Virus record (IMG/VR): IMGVR_UViG_3300023181_000032
Span: 1 to 58,860 of that record
DNA: 58,860 nt
Strand: one strand, 5' to 3'
From: a virus
Taxonomy: Duplodnaviria > Caudoviricetes
Made by a program: the position numbers and the translations under genes. Numbering within the stretch: position 1 is the first letter of the stretch; every line of letters starts with the position of its first letter. The notes under the pieces are model-generated. The model was given only the letters and a program-made list of their open reading frames with translations. It searched no databases and was not told where the DNA came from. This document shows positions 1 to 58,860 of this stretch, piece after piece.

Positions 1-130
1 CGGTTGTGAAGCCCCGTTGCACAACCCAAGCTTCAAATCCTTCCCTATTGGCGTCACTCATCGCTACCTTCCTTCGCGGCAGGGGCCATCATGTATCGAT
101 CGTTTTCCAAAGAGACGGTATTTACCCGAG
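1..130. repeat. Terminal direct repeat (left copy); circular-assembly overlap
   Basis: 1-130 is identical to 58731-58860 except position 127 (c vs a). ORF 54..683(-) abuts the start of ORF 58342..58791(-) across the junction. Confidence 0.95.
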
Positions 131-683
131 AGCAGGACTTCGAGGCTGGCGCGGATTGGTGGGCGAGGTATTCGTCAGTAGCAATTTGTACTGGGTGCCG
201 GGTGAAGTCAGTGATTTTCCGGTAGCCGGTCAGCAACTCCCGCACCTTGGTCAGTTCGGATTGCTGTGCGTTAACTACCGAACAGTTTACTTGGCAGTCG
301 TAGGTAAGCTGCTCGATACGCTCGAGTAACCGGGTGTTTTCAGCCTTGAGGGCGTCACGCTCCGCCATTACCTCCGCCCGATGGGCGCTGACTTCTGCAC
401 GGGAGCGCTCAACGTCTTGCACGCTGGCAAAGTTACCGGCAGCGGCTTCTTTGTAGCGCTCCACCTCAGCCTCTAGCCGGGTGACGTGGGCGCGGTCGAC
501 CAGTTCAATGTGCTCATCGTCGTCGGACCGAACAACATCCTGTTGAATCTGCTCGAGCGCACTCATAACCGGCTCGATGTCGATGTCGCCCAGTTCTTCA
601 GAACTGAAGTATCCGCCGAGCGTTACCACGGCCAGCACTTCCACATCGCCAGCAGGCGGCACAATCTCATTTTCTACTGTCAC
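54..683 (-). CDS. Hypothetical phage protein with coiled-coil (early-left operon)
   Basis: 209-aa ORF, GTG start with GAGG RBS, coiled-coil segment, same strand as neighbours. Confidence 0.7.
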   Translation of the reverse strand: MTVENEIVPPAGDVEVLAVVTLGGYFSSEELGDIDIEPVMSALEQIQQDVVRSDDDEHIELVDRAHVTRLEAEVERYKEAAAGNFASVQDVERSRAEVSAHRAEVMAERDALKAENTRLLERIEQLTYDCQVNCSVVNAQQSELTKVRELLTGYRKITDFTRHPVQIATDEYLAHQSAPASKSCSRVNTVSLENDRYMMAPAAKEGSDE

Positions 684-695
684 TTTGACCTCAAT

Positions 696-741
696 GTAGC
701 CTCAGGAGGCTACTATTGGAAAAGTAGCCTCTAGAGGCTAC
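696..741. repeat. Tandem palindromes GTAGCCTC-NN-GAGGCTAC x2
   Basis: gtagcctcaggaggctac (696-713) and gtagcctctagaggctac (724-741), intergenic. Confidence 0.85.
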
Positions 742-761
742 ATCTGGGATTTGGATGGCGT

Positions 762-1853
762 TCAGGCCGCGGGAATGGCGTCGTGAAACACATCCATCTG
801 CGCGGCGCCGTCCAGCCAGGCAGCGTCAATACGCGCTCTGGCCATCGCCGCATAATCCGGATTCAGCTCGCAAATGATCGACCTCCGCCCTTCCTGCATC
901 GAAACGAGCGATGTGGTACCGGCACCTCCGAACGGGTCGAGCACAATGCTGCCGCGCGGTGCGCCCGCCAAAATGCAGGGGCGGATAAGGTCAGGCGGGA
1001 AGGTGGCGAAGTGGGCGCCCTTGAATCCTTGAGTCGGCACAGTCCAGACGCTTCGCTTGTTGCGGGTGGCAACATCCCACTCGCTTTCAGCTCTGTCAGG
1101 CCGGTGTGTACCCTTCGACTGCCCGGGAATGGCCTGCTCACGCTTTGAGTCGTCACGCTGGAAGCTGTCACGTTTTGAGCGCCCGCCGCCAACCGCTTTC
1201 ATCATCCCGTTCGTTTTGCCGGGCACGCGGTCGCTGCCGACCTGGCCTTCAACATCCTGAGCCCATCGAGCGAGGCTTGATTCGGCGGCCGGCTCGCGGA
1301 TGGCTTGCATATCACAGTGGTAGCTTCGGGACTTGCTGAGCAGGAAAATGTATTCGTGGGCTTTCGTACAGCGGTCGCGCGTAGATTCGGGCATCGGGTT
1401 TGGCTTGTTCCAGATGATGTCCTGACGCAAATACCAGCCGTCGTCCTGCAGGGCGAACGCGAGGCGCCAAGGCATGCCCATCAGGTCTTTGTGCTTCAGC
1501 CCCGCAGGCGCAGAACGCCAGCCTGTCGCTTCGCCCTTGCCCTGCCATGCCCCGTCGCCGCGCTCCGCCATGAATGAGCCTCCACCGCCGCGACCTCCGG
1601 AAGCATATGTGTCACCCATGTTTACCCAGACCGTGCCGTCGTCGCGGAGTACTCGACGCACTTCGCGGAAGACGGCCACCAATCGGCCGATGAATTTGGC
1701 GGGAGTTTCTTCGAGGCCGATCTGGCCTTCTACGCCATAGTCGCGCAGCCCAAAGTAGGGCGGACTAGTCACGCAGGTGTGAACTGACTTATCCGGTAGC
1801 GTCCGCATCATTTCGATGCAGTCGCCGACCAGTATCTGGTGAAGCTGGCTCAT
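762..1853 (-). CDS. DNA methyltransferase (N6-adenine/N4-cytosine, beta class)
   Basis: GDC..., catalytic VTSPPY, HFATFP and SAM-binding VLDPFGGAGTT motifs. Start could be 1865. Confidence 0.92.
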   Translation of the reverse strand: MSQLHQILVGDCIEMMRTLPDKSVHTCVTSPPYFGLRDYGVEGQIGLEETPAKFIGRLVAVFREVRRVLRDDGTVWVNMGDTYASGGRGGGGSFMAERGDGAWQGKGEATGWRSAPAGLKHKDLMGMPWRLAFALQDDGWYLRQDIIWNKPNPMPESTRDRCTKAHEYIFLLSKSRSYHCDMQAIREPAAESSLARWAQDVEGQVGSDRVPGKTNGMMKAVGGGRSKRDSFQRDDSKREQAIPGQSKGTHRPDRAESEWDVATRNKRSVWTVPTQGFKGAHFATFPPDLIRPCILAGAPRGSIVLDPFGGAGTTSLVSMQEGRRSIICELNPDYAAMARARIDAAWLDGAAQMDVFHDAIPAA

Positions 1854-1954
1854 GCAGTTCTCCATGCAGGCGCCTCCCTCCGAATGGACGGTGGCGAATA
1901 GGTTAGTGGTGGGCTATACGTGTTGACCGGCATAGGGCCGGGTCAAGGAGACAG

Positions 1955-2323
1955 ATGATGGATGGTGCGGTATCGGGTCTTATCGGAGGTTTGATAGGAG
2001 CAACGGCGTCAATCGGCGCGATGATGATCCAGAGTCATTATCAGGCCAAAAGAGAAGCCGCAAAAAACATCTTAGAGTTTGCTACCCAGACGCGGGCGCA
2101 GGATATCAATTTAGCGATAGCGCGGGGTTCAGATCGCAAAATCCCCCCAATAGCGGCCTATGCATATCAGAATCAAACCCTGCTCAAAGCAATCCATGCA
2201 GGGGATATCACGCCTGAAGAAATGGATGAGCTTGTTCGCCGAAACAAGGAGGTTGAGGATTCCCTGACATTTCTAGGTTCAAGCTGGATCGTTGGTGATG
2301 CAATCAAACAGCAGGGTTTATGA
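1955..2323 (+). CDS. Moron-like hypothetical protein with N-terminal hydrophobic helix
   Basis: Counter-oriented single gene, AAGGAG RBS, N-terminal GLIGGLIGATASIGAMMI. Confidence 0.7.
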   Translation: MMDGAVSGLIGGLIGATASIGAMMIQSHYQAKREAAKNILEFATQTRAQDINLAIARGSDRKIPPIAAYAYQNQTLLKAIHAGDITPEEMDELVRRNKEVEDSLTFLGSSWIVGDAIKQQGL

Positions 2324-2633
2324 TCTCGTCGCCTGGGTCTTTCTGAATTGACGCTAAGCTGGCGTTCAGAAAACTACGCGCCACTTCTTCGTCAATCATG
2401 ATTTCGTGGCGCGGATATGTCAGGAATTCAACCAGTTCGTCGTCTTCCATCAGGTCCATCTTCATGATCGCGATCTGAAGCACCTCGCTGACGATGGATG
2501 TGCGGCCACGCTTGCGGACCCGATTCAGGGCCTGTTCAATTCCCGGCCTGACCCTATGCCGAAGCTCTTTCTCTGCTACCAGCAGACGCTTCTGAGCCAT
2601 CTTCGCTGACCGCTCTTCTGGGCTCTTTGCCAT
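2304..2633 (-). CDS. Hypothetical phage protein
   Basis: 109-aa ORF in the leftward operon. Confidence 0.7.
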   Translation of the reverse strand: MAKSPEERSAKMAQKRLLVAEKELRHRVRPGIEQALNRVRKRGRTSIVSEVLQIAIMKMDLMEDDELVEFLTYPRHEIMIDEEVARSFLNASLASIQKDPGDEIINPAV

Positions 2634-2970
2634 TCAATTCACCGTTTCGTACAAAGGCCGTGCCCGGCTCGTATTCCAGTAGGTCGCAAACCCGGTTGAT
2701 GATCTTCAGGGCTGCGTCGAAAACCTTCGCGTCGTCCGGCTCGCGGCTCAGGCGCTTCATGTTCGGCTGATGCTCAAGACAGACCTTGTCGACGAGGCGC
2801 CAGGCCAATGCCCGTAACTCATCAGCGCTGTCGTGAGTGCGCAGACTCAACGCAAACGCCAAAGCCACATCATCAGGCCGGTACTGACCGCCACTTCTGG
2901 TGTTGTAGAGCTTTTTGACTGATGTCATCCAGCTCGGCAGGGTTACAACTCCGGACGCTGTTTTCTGCAT
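2554..2970 (-). CDS. Hypothetical phage protein
   Basis: 138-aa ORF with AGGAG RBS. Confidence 0.65.
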   Translation of the reverse strand: MQKTASGVVTLPSWMTSVKKLYNTRSGGQYRPDDVALAFALSLRTHDSADELRALAWRLVDKVCLEHQPNMKRLSREPDDAKVFDAALKIINRVCDLLEYEPGTAFVRNGELNGKEPRRAVSEDGSEASAGSRERASA

Positions 2971-3045
2971 GTCCGATCTCCTTGAGCCCGCTTGGTGGTA
3001 GTTGGTGTTGCGCCGCTCGCTTGCGGCGCTGGGGGATGGATCGTT

Positions 3046-3249
3046 TCACGCTACAGCCACAAGCTTGGTCGCAGGCAATTCGTTCAGCGATTCGGATATC
3101 TGCCGTTCAAGCTGCTTGATTGTCCGCTCGCCGCGCTCGGCATCGGCTTTCGACCAATCCTTCGATGCAGCAAGGAGTAGATCAACGCTGGATCGCATGT
3201 GCTGAATGTGCCATGCGCGCTCTTGGGAGTTTTTGAAGGTGGTGGTCAT
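3046..3249 (-). CDS. Hypothetical protein
   Basis: ATG at 3249 (MTTTFKNS...), immediately after the upstream stop. Confidence 0.55.
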   Translation of the reverse strand: MTTTFKNSQERAWHIQHMRSSVDLLLAASKDWSKADAERGERTIKQLERQISESLNELPATKLVAVA

Positions 3250-3251
3250 GG

Positions 3252-3590
3252 TCAGGCTCGCTTTCGACTGTCGATGTCGATGAAGTGGATTTCGGCGATT
3301 TCGCGGAGGACGAAGCGGGTGATACCCAGTTCGGCGCACATTTCAGATTGCGTGTGCCTCGGCGCGAGAGCCGCAATCTGCTCAGCCAGAGCTTCCCGCT
3401 CGGTCCGGCGCTTCGTCATTGCTGCGGCAGTTTTGGTTCGGAACTCAACGCCGTATTGCTCGGCGATGCGGTTGATGCTGCGGGTCGAGCGACCGAGGGC
3501 CTTTGCGGCTGCGAAGACCCCTGCGTCGACGAACTGATGCAGAGATTTGGCGATGTCGGGCTCTGCTGCCCGGTGCGCGTCCCACCTCAT
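3252..3590 (-). CDS. Hypothetical protein with HTH-like segments
   Basis: AAKALGRSTRSINRIAEQYGV and QSEMCAELGITRFVL; overlaps the Sak4 stop. Confidence 0.7.
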   Translation of the reverse strand: MRWDAHRAAEPDIAKSLHQFVDAGVFAAAKALGRSTRSINRIAEQYGVEFRTKTAAAMTKRRTEREALAEQIAALAPRHTQSEMCAELGITRFVLREIAEIHFIDIDSRKRA

Positions 3591-4453
3591 GCCGACTCCT
3601 GCATCGGCATGAGCTCGGCTTTGCGCTTGTCCTTCGCGGCGATCACTCGAGTGATCAGGTCATCAAACCCAAGCGCAATTGCTTTGGCGGCATTGAACGC
3701 TGACTGGAGCGCAGCCATATCAGAGGCGGCGGCGATGTCAGCAATCGCATCAACAAGCAGATCCTTAGCTCGGTCCTCAGGGCTTACGCCTGAGTTCAGC
3801 CAGCCCAGCAGCTTGCGTCCGGTTTCTTCACTGACTAGCTCGGGTGCCGCAAAGATCTTTGTCCGATCCTTGCTGGCGAGAGCCGTGTGCCCGTCGTGAG
3901 TAAGATCGAGCACCACGGTGAACTCGTAATCAGTTCCGTCTCGCTGCTCCGACTTCATGCCCAGCTTGAGGATCTTCTTGCCCTCACCCTGGACTGTCTC
4001 TGTCTTGCTGCGCATGGTGCAGATGACGTGCAGTGAGCTGGTCAGAATTTTGTTGGTCAACTGCCGGTGGCGTGGCGTTGTTTCGTTCCACGCCGCCCAG
4101 GTGTTTCCTCGGAATTTCTGGTGGGCCAGAGCTTCGTTTGATTCGAGACAGCCGCCAGGGCCAGTCCATTCGTGCGAGTAGCTGTCGACGATCAGCACGT
4201 TGTAGCCGGAAGCTTCGGCGGCGGTTATTGCCTCGATGTAGCGTTCAGGCGAGAAGGGTGGTTGTAGTTCGAGCACATCGAAGTCGGCGATGTCCGAATA
4301 CAGCGACGCGCTGCCTTGCTCGGTGTCGATCACCGCGATACGACCACCAAGACCTTTTGCCATGAGCAACGCAGAATAGGTTTTGCCTGAGCCTGATGGA
4401 CCTGCAAGTGCCAGCCTTAGCTTGGCCTGCTTGCGTTCAGCTTTCTTGAACAT
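3587..4453 (-). CDS. Sak4-like AAA ATPase / single-strand annealing recombinase
   Basis: Walker A GPSGSGKT, IAVIDTE, LIVDSYSHEW, YEFTVVLDL, ASKDRT. ATG at 4453 has a GAGG RBS. Confidence 0.85.
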   Translation of the reverse strand: MFKKAERKQAKLRLALAGPSGSGKTYSALLMAKGLGGRIAVIDTEQGSASLYSDIADFDVLELQPPFSPERYIEAITAAEASGYNVLIVDSYSHEWTGPGGCLESNEALAHQKFRGNTWAAWNETTPRHRQLTNKILTSSLHVICTMRSKTETVQGEGKKILKLGMKSEQRDGTDYEFTVVLDLTHDGHTALASKDRTKIFAAPELVSEETGRKLLGWLNSGVSPEDRAKDLLVDAIADIAAASDMAALQSAFNAAKAIALGFDDLITRVIAAKDKRKAELMPMQESA

Positions 4454-4463
4454 GGGAGTTGCC

Positions 4464-4604
4464 TCAATTGTGGCTGTCAAATTCCCGCTGAATCTTGCGG
4501 GCTTCGTCTTCGTACTCAGCGCGTTCGTTGCCGGAGAATTTCTCAGGCACGAACTCGCCGACTTGGGCCCAGTCGAGGTGGGCGGTCATTCGTGGGGTGC
4601 TCAT
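4464..4604 (-). CDS. Small hypothetical protein (46 aa)
   Basis: MSTPRMTAHLDWAQVGEF...; fills the gap between two operon genes; below the ORF-track cutoff. Confidence 0.55.
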   Translation of the reverse strand: MSTPRMTAHLDWAQVGEFVPEKFSGNERAEYEDEARKIQREFDSHN

Positions 4605-4611
4605 GGCGGGC

Positions 4612-5775
4612 TCAGTAGGTGAGGGTGATTGCGGGGATTTTTCGCTGAACGATCAGCGTGATTGCCTGCTTGGCGCACTCAGCAGTCATTCCGCCGGCCA
4701 CGAATGCCTCAAGCGCCGCCCGGTTGATCTTTCCCCGGTGCGCTTGGTCTGCCTCGCGCTGTGCAGCCTGGCGCAGTATCTCGTCAGCTGCGGCATCTGC
4801 CCGCGCGATCTCGTCCAGCCTGGCCTGCTCAACTGCAGCCGCCTGACGCTGTTCGGCTGCAGCACGCTCACGCTCGGCTTGTTGCTCCGCTGCAATGCGA
4901 TTGGCCTCGGCCTGCTCGGCAGCGCGGGCGGCTTGCTCGGCCTGCAACTGAAGCTGCAACCGTTGGCGTTCTGATTCGGCTCCGGCATCGCGAACTGCCT
5001 GATCTGCCGCACGCTGCGCTTCTGCTGCTTGGTCAATCAGCGCCTGCTCACGCGCTGCGGCCGCTTTGCGGTCTGCCTCGGCCTGGGCTGCGGCCTGACG
5101 TTGGGCTTCCTCTACAGCAGCGCGCGCTATGGCGTCATCACGCTCTTTCTGTTCGCGCTCGGCCTTCTCGGCATTGAACTGAGCAATGGCCGCCAGTTCC
5201 GCTTCGTGCTTTGTACGCGTAGCCAGGGCGGTCTTAATCTTGGTGACGGCCTGGTCTTTCGCGCGAGCCGCCTCCGTTTCGAACTCTTCCCACTCCTGGC
5301 TGATCACGACCGCTTCGGCTGCTTCCAAAAGCAGAGTCAGCGACTCAGCGGTGCGATCATCCAGGCTGGCATACAGCGTATTGATGGCTGCGATTGCTTC
5401 GTTGTGAGCATCAACGCGGGCATCTTCCGCAGCCTGCCAGTCGTCCAGCGGCTTGCGCACCTCTTTCTGCCACGATTCCAGCGTGTCCCAAACGCGCTTG
5501 CGTTCGGCGTCGATCTTCTTCGGAATCTCTTTCTGCTCGGCCGACAGCTGTTTGCCGACAGCTTCGAGCGCCGTTTTGGATTTTGCGATGCTGTGCGCCA
5601 TCGAGGCATATGCATCACGGCCTTTCTTGCTGCTGAGGTCAGGGAGGATCTTCTGGAACTCGTCGACCTTGGCGCGCACCTGCTGCAACCATGGCTCCAA
5701 GCCGTTGGCCGTGCTGAACACCGTCAGCGCTGTTTCTTTGGGCGGGACGGTGGCTAATTCTGTTTGTGCGGACAT
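4612..5775 (-). CDS. Long coiled-coil phage protein of the recombination module
   Basis: Ala/Glu/Gln/Arg-rich coiled coil; ATG at 5775 with GAGG RBS. Confidence 0.8.
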   Translation of the reverse strand: MSAQTELATVPPKETALTVFSTANGLEPWLQQVRAKVDEFQKILPDLSSKKGRDAYASMAHSIAKSKTALEAVGKQLSAEQKEIPKKIDAERKRVWDTLESWQKEVRKPLDDWQAAEDARVDAHNEAIAAINTLYASLDDRTAESLTLLLEAAEAVVISQEWEEFETEAARAKDQAVTKIKTALATRTKHEAELAAIAQFNAEKAEREQKERDDAIARAAVEEAQRQAAAQAEADRKAAAAREQALIDQAAEAQRAADQAVRDAGAESERQRLQLQLQAEQAARAAEQAEANRIAAEQQAERERAAAEQRQAAAVEQARLDEIARADAAADEILRQAAQREADQAHRGKINRAALEAFVAGGMTAECAKQAITLIVQRKIPAITLTY

Positions 5776-5825
5776 GGCGATACCTCGCGCTCCGTGCGGG
5801 GCGCTGCATTTGAATTGGAGAGGGG

Positions 5826-5975
5826 TTATTGCTGTTGCTGTTTGGCCTGACGAGCCTTGATCGCGCAGTCGGCGTGCTGGGTTCGCCATCCGCCTTGATG
5901 CCTCTCGAAGTGCCCTGCGCCCGGTGCAACGTTTCCGTGGCAGCGATAACAGACGCCGGCGTACTTATTGCGCAT
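5826..5975 (-). CDS. Small Cys/His zinc-ribbon-like protein
   Basis: MRNKYAGVCYRC...HADC. Confidence 0.55.
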   Translation of the reverse strand: MRNKYAGVCYRCHGNVAPGAGHFERHQGGWRTQHADCAIKARQAKQQQQ

Positions 5976-6159
5976 GTTGTGCGCGAGGCGCCTGGAACCG
6001 AAGCAGCCAGATACCCGGAGCCACCCAGCCATATCGAGCAGGGTCGCCGGTGAATCCTTGTCGACGCGCGAGACGGATAGCGATTGCACGGGTCTTGCCG
6101 GCGAACTCAACTTCTTCAATCTGTTCGTCAACCAGCGACTTCACGATTGGATTGCTCAT
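5965..6159 (-). CDS. Hypothetical protein
   Basis: 64-aa ORF coupled to neighbours. Confidence 0.55.
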   Translation of the reverse strand: MSNPIVKSLVDEQIEEVEFAGKTRAIAIRLARRQGFTGDPARYGWVAPGIWLLRFQAPRAQHAQ

Positions 6160-6386
6160 TTCAAACCCCCGGCCCGTGGCGGGCAGATCATTTCCATTTG
6201 AGAGATTGCAGCGCTGATGCGACCAGGTAGCGAGGCAAGGCGCTTGGCCTCGTTGGCTCGTATTCGGTCGCTGAAAGGATCGGGACCATCGTCGAACCAG
6301 TTATCCCCGGCACCACCTGTTGAGCTTCCATCAAGCCGCGCATCAAGTGCTCTTGCCTGGGCACTGTCCGCGTAACTGGTGCTCAC
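6156..6386 (-). CDS. Hypothetical protein
   Basis: 76-aa ORF with 4-nt overlaps on both sides. Confidence 0.6.
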   Translation of the reverse strand: MSTSYADSAQARALDARLDGSSTGGAGDNWFDDGPDPFSDRIRANEAKRLASLPGRISAAISQMEMICPPRAGGLK

Positions 6387-6613
6387 GATGCGAGACCGAG
6401 ACGACGGTACGACTGATCTCTGATGCGCGACTCGACGACGCTGATTTGGTCGAACAAGATCGAGTACTCGGAAGGCTGAATGACGTTTCCTTCCATCAAC
6501 CCGTCGATCCAGCCAAACGCGCGCGCCACTAACTCGCGAGCAATTAGATGTTTCTTCGGATCTGCTGCCTGAGTGAGCAGGTTGTCGAATCGTTTGCGCT
6601 GAAATTCATCCAT
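6383..6613 (-). CDS. Hypothetical protein
   Basis: 76-aa ORF with GGAGG RBS. Confidence 0.65.
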   Translation of the reverse strand: MDEFQRKRFDNLLTQAADPKKHLIARELVARAFGWIDGLMEGNVIQPSEYSILFDQISVVESRIRDQSYRRLGLAS

Positions 6614-6636
6614 GGTGATGACCTCCAGATGAGGGG

Positions 6637-7104
6637 TTAGGCGGCCTTTGCGCCAGGCTTCGAATTCATCAGCGCGGCATAAGCTGAGAGCGCCTCTTCG
6701 CGGGTATCTCCATAGGCGTAATTGTCAGAGGCTTGCAGGTCTTCAAACCCTTCACCGACGACGCACCATGCGTCACCATCCTGCATTACGCGCACCGCCC
6801 ACCAAGGCTTCTGGAAGCCGTCGGTGTTGCAGCCGTTACAGGCCCAAGTGCCGCCGTACACGAATCCGGAAAGATCACAGTTGCGGTGTGGAAATGGGTG
6901 GATGAAGTAGATCTTTCCGGCCTTGATCATCTCGTCGGCCTTCCACCATCCCTGCATACGCTCAGCCCGGTATGCACCGTCAACGGCATTAACAAACTCG
7001 ACCCCCTGAACGCGAGAGTTGAAGCCGCCGCCGAAGTTGGCGTTGAGGCTGCTAGGTTTGAATATTTCGTATGCGTACTTAATTTTCGAAGGCTGCTTGC
7101 TCAT
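6637..7104 (-). CDS. Hypothetical protein
   Basis: MSKQPSKIKY... with GGAG RBS and a CxxC motif. Confidence 0.65.
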   Translation of the reverse strand: MSKQPSKIKYAYEIFKPSSLNANFGGGFNSRVQGVEFVNAVDGAYRAERMQGWWKADEMIKAGKIYFIHPFPHRNCDLSGFVYGGTWACNGCNTDGFQKPWWAVRVMQDGDAWCVVGEGFEDLQASDNYAYGDTREEALSAYAALMNSKPGAKAA

Positions 7105-7253
7105 CTCAATCTCCATACTGATTAACCAAACATACGGAACTGCCCACACAAGAACGCGATCGGCCAGATAGGCAGCGGAGGATGGACAGTTCGATATGTT
7201 CGGCGGGTGCAGGACGACCGCAGAAGAGCAGGTCGTGTGGAAGGGTGCAGGTG

Positions 7254-7586
7254 TTACGCGGTGGCTTTGCCGATCTCGGCGGCAGCAAGGACGATTGCTC
7301 TGCGGGTTGCGATAAATTCATCGCCATTGAAGTCTTCGCAGTTAACCTGCACCTCATCGCCAAGAGGCAGCCACGCTAGCGCCTGATGCAGAGTGGCATG
7401 CCATCGAAACTTTATTCCAAGCCGTACAGCTAGCCGAAGCGCATCGCCATCGTCTTCTAGTGGGTTCCACCAATGACCTTGCTCAGCGCTACCGACCCAT
7501 GTGCTCCAAACGCCGTTGGCATCAATAGGCGGCTGGCGCACCTCGGCTTTAGCCGCAAGCATCAGTAACTGCTCGTCGTCACTCAT
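7254..7586 (-). CDS. Hypothetical phage protein
   Basis: WNPLEDDGDALRLAV and ATRRAIVLAAAEIG motifs common in phage early proteins; AGGAGG RBS. Confidence 0.8.
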   Translation of the reverse strand: MSDDEQLLMLAAKAEVRQPPIDANGVWSTWVGSAEQGHWWNPLEDDGDALRLAVRLGIKFRWHATLHQALAWLPLGDEVQVNCEDFNGDEFIATRRAIVLAAAEIGKATA

Positions 7587-7610
7587 CGCAACCTCCTATC
7601 GCCTGAAATT

Positions 7611-7632
7611 AAAAACCCGGCCTAGACCGGGT
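7611..7632 (-). terminator. Intrinsic terminator of the leftward transcript
   Basis: acccgg-cctaga-ccgggt hairpin with an A-run on the left. Confidence 0.55.
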
Positions 7633-8285
7633 CGCGCTGATGCTTGGCTCGCTCACATATAGGTGGCTGCCACGGAAGTGGATTAGTCCATGATGCGCAA
7701 TCTCCTATTGCTCGCTCACTGGGAAGGCAGTGGCTACCTGTTGAATGGGGGTGATACAGATGTCAGGGGCTGACGAATCGTCCCCTTACCAGGCGTTATG
7801 ACCTTGCGGGCTTTCAACGTGCACCGCTTCCGTATCCTGGCAACGATGTGTGGTTGACGCTTACTGCGCTTCATCTGCATCGGGGTGTGATCTGCGAGGG
7901 CCGCCTACCGCCTTACCCAATCTCTCGGCATCTCCCGGCTACGGGCTTAGCGCTTCATGGGGTACAGATCACACTCCGATACAGCCTCTTTCGAGGTGTT
8001 CGGGCTTGCTTTTTGGCACACCGCAAGCAGGTGTCTTGACTCCCCGCTCTAACAGGGCTGCCATTCCTTGCTGCCGATACCCGGCAAGGCTGGTTTCGGA
8101 TATGCCGGTCAGCGCTAGAACACTGACTTCACAGATCGGCTCTGCGCATTGATGCAGGTGGGCGGTTATAGGCCGCGTTTTCGTCCGCATAGGTTCTGCG
8201 TCTTCACCATCTATTGGCACCGGAGGCAAGCCCTACCCGGAATCAAGACGCAGACCGATGGGCACTCTTGCGAATGCCGAATGGC

Positions 8286-8489
8286 TCAAGAAGCCTTCTT
8301 TTCAGCCATTTCAATCGCTGCCACTTGCTGCTCTCCAAGCTTTTCGATCAGCACCTTCCGAGCCTCGACCGAAAGACTCCATGATGCGTAATACAAGCCC
8401 TCATCGATGCTTCCGTCGTATTCCATGGTGTTGTTCACGTCCCACAATTTGAGCTTGATACGATTCGTTGGTCGCTTGGCCATCGTCAT
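8286..8489 (-). CDS. Hypothetical protein
   Basis: 67-aa ORF with GGAG RBS. Confidence 0.6.
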   Translation of the reverse strand: MTMAKRPTNRIKLKLWDVNNTMEYDGSIDEGLYYASWSLSVEARKVLIEKLGEQQVAAIEMAEKKAS

Positions 8490-8559
8490 TTCTCCATATG
8501 CTTAATACTGATCCCCGTCAGCGTTAACCCGCTTAAGGGGCATCGGGGTGAGGGTTAAA

Positions 8560-8823
8560 TCAGTCGAGTCCGGTTTCCGATGGTGCCGCCCGGACCAGTT
8601 GAGCCATGTGCTCGAACGTACTGGCAAGGTCTTCGCGGCGCGATTCGGACTTCGGAAGCCAGAACGTCACGGCGCTGCGATCATCATCTTGTGGCGGGTG
8701 ATGCAGGCGCTCACTGCTGTGCAGGATCATTTGCACTGCGCTGTAGGTGAGACCGGTATTCGATACTTTCTGGATCTCGACCACTTCGCTGGTGAGCTCC
8801 TGGCTGTACACGTTGATGCGCAT
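8560..8823 (-). CDS. Hypothetical protein, first clear gene of the PL operon
   Basis: 87-aa ORF with GGAGG RBS. Confidence 0.7.
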   Translation of the reverse strand: MRINVYSQELTSEVVEIQKVSNTGLTYSAVQMILHSSERLHHPPQDDDRSAVTFWLPKSESRREDLASTFEHMAQLVRAAPSETGLD

Positions 8824-9147
8824 TTCAGTTCCTCCGTGTTGTTTCCAAAACGCCCGGTCGCCCAGGCGCTTCAGAAATCGTGCGGTCTTTCATGGCTCCG
8901 TTAACCACGGTGGCCTTGGTTGAACATCCGAGTAATCCTCGGTAGTTCGATCTCCACCACGCTAATTGCGAGTCATCTCTCACCGGCGTCAGCACATTTC
9001 GTGTCCGATGCTCTGCCGGTTTGTCTGCGTGGCTTCGCGTGACCTCATATGGAGTTCACGGCCAGTTCCAGAGCTGGCATGGGCCGACTGTTTATTGCTC
9101 GCATTTACCTGTGAAGGGGTAGTCGGTCGCGAGGATCTTGGCGGGGG

Positions 9148-9156
9148 TAAAGAGCG
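9148..9156 (-). promoter_or_regulatory. boxA-like antitermination element
   Basis: CGCTCTTTA on the minus strand, about 45 nt after the PL start. Confidence 0.5.
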
Positions 9157-9206
9157 GGCGGGACCTTTTTGTCCCTGCCGGAGCGGTTAATCGCTCCGAT
9201 GGGTGA

Positions 9207-9248
9207 ACAGTACGTTATGTATTATTCGTGGTCAATACGAAATGTAGT
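9207..9248 (-). promoter_or_regulatory. PL promoter with two operators (OL)
   Basis: TTGACC(9235-9230)-N17-TACTGT(9212-9207). Operators AGTACGTTATGTATT (9209-9223) and AATACGAAATGTAGT (9234-9248). Confidence 0.8.
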
Positions 9249-9382
9249 ATTTATTTTCGCACGGACGAAAAAGTCCGAGCCTGCCGGGTTGGTATGGTGG
9301 TGCGGATCGGGGTTGCTTTGTCTTACATCAGCTTTCGCTGTTCGCTCAGGGAGAGCAGAAGGGGCAGGGTGCGGCAGATATG

Positions 9383-9407
9383 AAAAGCCCGGCGCAGTGG
9401 CCGGGCT
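9383..9407 (-). terminator. Terminator downstream of cI
   Basis: agcccggc-gcagtg-gccgggct hairpin with an A-run on the left. Confidence 0.65.
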
Positions 9408-9423
9408 CTATGTTAGCGATTCG

Positions 9424-10152
9424 TCACGCCCTGGGCGCGCGCCTCACTGTGGACCACCAAAAGACTCGACCAAGCATAATGACCTCATCGCGATACTGTT
9501 CGGCCGTCATCAGCTCGTCTGGAAACTCGTCTGAGTTCTCGCTGCGAATCCTCACAGCCCCCGCGGGCATCCGATGAAGGTACTTCACCCTGAGCATGCC
9601 GCCATGGTTGAAGGCATATATCTCACCATCAATGATCGACGTGCTTGCCCTGTCGAACCCTATGGAGGCGCCATCAAGGATAAGTCGTTCCATGCTCTTG
9701 CCGTTTAGCCGGGCACATGCAGCGCTCTTACAGTCCACTCCAGCAGCTTTAAGGGTTGAACTGCTGAACCGCAATTTTCGGTCAGCGACTTCCACTACTT
9801 CTGTCATTCCATTACCACCAGCGAACTCCACTTCGTCGTAGTAAGGGACTTCACAGTCGTCCTCGTCAAGCGGATCGCCCTCATCCCATACAGATAGGTC
9901 GCCGATAAGTTCCGCGTTTGAGTCTCTATTGCGTGATGGCTTTTCGGCAGCCGGGAACGGATAGGCCACGCCCAAGGGCGGCAAGCCTACCTCGTCAAGG
10001 ATTCTGGAGATCATTTCAAGAGTCGGCTCGCGGCGCTCGTTCAACCAGTGCCCAATCGCGCCCTGAGTCACGCCCAGGCGTTCGGCCAGCTTGTCCTGAG
10101 TGAGCCCCGTTTCTTTCATCCTGGCCTTTGCCAGCTCGTTCCATTTTTTCAT
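9424..10152 (-). CDS. cI: CI-like repressor (HTH-XRE + S24 autopeptidase)
   Basis: HTH TQDKLAERLGVTQGAIGHW, AG.G cleavage region, GKSME Ser motif, RVKYL Lys motif; divergent from cro. Start 10152 or 10170. Confidence 0.92.
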   Translation of the reverse strand: MKKWNELAKARMKETGLTQDKLAERLGVTQGAIGHWLNERREPTLEMISRILDEVGLPPLGVAYPFPAAEKPSRNRDSNAELIGDLSVWDEGDPLDEDDCEVPYYDEVEFAGGNGMTEVVEVADRKLRFSSSTLKAAGVDCKSAACARLNGKSMERLILDGASIGFDRASTSIIDGEIYAFNHGGMLRVKYLHRMPAGAVRIRSENSDEFPDELMTAEQYRDEVIMLGRVFWWSTVRRAPRA

Positions 10153-10161
10153 GCTGTAGAT

Positions 10162-10237
10162 ATTACGCATTGTATTATCCCGCTCAAGATACATAGCGTA
10201 TTGGTGGCTTGCGCTATACCAGTACAAAACGTATTAT
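10162..10237. promoter_or_regulatory. OR region: three operators and PR
   Basis: TACR-N3-YGTA palindromes at 10162-10176, 10188-10202 and 10221-10235. PR is TTGCGC(10209)-N17-TATTAT(10232). Confidence 0.8.
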
Positions 10238-10261
10238 CCGGTTAAGAGAACGGAGAACCCC

Positions 10262-10489
10262 ATGTCAAATATGAAAGCAGTCCGCGAAAAAGCAGGCATC
10301 ACGCAGACGGTTTTGGCCAAAACGGTTGGGCTCACTCAGGGCGCAATCGCCCACTACGAAGCTGATCGGCGCAAGCCGGGCCTAGATGAGTGCCGCCGAA
10401 TCGTTGCCGCCTTAAACCTGTTCGGTGCCTCGGTGACGCTTGATGACGTGTTCCCGCCCGCCAAATTTCAAATCCTTTCTGCCGCTTAA
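10262..10489 (+). CDS. cro: Cro-like HTH repressor
   Basis: GITQTVLAKTVGLTQGAIAHYE; divergent from cI. Confidence 0.88.
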   Translation: MSNMKAVREKAGITQTVLAKTVGLTQGAIAHYEADRRKPGLDECRRIVAALNLFGASVTLDDVFPPAKFQILSAA

Positions 10490-10518
10490 ACAATTCCAAC
10501 CACAGAGGAGCAACACCG

Positions 10519-10731
10519 ATGAACGACGAGCCACGCACCCCTGAAGAGCCGCGCCCCAACCGCAAGAACATCAACCAGATCAAGGTCCGTCTTGATGACG
10601 AATTCGAAGACCTGCTGACCTGCGCCGCGAAGATCCATGGAACCAGCAAATCGGCCTATGCCCGCGAAGTCCTCAAGTCATGGCTTGTCGATGTTGTTGC
10701 TAATTCTAAGGCAGATAGCCGAGTGGCCTAA
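10519..10731 (+). CDS. Small ribbon-helix-helix-like regulator
   Basis: IKVRLDDE...AAKIHGTSKSAYARE; GAGGAG RBS. Confidence 0.7.
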   Translation: MNDEPRTPEEPRPNRKNINQIKVRLDDEFEDLLTCAAKIHGTSKSAYAREVLKSWLVDVVANSKADSRVA

Positions 10732-10800
10732 GCACTTCAGTAGGGCCCGCGTAGGGACCCGCGAGGGACCTCACAGCGACCCGCAGTTAGAGGAGGGCCT

Positions 10801-11004
10801 ATGCCTGAGAAAGACGAAGGCATGGATCTCGGAGAGTTGATCGACGCTGAGGATTTGACAGTTCTGGAGGAGGAGGCAAAGCGCAGGGGTTTGACCCTGG
10901 CTGAGACCGCCAAGATCGGGATGCAACGAAAACTCACGGAGCGAACCAGGCCGAAATCCATGAGCGGGACGATTCAAGCGTTCCGCCGAAGATTTGAAAA
11001 TTGA
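10801..11004 (+). CDS. Small hypothetical regulator
   Basis: GAGGAGG RBS; LEEEAKRRGLTLAE. Confidence 0.65.
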   Translation: MPEKDEGMDLGELIDAEDLTVLEEEAKRRGLTLAETAKIGMQRKLTERTRPKSMSGTIQAFRRRFEN

Positions 11005-11024
11005 TCTGCCAAATTCCACCCACA

Positions 11025-11052
11025 AAAAAGCCGACGGTCAGGTCGGCGTTTT
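11025..11052. terminator. tR1-like hairpin terminator
   Basis: gccgac-ggtcag-gtcggc flanked by A and T runs. Confidence 0.5.
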
Positions 11053-11078
11053 CGATACAGCACAAAGTGAGAGAGATC

Positions 11079-11309
11079 ATGCCAGATCAAGCGTTGTTCA
11101 TCAATACCCCAAGTCACCAACCACTGATTCAGCCGGTCGCCGGTCCTTGGCCGGTGTACTCCACATTCAAGACCCTTCCGGAACAGGACCGCTGGTTCAT
11201 GTACGAGACGGCCAAAGCGCACCGCCGTCTTCTTGAAGCCAAGGGCTTCGAAATGTCCGAAGGCTACGACGACTTCATCAAGCGTGTCACCGATGAGCTG
11301 GAGATCTAA
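11079..11309 (+). CDS. Hypothetical protein
   Basis: MPDQALF... directly upstream of the replication genes. Confidence 0.65.
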   Translation: MPDQALFINTPSHQPLIQPVAGPWPVYSTFKTLPEQDRWFMYETAKAHRRLLEAKGFEMSEGYDDFIKRVTDELEI

Positions 11310-11312
11310 TTC

Positions 11313-11882
11313 ATGCATTACTTCAAACGCAACATCGGTGATTACCACAAGAAGGCAGGTCGCTTGTCGATGGTTGAGCACGGTGCGTACACGCTTCTTC
11401 TCGATGCGTGCTACGACCGTGAACGCTTCCCTACAGAGCAGGAAGCAATCGACTGGTGCTGGGCACGTTTACCCGAAGAAATAACGGCGGTGACGTTCGT
11501 TCTGAGCAAATTCTTTGAAGTTGTTGATGGTCGTTACGTCCAGGCACGCATTCAGGACGAAATCAGCGCTTATCACGCCGCGAAGAAAGCTCACTGGGCT
11601 GCCGCTCTTTCCAATTCTCAGCGTTGCGCCATACAAGCTTCTCGGAACGCAACAAAGATCAATGCCACGCCATGCTGGCTTACACGGGCTCAGCGTGAAG
11701 ACATCTCTGCAATTTACGCAACGGCCGCAATTGAATCTGCACGGACAGGTATTCCGCACGAGGTGGACCACATAGTCCCGCTGCGAGGAAAGACAGTTTG
11801 CGGCCTTCATGTCGCATGGAATCTCCGCGTTATTCCTGCTTTTGAAAATAGGGCTAAGAGCAATTCGGAGGTTTACGTATGA
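11313..11882 (+). CDS. DUF1376/YdaU N-terminal domain fused to an HNH endonuclease
   Basis: MHYFKRNIGDY...LSMVEHGAYTLLLD (DUF1376) plus HEVDHIVPL...GLHVAWNL...EN..KSN (HNH). Confidence 0.8.
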   Translation: MHYFKRNIGDYHKKAGRLSMVEHGAYTLLLDACYDRERFPTEQEAIDWCWARLPEEITAVTFVLSKFFEVVDGRYVQARIQDEISAYHAAKKAHWAAALSNSQRCAIQASRNATKINATPCWLTRAQREDISAIYATAAIESARTGIPHEVDHIVPLRGKTVCGLHVAWNLRVIPAFENRAKSNSEVYV

Positions 11883-12763
11883 ACTTTTTTCCATTCCATC
11901 CGGGTGATTACATGCTGCGCACGGCTCACCTGGAACCCATTGAAGACCTCGCCTACCGTCGCCTCATTGACCTGTACTACGTCAACGAATCGCCGCTTAT
12001 TGGTACTGCCGACGAGCTGGCACGTGTTATCCGACTGCGCACCAGCAGCGCCCAAGTCGAATCAGTCCTGCAAGAGTTCTTTACGGAAAGCCAGGGCGCA
12101 TGGACTCACAGCCACTGCGACGAAGTGATCGAGCAGTACCGCGCTAAGGCCAAGCAGGCGGCGGAAAATGGCAAGCTCGGCGGACGCCCAAAGAAAGCTA
12201 GCGGCAACCAAGGGGAAACCAAAGGCAAACCGGAGACTAACCCAGAAGAAACCAAGCCGGTTAATTCTGCTATCCCAGACGAAACCGGATCGCAAGCTAA
12301 CCAAGAACCACTAACCATTAACCAAGTAAATCAAGATCAAAAGATTTGCGCCGCTGACGCTCAGGCGCCGCAGGATTTGCTGGGTGAAGAAGTTCTCCAA
12401 GTCACCACAACCCCTGATCAACCCAAAGCAGCCAAGGGCACCAGATTGGCAGCTGACTGGACGCTTCCTCAGGAATGGCTCGACTGGGCGGTGACGGACC
12501 GGCCAGAGATCGGAGAATCCCTGCTGCGCCGCGAAGCTGAGAAGTTCCGGGACCACTGGCATGCAACCACCGGCACCAAAGCCTGCAAGGCGAACTGGTT
12601 GGCCACTTGGCGCAACTGGGTGCGCAATGCCAATGCCCCGCGCAATGTTCACGCATTCCCGTCGAAGTCCAATTTCACGAACCTCCCGCAAGTGAACGCC
12701 GATGAAATCCGTGCGCGCACCGAAGAGAACAAGCGTTTGGGGGTTCGTCGTGCAAATTTCTAA
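11879..12763 (+). CDS. Replication initiator (DUF1376/YdaU family)
   Basis: FHPGDY...EDLAYRRLIDLYY, NGKLGGRPKK, C-terminal FRDHW...WLATWRNW; upstream of DnaC and DnaB. Confidence 0.85.
   Translation: MNFFPFHPGDYMLRTAHLEPIEDLAYRRLIDLYYVNESPLIGTADELARVIRLRTSSAQVESVLQEFFTESQGAWTHSHCDEVIEQYRAKAKQAAENGKLGGRPKKASGNQGETKGKPETNPEETKPVNSAIPDETGSQANQEPLTINQVNQDQKICAADAQAPQDLLGEEVLQVTTTPDQPKAAKGTRLAADWTLPQEWLDWAVTDRPEIGESLLRREAEKFRDHWHATTGTKACKANWLATWRNWVRNANAPRNVHAFPSKSNFTNLPQVNADEIRARTEENKRLGVRRANF
12205..12340. repeat. Probable replication-origin iterons inside the initiator gene
   Basis: ctaacccagaagaaacc, ctatcccagacgaaacc and gctaaccaagaacc repeats followed by an A-rich tract. Confidence 0.55.
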
Positions 12764-13547
12764 ATTCGGCGCACAGCCGAGAATCAAGGCTCGGCAGGAC
12801 AACTGCGAGCAACACGGACCGTTTGACCGGAAGCTGGTCGAGGCATTCGACGGCGAGAACCGGGTGTTCGGTTGCCCGAACTGCCAGTGGGAGGCGGTGA
12901 ACACAGCCCCTACCGACTCCGAGGCGCACGCAGCAGCGGTCGAGCTCAAGCGTTGGGATTCGCTCAATGACCAGCTGTTCGCCACCGGTGTAGCGCTGCG
13001 GTTCCGCAGCTGCTCGCTGAAAAACTACATCGCCACCGAGTCGGCGCAGATCCAGGCTCTGAACTCCGCTAAGGCATACGTCGACCAGTTCGAAGAGTGC
13101 GTGGACGCCGGGCGCTGCCTGCTGATGCTCGGCAACTTCGGCAACGGAAAGACCCATCTGGGCTGCGCGATTTTGAAAGAGGTCGTCACCCGGTATTCGG
13201 TGTCTGCTCTGTACGCGCCCGCACCGGACATCATCGCCGCACTAAAAGCCAGCTTTGCGAAAGGATCGGCGGATACCGAACAGGGCATTTTGAACGAGCT
13301 ATGCGCAGTGGACCTGCTGCTGATCGATGAGTTAGGTGCGCAGAGCGGGACTGAATTCGAGCGTCACTCGCTGCACACCATCATCGACAAGCGCTATCGC
13401 AGCATGTTGCCAACCATCATCACGTCGAACCTGCCGTCGTCAGAACTGGCTGCCTACATCGGCGACCGGGCGCTGGATCGTCTCCGGGAGAATGGCGGTG
13501 AAGCCATCGCCTTTACGTGGTCGTCGCATCGCGGGGGTGAAGTATGA
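12750..13547 (+). CDS. dnaC: DnaC/IstB-like helicase loader
   Basis: GNFGNGKTHL Walker A, DLLLIDELG, PTIITSNL, DRL; N-terminal C/H zinc motif. Confidence 0.9.
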   Translation: MQISKFGAQPRIKARQDNCEQHGPFDRKLVEAFDGENRVFGCPNCQWEAVNTAPTDSEAHAAAVELKRWDSLNDQLFATGVALRFRSCSLKNYIATESAQIQALNSAKAYVDQFEECVDAGRCLLMLGNFGNGKTHLGCAILKEVVTRYSVSALYAPAPDIIAALKASFAKGSADTEQGILNELCAVDLLLIDELGAQSGTEFERHSLHTIIDKRYRSMLPTIITSNLPSSELAAYIGDRALDRLRENGGEAIAFTWSSHRGGEV

Positions 13548-14902
13548 GTCGCGATCTGTTCAACATCGAGGCAGAGCACGGGCTTCTTGGCGCAATCCTG
13601 CTGGACCAATCGTTGTTCGATGAGATCGTGGCGAAGGTCGCCATTGCGGACTTTTACGACGAAGACAACGCAGTTCTATTTCAGGCGATGGTTGCTTGTC
13701 AGGCCGCAGGCGACCCAATCGACGCTGTAACCGTGAGCATGTACCAGCAGGAATTGCCGTACTCCGGCAGTACCTTGGCGTTTGCAGCCAACATCGCGCG
13801 CAACGTCCCCAGTTCGGCCAACTGGAAGACCTATGCGCGGGTTGTCAGTGAGCGAGCCGTGCTGCGTCGTCTCGTAGATGCGGCGGCAGCCGTAACCGAG
13901 ATGGCCAGCGAAGACGCGCCACTGTCGGATGTCATCGCCCGCGCTCAGCAGGCAATGGCTGACTTGCGCAACCTTGATGATGGCGAGCCTGACTACAAGC
14001 GCCTTGACGAGGTCGTTTTGAAGAACCTCGACGTGATTGATGACAAGGTAAATCTACGGGTTCTCGCCGGTGTTCAGACTGGACTGGTCGATCTGGACAA
14101 GATGATCAAGTGCTTGAAGCCCAAGACGGTCACCGTCGTTGGGGGGCTGCCGGGCAGTGGCAAAACCACGCTGGGCATGCAGATTTGCCAGCACAACGCG
14201 CTCAATGGGTACGGCACCGCCCTGGTGTTCAGTCTCGAAATGCCAGAGGAAGAACTTGGCAATCGAATGCTGGCCTCGGTCGGTGCAATCGACTTTGGAC
14301 GGATCGATATTGGCACAACGATGGAGGATGACGATTGGTCGAAAATGACCGCCGCCGTTGCAAAAATAAAGGGCAAGCCCCTGTTCGTGTCTGACAAGTC
14401 CGGTCTGACGCTCTCCCGCATCCGCAGCATTGCCCGCATGGTCCAGAAGAATCATGGCCTTGGCATTCTCGCCATCGACTATATCGGACTGATCAAGTCC
14501 GAGGAGAAGTCGCAGAACCGCACAGCCGAGCTGGCCAAGATTTCCACCGGCATCGTCAATCTGGCCAAGGAGCTGAATGTTCCTATCGTCCTGCTCGCCC
14601 AGCTCAACCGCGAATCCACAAAGCGTCCAGGCAAAAAGCCACTCGCCAGCGACCTGAAAGACTGCGGTCAGATTGAGGCTGACGCCCACATGATCCTCCT
14701 CGTTCACCGCGATTCCGAAACGGAAGAGGGGCAGAACGGCGTCACCGAAATTCTGATGCCCAAGTGCAGGCATGCCCAGGTAGGCAGTTGCCTCGTCCAG
14801 CAGCAAGGCAAATTCCTCAGGTTCGTCAACTTCGCCGGGGCTCGCGACGTCAGCCAGGAAGAAGTCGAAATGGGCCGCAACTTCGGAAAGGAGCGTTTCT
14901 GA
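13544..14902 (+). CDS. dnaB: Replicative DNA helicase
   Basis: GLPGSGKT, FSLEM, IDYIGL, LAQLNR, DLKDCGQIEADA. Confidence 0.95.
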   Translation: MSRDLFNIEAEHGLLGAILLDQSLFDEIVAKVAIADFYDEDNAVLFQAMVACQAAGDPIDAVTVSMYQQELPYSGSTLAFAANIARNVPSSANWKTYARVVSERAVLRRLVDAAAAVTEMASEDAPLSDVIARAQQAMADLRNLDDGEPDYKRLDEVVLKNLDVIDDKVNLRVLAGVQTGLVDLDKMIKCLKPKTVTVVGGLPGSGKTTLGMQICQHNALNGYGTALVFSLEMPEEELGNRMLASVGAIDFGRIDIGTTMEDDDWSKMTAAVAKIKGKPLFVSDKSGLTLSRIRSIARMVQKNHGLGILAIDYIGLIKSEEKSQNRTAELAKISTGIVNLAKELNVPIVLLAQLNRESTKRPGKKPLASDLKDCGQIEADAHMILLVHRDSETEEGQNGVTEILMPKCRHAQVGSCLVQQQGKFLRFVNFAGARDVSQEEVEMGRNFGKERF

Positions 14903-15222
14903 TGAAGCCAGATCGACAAACAGCAATCGGCAAAGTCTGCGCCAAGCACCCAGAGCTACTGGGTCAGCGCTACATCCCGAATCGCATCTGCATCGAATGC
15001 GCCAAAGAAAACAGCAAGCGTGTGTATGCCGCCCGCGAACTGACCATCGGCCAGGAAATAACCGTGCTGCGCGGAGAGATCAACAGGCTCAAGGCTGAAA
15101 ACAAAGAACTGCACGAAATGATCCTACTGACCAGAGGCGCCGATGTCCGCTTTGTGCGTCAGGACGGGAGTCAGAAGCGGGCGCAGGCAAGCAATGTGAA
15201 GGTTATTCGGGGGTGCGTGTGA
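14902..15222 (+). CDS. Hypothetical protein (Cys/His motifs, coiled coil)
   Basis: ATG overlaps the dnaB stop; CAKH...CIEC. Confidence 0.65.
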   Translation: MKPDRQTAIGKVCAKHPELLGQRYIPNRICIECAKENSKRVYAARELTIGQEITVLRGEINRLKAENKELHEMILLTRGADVRFVRQDGSQKRAQASNVKVIRGCV

Positions 15223-15545
15223 TGGGTATTCGTGACGAGTTCGAGGCTTACGCCGCAACAATGGGGTGGGAATCGAGGCACATGAAGCTGCGGCCGGATG
15301 GCGGATACAGCGACTGGGGTGTCCAGCCGCTTTGGCTGGCATGGCAGGCGTCTCGCGCCGCGCTGGTGATTGAGCTGCCTCAGATCGTCGCGTTCGAAGC
15401 CTGTTACGACAGTCTTCGCGAAAACGAATATGCGGGTCTGCCCGATCAATTCTCTGACTTCGACGCTGACGAGGTTTTAGCCCTGCATCGAAGTGATGAG
15501 GTTCGTGCCGCCATCGAAGCCGCTGGCGTGAAGGTGGCCCAATGA
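15222..15545 (+). CDS. Hypothetical phage protein
   Basis: REEFEA-like N-terminus, WLAWQASRAA, IEAAGVKV. Confidence 0.7.
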   Translation: MGIRDEFEAYAATMGWESRHMKLRPDGGYSDWGVQPLWLAWQASRAALVIELPQIVAFEACYDSLRENEYAGLPDQFSDFDADEVLALHRSDEVRAAIEAAGVKVAQ

Positions 15546-15654
15546 AACTCCCCCTCCTAATCCTAACCCTCACAGTGTTCATCACAGCCGTACAGATGAA
15601 TCAGCCGGTTGTTGCTGAGAAGCGCGTCGTGGCTTTGTCGGAGGTGTTGTTCAG

Positions 15655-15855
15655 ATGAATACGCATCCGAAATTACCGATGCTCAAGGCGTTCACCGAGT
15701 TCATGCGTCGGAAGCCGAAGTCGCTCGAAGCCGCGTATGCGCGTGCGTTCGAGGCGGGATGGCAGGCGTCCGATGCCTGTAGGAGCGAACAAGAGGCAAA
15801 TGCGGCTGAAAGCACCGTGCCGCAAGGGTTTGACTGTGGGAGCGGACGGCCATGA
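15655..15855 (+). CDS. Hypothetical protein
   Basis: 66-aa ORF, GGAGG RBS, coupled to the next gene. Confidence 0.55.
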   Translation: MNTHPKLPMLKAFTEFMRRKPKSLEAAYARAFEAGWQASDACRSEQEANAAESTVPQGFDCGSGRP

Positions 15856-16568
15856 GTGACTTTAGCGAATTGAAGCGGTTGGCTGAGGCTGCCGCTCCGG
15901 GTCGCAACTTTGACCGCTACCCGGAGGCCGGCGGCGGGCTCAAATACGAATGTACTGGTGACGATGGTTCGTTGGTCCTCAAGGTCGATCACAAGAACGA
16001 TGAGTGGGGGTTTGTTGGCGAAAAGGGTGAGCAGGACGAGGCTTTCTTCCTCGCATGCACGCCTGCCACAGTGCTGGGGCTGGTCGCGGAGATCGAGCAA
16101 GCCAAGGCAGATGGAACTGATGCGTTTGGACTTGCGCAAGCGCGCGCCGATCAGATCGAGCAGCTCGAGGCCGAGAACGAGATTCTGCGTCGCGGCATGA
16201 AGGGTGACTACGACCTAGACGCTTGGCTTGACTGGGCGAAAGAGGCAGAAGCGCTGCGCAAGCATGCCCCAAGCGCCGAAATTATCTGGTGCGCATGTGG
16301 TGACGGATATCCAGCGAACAGTTACGGAGCTGGCTTCATGGACGCCAACGGCGGTGTCTGTGAGAACTGCGATGCGGCGAACGGCGGATTCGAATTGCGC
16401 AAGGATGCCGAGCGGTATCGATGGCTGCTCCGGAACGCAAGCGTAATCCTGGACAAGAAAGCCGCATATCAGGCTGAGACCGGATTCATCAAGTTCGACA
16501 CGATGCCCGGACGCAGGGAGACCGAGTCGGCTATTGATGCCGCCATGAGCAAGGAGGCGCAGTCATGA
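15852..16568 (+). CDS. Ead/Ea22-like mosaic protein
   Basis: ELKRLAEAA, ACTPATVLGLVAE, LRKDAERYRWL. Confidence 0.7.
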   Translation: MSDFSELKRLAEAAAPGRNFDRYPEAGGGLKYECTGDDGSLVLKVDHKNDEWGFVGEKGEQDEAFFLACTPATVLGLVAEIEQAKADGTDAFGLAQARADQIEQLEAENEILRRGMKGDYDLDAWLDWAKEAEALRKHAPSAEIIWCACGDGYPANSYGAGFMDANGGVCENCDAANGGFELRKDAERYRWLLRNASVILDKKAAYQAETGFIKFDTMPGRRETESAIDAAMSKEAQS

Positions 16569-16981
16569 CCGAATTCGTGATGCGCGACCTCAACGACGCC
16601 AGCCGGCTGATGGGCATCCTCCATGCCACCGACTTCACCAAGCCGAAGAAGATCGTCATCAAGGATCAGGATCGCAGCGGGGAGCAGAATCGGGCTCTCC
16701 ACGCGATGCTGAGCGATATCTCAAAACAGGTCGAGCACGTCGGCAAGAAGTGGGACGTGTTGATCTGGAAGCGCCTCCTGACGGCCGCATGGCTGCGCGA
16801 GGGCGGCGAGAATCCCCAGATGATTCCAGCGCTCGACGGCCACGGCTTCGACGTCATCTATGAGCGCACCAGCCAGATGACGGTAAAGCAGTGCGCCAGC
16901 TTGATGGAGTGGGTCCAGTTCTTCGGCGACGAGCACCAGGTTCGCTGGACGGCGAAGGATGTATGGGGAGGGCGGTACTGA
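16565..16981 (+). CDS. ninB: NinB family recombination protein
   Basis: RSGEQNRALHAMLSDISKQV...RTSQMTV. Confidence 0.85.
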   Translation: MTEFVMRDLNDASRLMGILHATDFTKPKKIVIKDQDRSGEQNRALHAMLSDISKQVEHVGKKWDVLIWKRLLTAAWLREGGENPQMIPALDGHGFDVIYERTSQMTVKQCASLMEWVQFFGDEHQVRWTAKDVWGGRY

Positions 16982-17223
16982 TGTGTATCTGGTTCGAAGT
17001 GACGCCGCTGCACGGCAACCCTGCGGAGGTGGAGACATCAACCGAACTCGCGCTGATCGTTGGCTGCGAAGTCGGTCATCTGCCCACCAAAAGCGGATCG
17101 GCCATGCAGCAGAACGACTGCCTGTGTGATTTCGACGTTGAGGCTTTCGAGAAGCAGTTCGGCTATCGACATGACGGCGGTGAGACGACCTACGACAACT
17201 ATCTCATTCAGGTGACCGTATGA
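16981..17223 (+). CDS. Hypothetical protein
   Basis: ATG overlaps the ninB stop. Confidence 0.55.
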   Translation: MCIWFEVTPLHGNPAEVETSTELALIVGCEVGHLPTKSGSAMQQNDCLCDFDVEAFEKQFGYRHDGGETTYDNYLIQVTV

Positions 17224-17311
17224 AGACCCTCAAGGCCCTCATTCGGGTCCTCGCATGCTTCGCCTCAATGATGGAGTGCGCAGCTCTTGAGCCTTCGACA
17301 GTGAGCTTTCA

Positions 17312-17659
17312 GTGTGGGGGTGGAGTGTGATTACCGACTGGTACGTCTACTGGGTAGTGATTTGCGGGCTGGCAGCCAACATGTGGCTCACGTGGGTAGC
17401 CGGGAAATACCTTGGTCGCTTGGTTTACGCAGCTGTCGCCGCCGCCTCTTTCACGCGCTTTGCCTGGGCCTGCGGCCGTGTTCGCGGCTTCAAGGTGCGC
17501 AAGTTTCCGTATTGGGTGTATGCGCCTCAACTCTGGTTCGCCTTTCTTCTCATCGAAATGGGCTCGCCGGTTCGCACCATCTCGCACATGGGTGGCGAGG
17601 GTGTGTGGAACGGCATTGGTGATTGGACGGTGTCACCGAGTAAGGAGGCCAACCAATGA
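17312..17659 (+). CDS. Hypothetical membrane protein
   Basis: Trp-rich hydrophobic segments; start uncertain. Confidence 0.55.
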   Translation: MWGWSVITDWYVYWVVICGLAANMWLTWVAGKYLGRLVYAAVAAASFTRFAWACGRVRGFKVRKFPYWVYAPQLWFAFLLIEMGSPVRTISHMGGEGVWNGIGDWTVSPSKEANQ

Positions 17660-18267
17660 TCGGACAGGCAGCGAAGAAGTCGCCACCAGCACGCAAGAAG
17701 AAGACCTGCATCAATCCGGCCTGCGATATCCAGTTCGTGCCCGTCCAGCTTGGGCAGAAGGTTTGCGGATGGGCATGCGGCCTGGCCATCGCCCCGGCGA
17801 ATCAGGACAAGGCGCGCAAGGCCATCGAGCAGCGCGAGCGCCGGGAGATTCGGGTTCGCAAGGAGAAGCTGAAGTCGCGTGGTGACCACATGCGCGAAAC
17901 TCAACAGGCATTTAACGAATTCATTCGGTGGCGCGATCAGTTGGCTGGGCACCTGTGCATTTCCAGCGGCAAGCCCTTGGACTGGAGCGGTAACGCGGTC
18001 GATGCAGGTCACTACCGCAGCGTTGGATCGGCGCCGCACCTCAGGTTCGACGAGCGCAACTGTCACGCCCAAAGCAAGCAGGACAACCGGTTCCTGTCCG
18101 GCAACGCCGTGGATTACCGCATCGGCCTCATCGCGCGCATCGGCTTGGAGGCGGTCGACGCGCTGGAGTCGGATCAGTCAGTCCGCAAATACACGATCGA
18201 GCAGCTGCAAGAAATCAAAGCGCACTACCGCGCACTGGTCCGAGAACTGAAGGGGAGAGCAGCATGA
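17656..18267 (+). CDS. ninG: NinG/Rap recombination endonuclease
   Basis: AFNEFIRWRD, CISSG, DAGHYRSVG, LRFDERNCHAQ. Confidence 0.92.
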   Translation: MIGQAAKKSPPARKKKTCINPACDIQFVPVQLGQKVCGWACGLAIAPANQDKARKAIEQRERREIRVRKEKLKSRGDHMRETQQAFNEFIRWRDQLAGHLCISSGKPLDWSGNAVDAGHYRSVGSAPHLRFDERNCHAQSKQDNRFLSGNAVDYRIGLIARIGLEAVDALESDQSVRKYTIEQLQEIKAHYRALVRELKGRAA

Positions 18268-18485
18268 CAATTCTGAATCTGAAATGGACCAAGGGTGCGC
18301 CGGAAGAGTTGCTGCCGGGGATGATCGTTCGCTGCAAGGGTGTGCTGAGGCTTATTGGCACGCACACGCCCGAATCGATCTTCGCCACCATGCTCGCGGA
18401 TTGCACCGAGTACACCCAGGCGATTGCCGACTACGAGCTGGATTGGCTAAGCAGCGCCGGCATCCCGGCAAAGGCGGTGGCCTGA
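18264..18485 (+). CDS. Hypothetical protein
   Basis: 73-aa coupled ORF. Confidence 0.6.
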   Translation: MTILNLKWTKGAPEELLPGMIVRCKGVLRLIGTHTPESIFATMLADCTEYTQAIADYELDWLSSAGIPAKAVA

Positions 18486-18655
18486 TGGATTCCGCCAAGG
18501 GGAAACCATGCCCGGCCTGCGGCGAGCCGATGTCGAGCCTCGCCAGCCAGTTCATCCGCATGTGCACCGGCTGCCCGCACACCGAGGCGTGGAATCTGGA
18601 CGAGGGTCAGGCGCCACTGATTACGGAATCGCGAGATCGTGGGCTGCAGTCATGA
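18485..18655 (+). CDS. Small zinc-ribbon protein
   Basis: CPACG...CTGC. Confidence 0.55.
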   Translation: MDSAKGKPCPACGEPMSSLASQFIRMCTGCPHTEAWNLDEGQAPLITESRDRGLQS

Positions 18656-18894
18656 CGCCAGATCAGCAGATCCAGAAGCTCAAGCGATCGGTTCAGCAGC
18701 TATCGCAGCGCCTGGTGCAGATGACAGGTGCCTGCGAGGCCATGCAACGGATTTTGGCAGAGGCGGGGATTGATCATCCTGCGCGGACGGTGAAATTCCC
18801 GATCGTCACCGACGCTGAAAACCTGCCAGAACTTCACGCCTACGAGCAATGCCAGTTACTGAAACATGCCGGTCTTTTGGGTGTTCAGGCCTGA
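18652..18894 (+). CDS. Hypothetical protein
   Basis: MTPDQQIQKL... coupled ORF. Confidence 0.55.
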   Translation: MTPDQQIQKLKRSVQQLSQRLVQMTGACEAMQRILAEAGIDHPARTVKFPIVTDAENLPELHAYEQCQLLKHAGLLGVQA

Positions 18895-18923
18895 TTCGTC
18901 CGCATTAAAAGGGAGCGCCCGCC

Positions 18924-19286
18924 ATGCCCGAGCAGATGTCGTTCGATATGTTATTCCCGCCAGTGCGGCCGCGCCTGCGCATCGTGCCTCGGGTAAGGGC
19001 CGAATCAGGGCCTCAGCCCGAGCAACTGGCTATCGACTTCACAGCGCCTGTTCTGGCATCGGTGACGCGCATTCCACGCATGCCGATACGCAGTACCACC
19101 TGTGCGGGCGCAACGAAGGTGACACGCGACGGCATCACCCTGGCAGCGGCGGAGTGGGCGGCACGACTTGGGTTGAAGTGGCAGACAGTGAAGATGCGGA
19201 GGATGCGAGGGGCTAACTGGACCGAGGCGCTGGCTCCAGAGTTGAAGCGCAGCACCTTCATGAAGCATTGGAAAATGTTCGGTTAA
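18924..19286 (+). CDS. Putative HTH DNA-binding protein; last early-right gene (candidate late regulator)
   Basis: TLAAAEWAARLGLKWQTVKMRRMRG HTH-like segment; GGGAG RBS; occupies the Q position. Confidence 0.55.
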   Translation: MPEQMSFDMLFPPVRPRLRIVPRVRAESGPQPEQLAIDFTAPVLASVTRIPRMPIRSTTCAGATKVTRDGITLAAAEWAARLGLKWQTVKMRRMRGANWTEALAPELKRSTFMKHWKMFG

Positions 19287-19549
19287 CGCCAGACGTGCAG
19301 AACCTTGTCGCCGTCGCCTTCAATGGCGGCGCGCAACTTCAGGTCATCGAGCAGGGATTGCAGTCGAGTGATCTTTTCCGAATCCAGCGTGCCACCAACG
19401 ATGGCGTTCTCGGACTTGCCGGATAGAGTGATGACGAGTAGGGCGTCGGATGGGTTGTGGTCCATCGCATCAGCAGTAAGGCCCATCACTTCGGTTACCG
19501 CCATGTAAGCCGAGTCGCGGGTGGAGCCGATGAATTGTTTTGCGGTCAT
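19283..19549 (-). CDS. Hypothetical protein (counter-oriented)
   Basis: MTAKQFIG... with AGGGG RBS and its own motif promoter. Confidence 0.6.
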   Translation of the reverse strand: MTAKQFIGSTRDSAYMAVTEVMGLTADAMDHNPSDALLVITLSGKSENAIVGGTLDSEKITRLQSLLDDLKLRAAIEGDGDKVLHVWR

Positions 19550-19577
19550 GAGTCTTGCCCCTTTGAGTGAAGAGGCC

Positions 19578-19606
19578 AGTGCATGTGACTGACGGCATAG
19601 GCGCAA
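19578..19606 (-). promoter_or_regulatory. CAGTCACA-type promoter (leftward)
   Basis: TTGCGC-ctatgccgtCAGTCACA-TGCACT (17-bp spacer). Confidence 0.5.
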
Positions 19607-19609
19607 GGC

Positions 19610-19637
19610 TTGTGCTGGCAATCCAGTCACATAGTCT
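19610..19637 (+). promoter_or_regulatory. CAGTCACA-type late promoter (holin/terS operon)
   Basis: TTGTGC-tggcaatcCAGTCACA-TAGTCT. Confidence 0.7.
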
Positions 19638-19718
19638 CGCTGGTATGAGATCCGGACAGCAGTAGCCGGGCGAGCCCGAGGCCAGCGATGAGAAAACATG
19701 ACTTTACGGTGCTGGAAA

Positions 19719-20126
19719 ATGAATGACCCTCATGGTGCAGGGTCGATCTGGCTGATCCTCGCTCTGTGGGTATGGAGCGTTGTAGAGCAATTGCATCCAG
19801 GTGCCGCCAGTGGTGCGTCATTCGGCTGCTTCTTCTTCCTGGCCTTTCCAGACCCGCAAAAGGGCACAGGCTTCGAACAGACCTTACGCAAGATTTCACT
19901 TTTGATTGCTTCATGGGGAGCTGGATACGCAACAGGCTCAGCGCTTGGACAGTCCGTCAACTGGGCTGCCTGGGCAATGCCTGTCGCGATCCTCATTTCA
20001 GCACTTGCGGCTGCAATCATCGGTGCCCTCAACCTGACCGTTCGCAACGACGCTCCGCTTCCGCAATGGCTGTCCAACATCTTGAACAGAATTCCAATTC
20101 TAAAGAGAGGCGACGATGGTCAGTGA
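19719..20126 (+). CDS. Putative holin
   Basis: Three to four hydrophobic segments, GASFGCFFFLA; first late gene. Confidence 0.65.
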   Translation: MNDPHGAGSIWLILALWVWSVVEQLHPGAASGASFGCFFFLAFPDPQKGTGFEQTLRKISLLIASWGAGYATGSALGQSVNWAAWAMPVAILISALAAAIIGALNLTVRNDAPLPQWLSNILNRIPILKRGDDGQ

Positions 20127-20475
20127 AACGAGCTGGTACGACTTGATGGCCTTACACATGGCCCCGATGGTCACGTTCATCAAGTTCTGGTACGGCCCGG
20201 CCTGCCTTTCCCTTCGGTTGACCATGAACGTGATTACGGTCTGGTCAATCGTCTCGTACATGAATGGCGCGCGCACCAACATGCGAGCGACCGCGCTGGC
20301 AATCCTGCTGGCGTCCTCATCTGGCTACATGTTCTTCCAGGGCGCATCCAAGTTCGATCAGTTGAGCGCCTATGCCGAACTCGGCCTGGTCGTTTACACG
20401 TTCTGCATCACCTACATCTGCGTGGTGAACCGAGGAAACATGGCGAAGCCTCTGCGCTCGCTGTGGAAGTGGTAA
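20116..20475 (+). CDS. Holin-family membrane protein
   Basis: Three TM-like segments; C-terminal RGNMAK motif. Confidence 0.6.
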   Translation: MVSETSWYDLMALHMAPMVTFIKFWYGPACLSLRLTMNVITVWSIVSYMNGARTNMRATALAILLASSSGYMFFQGASKFDQLSAYAELGLVVYTFCITYICVVNRGNMAKPLRSLWKW

Positions 20476-20503
20476 TTCACATCAAGCACGGGAGCAGTGC
20501 GCA

Positions 20504-20974
20504 ATGAGCAAGTTCGTCGAGAAGCGGCCTGAGATTGAAGCGCGGCAGTTCACAGCGCTGAGCAAAGACCTCACAGCCGATTTCATCAAGTGGCTGGGCC
20601 TTGGCGCTCAGGTTACAAACACAGGCTACGAGTCGCTTGTCGTTGATGTCGTAGTGGCTGATGAGGCAGTTCGCTTAAAGCAGGGCGACTGGATAATCAA
20701 ATTAGAATCTGGGGATAAGCGAATCCTGACCGAAGCAGAGTTTTCGACTCGGTACGAGACGACAGGTATATCCGAGCCACAAAGACCGTTGAGTCTCATG
20801 GAGACGAACTTCAAAGTGCTTGTCGATGCGCATGGGTCTGCTTCATGTGGTTGCCGCCCTCATCAATGTCCGCCTCCTGTCACTCCTCGCGGCATTCCCG
20901 TCACTTCACTTCACTCAGCGCAAATTCGCTTTTGGCTGAATAAGGCGCTTGAGAAAGAAGGGCGTCCGGTATGA
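20504..20974 (+). CDS. Hypothetical phage protein
   Basis: IEARQF...GDWIIK...F..RYE motif common in small phage proteins. Confidence 0.65.
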   Translation: MSKFVEKRPEIEARQFTALSKDLTADFIKWLGLGAQVTNTGYESLVVDVVVADEAVRLKQGDWIIKLESGDKRILTEAEFSTRYETTGISEPQRPLSLMETNFKVLVDAHGSASCGCRPHQCPPPVTPRGIPVTSLHSAQIRFWLNKALEKEGRPV

Positions 20975-21408
20975 CCACCATCGCCTACAAAGACGGCGTG
21001 ATCGCCTATGACTCCCGTATCACTTGCGGGACCATCATCGAGCACGACGATTTCGAGAAGCTGATAGAGAGCAAGGGGGTGAAGTTCATCCTGACAGGCG
21101 CTACCAGTGACTTTCCTCGCCTCATCGACGCTTACTTCGGCGGCACCCAAAAAAACATCGATGCCACAGGCCTAGCATTCGATGGTGAGACGATCTGGTG
21201 TATGGGCCACAGCAATTATGGCGGCTTCTGGAAAACCGTCGTGTCGCCGCGCAATGTGTGCGCAATGGGCAGTGGAACGCCTCACGCCCTGACAGCGATG
21301 GATATGGGCGCCAGTGCAGGTGAAGCTGTAGAGATGGCCAAAAAGCGCGACACGGGCACCGGTGGGCAGGTTCGGTTGCTGCTGCTTGATGTGGTTGGCC
21401 TGCAATGA
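20971..21408 (+). CDS. Ntn-hydrolase (HslV/proteasome-beta-like) peptidase
   Basis: N-terminal MTTIA...IAYDSR, MGSG, D..TGG. Confidence 0.8.
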   Translation: MTTIAYKDGVIAYDSRITCGTIIEHDDFEKLIESKGVKFILTGATSDFPRLIDAYFGGTQKNIDATGLAFDGETIWCMGHSNYGGFWKTVVSPRNVCAMGSGTPHALTAMDMGASAGEAVEMAKKRDTGTGGQVRLLLLDVVGLQ

Positions 21409-22010
21409 CGGACAAGAAGCCCACCGACTGGGAGCGGGTAGAGCTCGACTACCGCGCCGGGATGCTCACTCTGCGCGAGATGGGTGCGCTTCACTCGGTC
21501 TCGGAAGGCGCCATCCGCAAGCGCGCCAAGCGTGACAGCTGGAGTCGCGACCTCAACACCAAGATCAAAATGCGTGCAGATGAATTGGTACGCAAGGAAG
21601 AGGTACGCAAGGCGGTACGCAGCGAAACCGCTGTTTCTGAAACGCGGCAGGTTGAGATCGGTGCGGAGCTGCTCAAGGACATTAAGCTGGGTCGCAGACA
21701 GCGCGTAACGAGGGCGACGGCGCTCACCGAATGCTTGATCCAAGAGCTGGAAGCCATCACCGACAATCGCGACCTCTTCGGCAAACTGGGCGAGTTGATG
21801 GAATCGCCTGATGACAATGGCATGGACAAGCTGAACGATGCGTACCACCGCGTAATAGCGCTACAGGGCCGCATCAAGATGAACAAGGAAGTCTCGGACA
21901 CCATGAAGACCCTCTTCGCCCTGGAAGCTCAAGCGTTCGGGTTGGTCGACGATGCTTCAGAAGAATCCTACGAAGACCGCCTTGCGCGTCTGATGGAGGC
22001 GAAGGGATGA
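21405..22010 (+). CDS. terS: Terminase small subunit
   Basis: DWERVELDYRAG.LTLREMG...VSEGAIRKRAKRDSWSRDL N-terminal HTH. Confidence 0.75.
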   Translation: MTDKKPTDWERVELDYRAGMLTLREMGALHSVSEGAIRKRAKRDSWSRDLNTKIKMRADELVRKEEVRKAVRSETAVSETRQVEIGAELLKDIKLGRRQRVTRATALTECLIQELEAITDNRDLFGKLGELMESPDDNGMDKLNDAYHRVIALQGRIKMNKEVSDTMKTLFALEAQAFGLVDDASEESYEDRLARLMEAKG

Positions 22011-22252
22011 GCAAATCAAACTTCGATATTCTCGCCGGCGCCATGAACATCAAGTCGCCTGAGCTGCGTGAGATTGCACTGCAGGTCCAAGCTAACAGCA
22101 AGAAGCTGAACGCTTGCGGCTACCATGAATTCTTAGAGGCGCCAGGGCAGGAAGCCAAGAAGTACGGCAAGCGCTACGTGTGCACCGAGTGCGGTGGCGA
22201 GGTGGACTGCCATGCGTACTACTGGCATCAGGACGGGCGCAGATCCAAATGA
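22007..22252 (+). CDS. Small zinc-binding hypothetical protein
   Basis: C..H and CTECGG. Confidence 0.6.
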   Translation: MSKSNFDILAGAMNIKSPELREIALQVQANSKKLNACGYHEFLEAPGQEAKKYGKRYVCTECGGEVDCHAYYWHQDGRRSK

Positions 22253-22426
22253 CCCCGCGCCACGAAACGCCACCTCTGCCAATCTTGGCGCGCAAAAAGA
22301 ACTGGACCGTCACGACGCCTCGTCACGCACCGTTTCCCATGATTGTGCAGGAGGATGTTTCTCACGATGAGGCGCTGGAGATCGCGCGTACAATCTGGCC
22401 ACTGGCGATAGTTGATTGAGGCTCGC

Positions 22427-22807
22427 ATGAAAACCACCGATACACCCAATCTCGCGCAACTGATTCAAGATCGACTCAACGCGCCTGCCGCAGATCGCGG
22501 AGAAATAGGTCTGACCGAAATCGGCATGTTCCTCAAGCAGTGCGACAACGACCTGATCGTCGAGTACGTCGAGGATGACGACAGATTGAAAGTCGCTATG
22601 TCCAGGCTGTTTGACTTCAGCGATTACGAGCGATGGCAGGACGCGAAGTTCGGGCCGCCAAAGCCGCACACTGATGTCCTCATTTACTACGGTGGAAAGC
22701 AGCGCATCGCCTCGCACAATGGTGACGGTCTGTTCCGCGATGAGGCAGGCAAGATATTGATGGTTACGCACTGGCAGCCGCTACCAGATCCGCCGAAGAT
22801 GAAATGA
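22427..22807 (+). CDS. DUF551-like protein
   Basis: C-terminal VTHWQPLPDPP. Confidence 0.65.
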   Translation: MKTTDTPNLAQLIQDRLNAPAADRGEIGLTEIGMFLKQCDNDLIVEYVEDDDRLKVAMSRLFDFSDYERWQDAKFGPPKPHTDVLIYYGGKQRIASHNGDGLFRDEAGKILMVTHWQPLPDPPKMK

Positions 22808-22812
22808 ATACC

Positions 22813-22843
22813 AAGCCCAGCCCTAAACCAGCTGGGTTTTTTT
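22813..22843 (+). terminator. Intrinsic terminator
   Basis: cccagc...gctggg followed by a T-run. Confidence 0.75.
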
Positions 22844-22847
22844 GTGC

Positions 22848-22875
22848 TTGCAGATTGGCCACAGTCACAGACCCT
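22848..22875 (+). promoter_or_regulatory. CAGTCACA-type promoter
   Basis: TTGCAG-attggccaCAGTCACA-GACCCT, just after a terminator. Confidence 0.6.
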
Positions 22876-22912
22876 CGATCCTGTCATTCGACAATCACAT
22901 CAGGGGCATGAC

Positions 22913-23290
22913 ATGAGCTACGTAATCACAGACCAGCACGGCGGGCGCTACAGCAGTGACGAGCCACTTCCGCCACTGGAGACTCTGGAAGCATGGGCAG
23001 CCGCCTACCAGGAGCGAGAGCCGAACCGTAAGCAGCTTCCCGACTCGCTGTTCGACGGCACCGACACCAGTGAGGCGGCGAAACGTTTCGATGATGAATA
23101 TCAGCGAATCGGAACGGCTTCATACAAAGACCATCCGTCCATCAACTACATCCGGGACGACGGCATGCAGCTGCACGACGGCGAAATGATCGAATGTATG
23201 ACCCATTCGTTCGTGCGCGATCCGCAGTTCGATGACCAATTGAGCGAAGACCTGTACGAAGCAGCCAAGAAGCTTGGCCTCGTCGAGTAA
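22913..23290 (+). CDS. Hypothetical acidic protein (own promoter and terminator)
   Basis: MSYVITD... with AGGGG RBS. Confidence 0.65.
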   Translation: MSYVITDQHGGRYSSDEPLPPLETLEAWAAAYQEREPNRKQLPDSLFDGTDTSEAAKRFDDEYQRIGTASYKDHPSINYIRDDGMQLHDGEMIECMTHSFVRDPQFDDQLSEDLYEAAKKLGLVE

Positions 23291-23305
23291 TTCACCCTGC
23301 AGACA

Positions 23306-23333
23306 AGAGCCCGCCCACGCAGCGGGCTTTTTT
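23306..23333 (+). terminator. Intrinsic terminator
   Basis: agcccgc-ccacgca-gcgggct followed by a T-run. Confidence 0.8.
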
Positions 23334-23340
23334 ACGCCTG

Positions 23341-23368
23341 TTGCACTTCAAATCCAGTCACATAGCGT
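23341..23368 (+). promoter_or_regulatory. CAGTCACA-type late promoter (gp49-terL-portal)
   Basis: TTGCAC-ttcaaatcCAGTCACA-TAGCGT. Confidence 0.72.
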
Positions 23369-23406
23369 TGCCCTTGTCATTTCGATAATCGAGATAGGGG
23401 CAGGGC

Positions 23407-23772
23407 ATGAGCGATTCAGCGATTGAGCAGGAAATCCAAGACAAGGGACTGACAGCACCGCGCATCACGCCGGGCGACGTCGAGCGAAACATCCGCAGCG
23501 AGTTCTATTTCACTGCCGGTGAAGGCGTGCTCGGTCAGAGTGCGATGGGGACCAAGCCTGCGGGCAATGCCGACAGCCTCAACCGACTGACCTTCTGCGT
23601 ACTGGTGCTGGCAAACGGCTTCACCGTCACCGGCGAAAGCGCATGTGTGACCAAGGCCAACTTCGACGCCGAGATTGGCAAAAAGGTAGCCCGCCAGAAC
23701 GCTATCACCAAGATTTGGCCGCTGATGGGCTACGAGCTTACCGAGCGTCTCGCCAGTCAGGCAGCCCAGTAA
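23407..23772 (+). CDS. Phage gp49/66-family protein (possible nucleotide-signal sponge)
   Basis: LTFCVLVLANGFTVTGESACV...NFDAEIG...A..KIWPLMGY. Confidence 0.8.
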   Translation: MSDSAIEQEIQDKGLTAPRITPGDVERNIRSEFYFTAGEGVLGQSAMGTKPAGNADSLNRLTFCVLVLANGFTVTGESACVTKANFDAEIGKKVARQNAITKIWPLMGYELTERLASQAAQ

Positions 23773-23775
23773 CCC

Positions 23776-25314
23776 ATGTCAGCCGACGCCATGATCCAAA
23801 GGCTCATTGATGACGATGAGCTTTTCTGCAGAGTCGCGTTAAGGATTCGCACCAAGGAAGGCACTGTTGTTCCTTTCATCTGGAACGATGCTCAGCGAAT
23901 CCTGCACGCCGCTATCGAAAAGCAGAAGGCGGAAAAAGGTTGGGTGCGCGTGATCGTCCTCAAGGGCCGTCAGCAAGGCATAAGCACCTACGTTGCAGCC
24001 AGATTCTTCAAGAAGACGAGCCAGATCGGCGGCAAGCGTACGATGATCTTGACGCATCTTGACTCTGCCACGCAGAACCTTTTTGGCATGGCAAAGACCT
24101 TCCTCGAACAAAGCCCGGCCGTGGTCAAGCCGAAAGCCAAGTCCAACTCAAGCCACGAGCTGACCTTCTCGCAGAAGTCTGAGAGCGGCTACAAGGTCGC
24201 GACAGCAGGTAGCCCGGCCGCTGGCCGCTCCGGCACTATCCAATACCTGCACGCATCCGAAATGGCGTTCTATCCGAATGCTCAGCAAGTGATGGCGGGT
24301 CTTGGGCAGAGCCTCCCTCTGATCGAAGGAACGGAAGGCATTATCGAGTCCACTGCAAACGGACTGGGAAACCTGTTTCATGAGTATTGGGTGAAGGCAG
24401 AGGCCGGCGAGTCCGACTACCTGGCCGTCTTCATTCCTTGGTTTGCCGACAGCGGTTATCGCCGCAGCGACGTCACGTTCGAAATGTCCGACGAGGACTA
24501 CGAGTATCAGGATGCATACGGCCTTGATGAAGAGCAGATGGCCTGGCGCGCTGCAAAGATCGCGACTGACTTTGCAGGCGACCAGAACTGGTTCAACCAA
24601 GAATACCCAGCCACCGTAGACCTCGCATTCCAGCGCATTGGTCATAAGCCGCTGATCAACACCGTTAAGGTGTCATTGGCTCGTAAGCGTCCACTAAAGA
24701 ACGCTCAACGCATCGGTGCGCATATCGTCGGTCTCGACCCAGGCCGTGGCGGCGACCCATCTGTGTTCATCCACCGTCAAGGCCGCGTTGCTTGGGGGCT
24801 GGAGCGAAACAAATCTGCTGACACCATGAACGTGGCCGGCCAAGCGGCGCGGATGCTTCGCGAAGATACGACCATCCGCATGATGTTCATCGACATCGGC
24901 GGTATCGGCGCTGGCGTCTACGACCGACTCGTCGAGCTCGGCTTTGGCGATCGCGTGACAGCAGTGAACTTTGGTTCATCCGCCAGCGACCAGCGCAAGT
25001 ACTTCAACAAGCGCTGCGAAATGTGGGGCGAAATGGCCGAATGGATTCACGACGACATAACCCCCTGCATCCCTGATGACGACCGCCTGCACGGTGACCT
25101 CACATCTGCTCGCGGCGACCAGTACAGCAGCAATGGGCAGCTCAAGCTGGACAAGAAAGAAGAAATCAAAAAAGTCCTGCGCCGCTCACCAGATGACGGC
25201 GATGCCCTGGCCCTCACATTCGCAGAGCCGGTATCTGCTGACGACATCCACATAGATGACTGGAAGGCGAAGTTAATGCGCCGGAACGCTCGCAAATCAC
25301 CGATGAGTGCCTGA
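23776..25314 (+). CDS. terL: Terminase large subunit
   Basis: LKGRQQGIST Walker A, LHASE Walker B, ESTANG, GLDPG nuclease Asp, SPDDGDALALTF. Confidence 0.95.
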   Translation: MSADAMIQRLIDDDELFCRVALRIRTKEGTVVPFIWNDAQRILHAAIEKQKAEKGWVRVIVLKGRQQGISTYVAARFFKKTSQIGGKRTMILTHLDSATQNLFGMAKTFLEQSPAVVKPKAKSNSSHELTFSQKSESGYKVATAGSPAAGRSGTIQYLHASEMAFYPNAQQVMAGLGQSLPLIEGTEGIIESTANGLGNLFHEYWVKAEAGESDYLAVFIPWFADSGYRRSDVTFEMSDEDYEYQDAYGLDEEQMAWRAAKIATDFAGDQNWFNQEYPATVDLAFQRIGHKPLINTVKVSLARKRPLKNAQRIGAHIVGLDPGRGGDPSVFIHRQGRVAWGLERNKSADTMNVAGQAARMLREDTTIRMMFIDIGGIGAGVYDRLVELGFGDRVTAVNFGSSASDQRKYFNKRCEMWGEMAEWIHDDITPCIPDDDRLHGDLTSARGDQYSSNGQLKLDKKEEIKKVLRRSPDDGDALALTFAEPVSADDIHIDDWKAKLMRRNARKSPMSA

Positions 25315-25315
25315 C

Positions 25316-27493
25316 ATGGCTGAAGCTTCCGACAAGCAAAAAGCGACCGACAACTGGGCGCGCTACGAATACGGCCTGAATCGTGGCCATCGCAGCTACG
25401 TGGATAAGGCTCGCGAGTGCGAGGACTACTACCTGGGCGGTGGCTGTCAGTGGAAGGCTGCAGACGTTGCGATCCTGGCCGATGCCGGGCGTCCTGCGCT
25501 TGAATTCAACCAGATCAAGAACAAGATCAACGCTGCAGTGGGCTACCAGATTGGCAACCGCATGGATATCGGCTTTCGTCCGCGCGCCGGTGCAGCAGAT
25601 GCCGAGACGGCCAGCACCTTGTCGAAGCTCGCCATGCAGATCGCTGACAACAATCAGCTGCACTTCAAAGAGACGCAGGTGTTCAGCGACGGCGTGATCC
25701 AGCAACGCGGGTATTTCGACATCCGCATGAGCTACGCCGACACGATCCTGGGCGAGGTCAAGATTGATCTGCTCGACCCGATGGACGTCATTCCCGACCC
25801 TGACGCCAACAGCTACGACCCTGACGATTGGGCAGACGTCACCATCACTCGGCTGCTGACCCAGATCGAAATCGAGATGCTGCACGGCAGCAAGACGGCT
25901 AAAACCCTCGACGACGAAGACAATTCGGGCGACACCTTCCTGCCTGTGGTTGACGACATCGAGCGCGCAACCTTTGGCGAGTCAGACACGTTGTTTCCTG
26001 AATTCTACGGCGACGATGAGGACGACAAGTCCACTAAACGCTATCGCATCATCGATCGTCAGTTCTGGCAGATGGATGTCGCCGACGTGATCATCACTGC
26101 GACCGGTGACATTCGTCTGGTCGAGGATGTGAACCCAAACGCCGTTGAGGACATGATCAAGGCCGGCGGAATCAAGCAGAAGCGTAAAGTACGGCGCGTT
26201 CGCTGGTTGATCACCACCAAGGACAAGGTGCTACACGACGACTGGTCGCCGTTCAATCACTTCACCGTCGTTCCATTCTTCCCGACATTTCGTCGCGGCA
26301 AGACTCGCGGCCTGGTGGATGACGCAATCGGCCCGCAACAACTGCTGAACAAGTCAATGAGCCAGTTCCTGCACATCATCAACACCACGGCCAACAGTGG
26401 CTGGGTGACGGTGGCGGGCACGCTCACCAACATGGATGACGGCGAGCTTGCTGATCGAGGCGCAGAAACCGGCCTGCATCTGGTGATTAAGTCAGGTACA
26501 AAGACCGAGGACCGCCCGCAGAAAATCCAGCCGAACCAGGTGCCAACAGGTTTCGACCGAATCATCGACCGCGCTACGGCGCTGTTGGAGAACGCGACCG
26601 GCGTGAACGAATCGATGTCGGGCAACCAAGGCAATGAAGTGTCGGGTATCGCTATCCAGACGCGCCAGTTCGCCGCTCAGCAGCAGTTGGCCGTTCCGCT
26701 CGACAACCTTGCCCGGACCAGAGGAATGCTCGCCACACGCATCCTTGAGCTGATCCAGATGTATTACGACCAGCCACGTATTCTTCGCATTACCGAGTCC
26801 GACCCATCCGGCAAAGAAACGACCACTGAGATTCCGTTGAACTGGCCGCAGGCTGACTCACGCATCCTCAACGACCTGACCATCGGCGAATACGATGTCG
26901 TCGTCACCGAAGCTCCAGCCCAGATCACTTTCGAGAATAGCCAGTTCCTGCAAGCCATCGAACTGAACGAGAAGGGCGCGAACATTCCATGGCCCTTCAT
27001 CATCGGCTATTCGAACCTTGCCAATAAGCAGGAAATCGTCGACGCGATGTCGCAGCAGCCCGCCGCGCCCGTTGACCCGACATTGCAGGCCAAAGCCGAC
27101 CTTCTTGCCGCCCAGACTCAGAAGGCCCAGGCCGACGCCAGTCGTTCGCAAGTCGATGCCGCCAAATCGCAAGCCAGCCTGGATCTACTCAAAGCGCAGA
27201 CCGACGACACCCGGGCAGACACGGTCGCCAAGTCCGTCACCGCGCAGTTCAGCGCCATCCAGACCGCCGCCACCATTGCGCAGACGCCGGCCACCGCCAG
27301 CCTTGCCGATGCACTGCTGCTGTCCGCTGGCTACGTCGATCACAACGCTGCGCCGATCGTGCCTGAGTACGTCGGCACCGCCTTGGGCGCTATCGATCTA
27401 CCCAAGAACACGAATCCCCTCACACCAGCAAGCCCTGCCGTAGGCCTGGACGCTGGTATCGAAACCCCGCGCATTGAAGGAGCACCTGCATGA
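25316..27493 (+). CDS. Portal protein (P22-like, C-terminal barrel coiled coil)
   Basis: About 725 aa after TerL; GRPALEFNQI, SGIAI..RQ, DLTIGEYDVVV. Confidence 0.9.
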   Translation: MAEASDKQKATDNWARYEYGLNRGHRSYVDKARECEDYYLGGGCQWKAADVAILADAGRPALEFNQIKNKINAAVGYQIGNRMDIGFRPRAGAADAETASTLSKLAMQIADNNQLHFKETQVFSDGVIQQRGYFDIRMSYADTILGEVKIDLLDPMDVIPDPDANSYDPDDWADVTITRLLTQIEIEMLHGSKTAKTLDDEDNSGDTFLPVVDDIERATFGESDTLFPEFYGDDEDDKSTKRYRIIDRQFWQMDVADVIITATGDIRLVEDVNPNAVEDMIKAGGIKQKRKVRRVRWLITTKDKVLHDDWSPFNHFTVVPFFPTFRRGKTRGLVDDAIGPQQLLNKSMSQFLHIINTTANSGWVTVAGTLTNMDDGELADRGAETGLHLVIKSGTKTEDRPQKIQPNQVPTGFDRIIDRATALLENATGVNESMSGNQGNEVSGIAIQTRQFAAQQQLAVPLDNLARTRGMLATRILELIQMYYDQPRILRITESDPSGKETTTEIPLNWPQADSRILNDLTIGEYDVVVTEAPAQITFENSQFLQAIELNEKGANIPWPFIIGYSNLANKQEIVDAMSQQPAAPVDPTLQAKADLLAAQTQKAQADASRSQVDAAKSQASLDLLKAQTDDTRADTVAKSVTAQFSAIQTAATIAQTPATASLADALLLSAGYVDHNAAPIVPEYVGTALGAIDLPKNTNPLTPASPAVGLDAGIETPRIEGAPA

Positions 27494-27651
27494 GTAAGTC
27501 GGAAGTAGAGATTGACCAAAAGTGGAAGGTCGAGCAGGACCTTCGTTCGCTGGTTGAGGCCGCTGAAATCAATAAAGACCCAAAACGTCTAGCTGCTGTG
27601 AAAGCACTGGCCAAAGAGAAAACCGCCGAACTGGCGAAGATCACCAAGTAA
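27490..27651 (+). CDS. Small hypothetical protein (53 aa)
   Basis: MSKSEVEIDQKW...; ATGA overlap with the portal stop. Confidence 0.65.
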   Translation: MSKSEVEIDQKWKVEQDLRSLVEAAEINKDPKRLAAVKALAKEKTAELAKITK

Positions 27652-27674
27652 TCACGAATACCCAGGGGCAGACC

Positions 27675-28637
27675 ATGAGCAAAGCAGAAGCAGTACAAGA
27701 ATCGCAGGAAGACATCGATGCACGCCTGGCCGAAGAGGCAGCGCTGAGCGGTGAAGACTACACACCACCAGAAGATACGAAGGCGGATGTGCCGGCCGCC
27801 TCTACATCCAAGCTGACCGATGCGGGTGCTGACGTCGATGCTGAGGCTGCCAAGGCAAAGCCGGAGTACGACGCCGACACCCTGGCCGCCATCGCGGGTG
27901 ACGACAAGCCGAAGACTGTCCCTCACTCACGCTTCAACGAGGTGAATGAAGAGGCGAAGCTTCACCGCGCCCGGGTCCTGGCGCTGGAAGAAGAGCTGGC
28001 CCGCATGAAGGGGGCAGCGCCGGTCGCTCCAAAGAAAGAAGAGGCACCGGTAGCCGCATACGATTTCGATGACGCAGAAGACCGCTACGCCTCTGCGTTG
28101 CTGGATGGCGAGAGTGCCAAGGCGAAAGAAATTCGCCGGGAAATCCGAGCCCGGGAGCAGGAAGCTGCGGACAAGCGTGCGGAGGAGCTGGCCGACCGTC
28201 GCTACAAGACCAACAAGGCGGCCGATGATGCGCAGCGCACCAAGCTGGAGTTCGATGTCGAGCTGAACAAGGCCTACGCCGCATTCCCGTTCCTCAACGC
28301 TGAGAGCGTCGACAAGAATCAGGACGCCATCGACGAGGTTCTGGTCTGGCAGCAATCGTTCCTGAGCAAGGGTGGCACCGCAGCCGAGGCTCTGGCCGCA
28401 GCCGTCAAGAAGATCGCGCCGCGCTTCGTCAAGGCAGCAGATGAACCGGCTCCGGCAGCCGCAGCAGCGCCAAAGCCTGACCTTCAAAAAGGTATCGACC
28501 GTGCCGCCCGTGTCCCTGAGAAGCCTCAAGGCCTGGGCGCGCGCGCATCGACATTGGATGTCAGCAAGATGAGCGGCAAGGATCTGAAAGCGCTGTCTGC
28601 CGAGGACGAAGCCAGTCTGGCGGGCGACATTGTTTAG
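27675..28637 (+). CDS. Scaffolding protein
   Basis: Acidic, Ala-rich; VPHSRFNEVN motif; between portal and capsid. Confidence 0.8.
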   Translation: MSKAEAVQESQEDIDARLAEEAALSGEDYTPPEDTKADVPAASTSKLTDAGADVDAEAAKAKPEYDADTLAAIAGDDKPKTVPHSRFNEVNEEAKLHRARVLALEEELARMKGAAPVAPKKEEAPVAAYDFDDAEDRYASALLDGESAKAKEIRREIRAREQEAADKRAEELADRRYKTNKAADDAQRTKLEFDVELNKAYAAFPFLNAESVDKNQDAIDEVLVWQQSFLSKGGTAAEALAAAVKKIAPRFVKAADEPAPAAAAAPKPDLQKGIDRAARVPEKPQGLGARASTLDVSKMSGKDLKALSAEDEASLAGDIV

Positions 28638-28665
28638 TTGACGGACCGATCCAGTCACATAAGTT
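28638..28665 (+). promoter_or_regulatory. CAGTCACA-type late promoter (capsid operon)
   Basis: TTGACG-gaccgatcCAGTCACA-TAAGTT. Confidence 0.75.
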
Positions 28666-28873
28666 CGTAGTCGTTGGGCCAAGGGGCAAGGACGTCATCC
28701 AGCTTATTCAGTGGATGACCTTTCCCTCTCAACTCGCTCACCGAGTCACGGTGTCTCTCGCCAGCAGGGCGTAAAGCTGACCCGTTTCAAGCGCATCAGG
28801 AGCGCTCAAACCTGTCCTCGCGAGGGTGGCGACATACCCAGAACCACAAAGCCACCTTTATAGGAATGCCCTC

Positions 28874-29992
28874 ATGGCAACTACCAACTTTGCTGCGTTG
28901 CAGCCGCAACAAAAAGTCTTCTGGTCGAAAAAGACCTGGGAAGCAGCTCGCGACGACATGTTCGTCAACAAATTTCTGGGCGACGGCGAATCCGCAATCA
29001 TCCAGCACATCACCGAACTGACAAAAACCGAAAAGGGCACTCAGGTCATCATGAACCTGGTGGCCGATCTGGTCGGCGACGGCGTGACCGGTGACAACTG
29101 GCGCGAAGGCAACGAAGAAGAAATGCAGGCGTACTTCCAGGAGATTCAGATTGACCTGATCTCCAACGCAGTGCGCAGCAAAGGCAAGCTGGCCGAGCAG
29201 AAGTCGGTAATCGATTTCCGCCGGATGGCTCGCGGTCGTCTCTCCAACTGGCTGGCCCAGCGTGTTGATGAGCTGGCAATCCTGACCCTGTCGGGCATCG
29301 CCTACAACTTCAACACCGACGGTTCGGCCCGTGTCGGTTCCGCCTTCCCAGGTCTGGCTTTTGCCGCCGACGTGAGTGCCCCCTCATCGAAACGGTATCT
29401 GACCTGGGACGGCTCTAACTTGATCGCTGGCAGCACTGCCGCGATTGCCGCTACCGGTGTTCCGAAATACAAGATGATCGTGGACCTTATCGCTTACGCG
29501 AAGTCGCACCACGTTCGCCCTGTGACCGCCAACGGCAAAGAGTACTTCGTGCTGCTGGTCCAGCCCGGCACCCTGGCGGCCCTGAAAATGGATCCGCTGT
29601 GGCAGAACGGCCTGACTAACGCCGGTGTTCGCGGCGACAACAACCCATGGTTCACCGGTGCAACCATCACCGTGGACGGCGCAATCATCCAGGAATCGAA
29701 CAAGGTCTACACCACCTTGGGCGCTCCTGCCGGCCAGAAATGGGGCGCGGGCGGCAACATCAACGGCACCCGCACTTTGCTGCTGGGCGCCCAAGCACTG
29801 GGCTTCGCTGACATTGAGCAGGGCGGCGCGGGCTGGGTCGAGAAGCTCTTCAACTATGACACCCAGATGGGCGTCTCGCTGGACCGCTTCATCGGCTTCA
29901 AAAAACCTCAGTTCTACAGCATCTACGACAAGTCGGTTCAAGACTTCGGCGTGATCGCTGTCGACCACTATCTGCCGAACTCGGGCGCGTAA
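28874..29992 (+). CDS. Major capsid protein (N4-gp56/DUF4043-like)
   Basis: MATTNF..., EGNEE, LLLGAQAL, DFGVIAVD; size and position fit. Confidence 0.88.
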   Translation: MATTNFAALQPQQKVFWSKKTWEAARDDMFVNKFLGDGESAIIQHITELTKTEKGTQVIMNLVADLVGDGVTGDNWREGNEEEMQAYFQEIQIDLISNAVRSKGKLAEQKSVIDFRRMARGRLSNWLAQRVDELAILTLSGIAYNFNTDGSARVGSAFPGLAFAADVSAPSSKRYLTWDGSNLIAGSTAAIAATGVPKYKMIVDLIAYAKSHHVRPVTANGKEYFVLLVQPGTLAALKMDPLWQNGLTNAGVRGDNNPWFTGATITVDGAIIQESNKVYTTLGAPAGQKWGAGGNINGTRTLLLGAQALGFADIEQGGAGWVEKLFNYDTQMGVSLDRFIGFKKPQFYSIYDKSVQDFGVIAVDHYLPNSGA

Positions 29993-30001
29993 GGAGTCCT
30001 C

Positions 30002-30394
30002 ATGAACTACTTCCACTATGACCACCAGTGGCCGCTCGTTGGCTACAACGAAATGCTCTCCACTGACTTCGCCACCGATGCGGTGCAGAACGTTGTTGTG
30101 TTGCCTGAGGGCTCTCTGGTTATCCGCGCATTCGTGTTGGTGACTACGCCTTACAACTCAGCAACCACCGCAACTCTGAGCGTTGGCGACGCCGCCACAC
30201 CTGCCCGTTACGGCGCCGGTATCGACCTGAAAACCACTGGCATCAAGCAATTGACGCCAACCGGTTACATCACTCCAGGCCAAGGCCCGGTAACTGTGAC
30301 CTTCGCTCAAACCGGCGCTGCTGCAACTGCCGGTGCTGCTCGCGTCTACGTCGAGTATGTCGTCGAGCGTAAAGGCGACGAAATCTCCGAGTAA
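30002..30394 (+). CDS. Probable capsid decoration protein
   Basis: Beta-rich 130 aa immediately after the capsid gene. Confidence 0.6.
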   Translation: MNYFHYDHQWPLVGYNEMLSTDFATDAVQNVVVLPEGSLVIRAFVLVTTPYNSATTATLSVGDAATPARYGAGIDLKTTGIKQLTPTGYITPGQGPVTVTFAQTGAAATAGAARVYVEYVVERKGDEISE

Positions 30395-30448
30395 CAAAGC
30401 CGCCCCGGTTCCGGCCGGGGCATCTCAACATGTGAAGGGGCAATAATC

Positions 30449-30844
30449 ATGGCTGAAGCACTACGTATCCTCCCGCCGAAAGGCCAAGAATCATTTCCAG
30501 TTTTCCTGCCGTCAGGGCACAGCATTCGCGTCTATCAGGTCGATCCTGAGGATCAAAAAACCGGGAGCGTCATCCCGAGCAAATACCACAAGCACGCCCT
30601 TAAGGCTGGCTGCATCTATGTGGGCACTGAGTACGAAGGCGAAGAGGACGACGATCAGTCTGGCTCTGAGAACGGCGCGCTGATCATCAAAGGCATCGAA
30701 GCAATCGTCGAGCGTGACGAAGCTGACGACCTGGATGCGACCGGCCGCCCAACCTTGAAGGCCCTGAAAGCTCAGGTCGGCTTCAACGTAACCCGCGCTC
30801 AAGCAAATGATGCCTGGGATCACTTCCAAGACTCACTGGCATAA
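30449..30844 (+). CDS. Hypothetical virion-module protein
   Basis: 131-aa ORF in the late operon. Confidence 0.65.
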   Translation: MAEALRILPPKGQESFPVFLPSGHSIRVYQVDPEDQKTGSVIPSKYHKHALKAGCIYVGTEYEGEEDDDQSGSENGALIIKGIEAIVERDEADDLDATGRPTLKALKAQVGFNVTRAQANDAWDHFQDSLA

Positions 30845-30847
30845 CCC

Positions 30848-31498
30848 ATGGCCTACGAAACCGTCGAAGCCCTCATCAAAGCCTTCCGTGAAGACGAGAA
30901 GGACAACGTGCAGCCGTATTTCTGGTCAGACAGCCAGCTGGTGCGCTGGACGAATGAGGGCTTGGCGGAGTTCGCCGACGAGTCTAAGAGCTTCTACGAC
31001 GAAGACAGCGATGTCACCCTGATTCAATACGGAGTCGGTGAAGACCGGTTCCAGCTTGATCCCTGCATCATTGATGTCGTCGATGCCTGGCTCGATGGCA
31101 GCCCGTCCTGCCGCCTTCAGCGCTGCCGCGACGGATATCGCGGCAGCTACTGGATGGCATATGGCGGCTGCGGCTCGCACTTCCATTTCAATCCGGTCGG
31201 TATTCTCAAGCTGCATCCGAAACCGACGGCTGCTGGCGAAATCCGCCTGCAGGTCATTCGCCGCCCGGTCAAAGAGCTCGAAAAGTGCGACAAGATCCCG
31301 GACATGCTGCCAAGTGATCGCCGTCACCTGCTGCTGTACCTGGCCTATAAGGCCTACAACGTCAGCGACGCCGAAACCTTTGACAAGGCCAAGTCCAGCA
31401 ACCGTTATGCCGAATTCCTGGTCAGGTGCCAAACCGCGCTTGAAGCCTCGATCCTGCGCCGCGGTGCCTGCACACGCCAGATCCGGAGTAATTGGTGA
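30848..31498 (+). CDS. Probable head-tail adaptor
   Basis: FWSDSQLVRWTNEG...LLLYLAYKAY; position fits. Confidence 0.65.
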   Translation: MAYETVEALIKAFREDEKDNVQPYFWSDSQLVRWTNEGLAEFADESKSFYDEDSDVTLIQYGVGEDRFQLDPCIIDVVDAWLDGSPSCRLQRCRDGYRGSYWMAYGGCGSHFHFNPVGILKLHPKPTAAGEIRLQVIRRPVKELEKCDKIPDMLPSDRRHLLLYLAYKAYNVSDAETFDKAKSSNRYAEFLVRCQTALEASILRRGACTRQIRSNW

Positions 31499-32694
31499 TG
31501 GCGAGCAACAGCGCATGGTCAGGCGGGATCAATAACCGCGCGAACTCCAAAGAAATGCCGGATGGCTTTGTCCGTGACCTGGTGAACTTCGATCCTTTGG
31601 TGGGTGGCGTGCTCGGGCTCCGTTCCGGCTACGACCAGCGCCATGCAGCAACCAATGCTCGCGGCGCGCTGGCTATTGGCTCGAAGATTGTTTTCGCTGA
31701 CGGCACGTCCCTGATTGCGTTCGATACCCAGACCAACACATCGCACACCCTGGCCCAGATCGACGGCGCCGGGCGACTGGTTGGCACGGTGCACAACGAA
31801 GAGCTGTTCTTCTGCACCACCACTGAAAACCTGCGCTTCAACGGCTCTACGCTGCGCCGCTGGGGTGTACCTGCGGTGAATGCCCAGCCATTGCCGACCG
31901 TTGCGTCTGGCGGGCTTGCTGGTGGCTCGTATCAAGCCGCGATGACGCTGGTGAATTCCCAGGGAGAAGAGGGCGGCACCACCAGCCCGATCGAGATAGC
32001 AATCAGCGAAGGCTCGGCGCTTATTTTTCTGTCGCCTTACATCCCCGAGGGCTACACCGCTCGGCTCTACATGAGCACAAGCAACGGTGAGGCGCTGTAT
32101 CAGCAGTTCGAAGGCACTGGCGACATCGTCGTGACGACCTTGCGTGACGACACGGCGCGACTGGAGACGCTGAACATTCGCGAACCTGTCGGCGGTGACC
32201 ACATGGCCTCTTTGAACTCAGTGATCCTGATCGCCGATGGCAACACGCTCTGGCACACGATGCCAATGAGCCCACATCTGCTTGACCGCTCCAAATCCTA
32301 TTTCCAGTACCCGGCGCCAATCAGCATTGTCCTGCAGGTCGACGGCGGGGTGTTCGTGTGTGCGGACAAGACCTACTTCCTGCCCGCGCTGGACTCGACG
32401 GAAGTCGTTCAACGCAAGGTTCTCGATCATGGCGCCATTCCCGGCACCGGCTCAATCCTTCCTGACGGCCGCGCGTGCTGGATGACGCAGTACGGCCTCG
32501 CGGTGGGCGCGCTCGACGGCAGCGTTTCCCTGCTAAGCCAGGCCAACTTTGCCCCAGAGCTTGGAGCGTTTGGCGCGTCCGGTCTCATTGACCACAACGG
32601 CTCTCAGATGGTGATCACCACCATGGGCGGCCTCAAAAGACCAAACCCGCTGATTGCCAGCGACTATTACAGAGCGGAGATCATCACCCCATGA
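31498..32694 (+). CDS. Tail structural protein
   Basis: WSGGINN N-terminus, beta-rich. Confidence 0.6.
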   Translation: MASNSAWSGGINNRANSKEMPDGFVRDLVNFDPLVGGVLGLRSGYDQRHAATNARGALAIGSKIVFADGTSLIAFDTQTNTSHTLAQIDGAGRLVGTVHNEELFFCTTTENLRFNGSTLRRWGVPAVNAQPLPTVASGGLAGGSYQAAMTLVNSQGEEGGTTSPIEIAISEGSALIFLSPYIPEGYTARLYMSTSNGEALYQQFEGTGDIVVTTLRDDTARLETLNIREPVGGDHMASLNSVILIADGNTLWHTMPMSPHLLDRSKSYFQYPAPISIVLQVDGGVFVCADKTYFLPALDSTEVVQRKVLDHGAIPGTGSILPDGRACWMTQYGLAVGALDGSVSLLSQANFAPELGAFGASGLIDHNGSQMVITTMGGLKRPNPLIASDYYRAEIITP

Positions 32695-33206
32695 CCGTCA
32701 TTCCTGAAGCCCTGGCAAAGCTCGGCTTTGTCTATCGCGGAGAGGTCGTGTCGCCGGATGGCGAGGTGATCGTTTCCTTCGAAGACCACAACATCATTCC
32801 CCAGTCCGGCATCGACCACATTGCTGGCCTGATTCGCGGCACCGGCACGATGAATTCAAGCTGGTACATCGGCGTTGGTGCGGCCAACTACGTGCCATCG
32901 AGCGCGACCAGCTCGGCAGACCTTCCTGTTGCTGTAGGCGAGGCGGTCGGTTATTCGCAAGCGACCCGGCCGGTTTGGAATGACACCTACAACGGTGTCG
33001 ACACCATCGACAACACCGCGTCCGAGGCTGAATTCACGTTCACGACCACCACGCGGCTGTACACCGGGTTTCTCTGCTCGAACCCAGGCAAGGGCAGCAA
33101 CAGCGGCATTCTGCTGTCAATCTCCCGTTTCGCATCGCCATACGACGTCCCGGCCGGTTCTACCTTCCGGCTCGCGATCGTATTGCCACTGATTTCGGCG
33201 GCCTGA
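32691..33206 (+). CDS. Virion/tail protein
   Basis: Coupled late ORF. Confidence 0.6.
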   Translation: MTVIPEALAKLGFVYRGEVVSPDGEVIVSFEDHNIIPQSGIDHIAGLIRGTGTMNSSWYIGVGAANYVPSSATSSADLPVAVGEAVGYSQATRPVWNDTYNGVDTIDNTASEAEFTFTTTTRLYTGFLCSNPGKGSNSGILLSISRFASPYDVPAGSTFRLAIVLPLISAA

Positions 33207-33208
33207 CC

Positions 33209-33571
33209 ATGAGCCTGACTCTTGCCGGACGGAACATCGCGCTGCCCACTTTGCTGCCGGGCACTCTCTACATTGCGCTGCACACGGGTAATCCCGGCGA
33301 TGCAGGGTCGGCCAATCAGCTTGCTGACGGCAGTTACACCCGGCAGCCAACCGCATTCGCTGTGAATACCAGCACCGGTACGGCCGCGTCGAGCTCTGCG
33401 CTGAACTTCACCCTCAGCGCGACAGCAACGCTCACGCATATTTCGATCTGGACCGCGGCCAGCGGCGGCACTTGCGTCAGCAGTCAGCCGTTGACCGCAC
33501 CTGTCTCTGCCAGCGCTGGAACATTCACCATTGCCGCCGGCGACATCAACTTGGGAGGCGTATCGCCATGA
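33209..33571 (+). CDS. Virion/tail protein
   Basis: YIALHTGNPG...Y.RQ motif of small tail proteins. Confidence 0.65.
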   Translation: MSLTLAGRNIALPTLLPGTLYIALHTGNPGDAGSANQLADGSYTRQPTAFAVNTSTGTAASSSALNFTLSATATLTHISIWTAASGGTCVSSQPLTAPVSASAGTFTIAAGDINLGGVSP

Positions 33572-34008
33572 AGCGCAGCACTGGTCTTCGCAACTACATG
33601 CTCGCCACCGGTTCGTTCAAGGCTGGCCTGGCGGGAACTGTTCTCACCGTGTATTCCGGCACCGCTCCTGCATCGGCGGATGCGGCATTGTCGGGAGACG
33701 CTGTTCCTCTGCTGACGTACTCGCTGAACGGCACCGGTGGCGGCGTCTCGCTTGAGGCGAACGCTGCTGACGGCTCGATCCAGAAATCATCCTCTGAAGT
33801 CTGGCAGGGTCAGATCACCGTATCCGGAACGCCGACCTTCTTTCGCATGCAGCTGCCATCGGACGCCGGCGGTGCAAGTGTCACGCTCAATCGCCTGCAA
33901 GGGACGGTTGGCCTGATCGACGCAGACATGATTGTCAGCTCGACCACCTGGACCGCTGGCGACGAACGCAAGGTGAACTACTTCACCGCATCCATCGCCG
34001 CAGGTTAA
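33568..34008 (+). CDS. Virion/tail protein
   Basis: MKRSTGLRN...YSGTAPASAD...GTPTFFR. Confidence 0.65.
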   Translation: MKRSTGLRNYMLATGSFKAGLAGTVLTVYSGTAPASADAALSGDAVPLLTYSLNGTGGGVSLEANAADGSIQKSSSEVWQGQITVSGTPTFFRMQLPSDAGGASVTLNRLQGTVGLIDADMIVSSTTWTAGDERKVNYFTASIAAG

Positions 34009-34022
34009 TCGGGAAGACCGCT

Positions 34023-35738
34023 ATGTCGAACCGAATCACCAAGCGGACGAGAAACACCTACGTCGCTGCGGTTCCGGCTGTTACGGCGCGACCGGCCTAC
34101 TGCGTCACCACTCGCGGGACGAAGGTCGTCTATCGGAAGGTGACGTCCTTCAAAAACACCGGGGTTCAGCAGATCCCGGGTTACCCGATCATCGCCGTCA
34201 CTGCCAAAAACGCACTTGGCGTTTCGGTCATTGAATACCTGCTGGTGCCTTACGTCATCGCCAATGCGCCGATCACGACCTGCTACCCCGCAGTCGCCGC
34301 GGTCGCTGGCTCTGAGGCTGCTGTCGTAACTGATGGCCAAGTCGGCTGGAACTCAGGCGGGCGGGGCATCGCGGCGATTGATGCTGATGCAATTCTCGAA
34401 TTCACGCTGCCAGCCAACCCCTCGGGCGCAGTGTTGTGCGGGCTGGCCCCGGCATCCGCAGTTATTGGGTCGTTCAGCGACATTGAACACGGGATCTACT
34501 TTGCCGGTGGCACGCTTCGAATTTACGAAAGGGGTGTACTGCGCGGCTCGCTCGGCACTGTAACCGCCGGCAACCCGTCAGTCAGGATCACGCGCGCCAA
34601 TGGCGTCGTCACTTACTCGGACGGCACCGTTACTGTTACCAGCGCGAACAGATCGACCGGCTCCAAGCGTCTGACCTCGGCGCTCTATGCTGCCGGCGAT
34701 TTCACCGACGACCCAGTTATCGAAAAGCTCTTCACCGGCTCGTCGTTTTACCCACTACTGCTGGGCAATGAGCCCCCGTCGTCGCGGGAAAATCGTCTGC
34801 TGGGAGGGTTTGCCTCTGGGGTCATGGCCGCCGATGCGGTCGTGCCGGTGATCGCTCTCGACGGCGTTGTCACAGTATCCGACATGTCGATGTCTGCCGT
34901 GGATCACGGCCTGTACGTCGATTACGGCGTGCTGGACTTCGATATGAGCCCATTGGTTCGCGCGTCCGAAGAATTCCAGAGCGGCGTAAGCTTTGTAATG
35001 GATGGCCCGGACGTCGAGGCGGAAGACACCACGGATTTCCTCAGCGCCACGATCCACGAAGGACTGGTGATAGGAGCGAGCGTCGTTTTCGCTCCCGTCC
35101 TGTACGCCACGATCACAGAGCGCTTGACCATCGGCAGCACGATAGAAGTGCTCATCGGCATGAATGCTCGCCTGGTCGAAAGCCTGGTGCTGTCATCGTC
35201 GGCGCGCGCCAACTTCATTCTTCACGCAGTGCTGCGCAGCGGGCTGATCATCAGCGACTACTCGTCACAGTCGCGAAACGAGGCGATCCAGTACGCCACC
35301 AACATCGCCACCGGCGCGGTCACGCGATACAGCGGGTTCGGATTCACCAACTTCTGCCGTGTCGGCCAAGACCTTTATGGCGTGCGTCCGGACGGGCTCT
35401 ACAAGATTGATGGCAGCACGGACGACGGCGAAACCCTCTCCGCACTGATCGACTTCGCAGCCGATGATCAGGGCAGCCCGCGCACCAAGCGCATGGAAAA
35501 CGTCTTCTTCGGAATCGCCACTGACGGCGTGGCGTACGCACGACTGACTGACGACTTCGGTCGCGATGCCAAATATCGACTCATCCAGCGTGACAGCTCA
35601 GAGGCCCGAATCAATCCGGCCAAGGGCGTCTCGTCCCGCTACTGGCGGCTGCGGCTTGAGATTGAAGACGCGACCTACGCCGAACTCGACAACATTGAAT
35701 GGGTTGCCGCGACCGGCGCCAGGAGAACCAAGCGATGA
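34023..35738 (+). CDS. Virion structural protein
   Basis: 571-aa late ORF. Confidence 0.65.
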   Translation: MSNRITKRTRNTYVAAVPAVTARPAYCVTTRGTKVVYRKVTSFKNTGVQQIPGYPIIAVTAKNALGVSVIEYLLVPYVIANAPITTCYPAVAAVAGSEAAVVTDGQVGWNSGGRGIAAIDADAILEFTLPANPSGAVLCGLAPASAVIGSFSDIEHGIYFAGGTLRIYERGVLRGSLGTVTAGNPSVRITRANGVVTYSDGTVTVTSANRSTGSKRLTSALYAAGDFTDDPVIEKLFTGSSFYPLLLGNEPPSSRENRLLGGFASGVMAADAVVPVIALDGVVTVSDMSMSAVDHGLYVDYGVLDFDMSPLVRASEEFQSGVSFVMDGPDVEAEDTTDFLSATIHEGLVIGASVVFAPVLYATITERLTIGSTIEVLIGMNARLVESLVLSSSARANFILHAVLRSGLIISDYSSQSRNEAIQYATNIATGAVTRYSGFGFTNFCRVGQDLYGVRPDGLYKIDGSTDDGETLSALIDFAADDQGSPRTKRMENVFFGIATDGVAYARLTDDFGRDAKYRLIQRDSSEARINPAKGVSSRYWRLRLEIEDATYAELDNIEWVAATGARRTKR

Positions 35739-36685
35739 GCATTGACACTACCAACAGCCAGTTATTTGCTCTGGCCCAACAGTCATTGAGCTACGCATCG
35801 GGCAGCGCCGGGCGCATCAACGTCTCGGCCAAGCCGAACCTCAAGGAAACGCCATTCTCCTACACGGTTGGCAGTATCAACCTTCAGGAGCCGCCGAAAT
35901 TCAGCGACCTGTTCGGCGGTACCGACAATGCGGCGGTGAATATCGCGAGCGTGAACGGCGAGGTTGATGCATGGATGGACAAGTATTTCCCATCGATCAA
36001 CAGCGGTTTCCAGGGAGTGCCCGAGGATTATCTCGTCGGCGTGATCAGCGGCGTCAAACCCTTCGGCATGGCCGGCACCATTTTCGAAATGGTTTGGAAC
36101 CAGTCGCGCGATCGAGCCGGGCGCAGTGTCCGTTCTGAGCGAGCCACGTTGAGCGCTGCATTCTCGTCCCGCGGGTTCTCTCTGCCGCCTGGCGCACTTA
36201 TTGACCAGTTGGCCCAGTCCGAGCGGCGTGCCGTCGACGCAGTCCTGGACGTGAGCCGCGAGCAAGCAATCAAAGATGCCGACATCAAACTTCAGTTGCT
36301 CCAGCAGGCCGTGCAGCTCGCCACTCAGCTCAAGTTGGGCATCCTCAATGCCGCGTCCGATATGTTTCGGGTCTACACCTCGATGTATCAGCTTGATTCC
36401 CAGTCGGCTCAGATCAAAGCCTCGGCGTATCAGAGCTTCTACAACGCGCTGTCGAGCTATTACGGCGTCGAAGTGAATATGGAACAGCTCAAGCTGCGCG
36501 CCGCAGAAACAAAGGCTGGCGTGGACGGCGGCATCGATAGCAACCGAATCCGAAACTATGGCGCCGACTCGACCGGACAGGCGCACGGTTATGCCGCCCA
36601 GGCATTTGGCGACATTGCCGGCAAGGCAGCGAGCGCGATCGGTACGCTCGACGCGCACATCACTTCAGGCGCGGCAACTCCATAA
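35735..36685 (+). CDS. Virion protein
   Basis: MSIDTTN...; helical; coupled to neighbours. Confidence 0.65.
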   Translation: MSIDTTNSQLFALAQQSLSYASGSAGRINVSAKPNLKETPFSYTVGSINLQEPPKFSDLFGGTDNAAVNIASVNGEVDAWMDKYFPSINSGFQGVPEDYLVGVISGVKPFGMAGTIFEMVWNQSRDRAGRSVRSERATLSAAFSSRGFSLPPGALIDQLAQSERRAVDAVLDVSREQAIKDADIKLQLLQQAVQLATQLKLGILNAASDMFRVYTSMYQLDSQSAQIKASAYQSFYNALSSYYGVEVNMEQLKLRAAETKAGVDGGIDSNRIRNYGADSTGQAHGYAAQAFGDIAGKAASAIGTLDAHITSGAATP

Positions 36686-38868
36686 TGGCGACTATGAGGC
36701 GGGTCGCCTGCGCGTCGGGGGCCTGGCTGCTGCGCAGGGTCGTTCAAATGGCGAACGTTCTCTCGTCTCGAGGAAATTCGGGGGGAGTAAAGCGGCAGAT
36801 ATTTGAGGGCTATCTACTTATCGCAAAGCAGTCTGGCGATATGCTCACAGCCATTGTTCTCGATATTCCTGCTGACCTGTGCCTGATTGGCAGAAAATTA
36901 GTAGACGGCACTGCAAACCACAGCCGCTACTACATCCAGGCACTTTATCAGGGCCGCGACACATACCTTCAAGGCGGGGTGACGGACATCCTGCCGCCTC
37001 AGACCGACCCATTGATCACCGCCGGAACATACCAATCATTGCTGATCGGCGATGCAGCCTCGGCCGCTGACTACACGCCGACCCGCTACTGGGGCTTGGC
37101 GCAACCGTTCATCGACGCCGGAGCCGCCCATCTTTTCTCTCTGCTGAGCGTCGAGGGGTATCGGTGGCCGTTCTCGTTCACCCGAGCTGGCGATAAGTTC
37201 GCCTGGCGAATGGTGGTAGTCGCTCCTAACGCGGTGAAATGGCAGGACGGGGTTCAAGTCCCTGAGCAGCCAACGTCTCCTTTGGCCAGCTGGACACTGG
37301 ATATCGGGGAGGGTGCGCTGAGCGCCGTCGGGGCCAGCGCTATAACCCGACTACAGGACGACCCAGAGACGGGTTACGAACAAAACTGGGACGGAGCTCA
37401 ATACCCATGGATTGCAAGCGGCCGCCCCTCTACGTTCTTTGATGAGGACGGCAATTACGGATTCAAAATCACGATTGCCGCCCAAGTGGTTTATGAAGAG
37501 GGCGGTCCGTACAAGTGGTACGACAGCAACCCGTCGCCCTCTGCGGGCTCGGGATTTTGGGCAGAAAACGCCAACGGCATCGCCGGGGGTGTTCCCTCTG
37601 GATCGCGCGGCCTTTGGATCGCCGACATTCAGGTCATCGGAACGGAAGCAACCATCCTGCAAAATTACAAGGTCGCCGGTGGTGATTTGGAGCGAACGCC
37701 CTTGCTCATTGATCGAACGGCGCTTGGATTCCTCGGCCTCTGGTACGACAACAACATCACCTATCGCGCCCCTGTGAGCACCCTGGAGAATGAAGACGGA
37801 ACCAGAACCTCTGTGATGATTGCGGCCTCATTCATCGACCGAACGCCTGACTACTATGGCGAGCCAGCTGGCGCGAAGCCGTTCGACGCAAAGCTCTTCC
37901 TGGATGTTCACTGGTTTGATCAGGGTGTGGTGCGCACGATGAACCTCTTAGAGACGACAATGGCTCGCGGCGTCTCATCCAGCGGGGCGGCGATGTATGG
38001 CGGGAGCACGGCGGCATGGGATATCGGCGAGGCTAACGAAGGCCGATTCACAATCGGCGGTGATACTGACGGCACGACCGCGGTATTTCCTGTGTTCTCC
38101 TTTTTTGCGCCAGGTCAGATGCCGCTGCTGCGGGTGGTGGTCGTCACCCGGGATTCGGCCACGGTTGCCTACGAAGGCATTCCGGGGTTTGCCATGTGCG
38201 TAGCATGCGGAACGGGGGAGCAGGCCATAGCGAACTATGGTGTCGTCGATTTTCCTCTTGATAGTTCCTTGTACAGCTATGGCGAGTGGATTTCGCTGCC
38301 AGCGGCATACGACCAGGTTTCCTATATAGGGAACGGGAGGTTTGCCTTTTACGTCTCGACTCAGCTCTCTGAGCGCGCCGCTGATGAATACATGTTTTGC
38401 CCCGACGGTAACTTGGCGATCGCCACGTTCAGCCTGACAACCGGATTGGTCCGGGTCGAAGGCGTTATCGACCCAACCATGAGGAACACCGGATTCAACA
38501 GCGAAGGTCCCACAAGCGAGATCGACGCGTTCAATTATGTCGATCTGGCGCTGGGCCTCGTGCCTGATTTTTCCTCGCCGCCAAAACTCGGGCGGATCGA
38601 AGTGTTGCGCCCCGAAAGTGATGGCTACGATCCACTGGACCCTGAAAACGGCGGCCATCCAGCCACCCTTATCGCCTCTCGAGGACTTGGCCGTCCCGGT
38701 CTGAGTGGCGAACAGTGGGACGGGGAAGACATCACCCAAGGCGTCACTTGGATCAGCTACGACTCAGGAGCCAACTGGATGCAAATGCTTCAGTACGGGT
38801 CCCCGGCGGGCACCATCCATTGCGGCAACATTGCGCAGGCCAGATCTGAGCCTGTGGTGAGGGTTTAA
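36685..38868 (+). CDS. Large virion/tail protein
   Basis: 727-aa coupled late ORF. Confidence 0.65.
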   Translation: MATMRRVACASGAWLLRRVVQMANVLSSRGNSGGVKRQIFEGYLLIAKQSGDMLTAIVLDIPADLCLIGRKLVDGTANHSRYYIQALYQGRDTYLQGGVTDILPPQTDPLITAGTYQSLLIGDAASAADYTPTRYWGLAQPFIDAGAAHLFSLLSVEGYRWPFSFTRAGDKFAWRMVVVAPNAVKWQDGVQVPEQPTSPLASWTLDIGEGALSAVGASAITRLQDDPETGYEQNWDGAQYPWIASGRPSTFFDEDGNYGFKITIAAQVVYEEGGPYKWYDSNPSPSAGSGFWAENANGIAGGVPSGSRGLWIADIQVIGTEATILQNYKVAGGDLERTPLLIDRTALGFLGLWYDNNITYRAPVSTLENEDGTRTSVMIAASFIDRTPDYYGEPAGAKPFDAKLFLDVHWFDQGVVRTMNLLETTMARGVSSSGAAMYGGSTAAWDIGEANEGRFTIGGDTDGTTAVFPVFSFFAPGQMPLLRVVVVTRDSATVAYEGIPGFAMCVACGTGEQAIANYGVVDFPLDSSLYSYGEWISLPAAYDQVSYIGNGRFAFYVSTQLSERAADEYMFCPDGNLAIATFSLTTGLVRVEGVIDPTMRNTGFNSEGPTSEIDAFNYVDLALGLVPDFSSPPKLGRIEVLRPESDGYDPLDPENGGHPATLIASRGLGRPGLSGEQWDGEDITQGVTWISYDSGANWMQMLQYGSPAGTIHCGNIAQARSEPVVRV

Positions 38869-39878
38869 TGATGACGAAGATCTATTTCAGGGACGGCGGT
38901 GTTTACGATCCCGGCACCGGCCAATCGGTAACATCGGTTTACGCCATAGATACCGATCAAGTTTCGCCGACGGGGAAAATTGCCCTGCCGCCATCAGGCG
39001 CGTTCGGCCCGCAGGCTGTTTCCTATGACGGCGCGGTGTATGTCCAGACGCGCGACCTCGGCGAAAACTCGGCCGCTTCATTCCTGAATTTTCAACTTAA
39101 CAGTCAGCACTCAGTCCCTTACAACCTGAACGGCGGGCAGAGCAAGGGCGCTGGCTTCGCGCAAGATGGTCGTCTTGTCATTGGCTCGGGAGCTGGAATT
39201 GCCATAATTGCGCCGCCATACACGGCAGCCGTTGAGCGCGATCTGCCGGTAACAATTAACGGCTTCGCGATATTCCCTGGTGGCGACAGGGTGTTGCTGA
39301 TACAGGAGTCAGGCATGGCGTACATCGCCGACCTGGCAACGCTCGCCACAGGCGACGCAATCGACCTGTTGCAGGATGAAGCAAGCGAGATAGCGTCGAC
39401 CACTGTCCAGATATCTCCTGACGGCTCGAAGTTCCTGATTGTGTCGAAATACGGCATCAGCTACGCGGCGGGGGTGTTCAACGCAGTCACGGGTGACTTC
39501 ATCGGCAGGACCGGATTCATGCCCAGAAGAACCGAGGCGTTCTTCCTTGCTGACAGCAATCGCATCGCTTATGCCGACGAGTCAGAATATGCGATTAATG
39601 TCTTCGACCTGGAAACCTCGGCCGAAACGCCTATATCGACCATGGCGTTGCCTGATGATCCAGTGATTCAGGGCGTAACAGCTGACGGCTACGCGATCGT
39701 GAATTTGCGTCGTCTCTCGCTGGCAGATGGCTCAGTCCCGACGACGCCAGGAGAAAGCGAAGAGACGGGAGAGGTGATCGTGCAGCCGATTTCCATCCAG
39801 TCGGGCGGCCAGGTACTGAAATATTTCTGGACTGATTTCGTAAAATCCTACGAGAACCCGGTCGTTGTCTCCGGTTGA
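38868..39878 (+). CDS. Probable beta-propeller virion protein
   Basis: Blade-like motifs AIFPGGDRVL and ISPDGSKFL. Confidence 0.6.
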   Translation: MMTKIYFRDGGVYDPGTGQSVTSVYAIDTDQVSPTGKIALPPSGAFGPQAVSYDGAVYVQTRDLGENSAASFLNFQLNSQHSVPYNLNGGQSKGAGFAQDGRLVIGSGAGIAIIAPPYTAAVERDLPVTINGFAIFPGGDRVLLIQESGMAYIADLATLATGDAIDLLQDEASEIASTTVQISPDGSKFLIVSKYGISYAAGVFNAVTGDFIGRTGFMPRRTEAFFLADSNRIAYADESEYAINVFDLETSAETPISTMALPDDPVIQGVTADGYAIVNLRRLSLADGSVPTTPGESEETGEVIVQPISIQSGGQVLKYFWTDFVKSYENPVVVSG

Positions 39879-39902
39879 CCGCGGACTTTAGTCACATAGT
39901 GT
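39875..39902 (+). promoter_or_regulatory. CAGTCACA-type promoter (ejection genes)
   Basis: TTGACC-gcggacttTAGTCACA-TAGTGT. Confidence 0.75.
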
Positions 39903-39935
39903 CGGGTCATTAGTGAACATGCGGGAGCACCCACA

Positions 39936-41873
39936 ATGGCATACGGCGATCTGATCGGCGACCTGAGTCAGGCATACATGACAAACGCCCAGCGCGCGGC
40001 AAAAAATGGCGTTCAGTCTTTGACAGGCGGGCCCATTGCGCGCGCATCGGCGGCGGTGCCAGTGGCGGGCGGTCTGGCTGGCGCCGCGATGCTGCCGCAA
40101 CAACAGCAAGCGGCTCAGCCGGCAGGGCTGGCTACAGCACTTACCAATCCGACGCAGTTTTCAAGGCCGCCACAGCCATCAGGGCCAGCCTCGCTTGAGT
40201 CGGCTAGACCGGTGGGGGTGATTCCCACTGCGAATTCGCCTACCTACCCGACAACCGCTCAGGTTGAAGGGCCGAAGACGCTGGCTGACCTATCCCAAAC
40301 CATCAGTGCGCCGCAGACAGTTGGAGCTCCGGGAATTCAGCCGCCGGCCGATTTGGCATCTGCGGGCAACGGAATCTCGCTGAGTACTCTGCCCCCACCG
40401 GTGGCGAACGCAACCCCAATCAACGACACGCGCAGCCTCGACTCGGCATACCGCCAAACTGGTATCGGTTCTGGCACAAATCAAATAGCAGGGAGAGTGG
40501 GGGCGGACGGCGTACCGGAATTCACGAACGCGCCGGCAGATTTACGGTCGGCTGGTGGATTGCCTCCGATCAACACTATGGCAACGCCTGCTGCGCAGAG
40601 CCTGTCTGATGCCTACCGCAGCGATGCGCCATCGTCTGGTCCGCAGTTCGCCGCACTGGGCAGCGCCGCAAACCTCGGCGACGGCGTCGGCAGCTTCAGT
40701 CAATCGCAGGCCGGCGATTCTCAGCTGGCGCTGACCCGATTCCAGCGTGCAATCGACCTTCGTGATGCCTACAAGGCTCAAGACCGGCTGGGTCAGGCAC
40801 AAGGAGCCCAGTACATCGCTAACAACACGAACATCGTGCACGACAGCAGCAAGCCGTATACCCGCGATGACAAAGAGCGCGACCTAGCCACAGCTTTCGG
40901 AAGGCAGCGCGCAGACGCTAACGTGGCAGGGCGGCAGCAGTCGCTTGAAGACCTGCGTACCGGACAGGTGGCAGCGGCGCAAACGCGGCAAACGCAGCGT
41001 CTGGAGGATGTCATGACGGCGGCGCAGTCGCCTACAGCAACGCCCGATCAGCTTGCCGCCGCAAGGCGCATCACTGATCCAGACGGTACGAAAGGCGCCA
41101 CTCTTCAGTTAACGCAGGCGAAAACGGCAGAAGCCAATGCGGCGGCGCAGAAGTCCACTGCGGAGGCGACCGGCACTGCGCCGGAGGTTGCGCAGAAAGT
41201 AGAAGCGGCAAAGAACAAGGCAGAGATTGACCGCCTTGAAATTGAGCGCCGTAAAAGTGAGCTGAAAGGCACGGCGCCAGGGGCGGACCTGAAAAAGGCC
41301 GAAGCAGAGAACAAGGCCGAACTGGACAGGCTGGAAATTGAGCGCAGGAAGACAGTGGCTGCGCAAACTGCCAAAGACATCGCCGACAAGAAGTCGGGTG
41401 CGATTGATATTGCGAAAGAGGCGAGGGATCTGGCTATCGGAATTGCGAAGGACGACAGATTTGGCGACATCACTGGACCTATCAACTCCCGGCTTCCGAC
41501 CACCAATCAGGGATCGCAAGATCTTATCAATAGAGCGAACCGGCTTCAGTCTCTTCTTACCTTGGAAAATCTTCCAAAGATGTCTGGAGTTTTAACTGAT
41601 AAGGATATTGAGTTCTTAGCGCGCATCGGGTCTGGGCTTAACGTCACCGAGGGCGGGATTATGGGTGGCGAGGAAGGCACCAAGAAACGCATCAATGACA
41701 TCGCTACGAATCTGAGTAAGAAAATCACCGATTACGAGAAAGCGAATCCTGCGAAGCCAGTCGCCGCCGCGCCCGCAGCCCAGCCGGGCGCGCCAGCAGT
41801 AGGCGCGATTGAGGACGGCCATGTATTCCTCGGTGGCGATCCTTCAAGCCCGTCCTCATGGAGGGCTCAGTAA
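39936..41873 (+). CDS. Probable DNA ejection (internal virion) protein
   Basis: Ala/Gln/Pro-rich with coiled coil; C-terminal G..EDG..F.GGDP...W. Confidence 0.65.
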   Translation: MAYGDLIGDLSQAYMTNAQRAAKNGVQSLTGGPIARASAAVPVAGGLAGAAMLPQQQQAAQPAGLATALTNPTQFSRPPQPSGPASLESARPVGVIPTANSPTYPTTAQVEGPKTLADLSQTISAPQTVGAPGIQPPADLASAGNGISLSTLPPPVANATPINDTRSLDSAYRQTGIGSGTNQIAGRVGADGVPEFTNAPADLRSAGGLPPINTMATPAAQSLSDAYRSDAPSSGPQFAALGSAANLGDGVGSFSQSQAGDSQLALTRFQRAIDLRDAYKAQDRLGQAQGAQYIANNTNIVHDSSKPYTRDDKERDLATAFGRQRADANVAGRQQSLEDLRTGQVAAAQTRQTQRLEDVMTAAQSPTATPDQLAAARRITDPDGTKGATLQLTQAKTAEANAAAQKSTAEATGTAPEVAQKVEAAKNKAEIDRLEIERRKSELKGTAPGADLKKAEAENKAELDRLEIERRKTVAAQTAKDIADKKSGAIDIAKEARDLAIGIAKDDRFGDITGPINSRLPTTNQGSQDLINRANRLQSLLTLENLPKMSGVLTDKDIEFLARIGSGLNVTEGGIMGGEEGTKKRINDIATNLSKKITDYEKANPAKPVAAAPAAQPGAPAVGAIEDGHVFLGGDPSSPSSWRAQ

Positions 41874-44230
41874 TGGCCGGGCCATGGGAGAAATATCAAG
41901 CAGCCCCAGCTTCGTCTGCCACGGTCGATCAGCCGGCATCAAGCGGCCCATGGAGCAAATATCAGCCATCCGCCACAACTCCCGACCCTCAGGTGTCGAC
42001 GGCCCCGGCTCAACCAGCGACGCCGCCGGAGGTAGGCACAGGCGAGGCCTTTGCGCGCGGTGCGGGTGACGGCATCACCTTCGGACTGCAAGATGAAATC
42101 ATTGCCGGCTTAGATGCTGCCGTTCAACCGCTGATTCCAACAGGCAACGGGGCCGCCGGAGAAACCTTCGGCCAGCGCTACGATGCCAACGTTGCGAACC
42201 AGCGTGCGTTGTTGAAAGCGGGGCAAGATCAGCACCCCATTGCTTCGATTGCCGGCGGCCTCATCGGAGGCATTGTTCCAGCTATCTCCACTGGTGGCAC
42301 GGCTCCCGCTGCAACTCTCGCCGGTAATATCGGCAAAGGCGCATTGGTCGGAGCCGGGTATGGCGGTGCGTATGGATTTGGTTCGGCTGAGGGTGATATC
42401 GCTGACCGTTTGCCGGAAGCCGTTAGCGGTGCTGCACTGGGTGGAGCGCTCGGCGGGGCATTCCCGGCAGTTGCTGCTGGAACTGGTAAATTACTGCGCT
42501 CGTCTGCCGATCGGGCTGAGGCAGTCGCGGCGCAGCAACAGGTTAGCGCCCAGGCCGCGCGCGAGTCGCAGGATGTGGTCAATGCGGCGACGGGTGCGAC
42601 TGACGTCCCGTCGAATAAGTCAGGAATAGTTCAAAGCGTTGCCGACGCCGCACAAGCAAGCCCGAGAACGCAGGCAGAAAAGTTTGCAAACTTGGCAGAG
42701 CAGGCCGCACCAGATCCAAAGATTCTGGACGCCGCCGCTCACCTGGACATGATGGGCGATGTATTGCCAGGCCAAGTATCCAACAGTCAGCCGTTTAGAG
42801 AGCTGAACGGGGCAATCGCCTCAATTATTGGAAGCGCCGCCAACGAAAAGCAGGCGATGTCCTATCAGAAGCTGGCGCAAAAGGCTGACGACCTTGTCAC
42901 TCAATCTGGCGGATCGCTGGACAAAAGTGCTTTTTCAGACAAGTTTCGGGTCGAAAGCCAAAACACCATCAACGGGCTTAATAGTCAGGCTGAAGACCTT
43001 TACAAGCATGTTCATGATGCAATCCCAAATCAGACTCAAGCGCCGGCAGATGCGACGATCTCGTATATCCAGAGCCGCGCCGCTGACTTTGGCGGCGCGC
43101 CGCTCCTTTCTGCTGATGAAAGTAAAGCGCTTCGCATCCTATCGCCCAAAGTTGAAACCATTCCTAATCCTCTGGTTCCAGGCACAGTTCAGACCGTAAC
43201 CACCCATCCAACATATAGCGCCTTAGATGCAGTTCGAAAAGACGTCGGCGATGGCTATAAAGGTCGAGGGCCGTTCGCCTCATCGAGCTCTCGCACCCTT
43301 GATGCTCTCTACGCCAATTTGAGCAAGGACCAGCAGGCGGTGGCTGAGGCTGCTGGTGTTGGCGATGCTTTCACGGCCGCTAAGTCGGTCGTTGCGCAGC
43401 GCAAGGGGCTTGAGGACAACTTAATTCAGGCCATTGGCAAGGACATGACCGGCGCGATCACATCAAGCTTCGGGGGCGCAGTTAAAAACCTTGAGTCCGG
43501 GAACTTCAAAAATTACGACAAGCTCATAAAATTGATACCTCCGCATTTGCGCGAGGAGGCAGTTCTCACATCCTTGAATGATGCATTTACCGCCAGAAGC
43601 GGCACGCAAAAGCAACTCAATGTCCCAGGTTTCGTTGACTGGTTCACCGGCATCAGTCGGAATGAGGCGGCGAAACAAAGACTGACTCAGTACTTGCGGC
43701 CGGAGACAGTTAAGACGCTGGATGCAATTGCTACGCTAGGAGGCGGTATGCGGCGACTTTCTGCGGAGCGCATCTCAACAGGCAAGCTCGGCACGCTACC
43801 AATGCTTCAGGAGCTGACAGAGCAGGGCGGCCTGGTAAGCAAGGTCTGGGATATAGGCAAGCAGGTCTCGGTGGCGGAGGGTGCCACCAGCGCACTCGGG
43901 TTTCCTGGGGCCGGTACGGCCAGCGTTATGACCAAGATATTGGTAAAGGACAAAACGCCCATCACAAAAGCTGCAGAGGACTTATTTCTCAACCCGAAAT
44001 TTCACGATGCCATTCTGGCGGCGGCCGAAACCGGCGGATCCCAACCGGGAAGACTCAAGGCGCGGGAGGCCCAGCTAATGCGGACATCGGCTTACAAGCG
44101 TTGGTTTGCCGCAATCGGAGAGAACAGCAAAGCTCAAGTCCGTGCAGCCGGTCCGCTTGCATATTTCACAACTGACGCCAAGCCTACCGAAGCAGCTATT
44201 GAGTTGCCTCCGACAGTGGTCAACCCATAG
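41873..44230 (+). CDS. Probable DNA ejection/transfer protein
   Basis: MAGPWEKYQ N-terminus and glycine-zipper segments; precedes the immI-like region as in P22-like phages. Confidence 0.7.
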   Translation: MAGPWEKYQAAPASSATVDQPASSGPWSKYQPSATTPDPQVSTAPAQPATPPEVGTGEAFARGAGDGITFGLQDEIIAGLDAAVQPLIPTGNGAAGETFGQRYDANVANQRALLKAGQDQHPIASIAGGLIGGIVPAISTGGTAPAATLAGNIGKGALVGAGYGGAYGFGSAEGDIADRLPEAVSGAALGGALGGAFPAVAAGTGKLLRSSADRAEAVAAQQQVSAQAARESQDVVNAATGATDVPSNKSGIVQSVADAAQASPRTQAEKFANLAEQAAPDPKILDAAAHLDMMGDVLPGQVSNSQPFRELNGAIASIIGSAANEKQAMSYQKLAQKADDLVTQSGGSLDKSAFSDKFRVESQNTINGLNSQAEDLYKHVHDAIPNQTQAPADATISYIQSRAADFGGAPLLSADESKALRILSPKVETIPNPLVPGTVQTVTTHPTYSALDAVRKDVGDGYKGRGPFASSSSRTLDALYANLSKDQQAVAEAAGVGDAFTAAKSVVAQRKGLEDNLIQAIGKDMTGAITSSFGGAVKNLESGNFKNYDKLIKLIPPHLREEAVLTSLNDAFTARSGTQKQLNVPGFVDWFTGISRNEAAKQRLTQYLRPETVKTLDAIATLGGGMRRLSAERISTGKLGTLPMLQELTEQGGLVSKVWDIGKQVSVAEGATSALGFPGAGTASVMTKILVKDKTPITKAAEDLFLNPKFHDAILAAAETGGSQPGRLKAREAQLMRTSAYKRWFAAIGENSKAQVRAAGPLAYFTTDAKPTEAAIELPPTVVNP

Positions 44231-44245
44231 ACTGGCGGCTTCCTC

Positions 44246-44488
44246 ATGCGGAATAAAGCATTCATGCGGGACGTTAATTCTAAAAGACTGATCAAAGCTG
44301 GCTTGCGCCGGCTTTGGTTTGTGCTCTCGGTAATATGGCTTGCTGCCGTGACGTGGATTGTGCTGGATGACTCTGGCAAGCATTTCTACGACTGGCTAAA
44401 GGCAGGCGTTCTGCCGGTCATTGTTCTTTATGGGGTTTTCGCAGGCGCCACCTGGATCATCGAAGGCTTTGCCAGGGTAGATCGATAG
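44246..44488 (+). CDS. Small two-TM membrane protein
   Basis: GLRRLWFVLSVIWL and VLPVIVLYGVFAGATWIIEGF. Confidence 0.65.
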   Translation: MRNKAFMRDVNSKRLIKAGLRRLWFVLSVIWLAAVTWIVLDDSGKHFYDWLKAGVLPVIVLYGVFAGATWIIEGFARVDR

Positions 44489-44491
44489 GCC

Positions 44492-44519
44492 TTGCTGCGA
44501 TGCATCAGTCACTTATCCT
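44492..44519 (+). promoter_or_regulatory. CAGTCAC-type promoter variant
   Basis: TTGCTG-cgatgcatCAGTCACT-TATCCT. Confidence 0.55.
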
Positions 44520-44547
44520 TGGATTCAGATTAAGAGGAGTCGTGACG

Positions 44548-44736
44548 ATGGGATTGCCTAAATATGACGATGAGCTGGTCGAGCTGGTGAGCGAGCGAGT
44601 TCTGCAGAAGCTAGCTGACAAGCACGAAAGAGCTAGAGAGGCGAGAGACGCTTTGGCAGCGTTTATCTCCGAACAGATGCTCGCAATTCAGTCAGCAGGC
44701 TCACCGACTTCTCAACCGCCAGATCCGGCGAAATAG
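44548..44736 (+). CDS. Small hypothetical protein
   Basis: GAGGAG RBS; MGLPKYDDELV... Confidence 0.55.
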   Translation: MGLPKYDDELVELVSERVLQKLADKHERAREARDALAAFISEQMLAIQSAGSPTSQPPDPAK

Positions 44737-44920
44737 ACGCTCCCATGACCGCCTCTAGTCGAAGCTGAGCGTCGGCGAGCCTGAAATCTAACTCATCCTT
44801 GTCATGATGCGTTTTTATCAGCTCATGGAGCACGGTCGACTGAGCGGTGATTTGGGCCTGAATATCCATTATGAGGCGGGTGAACAGTTCGAGCTGCGGG
44901 CATTGGTCTTCGCTTGTCAT
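44663..44920 (-). CDS. Small hypothetical protein
   Basis: MTSEDQ...; downstream of the XRE regulator. Confidence 0.5.
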   Translation of the reverse strand: MTSEDQCPQLELFTRLIMDIQAQITAQSTVLHELIKTHHDKDELDFRLADAQLRLEAVMGASISPDLAVEKSVSLLTELRASVRR

Positions 44921-45015
44921 GGTTTCTTCCCTGATAATTGCAAAGTGCTCAGTTGTCACCATGATGGTGATAACTCGATTCAGTTATGGTCATCAACACC
45001 ACGACTGCCCACGCT

Positions 45016-45456
45016 CTAGGATTTGCTCTTCCCGCCTAGCAATTCAAGCAGCTTTTCATAAGCCCCTGGAATCTCCGCCTCAAGCTGGGCCATGAGGTCA
45101 GGGCTTTTGTCCATGCGGTCCTTCATTCCGGCAGCGATCAACTGATTTACCGCCTCATCAAACGTAATGCCTTTCTCTTCAGCATAGCCTTCGATTTTCT
45201 TGGTCTCATTCCCCGTCAGCATCAGCGTGATTTCGTTGCTTTCGTCATCATCACTCCTATCGCCAGACAAGTCCTCGGGCTTAACTCCCAGCGCATCAGC
45301 CAGCTTGAGCAAAACCGCAAGCCGTGGTTTGGCTTTAGATGCCTCGTAGCGCGATATCTGTGACCAGGTTATTCCGACTACATCCGCCAGCTCTCGCTGC
45401 GTCATGTTCGCCGATGCCCGCGCGCGGGCTAGCCGCTTCCCGAATAGGTCATCCAT
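45016..45456 (-). CDS. XRE-HTH regulator with RHH-like C-terminus (Mnt position of an immI-like region)
   Basis: MTQRELADVVGITWSQISRYE...LADALGV; divergent from arc. Confidence 0.85.
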   Translation of the reverse strand: MDDLFGKRLARARASANMTQRELADVVGITWSQISRYEASKAKPRLAVLLKLADALGVKPEDLSGDRSDDDESNEITLMLTGNETKKIEGYAEEKGITFDEAVNQLIAAGMKDRMDKSPDLMAQLEAEIPGAYEKLLELLGGKSKS

Positions 45457-45518
45457 CGTATCTGTCCAAAGTTGCTTGAGGTCGTAAAAATACACCGTAA
45501 CGCTTGAAGCTGCAAAAT

Positions 45519-45561
45519 AAGCAACAAGTTGCTTTACATAGGCAACAAACTGCAATAAAGT
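45519..45561 (+). promoter_or_regulatory. Pant-like promoter and operator
   Basis: Palindrome AAGCAAC-aa-GTTGCTT (45519-45534) overlapping TTTACA(45533)-N17-TAAAGT(45556). Confidence 0.6.
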
Positions 45562-45589
45562 CATTCCACAAACAACGGAGCGCCCTGTC

Positions 45590-45751
45590 ATGGCAGAAGA
45601 GAAGAAAGTCGTAGGTGTTCGCCTACTGGCACTCATGCAAGAAAACCTAGCTAAAAAAGCGAAGCAAAACGGTCGCAGCCTCAGCGGCGAGATTGTATTT
45701 CGTTTGCGCAAGTCTCTGGAGCAAGAAGATGGGCAGATCAAGCAGGCATGA
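45590..45751 (+). CDS. arc: Arc-family repressor (53 aa; not in ORF track)
   Basis: MAEEKKVVGVRL...AKQNGRSLSGEIVFRLRKSL; GGAG RBS. Confidence 0.85.
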   Translation: MAEEKKVVGVRLLALMQENLAKKAKQNGRSLSGEIVFRLRKSLEQEDGQIKQA

Positions 45752-45820
45752 AAAAGCCCCAAGCGCTGTAACGCAAGGGGCTTCAGGTAACGTAGTCAAC
45801 TATCAGGAAAACGACGTCAT
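45751..45820 (-). ncRNA. Putative Sar-like antisense RNA to ant
   Basis: Minus-strand extended -10 TGcTAGAAT (45834-45826); terminator-like hairpin aagcccc...ggggctt with an A-run at 45751-45755; spans the ant RBS. Confidence 0.45.
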
Positions 45821-46694
45821 GCAAAATTCTAGCACAGCTTTGACACCTGAAAATATACCGGCAATCTCACACGCCGGTCGGCCAGTCGTGACCACTGCTT
45901 TGCTGGCAAGGCTGTACGGTACCGATGACAACAATCTTATTAAGAACTTCCAACGCAACGCTGGTCGATTCGTCGCTGGCAAGCACTTCCACAAGCTGGA
46001 AGGCGCGGCTTTAAAGGCTCTTAAGGACTACATGACTGATAGTCAGGTAGTCCAAATATCGAAAAACACCCGTCAAATGATCCTTTGGACGGAGCGCGGT
46101 GCTGCTCGCCACGCCAAGATGCTGGATACCGAACAAGCCTGGGAAATGTTCGAAAAACTCGAAGATAGCTATTTCGGTAAATCGCCCGTTCTTGCTATTG
46201 AGCATAAGCCTGAAGCTCTAACACCAGCCCATCAGCGCCACATTCTTAACCGCGTTGCTGAACTGGCGGGAATGGACCGTAAAAAATATCCGGTCGTCTG
46301 GCGCGGTATCAAAGATCATTTCAAGGTCGGCAGTTACAAAGACATCCCTGATAGCCAGTATCCTGCGGTCTGCGAGTTCATGCTTTGCAAGCCAATAGAC
46401 GTTGCTGTGCCGACAGCTCGCATCATCGAGCAGGCGCACGGAATTTATCTTGATCAGCATGAAACGCATTGTCTCTACCTGCTGATGTCGCGATTTTGGA
46501 CGATGCATCAGCACAAACTGAACATGCTGAACGCTGCCAGAGCGCTAGGCTCTGACTCCCTGATGAGCATGTTTGATCAGCTGCATGACGGGCATATTTC
46601 GTTTGCTGCTCTTGATAAACGGCGCGAAGAACTTTATGCCGCCTACACTTCTACCGGCTGCCAGGGCGGGTATGCATCGAGGAAATCCGCATGA
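45819..46694 (+). CDS. ant: Antirepressor (ORF6N + ORF6C domains)
   Basis: VVTTALLARLYGT...NFQRN..RF..GKHF...LWTERGAARHAKML; IKDHFKVGSYKDI. Confidence 0.88.
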   Translation: MQNSSTALTPENIPAISHAGRPVVTTALLARLYGTDDNNLIKNFQRNAGRFVAGKHFHKLEGAALKALKDYMTDSQVVQISKNTRQMILWTERGAARHAKMLDTEQAWEMFEKLEDSYFGKSPVLAIEHKPEALTPAHQRHILNRVAELAGMDRKKYPVVWRGIKDHFKVGSYKDIPDSQYPAVCEFMLCKPIDVAVPTARIIEQAHGIYLDQHETHCLYLLMSRFWTMHQHKLNMLNAARALGSDSLMSMFDQLHDGHISFAALDKRREELYAAYTSTGCQGGYASRKSA

Positions 46695-47266
46695 GCCTCG
46701 ACCTCCTGACAATACGCATCACCGGCACCTCGCCGCTCATGATGCACAGCGACCGTCTGGCTAACCCGCTCAACCCGGCGACCAAAGCTCACAAAGAGCT
46801 GACCGGCAAGCGGAAGAAGACTGATGACGATCATCTGGCGATCGCCCGATCTGAATTTGTGGCTGGCGCCTATTACGACGAGAAGGCCGGTTTTTTTGTG
46901 CCAGGCCAGAATTTCGACGCAACTTTCCTTGCCGGAGCAAAACTGCAGAAGATGGGCACCCACTGGAAGCGAGGAGCCGTTGTGATGACGGATCGGGCAA
47001 AGCTTGTCTTTGACGGGCCATCTACCCCGGGCGAGTTGTGGGAGGATCAGCGATTCGTCGACTGTCGAGGCGTGAAAGTGGGGCAAGCCAAGATCATGCG
47101 TTACCGTCCAATCTTTCTCGATTGGGCAACCGAGATTGAGGTGGCAATCAATTCCGACGTACTCGACATCAATGAGGCAAAGAAAGCCATCACTGATGCA
47201 GGCAAGCTCATCGGCGTGTGTGAATACCGCCCCCGTTTTGGTCGATTCGAGGTTGCATATGTCTGA
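46691..47266 (+). CDS. Stand-alone RAMP/Cas7-like RNA-binding protein (Vipr-like)
   Basis: N-terminal strand IRITGTSPLMMH, internal F.VPG.N, and C-terminal G-rich loop AG..IGVCEYRPRFGRFEV; ATGA-coupled to ant; upstream of the pentamer array. Confidence 0.75.
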   Translation: MSLDLLTIRITGTSPLMMHSDRLANPLNPATKAHKELTGKRKKTDDDHLAIARSEFVAGAYYDEKAGFFVPGQNFDATFLAGAKLQKMGTHWKRGAVVMTDRAKLVFDGPSTPGELWEDQRFVDCRGVKVGQAKIMRYRPIFLDWATEIEVAINSDVLDINEAKKAITDAGKLIGVCEYRPRFGRFEVAYV

Positions 47267-47714
47267 CGTAACGAAATACCCGTCCTACAAGCAAGCTGTT
47301 GACGACTTTCTCTCTGAGTTCAAATACGGCGACATGGTCAGCCACCAGTGGCTGGAAAATCGCTTCGGCATGCCGTCGCTACTCGACACCAAGACAATGA
47401 CTTCAGATCAGTTTCGCGATCGGCAATTCGAGTGGCTGGCCAACGTAGAGTCGTTTAAGAACGAATTGCTTCGCAGCCACCAAGTCTGCCTACAGTCAGT
47501 GCGTGGGCGTGGTTATCGCTGGGTGCCGCCGCATGAACAGACCGGCATCGCGGTCGAGGAATTTGATCGAAATGTCAGAAAGGTTTTCCGAAACACGGGT
47601 CAGAAACTCCGCAATCTGCGGATTACTGAGTTGACCGATGATCAGCGCCGGGAGAATCTGGACACCGTAGCGAAGTTCTCAGCGCTACGCGGTATGACCA
47701 AAGGACTGCATTAA
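47259..47714 (+). CDS. Accessory protein with winged-helix-like motif
   Basis: MSDVTKYP..., 151 aa, overlaps the RAMP stop; LQSVRGRGYRWV resembles a wHTH wing. Confidence 0.7.
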   Translation: MSDVTKYPSYKQAVDDFLSEFKYGDMVSHQWLENRFGMPSLLDTKTMTSDQFRDRQFEWLANVESFKNELLRSHQVCLQSVRGRGYRWVPPHEQTGIAVEEFDRNVRKVFRNTGQKLRNLRITELTDDQRRENLDTVAKFSALRGMTKGLH

Positions 47715-47715
47715 C

Positions 47716-48065
47716 CAGCGTAGAGCGCATCCGAAGGGGTGCGCTGTGCGGCGCGAAAGCATCATGCGGTGCGGCATGTTTCGGTGGGCTGAGATCCGGC
47801 ATGGCTGGGCCTGGCGTGGCAAGTCATGGGCTGAAAACAGCGTTCAGCCACTTCCCCCGAGGTGGCTGAGCGATGTGAAGGCATCGCGGGGCGTGGCAGG
47901 CTTAGGTGCGCTGTGGCGTGGCAAGTCTCGGTCCGGCATGGGCTGATAACAGCGTACTGGGTTTTCTTGCGAGAACCCAGTGCGGTGCGGAAGCATCGTT
48001 TGGTCTGCCATGTTGCGGCGTGATATGCCGGGGCTAGGTACGCTTCGATATGGGCTGTAAACAGC
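47716..48065 (+). ncRNA. Array of three structured guide-like RNAs with NN-G(G)Y pentamer tracts (vrRNA-like)
   Basis: Units start at 47719, 47841 and 47953. Each has a 14-bp hairpin, a GCATC tetraloop hairpin, 12/10/10 NN-GNY pentamers, then ATGG-GCTG-NNAA-CAGC. Confidence 0.85.
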
Positions 48066-48100
48066 ACAAAATACCCCGCCTCGGTGGGGGTTTTTTGTGC
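48064..48100 (+). terminator. Terminator closing the array
   Basis: gcacaaaataccccgcc-tc-ggtgggggttttttgtgc. Confidence 0.8.
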
Positions 48101-48113
48101 CTGCAATTACCCC

Positions 48114-48141
48114 TTCCTAAGCAGAGCCAGTCACATACGCT
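48114..48141 (+). promoter_or_regulatory. CAGTCACA-type promoter (fibre operon)
   Basis: TTCCTA-agcagagcCAGTCACA-TACGCT. Confidence 0.65.
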
Positions 48142-48165
48142 AACTGGAAATCGCAGGAGATTTCC

Positions 48166-48771
48166 ATGGGCGGCAATACTTTCGACATCGAAATTCAGAG
48201 AGGTCGAACTTTTGAGTTTGCGTATCGCCGTGCAGATATGCAGATCAACTACGCGCCTATTTCCGGAATGCCGAGCACGACACCTGTACGGCTGACTGCG
48301 CCAAATCACGGCATCCCGGATGGCTGGCGTGTTGGCGTAGAAAAAGTAATTCGTCCAGAAGAGCTCAACACCTCAAGCGGCGACTATTACATCGCCACAT
48401 TTATCGACGCCAATACCATCGAGCTGAATGGCGTACGAACAGATGACTGGAGGCCATTCGTTACCAGTGGCGCGCTGTACTTCAATCGCCCATTCGACCT
48501 AACCGGTTGCTCGGCGAGAATGCAGGTTAGGCGCACCCTCGACGGGCCAGTCCTGCTTAGCCTCAGCTCTGACCCTCAAGCAGTAAGGGATGGTGAAATC
48601 GAGCTGGATGTATCCCTGTCTTCGATAATTGTCCGTCTGTCCGCAGCAGCTACAGCTGCCATTACCTGGACGCGGGCCGTATACGACATAGAGCTAATCA
48701 CGGCTGAGGGGCATGTTCAGTCCGTTACGCCTGTCAGTGCCGTGTCAATCCTGCCGGAGGTGACACGATGA
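48166..48771 (+). CDS. Virion/tail accessory protein
   Basis: IQRGRTF, DLTGCSARMQVR and YDIEL motifs (BppU-N-like). Confidence 0.65.
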   Translation: MGGNTFDIEIQRGRTFEFAYRRADMQINYAPISGMPSTTPVRLTAPNHGIPDGWRVGVEKVIRPEELNTSSGDYYIATFIDANTIELNGVRTDDWRPFVTSGALYFNRPFDLTGCSARMQVRRTLDGPVLLSLSSDPQAVRDGEIELDVSLSSIIVRLSAAATAAITWTRAVYDIELITAEGHVQSVTPVSAVSILPEVTR

Positions 48772-49241
48772 ATTCGGCTTTCTCCATCCAGGGTGCCGAA
48801 GGATTCTGCGGGTCCTGCCGGAATGAATCTGGCGCATTCACCATCATGGTCGGACAGCGAGGTGCGCAGGGCAGACCAGGCACAGATGCTGGCGATGATG
48901 TTCAGACGGTCATCCGCACGGCCGGCGAGACTGTTAGCGCGCTGCGGATCGTCTTCGAAAGCCAGCTGCTAGCCCACCCTGTCAATCCAGCCACCAGTTC
49001 GGTATTCCAGGCTCTCGGCCTAACTCTCACCGCAGGCTCTACCGGATCAGCGCTGACCATCCAGACGCAGGGCTTCGTCGACGACGCGGGCTGGTCGTGG
49101 GCGGAAGGTCATGTCTGGTGCGGACCAAACGGCACTCTCACACAAACCCCGCCGACCTCCGGCTGGGATTTCATCATCGGCTTCGCCACCAGCGCGACAC
49201 GCCTTTACATCGACCTCAATGAGCCGGTTTTACTGGCGTAG
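48768..49241 (+). CDS. Virion accessory protein
   Basis: Short G-X-Y stretch; G.LTQTPP motif. Confidence 0.6.
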   Translation: MNSAFSIQGAEGFCGSCRNESGAFTIMVGQRGAQGRPGTDAGDDVQTVIRTAGETVSALRIVFESQLLAHPVNPATSSVFQALGLTLTAGSTGSALTIQTQGFVDDAGWSWAEGHVWCGPNGTLTQTPPTSGWDFIIGFATSATRLYIDLNEPVLLA

Positions 49242-49250
49242 GAGCATATC

Positions 49251-49766
49251 GTGGTAGACAAAGTTCTTCGCCGGGTAGCCGGGCAGACAATCCAGTACAC
49301 GCCAGTCGTCGCCTCTGCAGGCGCTGCGGACGGTGGCAAATTTGTTGCGCTCGGGCCGGACGGCAAGCTCGACTCGTCCGTCTACAACGCAGGCACTGGC
49401 GTCAGCACCCGCCCGATTGTGGCAAGCGAGGCGATCGGTGCGGGCAAGTTCGTCAACGAATACCTGAATGCCGGCGCGCTTAACATCCGTCTGGCTGACA
49501 ACTCGAACGGACGCCCGGCGCATGGTTTCGTTATCGCAGCGGTTGCCTCTGCGGGTACAGGCGCCGTGTACGACCTGGATGCAGTGAACAGCGGTCTTTC
49601 CGGTCTGACTATCGGCAGCGACTATTTCCTCGGCACTGCAGGCGGCGTAATAACCCCCGCGCTGGACGCCACCACTGCCGCTACAGGCGCTATCGACCAG
49701 AAGCTGGGAAAAGCCCTCAGCGTCACTGAGTTGAAGACTCAGGACTTCGACTACGTGGTGTTGTAA
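49251..49766 (+). CDS. Virion accessory protein
   Basis: ASEAIGAG.FVN; GLTIGSDYFL. Confidence 0.6.
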   Translation: MVDKVLRRVAGQTIQYTPVVASAGAADGGKFVALGPDGKLDSSVYNAGTGVSTRPIVASEAIGAGKFVNEYLNAGALNIRLADNSNGRPAHGFVIAAVASAGTGAVYDLDAVNSGLSGLTIGSDYFLGTAGGVITPALDATTAATGAIDQKLGKALSVTELKTQDFDYVVL

Positions 49767-51031
49767 TGGTCGGCCGCCTGCCGGTCGTTCGCAAGGACGG
49801 TCAGAACGTCCAGATTCCGCCGGGGGATGCACTCCGGCTGCGTGGCGACTTGGTATTCGCTCCACGGGTATCGGTGAACGTTACGGAGCTGACCGACCTG
49901 AGCGCCGTAGCCTCCAATCTGGTGACGCTCGGCTCCACCGGTACTGTTTCAAGCTTCGGCACGGGGATCATTGGCGACGTCAAGTATGTTCTTGCGGCGC
50001 TTGACGGGATCATAATCGTTCGAGACGGCAATCAGATCGAAGTGCCGAGCAAGGCGAGCATCACGCTCGCGGCAGGAGATTTTTTCATTGCCGAGTGCAT
50101 CGCGGCCGGCTCATGGCGCGTACGCGACTTCCAGCGCGCCGACGGAAAGGCGTTAGCGGCAACGCCCACTCCCGACCCGACGAAACTTCCGTTGGCTGGC
50201 GGAAAAATGACGGGCGCAATCAACGAAGCCGTCCCAGTAAGCATGGCGCTCGGTGTCGAGATCGCCAATGGCGTACAAATCACCAATGCCGCGTCGAACA
50301 CCGTATTCATCACAGACACCGGAACGCTGACCTTTTTGGGTAGCGGCACGCCCGGCACCACCCGCGAGGTCGAATTCACAACGTCGGTAACGCTGCAGAA
50401 CACTTCCCGCATCATTCTTCCAGGTCTCGCCAACATCACGACGCAGGCCGGCGACACGGCCAAGTTCCGTAACGTGGGCGAGGGCAACATCTGGAAGTGT
50501 GTCTGGTATGCGCGTCAGGATGGAACGCCGGTCATTACGCCATCCGACTCTAACAAGGTAAGCACTTCGGCAGTCGGCGCAGCAAACGGCGTTGCACCTC
50601 TCGGCGCTGACAGCAAGGTCCCAGCTGCATACCTGCCAACCGGCAACGTCTTCCGCATCGAAAACATCGCGGCCACTTCCGTTGGCCAGACTTCGTTCGC
50701 CATACCGAACGGCTACACCGCCGGCGCAATTATCCCTTTCTTCAAAGGCCCCGTTCTCGCCCCGGCTGACTACACGGCAACCGATGGCGCAAACGTTGTG
50801 CTTGCAGTCGGTGCTGATGCGATAGGGGATGTTCTGACAGTCGTCGTCCTCGGCGCACTCAGGGCTCAAGACGACGCACTTCTCCAGTACACGGTCGCAG
50901 GTCTTCCCGCAGCATCCGCAAACCTCGCCAAGCAACTCTGGTGCACGAACATGGCCGGTGGAGCAGGGGTGGTAGTAAGCAACGGCACGAACTGGGTACG
51001 TGTCGCCGACAACACGATAGTGACGGTGTGA
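49766..51031 (+). CDS. Tail fibre-like protein
   Basis: LPLAGGKMTG, GVAPLGADSKVP and internal duplicated domains. Confidence 0.7.
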   Translation: MVGRLPVVRKDGQNVQIPPGDALRLRGDLVFAPRVSVNVTELTDLSAVASNLVTLGSTGTVSSFGTGIIGDVKYVLAALDGIIIVRDGNQIEVPSKASITLAAGDFFIAECIAAGSWRVRDFQRADGKALAATPTPDPTKLPLAGGKMTGAINEAVPVSMALGVEIANGVQITNAASNTVFITDTGTLTFLGSGTPGTTREVEFTTSVTLQNTSRIILPGLANITTQAGDTAKFRNVGEGNIWKCVWYARQDGTPVITPSDSNKVSTSAVGAANGVAPLGADSKVPAAYLPTGNVFRIENIAATSVGQTSFAIPNGYTAGAIIPFFKGPVLAPADYTATDGANVVLAVGADAIGDVLTVVVLGALRAQDDALLQYTVAGLPAASANLAKQLWCTNMAGGAGVVVSNGTNWVRVADNTIVTV

Positions 51032-51032
51032 T

Positions 51033-51743
51033 ATGGCCTATAACGTAAACGACGCGAGGATTGTCGGGCTCAAGCTCAGTGTTTTGGCTGACGGCGTGAC
51101 GGTTGGTCTTTCGCCGGGCGCTGCGTACATTCCGAACCAAGGCCGCGCGCTTTCGCAGAACGACATGAGCTTGGTGATCTCCGGCGTGACGAGCGCATGG
51201 CGGCACTTCTACATCGCCAACGATGACGGCGTGCTTAAGTTCGAGGCCTCGGCCACCGCGCCAGCCGATCCGTACCAGGGCACGGCGCGCACGAAATCGA
51301 ATGACCCGACGCGCCGATATCTGGGCTCGCTCTACTTCAACGCAAGCGGCGTGACGCTGGCCTTCCTGCACAGTCAGGTCGGCGACCGGGCGAACCGGAT
51401 CAGCTTCGTCCCACCGGGCGGCGCTGCAATCTCCCAGTCGCGCCTGCTCAACGTCGCAACGGGCACGGCCCCAACTCTGGTTGACGCATCCACCGTCGTT
51501 CCGATGACCTGCCGCCTGATGTACACGCTGATCGACAACACATCGACCAGCGATGCCTACCTCGGCACTCCGGACAACGGAACCCTGTCCACGACCAACT
51601 TCCTTCTGTTCGTCAAAGCGAATCAGGCAGGCCAGTACGACGTCGAGGTCAACGGCAACCAGCTGCTCAACTACTTCCTCAACGGGCTCATTACCCTCGG
51701 CGGCCTGACGATTCGGGTTCGCGGCTATCTCTTCGACAGGTGA
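51033..51743 (+). CDS. Tail fibre/spike-associated protein
   Basis: Beta-rich; RRYLGS motif. Confidence 0.6.
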   Translation: MAYNVNDARIVGLKLSVLADGVTVGLSPGAAYIPNQGRALSQNDMSLVISGVTSAWRHFYIANDDGVLKFEASATAPADPYQGTARTKSNDPTRRYLGSLYFNASGVTLAFLHSQVGDRANRISFVPPGGAAISQSRLLNVATGTAPTLVDASTVVPMTCRLMYTLIDNTSTSDAYLGTPDNGTLSTTNFLLFVKANQAGQYDVEVNGNQLLNYFLNGLITLGGLTIRVRGYLFDR

Positions 51744-51746
51744 TTT

Positions 51747-52484
51747 ATGACGGCTAACAGAGACCTTGGAAAGCTGGTCCCGCTGCCGAGTGTGGCGGGG
51801 CAGTTTGTATGGGATCAGGTTACATCTGCTTGGGTGCAGGTTACGAAGGCGATGGTCGGTTTACCGCTGGCGGATAACACGGCCGACAACGCAAAGCCGG
51901 TAAGCGGCCCGCAACTGACAGCGCTAAACCTCAAAGCTCCCATTGCTAGCCCGGCGTTGACTGGTGTCGTTTCGGTAGGTCCAGATTCCCCGTTGGCGAT
52001 ATCTGGAGGGCTTGGCGGTTCAATCAAGCACAACAAAACTGCAGCAGGCGGGCAGTTTGATATCGATGATGTGCCATTCACAAACACCGATCCAGCGCAA
52101 TTCAGATTTCACCGAAACACCAGCACTAGCGGCAGCGTGACCGTCACCTATTATCGGGGCAACGCATCAACAAACGCCGATCACATCTTTATTTCCGCTG
52201 GAACAAACGCCGCGACTACCTCCGAAGCCAGACTTTGTATAGGGGCTGGCAAGGCTGTTGTAGGCGCAGGGGCTGTGGATGCTACTGCAACTCTGTTGGT
52301 GTCCGGCGCATTAAAGTCTTCGGGGCCTGCATTTTTAGGGCAATACACCCTGACCACCCTGCCTTCCGCATCAACTTTCAGCGGCTACTACATCACTGTG
52401 ACGAACGCGACTGGCGGGGCGAAGCTCTGCTATTCCAACGGCACCAACTGGCTCATCGCCAACACCACAACGATAGTGAGCTGA
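51747..52484 (+). CDS. Tail fibre-like protein
   Basis: VGL..ADNTAD..KPVS...LKAPIASPALTG fibre motif. Confidence 0.7.
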   Translation: MTANRDLGKLVPLPSVAGQFVWDQVTSAWVQVTKAMVGLPLADNTADNAKPVSGPQLTALNLKAPIASPALTGVVSVGPDSPLAISGGLGGSIKHNKTAAGGQFDIDDVPFTNTDPAQFRFHRNTSTSGSVTVTYYRGNASTNADHIFISAGTNAATTSEARLCIGAGKAVVGAGAVDATATLLVSGALKSSGPAFLGQYTLTTLPSASTFSGYYITVTNATGGAKLCYSNGTNWLIANTTTIVS

Positions 52485-52488
52485 TCCT

Positions 52489-53016
52489 ATGCCTACATTT
52501 GAAGAAAAGACTTTCCCCTACGAGCTATTGCTACGTTTCGGCAGCACCGATGACACGAAGGGCAAGCTGTCCGGGGCCAATCTGAAGTACGAAACCTACG
52601 TCTATCGAGACGGCGTTTTTTGGCAGAGCGCCATCAGCGAGCCGCAACAGCTTGCCTTGGTAGACGTTGAGACCGGGGAACTACTGAGCGACGTACTTGG
52701 TGAAATCAATGCGCAGACCATCGTCGACAACCAAGCACTCGCGGCAAGCCTCGATGCCGAGCAGGCGAACACAGCGACACTAACCGAGCAACTGAACGCC
52801 GCGCAGGCCGAGATTCAGCGCCTGACCGATCTGCTCGCCGCAGACGCGGCGACGCCTGTAGCCACAGAAGCGCCCGACGGATTCCAACTCCAGACCCTTT
52901 CCGGGATATCTGCCGAAGTGGCTACGCCTGAGTCGCTAGGTATTTCAGATTTCAGCAGCTACAGAGCAAACCCGGAAGATTCGATTCCGGCACCAGTTGA
53001 CACAGGCACCGCATAA
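52489..53016 (+). CDS. Fibre-associated hypothetical protein
   Basis: PYELLLRF N-terminus; coiled coil. Confidence 0.6.
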   Translation: MPTFEEKTFPYELLLRFGSTDDTKGKLSGANLKYETYVYRDGVFWQSAISEPQQLALVDVETGELLSDVLGEINAQTIVDNQALAASLDAEQANTATLTEQLNAAQAEIQRLTDLLAADAATPVATEAPDGFQLQTLSGISAEVATPESLGISDFSSYRANPEDSIPAPVDTGTA

Positions 53017-53019
53017 CAC

Positions 53020-53047
53020 TGGACGCCACCATCCAGTCACAGAGCCT
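53020..53047 (+). promoter_or_regulatory. CAGTCACA-type promoter (lysin)
   Basis: TGGACG-ccaccatcCAGTCACA-GAGCCT. Confidence 0.55.
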
Positions 53048-53065
53048 GCATATACGGGAACACCC

Positions 53066-53087
53066 AGCCCGCATTTGCGGGTTTTTT
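53066..53087 (+). terminator. Intrinsic terminator-like hairpin before the lysin
   Basis: cccgca-tt-tgcggg followed by a T-run. Confidence 0.6.
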
Positions 53088-53102
53088 ATTGGAGAAAATT
53101 TG

Positions 53103-53621
53103 ATGACCGGATTCGATCTGGCGTTTGAAAGAGTCGTTGGGCACGAAGGCGGCTATGGCGCTGATCCTCAGGACCGTGGCAACTGGACGACTGGCGTGAT
53201 CGGGCAGGGCGCGCTTCGTGGGACCAAGTTCGGGATCTCGGCGATGAGCTATCCCGACCTCGACATCAAGAACCTGACGCTTGATCAGGCCAAGACGATC
53301 TACAAGCGCGACTTCTGGGACCGCGCTAAGGCTGACCAGTACGATCCGGCAGTGGCGTATCAGCTGTTCGACATCGCTGTGAACAACGGCAACGGTAATG
53401 CCATCCGCATGCTTCAGCGCGCGGCGAGCGTCCTCGATGACGGTCAGATCGGCCCGCTGTCGATTGCTGCCGTCAAGGCGATGACCGTCACTGACGTGAT
53501 CATGCGCTTGAATGCCGAGCGGATACTGTTCGTGACAAAGCTGTCCACATTCGCCACTTACGGCAAGGGCTGGATGAACCGAGTAGCCGGCAACCTTCAA
53601 TACGGGGCGGTGGACGCATGA
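53103..53621 (+). CDS. Endolysin, glycoside hydrolase family 108
   Basis: HEGGY..DPQDRG, TKFGIS, DGQIGP, GWMNR. Confidence 0.92.
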   Translation: MTGFDLAFERVVGHEGGYGADPQDRGNWTTGVIGQGALRGTKFGISAMSYPDLDIKNLTLDQAKTIYKRDFWDRAKADQYDPAVAYQLFDIAVNNGNGNAIRMLQRAASVLDDGQIGPLSIAAVKAMTVTDVIMRLNAERILFVTKLSTFATYGKGWMNRVAGNLQYGAVDA

Positions 53622-54208
53622 ACTGGTCAGACATCGGCAGGGTGATCGGCGCTGCGGCTCCGACAGTGGGAACATTGCTCGGCGGGCCAGCGGGCGCGGC
53701 GGTTGGCGCGCTGGTGTCGAGCGCACTGGGCGTGTCGAACGATCCGGACGCGGTAAATGCGGCGCTGGCCGCAAACCCGGACGCGATGGTGCGGATTCAG
53801 GAATTGCAGACCAACGCCAAGGTTCAGCTCCAGCAGTTGGCCGTGACCGCTGAGGCTAACCGGTTACAGGCGGAAGGGGCGCAGTACGCCGCAGAGGCCG
53901 CAGACCGGGATAGCGCTCGAAAGCTGGCGGGTCAGCAGCCGCGCGACCTAATTCGCCCCGCGATCACTATCATCATGCTGCTGGGCTCGCTGTTCATCGT
54001 GGTGGCCATGATGACCGGCTGGGCCATGGATGTGATCACCAACACAACGGCGGCCCTGACTGTCGGTTCCGTGATGACGACCTGGTTCATGATGACCAAA
54101 GAGGTGATGGGCTTCTATTTTGGCATGACCAAGGAATCGCAGAAGCAGACTGCCGCGATTACAGAGTTTGCCGTAACGCCCGGCACTGTTAAGGGGCCGG
54201 ACAAGTAA
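53618..54208 (+). CDS. Holin-like membrane protein
   Basis: APTVGTLLGGPAG, DRDSAR, two C-terminal TMs, GFYFG. Confidence 0.7.
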   Translation: MNWSDIGRVIGAAAPTVGTLLGGPAGAAVGALVSSALGVSNDPDAVNAALAANPDAMVRIQELQTNAKVQLQQLAVTAEANRLQAEGAQYAAEAADRDSARKLAGQQPRDLIRPAITIIMLLGSLFIVVAMMTGWAMDVITNTTAALTVGSVMTTWFMMTKEVMGFYFGMTKESQKQTAAITEFAVTPGTVKGPDK

Positions 54209-54445
54209 TCACTGAGACGCCAATATCTCCAGCCGCGAGTACATTGCGGCTTCCATCAGCACATACAGCTCCTCGATCTGCTGGTCCCGCAACGCCCCGG
54301 CAACCTCGATCCCTCGCACGAATCCCTCCGCGTAACTTCCAGCCTTACGCACGCCGGCGTTATCAGTCGCCACCTCGATCATCGACATCAGCCGCATGAC
54401 CTCCTCGCGATACTTGGGCGGCAACGCCCCCTCATCCAAAATCAT
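54209..54445 (-). CDS. Hypothetical protein coupled to SRAP
   Basis: MILDEGALPP...; overlaps the SRAP stop; GGAGG RBS. Confidence 0.65.
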   Translation of the reverse strand: MILDEGALPPKYREEVMRLMSMIEVATDNAGVRKAGSYAEGFVRGIEVAGALRDQQIEELYVLMEAAMYSRLEILASQ

Positions 54446-55086
54446 ACTCCCTCCCTTGGCTGCACCGACATCCGGTCGGCCGGATACTGCCGCATGAATT
54501 CCATGCTGTCGCCGGCGGGCGCGTCGAGCCAGTCGTTGTACAGGCCGGCCGGCAGAATCACTACCATGCGCTTCTCGTCGTCGGGCTTGTGATAGTCGCG
54601 CATGAACGTGTGGTCGTCGGCGTTGATCGTCAGCATCGAATAGCTGTGCACGATCTCGCCTTCTGGATTCTTCCACCACTCCCACAAGCCGGCGATGCCC
54701 AGCGGCTCACCGTCAGTGCGGGTGATGCGCGTGGCGATGGCCTTACCGGTGCGCCAGTCTGGCTCGTAGATTGCCGCGGCCGGGATGATGCAATGCTGGG
54801 CATTCTTCCAGGCGCTGCGAAACGATGGCTTCTTGGCTGCCGTCTCTGAGCGAGCGTTATAAGTGCGCCGGGCAATCTTCGTGTCCTTGCTCCAGCCTGG
54901 GATCAGCCCGAACGAGCCTTCGATCAATTCCAGCGCCGGACCGGGCTCATCCTGCTCACCGGTGGGCCGCCGAATGAATGGGCCTATGTACGTCGGCCAC
55001 AAGTCCAATCGTCCCTGCTCAAATGGCTCAACGCCGAACGCTTTCACCAACTGCGCGCGTGATGGTGCTTCATAGTGGCTACACAT
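54442..55086 (-). CDS. SOS response-associated peptidase (SRAP/YedK/HMCES family)
   Basis: N-terminal MC..Y, YNARSET, F..AW...CIIPA...YE, AGLW, HKP..KRMVVIL. Confidence 0.9.
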   Translation of the reverse strand: MCSHYEAPSRAQLVKAFGVEPFEQGRLDLWPTYIGPFIRRPTGEQDEPGPALELIEGSFGLIPGWSKDTKIARRTYNARSETAAKKPSFRSAWKNAQHCIIPAAAIYEPDWRTGKAIATRITRTDGEPLGIAGLWEWWKNPEGEIVHSYSMLTINADDHTFMRDYHKPDDEKRMVVILPAGLYNDWLDAPAGDSMEFMRQYPADRMSVQPREGV

Positions 55087-55142
55087 GGCGCCCCTCAAAG
55101 GTTAAACGTGATCTGAAGTTGACCACGCCTGCCATGTGAAAG

Positions 55143-55490
55143 TTAGCTCTGCCCGCCAAGGTATTGCTCAGGCACCTTGAATTGCCGCAGCAACTCATCC
55201 CGCTGGGCAATGACCCTCTTCATGCTGTTTATCGTTTTCCAGTCCTCGCAGGCGCTCAGCCTCATTTTTGAAAGCTCGGATATGTGTTCGTCCAGCTGGC
55301 GCCGGAGTCGGTCGCGCTCGGCGGTAACGATCGCGTTCTGGTCGACCATCTTGGCCAGATTCTGCCGGTAGCGCGCCAAATCCTCCTGCAGCATCCGGCA
55401 CTCCTCGATCAGGAGTACGTTTTGCTGCTCGAGCATTTCTTCCCTGGTGAACTCGTCGGGCCATTCGCTGGCCTCTGGTATGGTGCCCAT
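55143..55490 (-). CDS. Coiled-coil hypothetical protein (LexA box upstream)
   Basis: 115-aa ORF immediately downstream of an SOS box. Confidence 0.7.
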   Translation of the reverse strand: MGTIPEASEWPDEFTREEMLEQQNVLLIEECRMLQEDLARYRQNLAKMVDQNAIVTAERDRLRRQLDEHISELSKMRLSACEDWKTINSMKRVIAQRDELLRQFKVPEQYLGGQS

Positions 55491-55504
55491 GGTTAATCTC
55501 GATA

Positions 55505-55520
55505 CTGTTTGGATATACAG
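55505..55520. promoter_or_regulatory. LexA (SOS) box
   Basis: taCTGT-ttggatat-ACAGta matches the Gammaproteobacterial CTGT-N8-ACAG consensus. Confidence 0.88.
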
Positions 55521-55741
55521 TAATCGAGTTCATCTGGTTTTGGCTAATCTCGGTGATGAACTGCTTAACGGAGAGGGGGTGTTCGTCGGCAGGACGCCGG
55601 GGGAGGGGTGAAATGGTCGCGTGTACAAAACGTGAGTCACGCCTTTTGTCAGCGTGTACAATGCGGCCCTTCATGAGACAGCGTGACCGGTTGCGAGCGG
55701 ATCAAGCTGTTGATTGATAAGGCTTTTTACTTGGTTAGGAT

Positions 55742-55796
55742 GATTTAGGTTCCAGCGCCGCAAGGTGTGAGAGTTCGAGTCTCTCCGTCCGCACCA
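55742..55796 (+). other. attP core = 3' part of tRNA-Leu(TAG)
   Basis: gatTTAGgttccagcgccgcaaggtgtgagaGTTCGAgtctctccgtccgcaCCA; the 5' half is absent; next to the integrase 3' end; IHF-consensus sites at 55703-55715 and 55804-55816. Confidence 0.9.
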
Positions 55797-55805
55797 TTAT
55801 ATAAA

Positions 55806-56915
55806 TCAAGGGTTTACGAGCTTTAGCGCCACCCTCCCTTGAGACACTGGAACATCAGCGTGAACTGAGCGTGAACTTGCCCTTTCACGCAACCCGTCCA
55901 GAACCCCGACTGCATCCCTTACCCGAGCCGGCGCCAAGTGCGCATATCGCTCGGTCATGGTGATCGTCGAGTGCCCCAGCAAATCCCGAACTTCTGCCAG
56001 CGCAACCCCCGCGCTGATCAAATGTGCCGCGCACGTATGACGTAGGTCGTGGATCACAAAATCCTTGATGCCCGCCCGTTCGCAGGCCACCTCGAATCCT
56101 TTTCTGATGCACGCCACCCGCTCGCCACTACTGCGTGAAAATACCCAGGGTGATGCCGGGCAAGTTTCCGCCCGATAGCCCGCCCGTCCTTTCAGCGCGT
56201 CCAGCGCCCCCTCGTTCAGCGGAATGCTCCGCCGCTTCCCTGCCTTCGTGTGAACCCCCTCCAGATAGATCAGCTTGTTGACCAGATCCACGCGGCGCCA
56301 TTCAAGGCCCAGCATTTCCTCTTTGCGGCAGCCGGTATTGACCGCCAAGTGGATGAAGTCATCCAGCAAGGCTCCGTTGCGCTGCATCCGCGCCGTGCGG
56401 CAGAGCAGCTCCACTTCAGCGCGCGTCAACCACCTGACCCGACCTTCCGGCTCCTTCATCGTGCGCCCCTTTACCGGGTTGGGCAGCGCCCATTCAAATT
56501 CCACGTTGCACCAGTTGATGGCTGCCGACAGCGCCGCCAGTTCCCGGTTGATGGTGGCCGCCGACAGCCCGGCCTCCATGCGACGGGTGGTGTATTCCCG
56601 AATGTGCTTGCCGGCTAGGTCATTCATCACCAGACCTGTAAAATGCTCGCCAAGCGGCTTTGCTCGATACAGGGTCGTTTTGTAACTGCGCTGTTGCTGG
56701 CTGGCGTGGCGCAGGTACGGCAACATCACTTCCAAGAAGGTCCGGGGCGGATTTACGCCCCATTCCTTTTCCTTCCAGGCATCGGCTTTCGCCTGTTGCT
56801 CTATTGCTTTCGCCGCGGCGTAGTCGCTTGTGCCAGAAGACCGGCGAATTCTTTTTCCATCTGCGCTTGTGACAAAGATCCACCAATACGGTGAGTCTTC
56901 TCTTTTATAGGGCAT
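55806..56915 (-). CDS. int: Tyrosine integrase
   Basis: TGCRKEE (R), TKAG (K), HDLRHT, LLGHS, TERYAH. Confidence 0.96.
   Translation of the reverse strand: MPYKREDSPYWWIFVTSADGKRIRRSSGTSDYAAAKAIEQQAKADAWKEKEWGVNPPRTFLEVMLPYLRHASQQQRSYKTTLYRAKPLGEHFTGLVMNDLAGKHIREYTTRRMEAGLSAATINRELAALSAAINWCNVEFEWALPNPVKGRTMKEPEGRVRWLTRAEVELLCRTARMQRNGALLDDFIHLAVNTGCRKEEMLGLEWRRVDLVNKLIYLEGVHTKAGKRRSIPLNEGALDALKGRAGYRAETCPASPWVFSRSSGERVACIRKGFEVACERAGIKDFVIHDLRHTCAAHLISAGVALAEVRDLLGHSTITMTERYAHLAPARVRDAVGVLDGLRERASSRSVHADVPVSQGRVALKLVNP
55857..55877 (+). repeat. Probable integrase arm-type sites
   Basis: AGCGTGAACT x2 (55857 and 55868); related gcgtgtac/agcgtgac sites left of the core (about 55619-55688). 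Confidence 0.6.
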
Positions 56916-57127
56916 ATCAGTTCCTCTGATACGCTCGATCCGCTCGCGGGGTGGATACTAGCAGCGGCTTCGGCGTCGATCATCTGTTGCAACTGTTCAC
57001 GATGGATGCGCACGCCACGTTTGAGCATGCGCACGGTGGGGATCAGATGGTCTTGGGCCATGCGGTAAGCGGTTGCCCGACTCACGCCCAGCATCCCTGC
57101 GGCCTGTTCGACTGAAATCAAGGACAT
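56801..57127 (-). CDS. xis: Excisionase (HTH_17-like)
   Basis: ISVEQAAGMLGVSRATAYRMA...IPTVR; upstream of int. Confidence 0.82.
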   Translation of the reverse strand: MSLISVEQAAGMLGVSRATAYRMAQDHLIPTVRMLKRGVRIHREQLQQMIDAEAAASIHPASGSSVSEELICPIKEKTHRIGGSLSQAQMEKEFAGLLAQATTPRRKQ

Positions 57128-57146
57128 GGCTTTCTCCGTCCGGGGT

Positions 57147-57509
57147 CTATGCGGGGTTGAGTGGTTTTGTTGCCTTTGCGATTGCAGGCTTGGCGTCAGC
57201 GATGATCTCGTTCAGCGCCTTCAGCCCGGCATAGCCGTCGTAGCAGTTGACCGGGAAATCCAAGTCCCACCGGACAAGACGCTGGGCTATGGCGAGCAGA
57301 TCCGGCGAAGCAGAGATCAGGCTAATGTTCGCTTCACGCTCGCTGAAGTCATCGAAGCGCTCGCCATGGATTCGCCCCCCGATATCTCGGGCCAGAACGA
57401 AAACCTGCGAATCGTCTGCGTTGTCCCGCACGTTGTCAGACTCGATTTCGTATTCCATGAAGCTTTTTACAATCCGCCACGGGCCGGGCGTGTGCTTATT
57501 TTCAGGCAT
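57147..57509 (-). CDS. Hypothetical phage protein
   Basis: KHTPGPW...ANISLISASPDLL...AIAKA family motifs. Confidence 0.75.
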   Translation of the reverse strand: MPENKHTPGPWRIVKSFMEYEIESDNVRDNADDSQVFVLARDIGGRIHGERFDDFSEREANISLISASPDLLAIAQRLVRWDLDFPVNCYDGYAGLKALNEIIADAKPAIAKATKPLNPA

Positions 57510-57565
57510 GACTGTTCCTCGCCCGCCGTACACCGGCAGGCATGAATTGAATGAGGGGGAGCGGG

Positions 57566-58297
57566 TTAATCCCAGTCGAAACTCATTTTGGGATTGGCAG
57601 GAGGAAAGCATTCGAGCGTCGATAGCTTGAGCAGCGTGAAGTGCCCACCCATCCATGCGGCCGTATCGATGTGGACGACGTTGCCCAGCGTGGCGGGCTG
57701 CCTGAGTGGGGTATGACCTACGACCACAGCTCGCACACCCGTTACATGAGTGAGGTCACTGTCGTTGATCCTGCGCCGGGACCATTGAGCCATTGCCTGC
57801 ACATGATCAGCCTCAGCCGGGCCGCCGCTAGATAGCGCCCAGGTGAACTCGGTCCAGCTTGGATAAGGGCAATCGGCGTGAACAATACCTACCACGCCGC
57901 CGTCTGTTTCAACCTCGATGGCGATGGGAAGGTCTGCAAACATCGCTGCATAGTTCTGCTGCTCATCCCAGTTGAGCGCGAGAAACCAAGCCCCGCCGTT
58001 TTGCAGATACATGCCACCGTCGGCCCGCGAGTTGCGAGCATGGTTGATCGCCATTTCTTCATGATTACCCTGCACCGCGTGGAACCATGGCTTGTTGAGC
58101 CACAGAAACGAATCAACTGATTCCGGTCCTCTGTCGACCAAATCCCCAACACTGAACAAGCGGTCAATGGCGGGGTTGAATCCGATGACGTTGAGCGCCG
58201 ACTGGAGCTTGCTGAAGTGGCCGTGAATATCGCCGACAACCCAGTCGGTGCCGGCCTTATTTATCGGGTAACGCTGAACCTTCGGTTTTCCAGGCAC
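57566..58297 (-). CDS. Ser/Thr protein phosphatase (lambda NinI-like metallophosphoesterase)
   Basis: GDIHG, GDLVDRG, GNHE, GHT, IDT motifs. Confidence 0.92.
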   Translation of the reverse strand: MPGKPKVQRYPINKAGTDWVVGDIHGHFSKLQSALNVIGFNPAIDRLFSVGDLVDRGPESVDSFLWLNKPWFHAVQGNHEEMAINHARNSRADGGMYLQNGGAWFLALNWDEQQNYAAMFADLPIAIEVETDGGVVGIVHADCPYPSWTEFTWALSSGGPAEADHVQAMAQWSRRRINDSDLTHVTGVRAVVVGHTPLRQPATLGNVVHIDTAAWMGGHFTLLKLSTLECFPPANPKMSFDWD

Positions 58298-58341
58298 GGA
58301 AATTCCTCGCCGCATACGCAGCAGGCAATAGGGATAGGGGT

Positions 58342-58791
58342 TTACTGTGGGTAGATATCTTCTAAAACCGCCCGAAGCTCTTTGCGCCACCAGAAGTTAT
58401 GGCGGCCTTCCGGTTTCTCGCCGAATACGCAGCCATTCAGCTCAGCTTGCCCGTCGAGGAACAGCCAGACTTCGCGCAGGCGCTCCGGCATAACGACCTT
58501 GCGCTGGGCGTGGCGGCAGAGCTTCGTGTCGTATGGCAGCGACTGAATGTCCATCCGAGCGACCAGCTCGCGCTCGCCGAACGCCTCAGGGTCGCCGAAC
58601 TTCGAGACGATTTCCGCCACCGGCTCATCCACCACTGCGCGGACATCCTCGGCAGGGGCGGCGCGGGAGGCGTTCCATGCCGACCACCAGTCGTGGACGC
58701 GTGGCTCATCGTAAAAACCATTCGTTTGCTCGGTTGTGAAGCCCCGTTGCACAACCCAAGCTTCAAATCCTTCCCTATTGGCGTCACTCAT
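58342..58791 (-). CDS. Hypothetical phage protein
   Basis: MSDANREGFEAW...AWNASRA. Confidence 0.65.
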   Translation of the reverse strand: MSDANREGFEAWVVQRGFTTEQTNGFYDEPRVHDWWSAWNASRAAPAEDVRAVVDEPVAEIVSKFGDPEAFGERELVARMDIQSLPYDTKLCRHAQRKVVMPERLREVWLFLDGQAELNGCVFGEKPEGRHNFWWRKELRAVLEDIYPQ

Positions 58792-58860
58792 CGCTACCTT
58801 CCTTCGCGGCAGGGGCCATCATGTATCGATCGTTTTCCAAAGAGACGGTATTTACCAGAG
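58731..58860. repeat. Terminal direct repeat (right copy)
   Basis: Matches 1-130 with one mismatch. Confidence 0.95.

Follow-up and report, generated by a model that had tools for sequence, protein, structure and literature searches.

The question raised by this locus is whether two small overlapping genes and the repeated RNA structures behind them, in the genome of an uncultured temperate phage, form a complete RNA-guided system, and what such a system would be aimed at. The locus lies in a stretch of phage DNA of 58,860 bases, analysed as a whole and called the window here. An earlier note, made from the letters alone, had proposed a RAMP/Cas7-like protein, a winged helix-turn-helix (wHTH) protein and an array of pentamer-coded RNAs, and had suggested a match to the VIPR (Viral Interference Programmable Repeat) systems. 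VIPR is a recently described form of RNA-guided DNA recognition, proposed to be older than CRISPR, and according to the accessible text was first described in 2026 preprints (bioRxiv 10.64898/2026.04.26.720920, 10.64898/2026.04.26.720927, and 10.64898/2026.10.15.759431). What is said below about filament formation, GGY/NN reading, the 1-nt skip rule and silencing is taken from the two preprints on SUSP1 and a Pseudomonas fulva prophage (10.64898/2026.04.26.720920 and.720927). The basic discovery of VIPR is already in preprints. Bringing together the homology of both proteins, the anatomy and conservation of the RNAs, and their predicted targets, we read the locus as a complete type II VIPR system of a temperate phage whose guides would silence sister alleles, with a probability of roughly 0.93.

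The locus encodes homologues of Vipr and Vap1

Both open reading frames are present as the earlier note had described them:

46691..47266, + strand: vipr, encoding Vipr, a predicted minimal RAMP/Cas7-like guide-RNA-binding subunit of 191 aa (from homology and a structural model)
47259..47714, + strand: vap1-like accessory gene, 151 aa, with a predicted winged-helix-like domain at the N-terminus and then a long helical hairpin

The two genes are coupled by an overlap of 8 nt (ATATGTCTGACG), the vap ORF being read from an ATG within the listed ORF 47136-47714. A phmmer search of PDB sequences aligned residues 4-189 of the 191-aa protein with the chain named 'SUSP1 Vipr protein' (36pp_D; E 3e-47), and a global alignment gave 83/188 identical residues (44%) with SUSP1 Vipr; by tblastn the identity was 43% for phiSUSP1 and SUSP2 Vipr. 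The protein also falls into phrog_4652 (PHROGs, E 1e-74), and Pfam returned nothing for either Vipr or the 151-aa Vap protein. The AlphaFold2 model of Vipr (pLDDT 94.4; strand/helix order E3-12, H29-38, H45-59 ... E186-190) retrieved a Foldseek PDB list made up almost entirely of Cas7-family CRISPR RAMPs (type VII Cas7, Csm3, Cmr4, and Cas7-11) with one Cas6, the best match having an E value of 3.5e-5 and a TM score of about 0.5. The predicted fold is of the Cas7/Csm3 kind and so not a non-RRM fold, in agreement with the RAMP/Cas7-like call made from the sequence.

We mapped onto Vipr the 14 residues of SUSP1 Vipr that are named in the accessible text of the cryo-EM preprint (10.64898/2026.04.26.720927). 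Seven are identical (SUSP1>here: H17>H19, K33>K35, R39>R41, K82>K84, G87>G89, R138>R139, and R179>R180), two are conservatively replaced (D177>E178 and W178>Y179, both G-contacting in SUSP1 Vipr) and four differ (E71>Q73, M72>N74, K88>T90, and C173>I174); the T175 given in that text is at odds with the SUSP1 sequence, where this position is V, as it is in the Vipr of the window. Alanine mutants of SUSP1 Vipr D177, R138, K33, and K82 are reported there to have abolished silencing, and all four of these residues are kept or conservatively replaced here. In an alignment of 23 sequences reaching down to 32% identity, H19, R41, R139, and R180 are invariant, and so are G175, R180, G184, R185, and F186 of the conserved C-terminal loop G..RP.FGRF. 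The same alignment shows that the CEYRP variant of the G-loop is common to the whole close clade, across which Vipr proteins are 70-96% identical. Many Pseudomonas proteins are found among the nearest Vipr homologues, which share 80-87% identity (80-84% for the named Pseudomonas ones among the matches listed); to judge from these, the host group is Pseudomonas.

The second protein is a homologue of the product of the SUSP1 gene adjoining vipr (BLASTP, E 2e-14, 23% identity) and is 55% identical to the vipr neighbour of Pseudomonas phage Medea1. A Vap homologue is present in 87/107 related loci, and all 30 Vap matches listed sit downstream of vipr. Foldseek with the Vap model (pLDDT 90.4) gave weak matches (E 0.036-0.3), all of them winged-helix DNA-binding domains. 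The wHTH call for this protein is supported by its homology to Vap1, together with weak fold matches to the predicted structure.

Three predicted vrRNA genes lie downstream of vap1

According to the published definition, as far as the available text gives it, a vrRNA consists of 9-16 tandem YNNGG (GGY/NN) units followed by an invariant structured 3′ tail, which in SUSP1 is reported to contain a pseudoknot. In the window a structured array begins two bases past the vap stop codon (TAA, 47712-47714) and consists of three units with an exact period of 112 nt, closing in a terminator-like hairpin with a T-run at 48074-48096; the earlier note had seen the three-unit array, its start and its terminator. 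The boundaries of the following RNAs were predicted from the repeat anatomy:

47717..47871, + strand: vrRNA1, with a leader hairpin (47724-47745), SL3, the 5′ hairpin (47750-47763), and a 12-unit NN-G(G)Y guide (47766-47825)
47826-47871, + strand: tail of vrRNA1, AT-GGG plus SL1 (47826-47841) and SL2 (47842-47871)
47872..47983, + strand: vrRNA2, with SL3 (47872-47885), a 10-unit guide (47888-47937), and a tail of SL1 (47938-47953) and SL2 (47954-47983)
47984..48096, + strand: vrRNA3, with SL3 (47984-47997), a 10-unit guide (48000-48049), tail SL1 (48050-48065), and the terminator (48074-48096)

In vrRNA3 the intrinsic terminator takes the place that SL2 has in the other units. The motif ATGGGCTGWWAACAGC follows each tract and has exactly three copies without mismatch in the 58,860 bases, at 47826, 47938, and 48050. 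Of the 39 in-register pentamers (13 leading up to each tail, that of the tail included), 36 have G at position 3, 26 have G at position 4, and 36 have C or T at position 5. All 32 guide units (12+10+10) read NN-G-N-Y, and 19/32 are strict NN-GGY; the second G is present in 4/10 units of vrRNA3 and missing from 13/32 units overall. The G periodicity of the three tracts in their best phase was reached by 0, 4, and 4 of 10,000 shuffles, respectively. A detector of pentamer tracts, run over the full window, found exactly three, each on the + strand, and 20 shuffled versions of the window contained none; a search with the tail motif, allowing up to 3 mismatches, and the same detector yielded only the known three vrRNAs.

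Applied to relatives, the detector found same-strand tracts beside vipr in 93/106 loci and none on the opposite strand, as expected if homologues of Vipr keep such arrays next to them. In guide units of relatives the scaffold position 3 is G in 291/299 and position 4 in just 210/299, and the NN positions use all four bases; the relaxed scaffold is therefore a trait of the clade. Comparison of 39 distinct junctions showed an invariant SL1 and an SL2 formed by a 13-bp hairpin with covariation in 13 pairs, and an SL3 hairpin of at least 5 bp in 35/39 junctions, where shuffles gave 6.1 on average and 12 at most. Rfam over 47500-48300 gave nothing credible, CRISPR repeats included, its sole match being poplar-1 (E 0.67). 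The locus was present in none of the public sequencing runs recorded as RNA; the single DNA run that contains it may come from the sample of origin.

Because Vipr and Vap1 homology and three vrRNA genes with NN-G(G)Y units occur together, the locus, judged from its sequence, adds a member to the type II VIPR systems already published and is not a new kind.

vrRNA3 matches a sister allele of the adjacent late gene

Guide targets were scored by the published 1-nt-skip rule with the threshold of 0.8 given in the accessible text of 10.64898/2026.04.26.720920. Scans of whole collections used exact matches only, and the 80 related loci scored were those holding a homologue of the gene at 48166-48771. 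Three sites in the window are relevant:

48166..48771, + strand: 201-aa virion-module gene directly downstream of the array (phrog_1084, function not assigned by PHROGs)
48123..48157, − strand: own vrRNA1 site in the 5′UTR of that gene (17/24, below 0.8), the best own minus-strand match
46775..46809, + strand: site in vipr (codons 29-40) matched by guides of relatives

The 201-aa protein has no Pfam family, and its Atlas clusters consist entirely of phage hypothetical proteins; the 'tail assembly protein I' of Medea1, considered as a counterpart, bears no relation to it.

The first nine NN units of vrRNA3, taken as an exact gapped pattern of 18 bases, matched 6 viral contigs, and all six matches fall on one antisense site, close to the 3′ terminus of genes homologous to the 201-aa gene. 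Over its full length vrRNA3 scores 20/20 on the antisense strand of one sister allele (L143-type locus). It reaches at least 0.8 in 22/80 related loci (permuted guides, 0-3), and its targets vary among themselves at the skipped (wobble) bases. The own counterpart of this site, at 48712-48740, scores 12/20. We infer that vrRNA3 acts on the late gene following the cassette, silencing the version of it that a sister phage carries; the own allele, diverged at the guide site, would escape.

Less surely, vrRNA1 may likewise silence that sister allele. Its gapped pattern of 16 bases had 17 exact matches, 11 of them at a single site whose end lies 9 nt upstream of the start codon of the 201-aa gene. 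At this 5′UTR site vrRNA1 scores 19-20/24 in sister phages, near the threshold; at least 0.8 is reached in 2/80 loci and at least 0.75 in 13/80. The 13-unit pattern of vrRNA1, allowing up to 3 mismatches, was found in 0/3 and then 0/401 genomes of the Pseudomonas genus to which the genome carrying locus L004 belongs. An unrelated contig (L121) with a score of 21/24 in a tail-fibre-like ORF was treated as a probable chance match, since it is a single, non-convergent match among 6 background matches.

For vrRNA2 the exact 10-unit pattern had 0 matches in viral contigs. Two 8-unit patterns gave 3 and 7 matches (16-18/22) that we set aside as unrelated, the contigs having 33-55% G+C and no similarity to the window. 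Across 0.71 Mb of VIPR loci vrRNA2 scored 17/22 at best, not above permuted guides, and at least 0.8 was reached in 0/80 related loci.

On the own genome the best matches of the guides are 17/24, 14/20, and 14/20, so that none of them has a self-target of at least 0.8. Guides of relatives match vipr itself: one of locus L041 scores 22/24 and one of L045 20/22 on codons 29-40, with the skipped bases at codon position 3. The use against competing phages that the earlier note had proposed fits these predicted targets.

The cassette lies behind an antirepressor gene

Upstream of vipr we found the following features:

45016..45456, − strand: divergent HTH transcriptional regulator (residues 64-219 of the long ORF match PHROG regulator/repressor families, best E 5e-17)
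45533..45561, + strand: candidate sigma-70-like promoter of an arc-ant-vipr-vap-vrRNA operon (consensus scan, 9/12, weak)
45590..45751, + strand: Arc-like small DNA-binding protein (PHROG Arc-like repressor/regulator families, E 1e-7 to 4e-6)
45693..46694, + strand: antirepressor with ORF6N/ORF6C domains (Pfam ORF6N, E 3.6e-16; PHROG anti-repressor families, E down to 7.7e-47)

The start of the HTH regulator is probably near 45456, because its longest ORF (to 45762) overlaps arc, and the true start of the antirepressor is probably the ATG at 45819. The promoter scan had a considerable background, with 4 sites in the region against 2.2 expected. The antirepressor ORF overlaps vipr by ATGA, an arrangement of translational coupling. 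The arc gene, the antirepressor gene, vipr, vap1, and the three vrRNAs appear to share one transcript.

An antirepressor lies directly upstream of vipr for 54/86 distinct upstream proteins of related loci, and antirepressors of the P22_AR_N type account for 14/86. Such tight coupling within the clade suggests when the system is activated, and through it RNA-guided silencing is tied to the classical circuits by which temperate phages control superinfection and immunity. No paper among the main texts searched mentions vrRNAs together with antirepressors.

Alternative readings of the array

The vrRNAs might attack no rival at all and instead use partial matches to tune the own late gene at 48166-48771, delaying virion gene expression for instance. 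The best own minus-strand match of vrRNA1 does lie in the 5′UTR of this gene, directly downstream, at 48123, but its score of 17/24 is at the level of noise, as two unrelated places on the + strand of the own genome also score 17, and sister phages score higher (19-20/24) at the very same site. The own vrRNA3 site likewise stands at 12/20 against 20/20 in the sister allele, and the accessible text of 10.64898/2026.04.26.720920 reports no self-targets of at least 0.8. Self-regulation is therefore a highly improbable account of the array. A decoy function, in which the array would mainly load and misdirect the Vipr of other VIPR-positive phages, has a precedent in satellite-borne solo vrRNAs that redirect a rival's VIPR, as described in the available part of 10.64898/2026.10.15.759431, and cross-loading is plausible given that Vipr proteins of the clade are 70-96% identical. 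The array nevertheless shares one predicted operon with its own intact vipr and vap1, and vipr occurs within 4 kb in only 2/80 loci that share the 201-aa gene, so there would be little sister Vipr to hijack; we consider such hijacking very unlikely.

It could also be argued that the locus is decaying, with guides that are drifting relics no longer read by Vipr: the second G is missing from 13/32 guide units, vrRNA2 has no target and those of vrRNA1 are only near the threshold, and the G-contacting D177 and W178 of SUSP1 are E and Y here. However, all of the close clade carries the CEYRP variant, and the relaxed position 4 (G in 210/299 units of relatives) is equally a clade trait. Both ORFs are intact and translationally coupled, the pairing of SL2 and SL3 has been kept through compensatory changes, and it is vrRNA3, with the most degenerate scaffold, that has the perfect natural target (20/20). 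These observations make decay extremely unlikely.

Proposed mechanism

Such a type II VIPR system could operate as follows. Transcription would start from an operon promoter facing the divergent HTH regulator and stop at the terminator at 48074-48096. Vipr would polymerise along each vrRNA with one protomer per five bases, holding the constant G(G)Y and leaving the variable NN of each unit exposed. These dinucleotides may then pair with double-stranded DNA that bears the same dinucleotides with one skipped base between them, and transcription of the DNA so bound would be shut down, probably with help from the winged-helix-like Vap1. The core of this scheme, one protomer per 5-nt unit with GGY held and NN presented, had been proposed in the earlier note and, by analogy, corresponds to what the accessible cryo-EM report describes for SUSP1 Vipr.

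A wider and more tentative reading, which seems to us possible but rather doubtful, is that in temperate phages of Pseudomonas and related bacteria VIPR is the distal payload of an immI-like operon, placed after a divergent HTH repressor, Arc, and an antirepressor with a swappable N-terminal domain. The antirepressor of an infecting phage would derepress a sister prophage while the codon-phased guides shut the sister's late virion allele, and only the incoming phage, its own allele having diverged at the guide site, would build particles. Sister phages in turn would aim their guides at the vipr of the present phage.

The locus supplies a clean and complete example of VIPR from an uncultured temperate phage in which a natural target can be read from sequence. 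The sister allele with its score of 20/20 and the escaping own allele form a ready pair of target and non-target for allele discrimination.

Comparison with known systems

The closest solved relative is the type II VIPR of the Escherichia phage SUSP1 (PDB 36pp). The two systems share full-length Vipr homology, a vap1 homologue after vipr, a three-vrRNA array downstream of vap with GGY/NN pentamers followed by a structured 3′ tail, and predicted targets that obey the 1-nt skip rule with the skipped bases on codon wobble positions. SUSP1, however, is a phage of roughly 90 kb that has an additional vrRNA upstream and whose vrRNA tail differs in sequence, whereas the vrRNAs described here have the tail GGGCUG-NNAA-CAGC plus a 13-bp hairpin, a small hairpin before each guide tract, and a relaxed second G of GGY (19/32 units have GGY). 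The G-loop reads CEYRP here and GDWRP in SUSP1. Furthermore, the present cassette belongs to a temperate phage and follows an antirepressor gene, and its predicted targets are sister phages, not a satellite.

The VIPR of the Pseudomonas fulva prophage, also type II, has the same gene set (vrRNA1-3, vipr, and vap1) in the available description. Its clade is defined in the accessible preprint text as having more than 90% identity to P. fulva Vipr, and the guides of that clade are reported there to target resident prophages and other VIPR systems, mainly lysis-lysogeny regulators (10.64898/2026.04.26.720920). In contrast to such regulators, the two assignable guides of our locus point to a virion-module gene. 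Pseudomonas phage Medea1 (MW862109), in which the locus is annotated only as hypothetical proteins, encodes a Vipr that is 81.6% identical and a Vap that is 55% identical. It has the same order of HTH regulator (reverse strand), Arc, Rha-type antirepressor, vipr, vap, and vrRNA, with an annotated HTH regulator and an Arc-family ORF in equivalent positions, and in both phages the cassette is placed inside the tail gene region. Unlike the present phage, Medea1 carries one full vrRNA and a remnant followed by an extra gene, and it lacks the 201-aa gene. At the DNA level only the vipr-vap part of 44500-52000 matches Medea1 (68.9%), the genomes being otherwise unrelated.

In the immI region of Salmonella phage P22 (mnt, arc, and ant), a divergent repressor faces an arc-antirepressor operon among late and tail genes. 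P22 immI is not known to carry vipr, vap, or vrRNAs. The two regions are alike in layout alone, and the roles of the regulators in our locus are putative.

With the Cas7 backbones of class 1 CRISPR systems (Csm3 of type III-A, Cas7 of type VII, and Cas7-11) Vipr shares its predicted fold (Foldseek probability 1.00, TM about 0.5, 9-13% identity). By analogy with the description in the accessible text of 10.64898/2026.04.26.720927, it may also share one subunit per fixed number of guide bases and a duplex-breaking thumb. The locus is nonetheless not a class 1 CRISPR-Cas system: its array consists of pentamer guides instead of repeats and spacers, and, in line with the absence of cas1/cas2 and nuclease that had been noted earlier, no cas gene (cas1/cas2, Cas5/6/8/10) and no nuclease was found among the 37 ORFs scanned against PHROGs, a subset of those in the window. 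VIPR reads a non-contiguous guide with a period of 5 nt and 2 pairing bases, whereas class 1 CRISPR has a period of 6 nt with 5 pairing bases.

A type II VIPR system in the late region of a temperate phage

The window comprises a whole virus record (58,860 bases; completeness rating 100%) of a temperate phage. An ORF profile scan identified genes for terminase, portal, major head protein and endolysin along with the integrase and CI-like repressor listed below, and the vipr cassette sits within the late/structural gene region. The methyltransferase and phosphatase genes lie in the early region and are ordinary phage accessory genes.

Features of the window (coordinates, strand, feature)
762-1865, minus, DNA methyltransferase (phrog_67, E 7e-78)
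9424-10224, minus, CI-like repressor (ORF profile scan)
45016 to ~45456, minus, HTH regulator, cassette member
45533-45561, plus, candidate promoter-like site
45590-45751, plus, Arc-like ORF, cassette member
end at 46694, plus, ORF6N/ORF6C antirepressor (profile matches)
46691-47266, plus, vipr ORF, 191 aa
47259-47714, plus, vap1-like ORF, 151 aa
48074-48096, plus, terminator closing the structured array (hairpin at the array end)
55806-56912, minus, integrase (ORF profile scan)
57566-58390, minus, NinI-like Ser/Thr phosphatase (phrog_246, E 3e-74)

The antirepressor and vipr ORFs overlap at ATGA, those of vipr and the vap1-like gene overlap by 8 nt, and the array starts 2 bases past the TAA stop of the 151-aa ORF. 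Together with the 112-nt period of the array and its terminator, these features agree with the earlier note, which had described two coupled genes followed by a three-unit structured array ending in a terminator. Two ORFs overlie the array (47762-48106, minus strand, 114 aa; 47746-47946, plus strand, 66 aa); both are by-products of the G-rich repeats and could be taken for genes by automatic annotation.

VIPR systems are known from three preprints (10.64898/2026.04.26.720920, 10.64898/2026.04.26.720927, 10.64898/2026.10.15.759431). The 191-aa protein, previously proposed to be RAMP/Cas7-like, matched PDB chain 36pp_D, 'SUSP1 Vipr protein', with an E value of 3e-47 across residues 4-189 (83/188 aligned residues identical). 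The cryo-EM preprint names the residues with which SUSP1 Vipr holds both guanines, the pyrimidine and the backbones of the DNA (10.64898/2026.04.26.720927). Seven of those named there are identical in the window protein (H17>H19, K33>K35, R39>R41, K82>K84, G87>G89, R138>R139, and R179>R180), two are conservatively replaced (D177>E178 and W178>Y179) and four are changed (E71>Q73, M72>N74, K88>T90, and C173>I174). When 23 homologues with identities down to 32% were aligned, the G184-R185-F186 loop and residues H19, R41, R139 and R180 did not vary. The AlphaFold2 model (pLDDT 94.4) bore out the proposed fold: its listed PDB matches were almost all Cas7-family CRISPR RAMPs (type VII Cas7, Csm3, Cmr4, and Cas7-11; one Cas6), with TM scores of ~0.5 and sequence identities of 9-13%.

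In SUSP1, the neighbour of vipr is named vap1 and described in the discovery preprint as a predicted winged-helix-like DNA binder (10.64898/2026.04.26.720920). The 151-aa protein matched this gene product with an E value of 2e-14. Its model (pLDDT 90.4) has an N-terminal helix/strand domain followed by two long helices, and its fold matches were winged-helix DNA-binding domains only, albeit weak (E 0.036-0.3), in line with the wHTH assignment of the earlier note. The locus therefore fits the definition of a type II VIPR system.

The vrRNA array and its stem-loops

The element ATGGGCTGWWAACAGC occurs in three mismatch-free copies starting at 47826, 47938, and 48050, an exact 112-nt period. Upstream of every copy the sequence consists of pentamers. 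In the 39 pentamers counted, G occupies the third position in 36 and the fourth in 26, and C or T the fifth in 36. Third- and fifth-position exceptions are confined to constant handle and tail units. The guide units, 12 in vrRNA1 and 10 each in vrRNA2 and vrRNA3, therefore all read NN-G-N-Y (32/32), 19 of them as strict NN-GGY. This pattern and the homology to SUSP1 Vipr uphold the VIPR-like identity suggested before. The pentamer periodicity of the three tracts was equalled in 0, 4, and 4 of 10,000 shuffles, respectively, and a tract detector run on both strands found these three tracts only (0 in 20 window shuffles). The pentamer array is real.

Throughout the clade, three stem-loops separate successive guide tracts. 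SL1, GCUG-NNAA-CAGC, does not vary. In SL2, a 13-bp hairpin, each pair occurs as three to seven types across the 39 distinct junctions and remains canonical in 33-39 of them. SL3, a small hairpin immediately 5' of the first guide unit and often with a GNRA-like loop, reaches at least 5 bp in 35/39 junctions (shuffled sequences: mean 6.1 and maximum 12 junctions). An SL2-like hairpin precedes the first unit of the window, and the terminator replaces SL2 in the last.

Predicted targets of the guides

Targets were scored on both strands by turning each GGY into one wildcard and taking the share of NN bases that match, 0.8 being the threshold; wildcard rule and threshold follow published VIPR work (10.64898/2026.04.26.720920, 10.64898/2026.10.15.759431). 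Across 0.71 Mb of VIPR loci vrRNA3 scored 19/22 in one related locus (L037), and 20 permuted guides reached at most 18. The exact pattern of its first nine NN units matched six viral contigs. The six matches share one antisense site, located towards the 3' end of the contigs' homologues (55-60% identity) of the 201-aa gene at 48166-48771 (plus strand), which lies directly downstream of the array. One contig scored 20/20, matching all ten variable units. The targets vary among themselves at the bases that the guide skips; these coincide with the codon wobble positions of ..D-V-Y-P-I-T-A-I-S-K... We then fetched 80 sister loci with an alignment of this gene; vrRNA3 scored at least 0.8 in 22 of them (permuted guides in 0-3). 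The window's own allele (..H-V-Q-S-V-T-P-V-S-A..) scored 12/20. As the family consensus reads ..VYPITAISKV.. against ..VQSVTPVSAV.. in the window, the phage carries an allele diverged exactly at the predicted site of its own vrRNA3, where this guide would bind the common allele of the family.

For vrRNA1, a 16-base gapped pattern placed 11 of 17 exact matches on one site, also antisense, that stops 9 nt short of the start codon in homologues of the same gene and scores 19-20/24. In the sister loci vrRNA1 scored at least 0.8 in 2/80 and at least 0.75 in 13/80 (null 0); the window's own 5' site scored 17/24. No target of vrRNA2 was found in the VIPR loci (0.71 Mb), the viral-contig pattern scans, or the 80 sister loci, and none of the three guides had a self-target of at least 0.8 on the phage's own genome. 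A vipr gene lies no more than 4 kb from the 201-aa gene in only 2/80 sister loci, so most predicted victims lack VIPR within that distance.

The window phage is itself a predicted target. Of 188 distinct guides taken from relatives, five score at least 0.8 against the window, compared with 0-5 for permuted guides. Two independent guides, from loci L041 (22/24) and L045 (20/22), share one site at 46775-46809 (plus strand), codons 29-40 of the window vipr, and the bases they skip fall at wobble positions. Across 107 related loci and the window cassette we counted 210 guide matches of at least 0.85, versus 3 for permuted guides. The L041 and L045 guides alone account for the 99 of these that fall within the initial 250 nt of vipr, in 61 loci; most of the others are 2-3.5 kb downstream of the start of vipr. 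Only two of the 210 are self-matches, in L048 and L092 (at +3459 and -159, respectively, relative to the vipr start), which could be self-targeting or chance.

Coupling to antirepressor genes

In 93/104 related loci vipr follows an ORF on its own strand whose end coincides with the vipr start or lies just short of it. An antirepressor-type N-terminal domain (Bro-N, Phage_pRha, ORF6N, KilA-N, AntA, P22_AR_N, or ANT) is present in 54 of 86 distinct upstream proteins; the other 32, mostly short ORFs or from distant loci, comprise 31 without a Pfam match and one that matches an unrelated family below the cutoff. Seven N-terminal domain families thus occur upstream (loci L004-L109) with the junction to vipr kept, and the N-terminal domain looks to have been swapped while this junction stayed. 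The window layout (divergent regulator, arc, and ant, within late genes) is reminiscent of the immI region of phage P22. Coupling and layout together suggest that VIPR might be made with the antirepressor early in infection and would act against resident sister prophages. A literature search, supplements excluded, returned no paper pairing 'vrRNA' with 'antirepressor' or 'anti-repressor'.

Relatives and comparison with known VIPR systems

The Vipr family comprises 840 proteins at E ≤0.001; 106 loci were retrieved, 80 of them from viral contigs and 26 from genomes. Pentamer tracts, which the earlier note had asked to see beside homologues, adjoin vipr in 93/106 loci, always on the vipr strand; of the 13 loci without a tract, three are cut off immediately behind vipr, and two represent spurious matches of 26 residues. 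Vap homologues occur in 87/107 loci, downstream of vipr in 30/30 among the matches listed. Some relatives (L061-L069) carry unbroken tracts of 20-29 units (e.g., L064:4087-4231, with strict GGY in 26/29 units, and L062:4087-4216), exceeding the 9-16 units given for vrRNAs in the discovery preprint (10.64898/2026.04.26.720920); such tracts may represent fused vrRNAs or long guides.

Among cultured phages, Pseudomonas phage Medea1 is the closest; its Vipr is 81.6% identical to that of the window and its cassette has the same local gene order, but with one vrRNA and a remnant instead of three vrRNAs. GenBank lists the Medea1 vipr and vap products as hypothetical proteins, and the vrRNA region (positions 4028-4240 of the Medea1 locus, L001; one full vrRNA, the second unit cut off) carries no annotation in that record. 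A small gene of lower G+C follows (L001:4241-4633) and looks like a later insertion. Outside the cassette the two phages are unrelated at the DNA level, from which we infer that the cassette moves between phage types.

The earlier finding is real and was correctly interpreted, and the kind of system is already published. To it, the present locus adds a readable natural target with a built-in self/non-self contrast, the stem-loop architecture of the clade's vrRNAs with a relaxed G-N-Y scaffold, and an operon link of VIPR to antirepressors.
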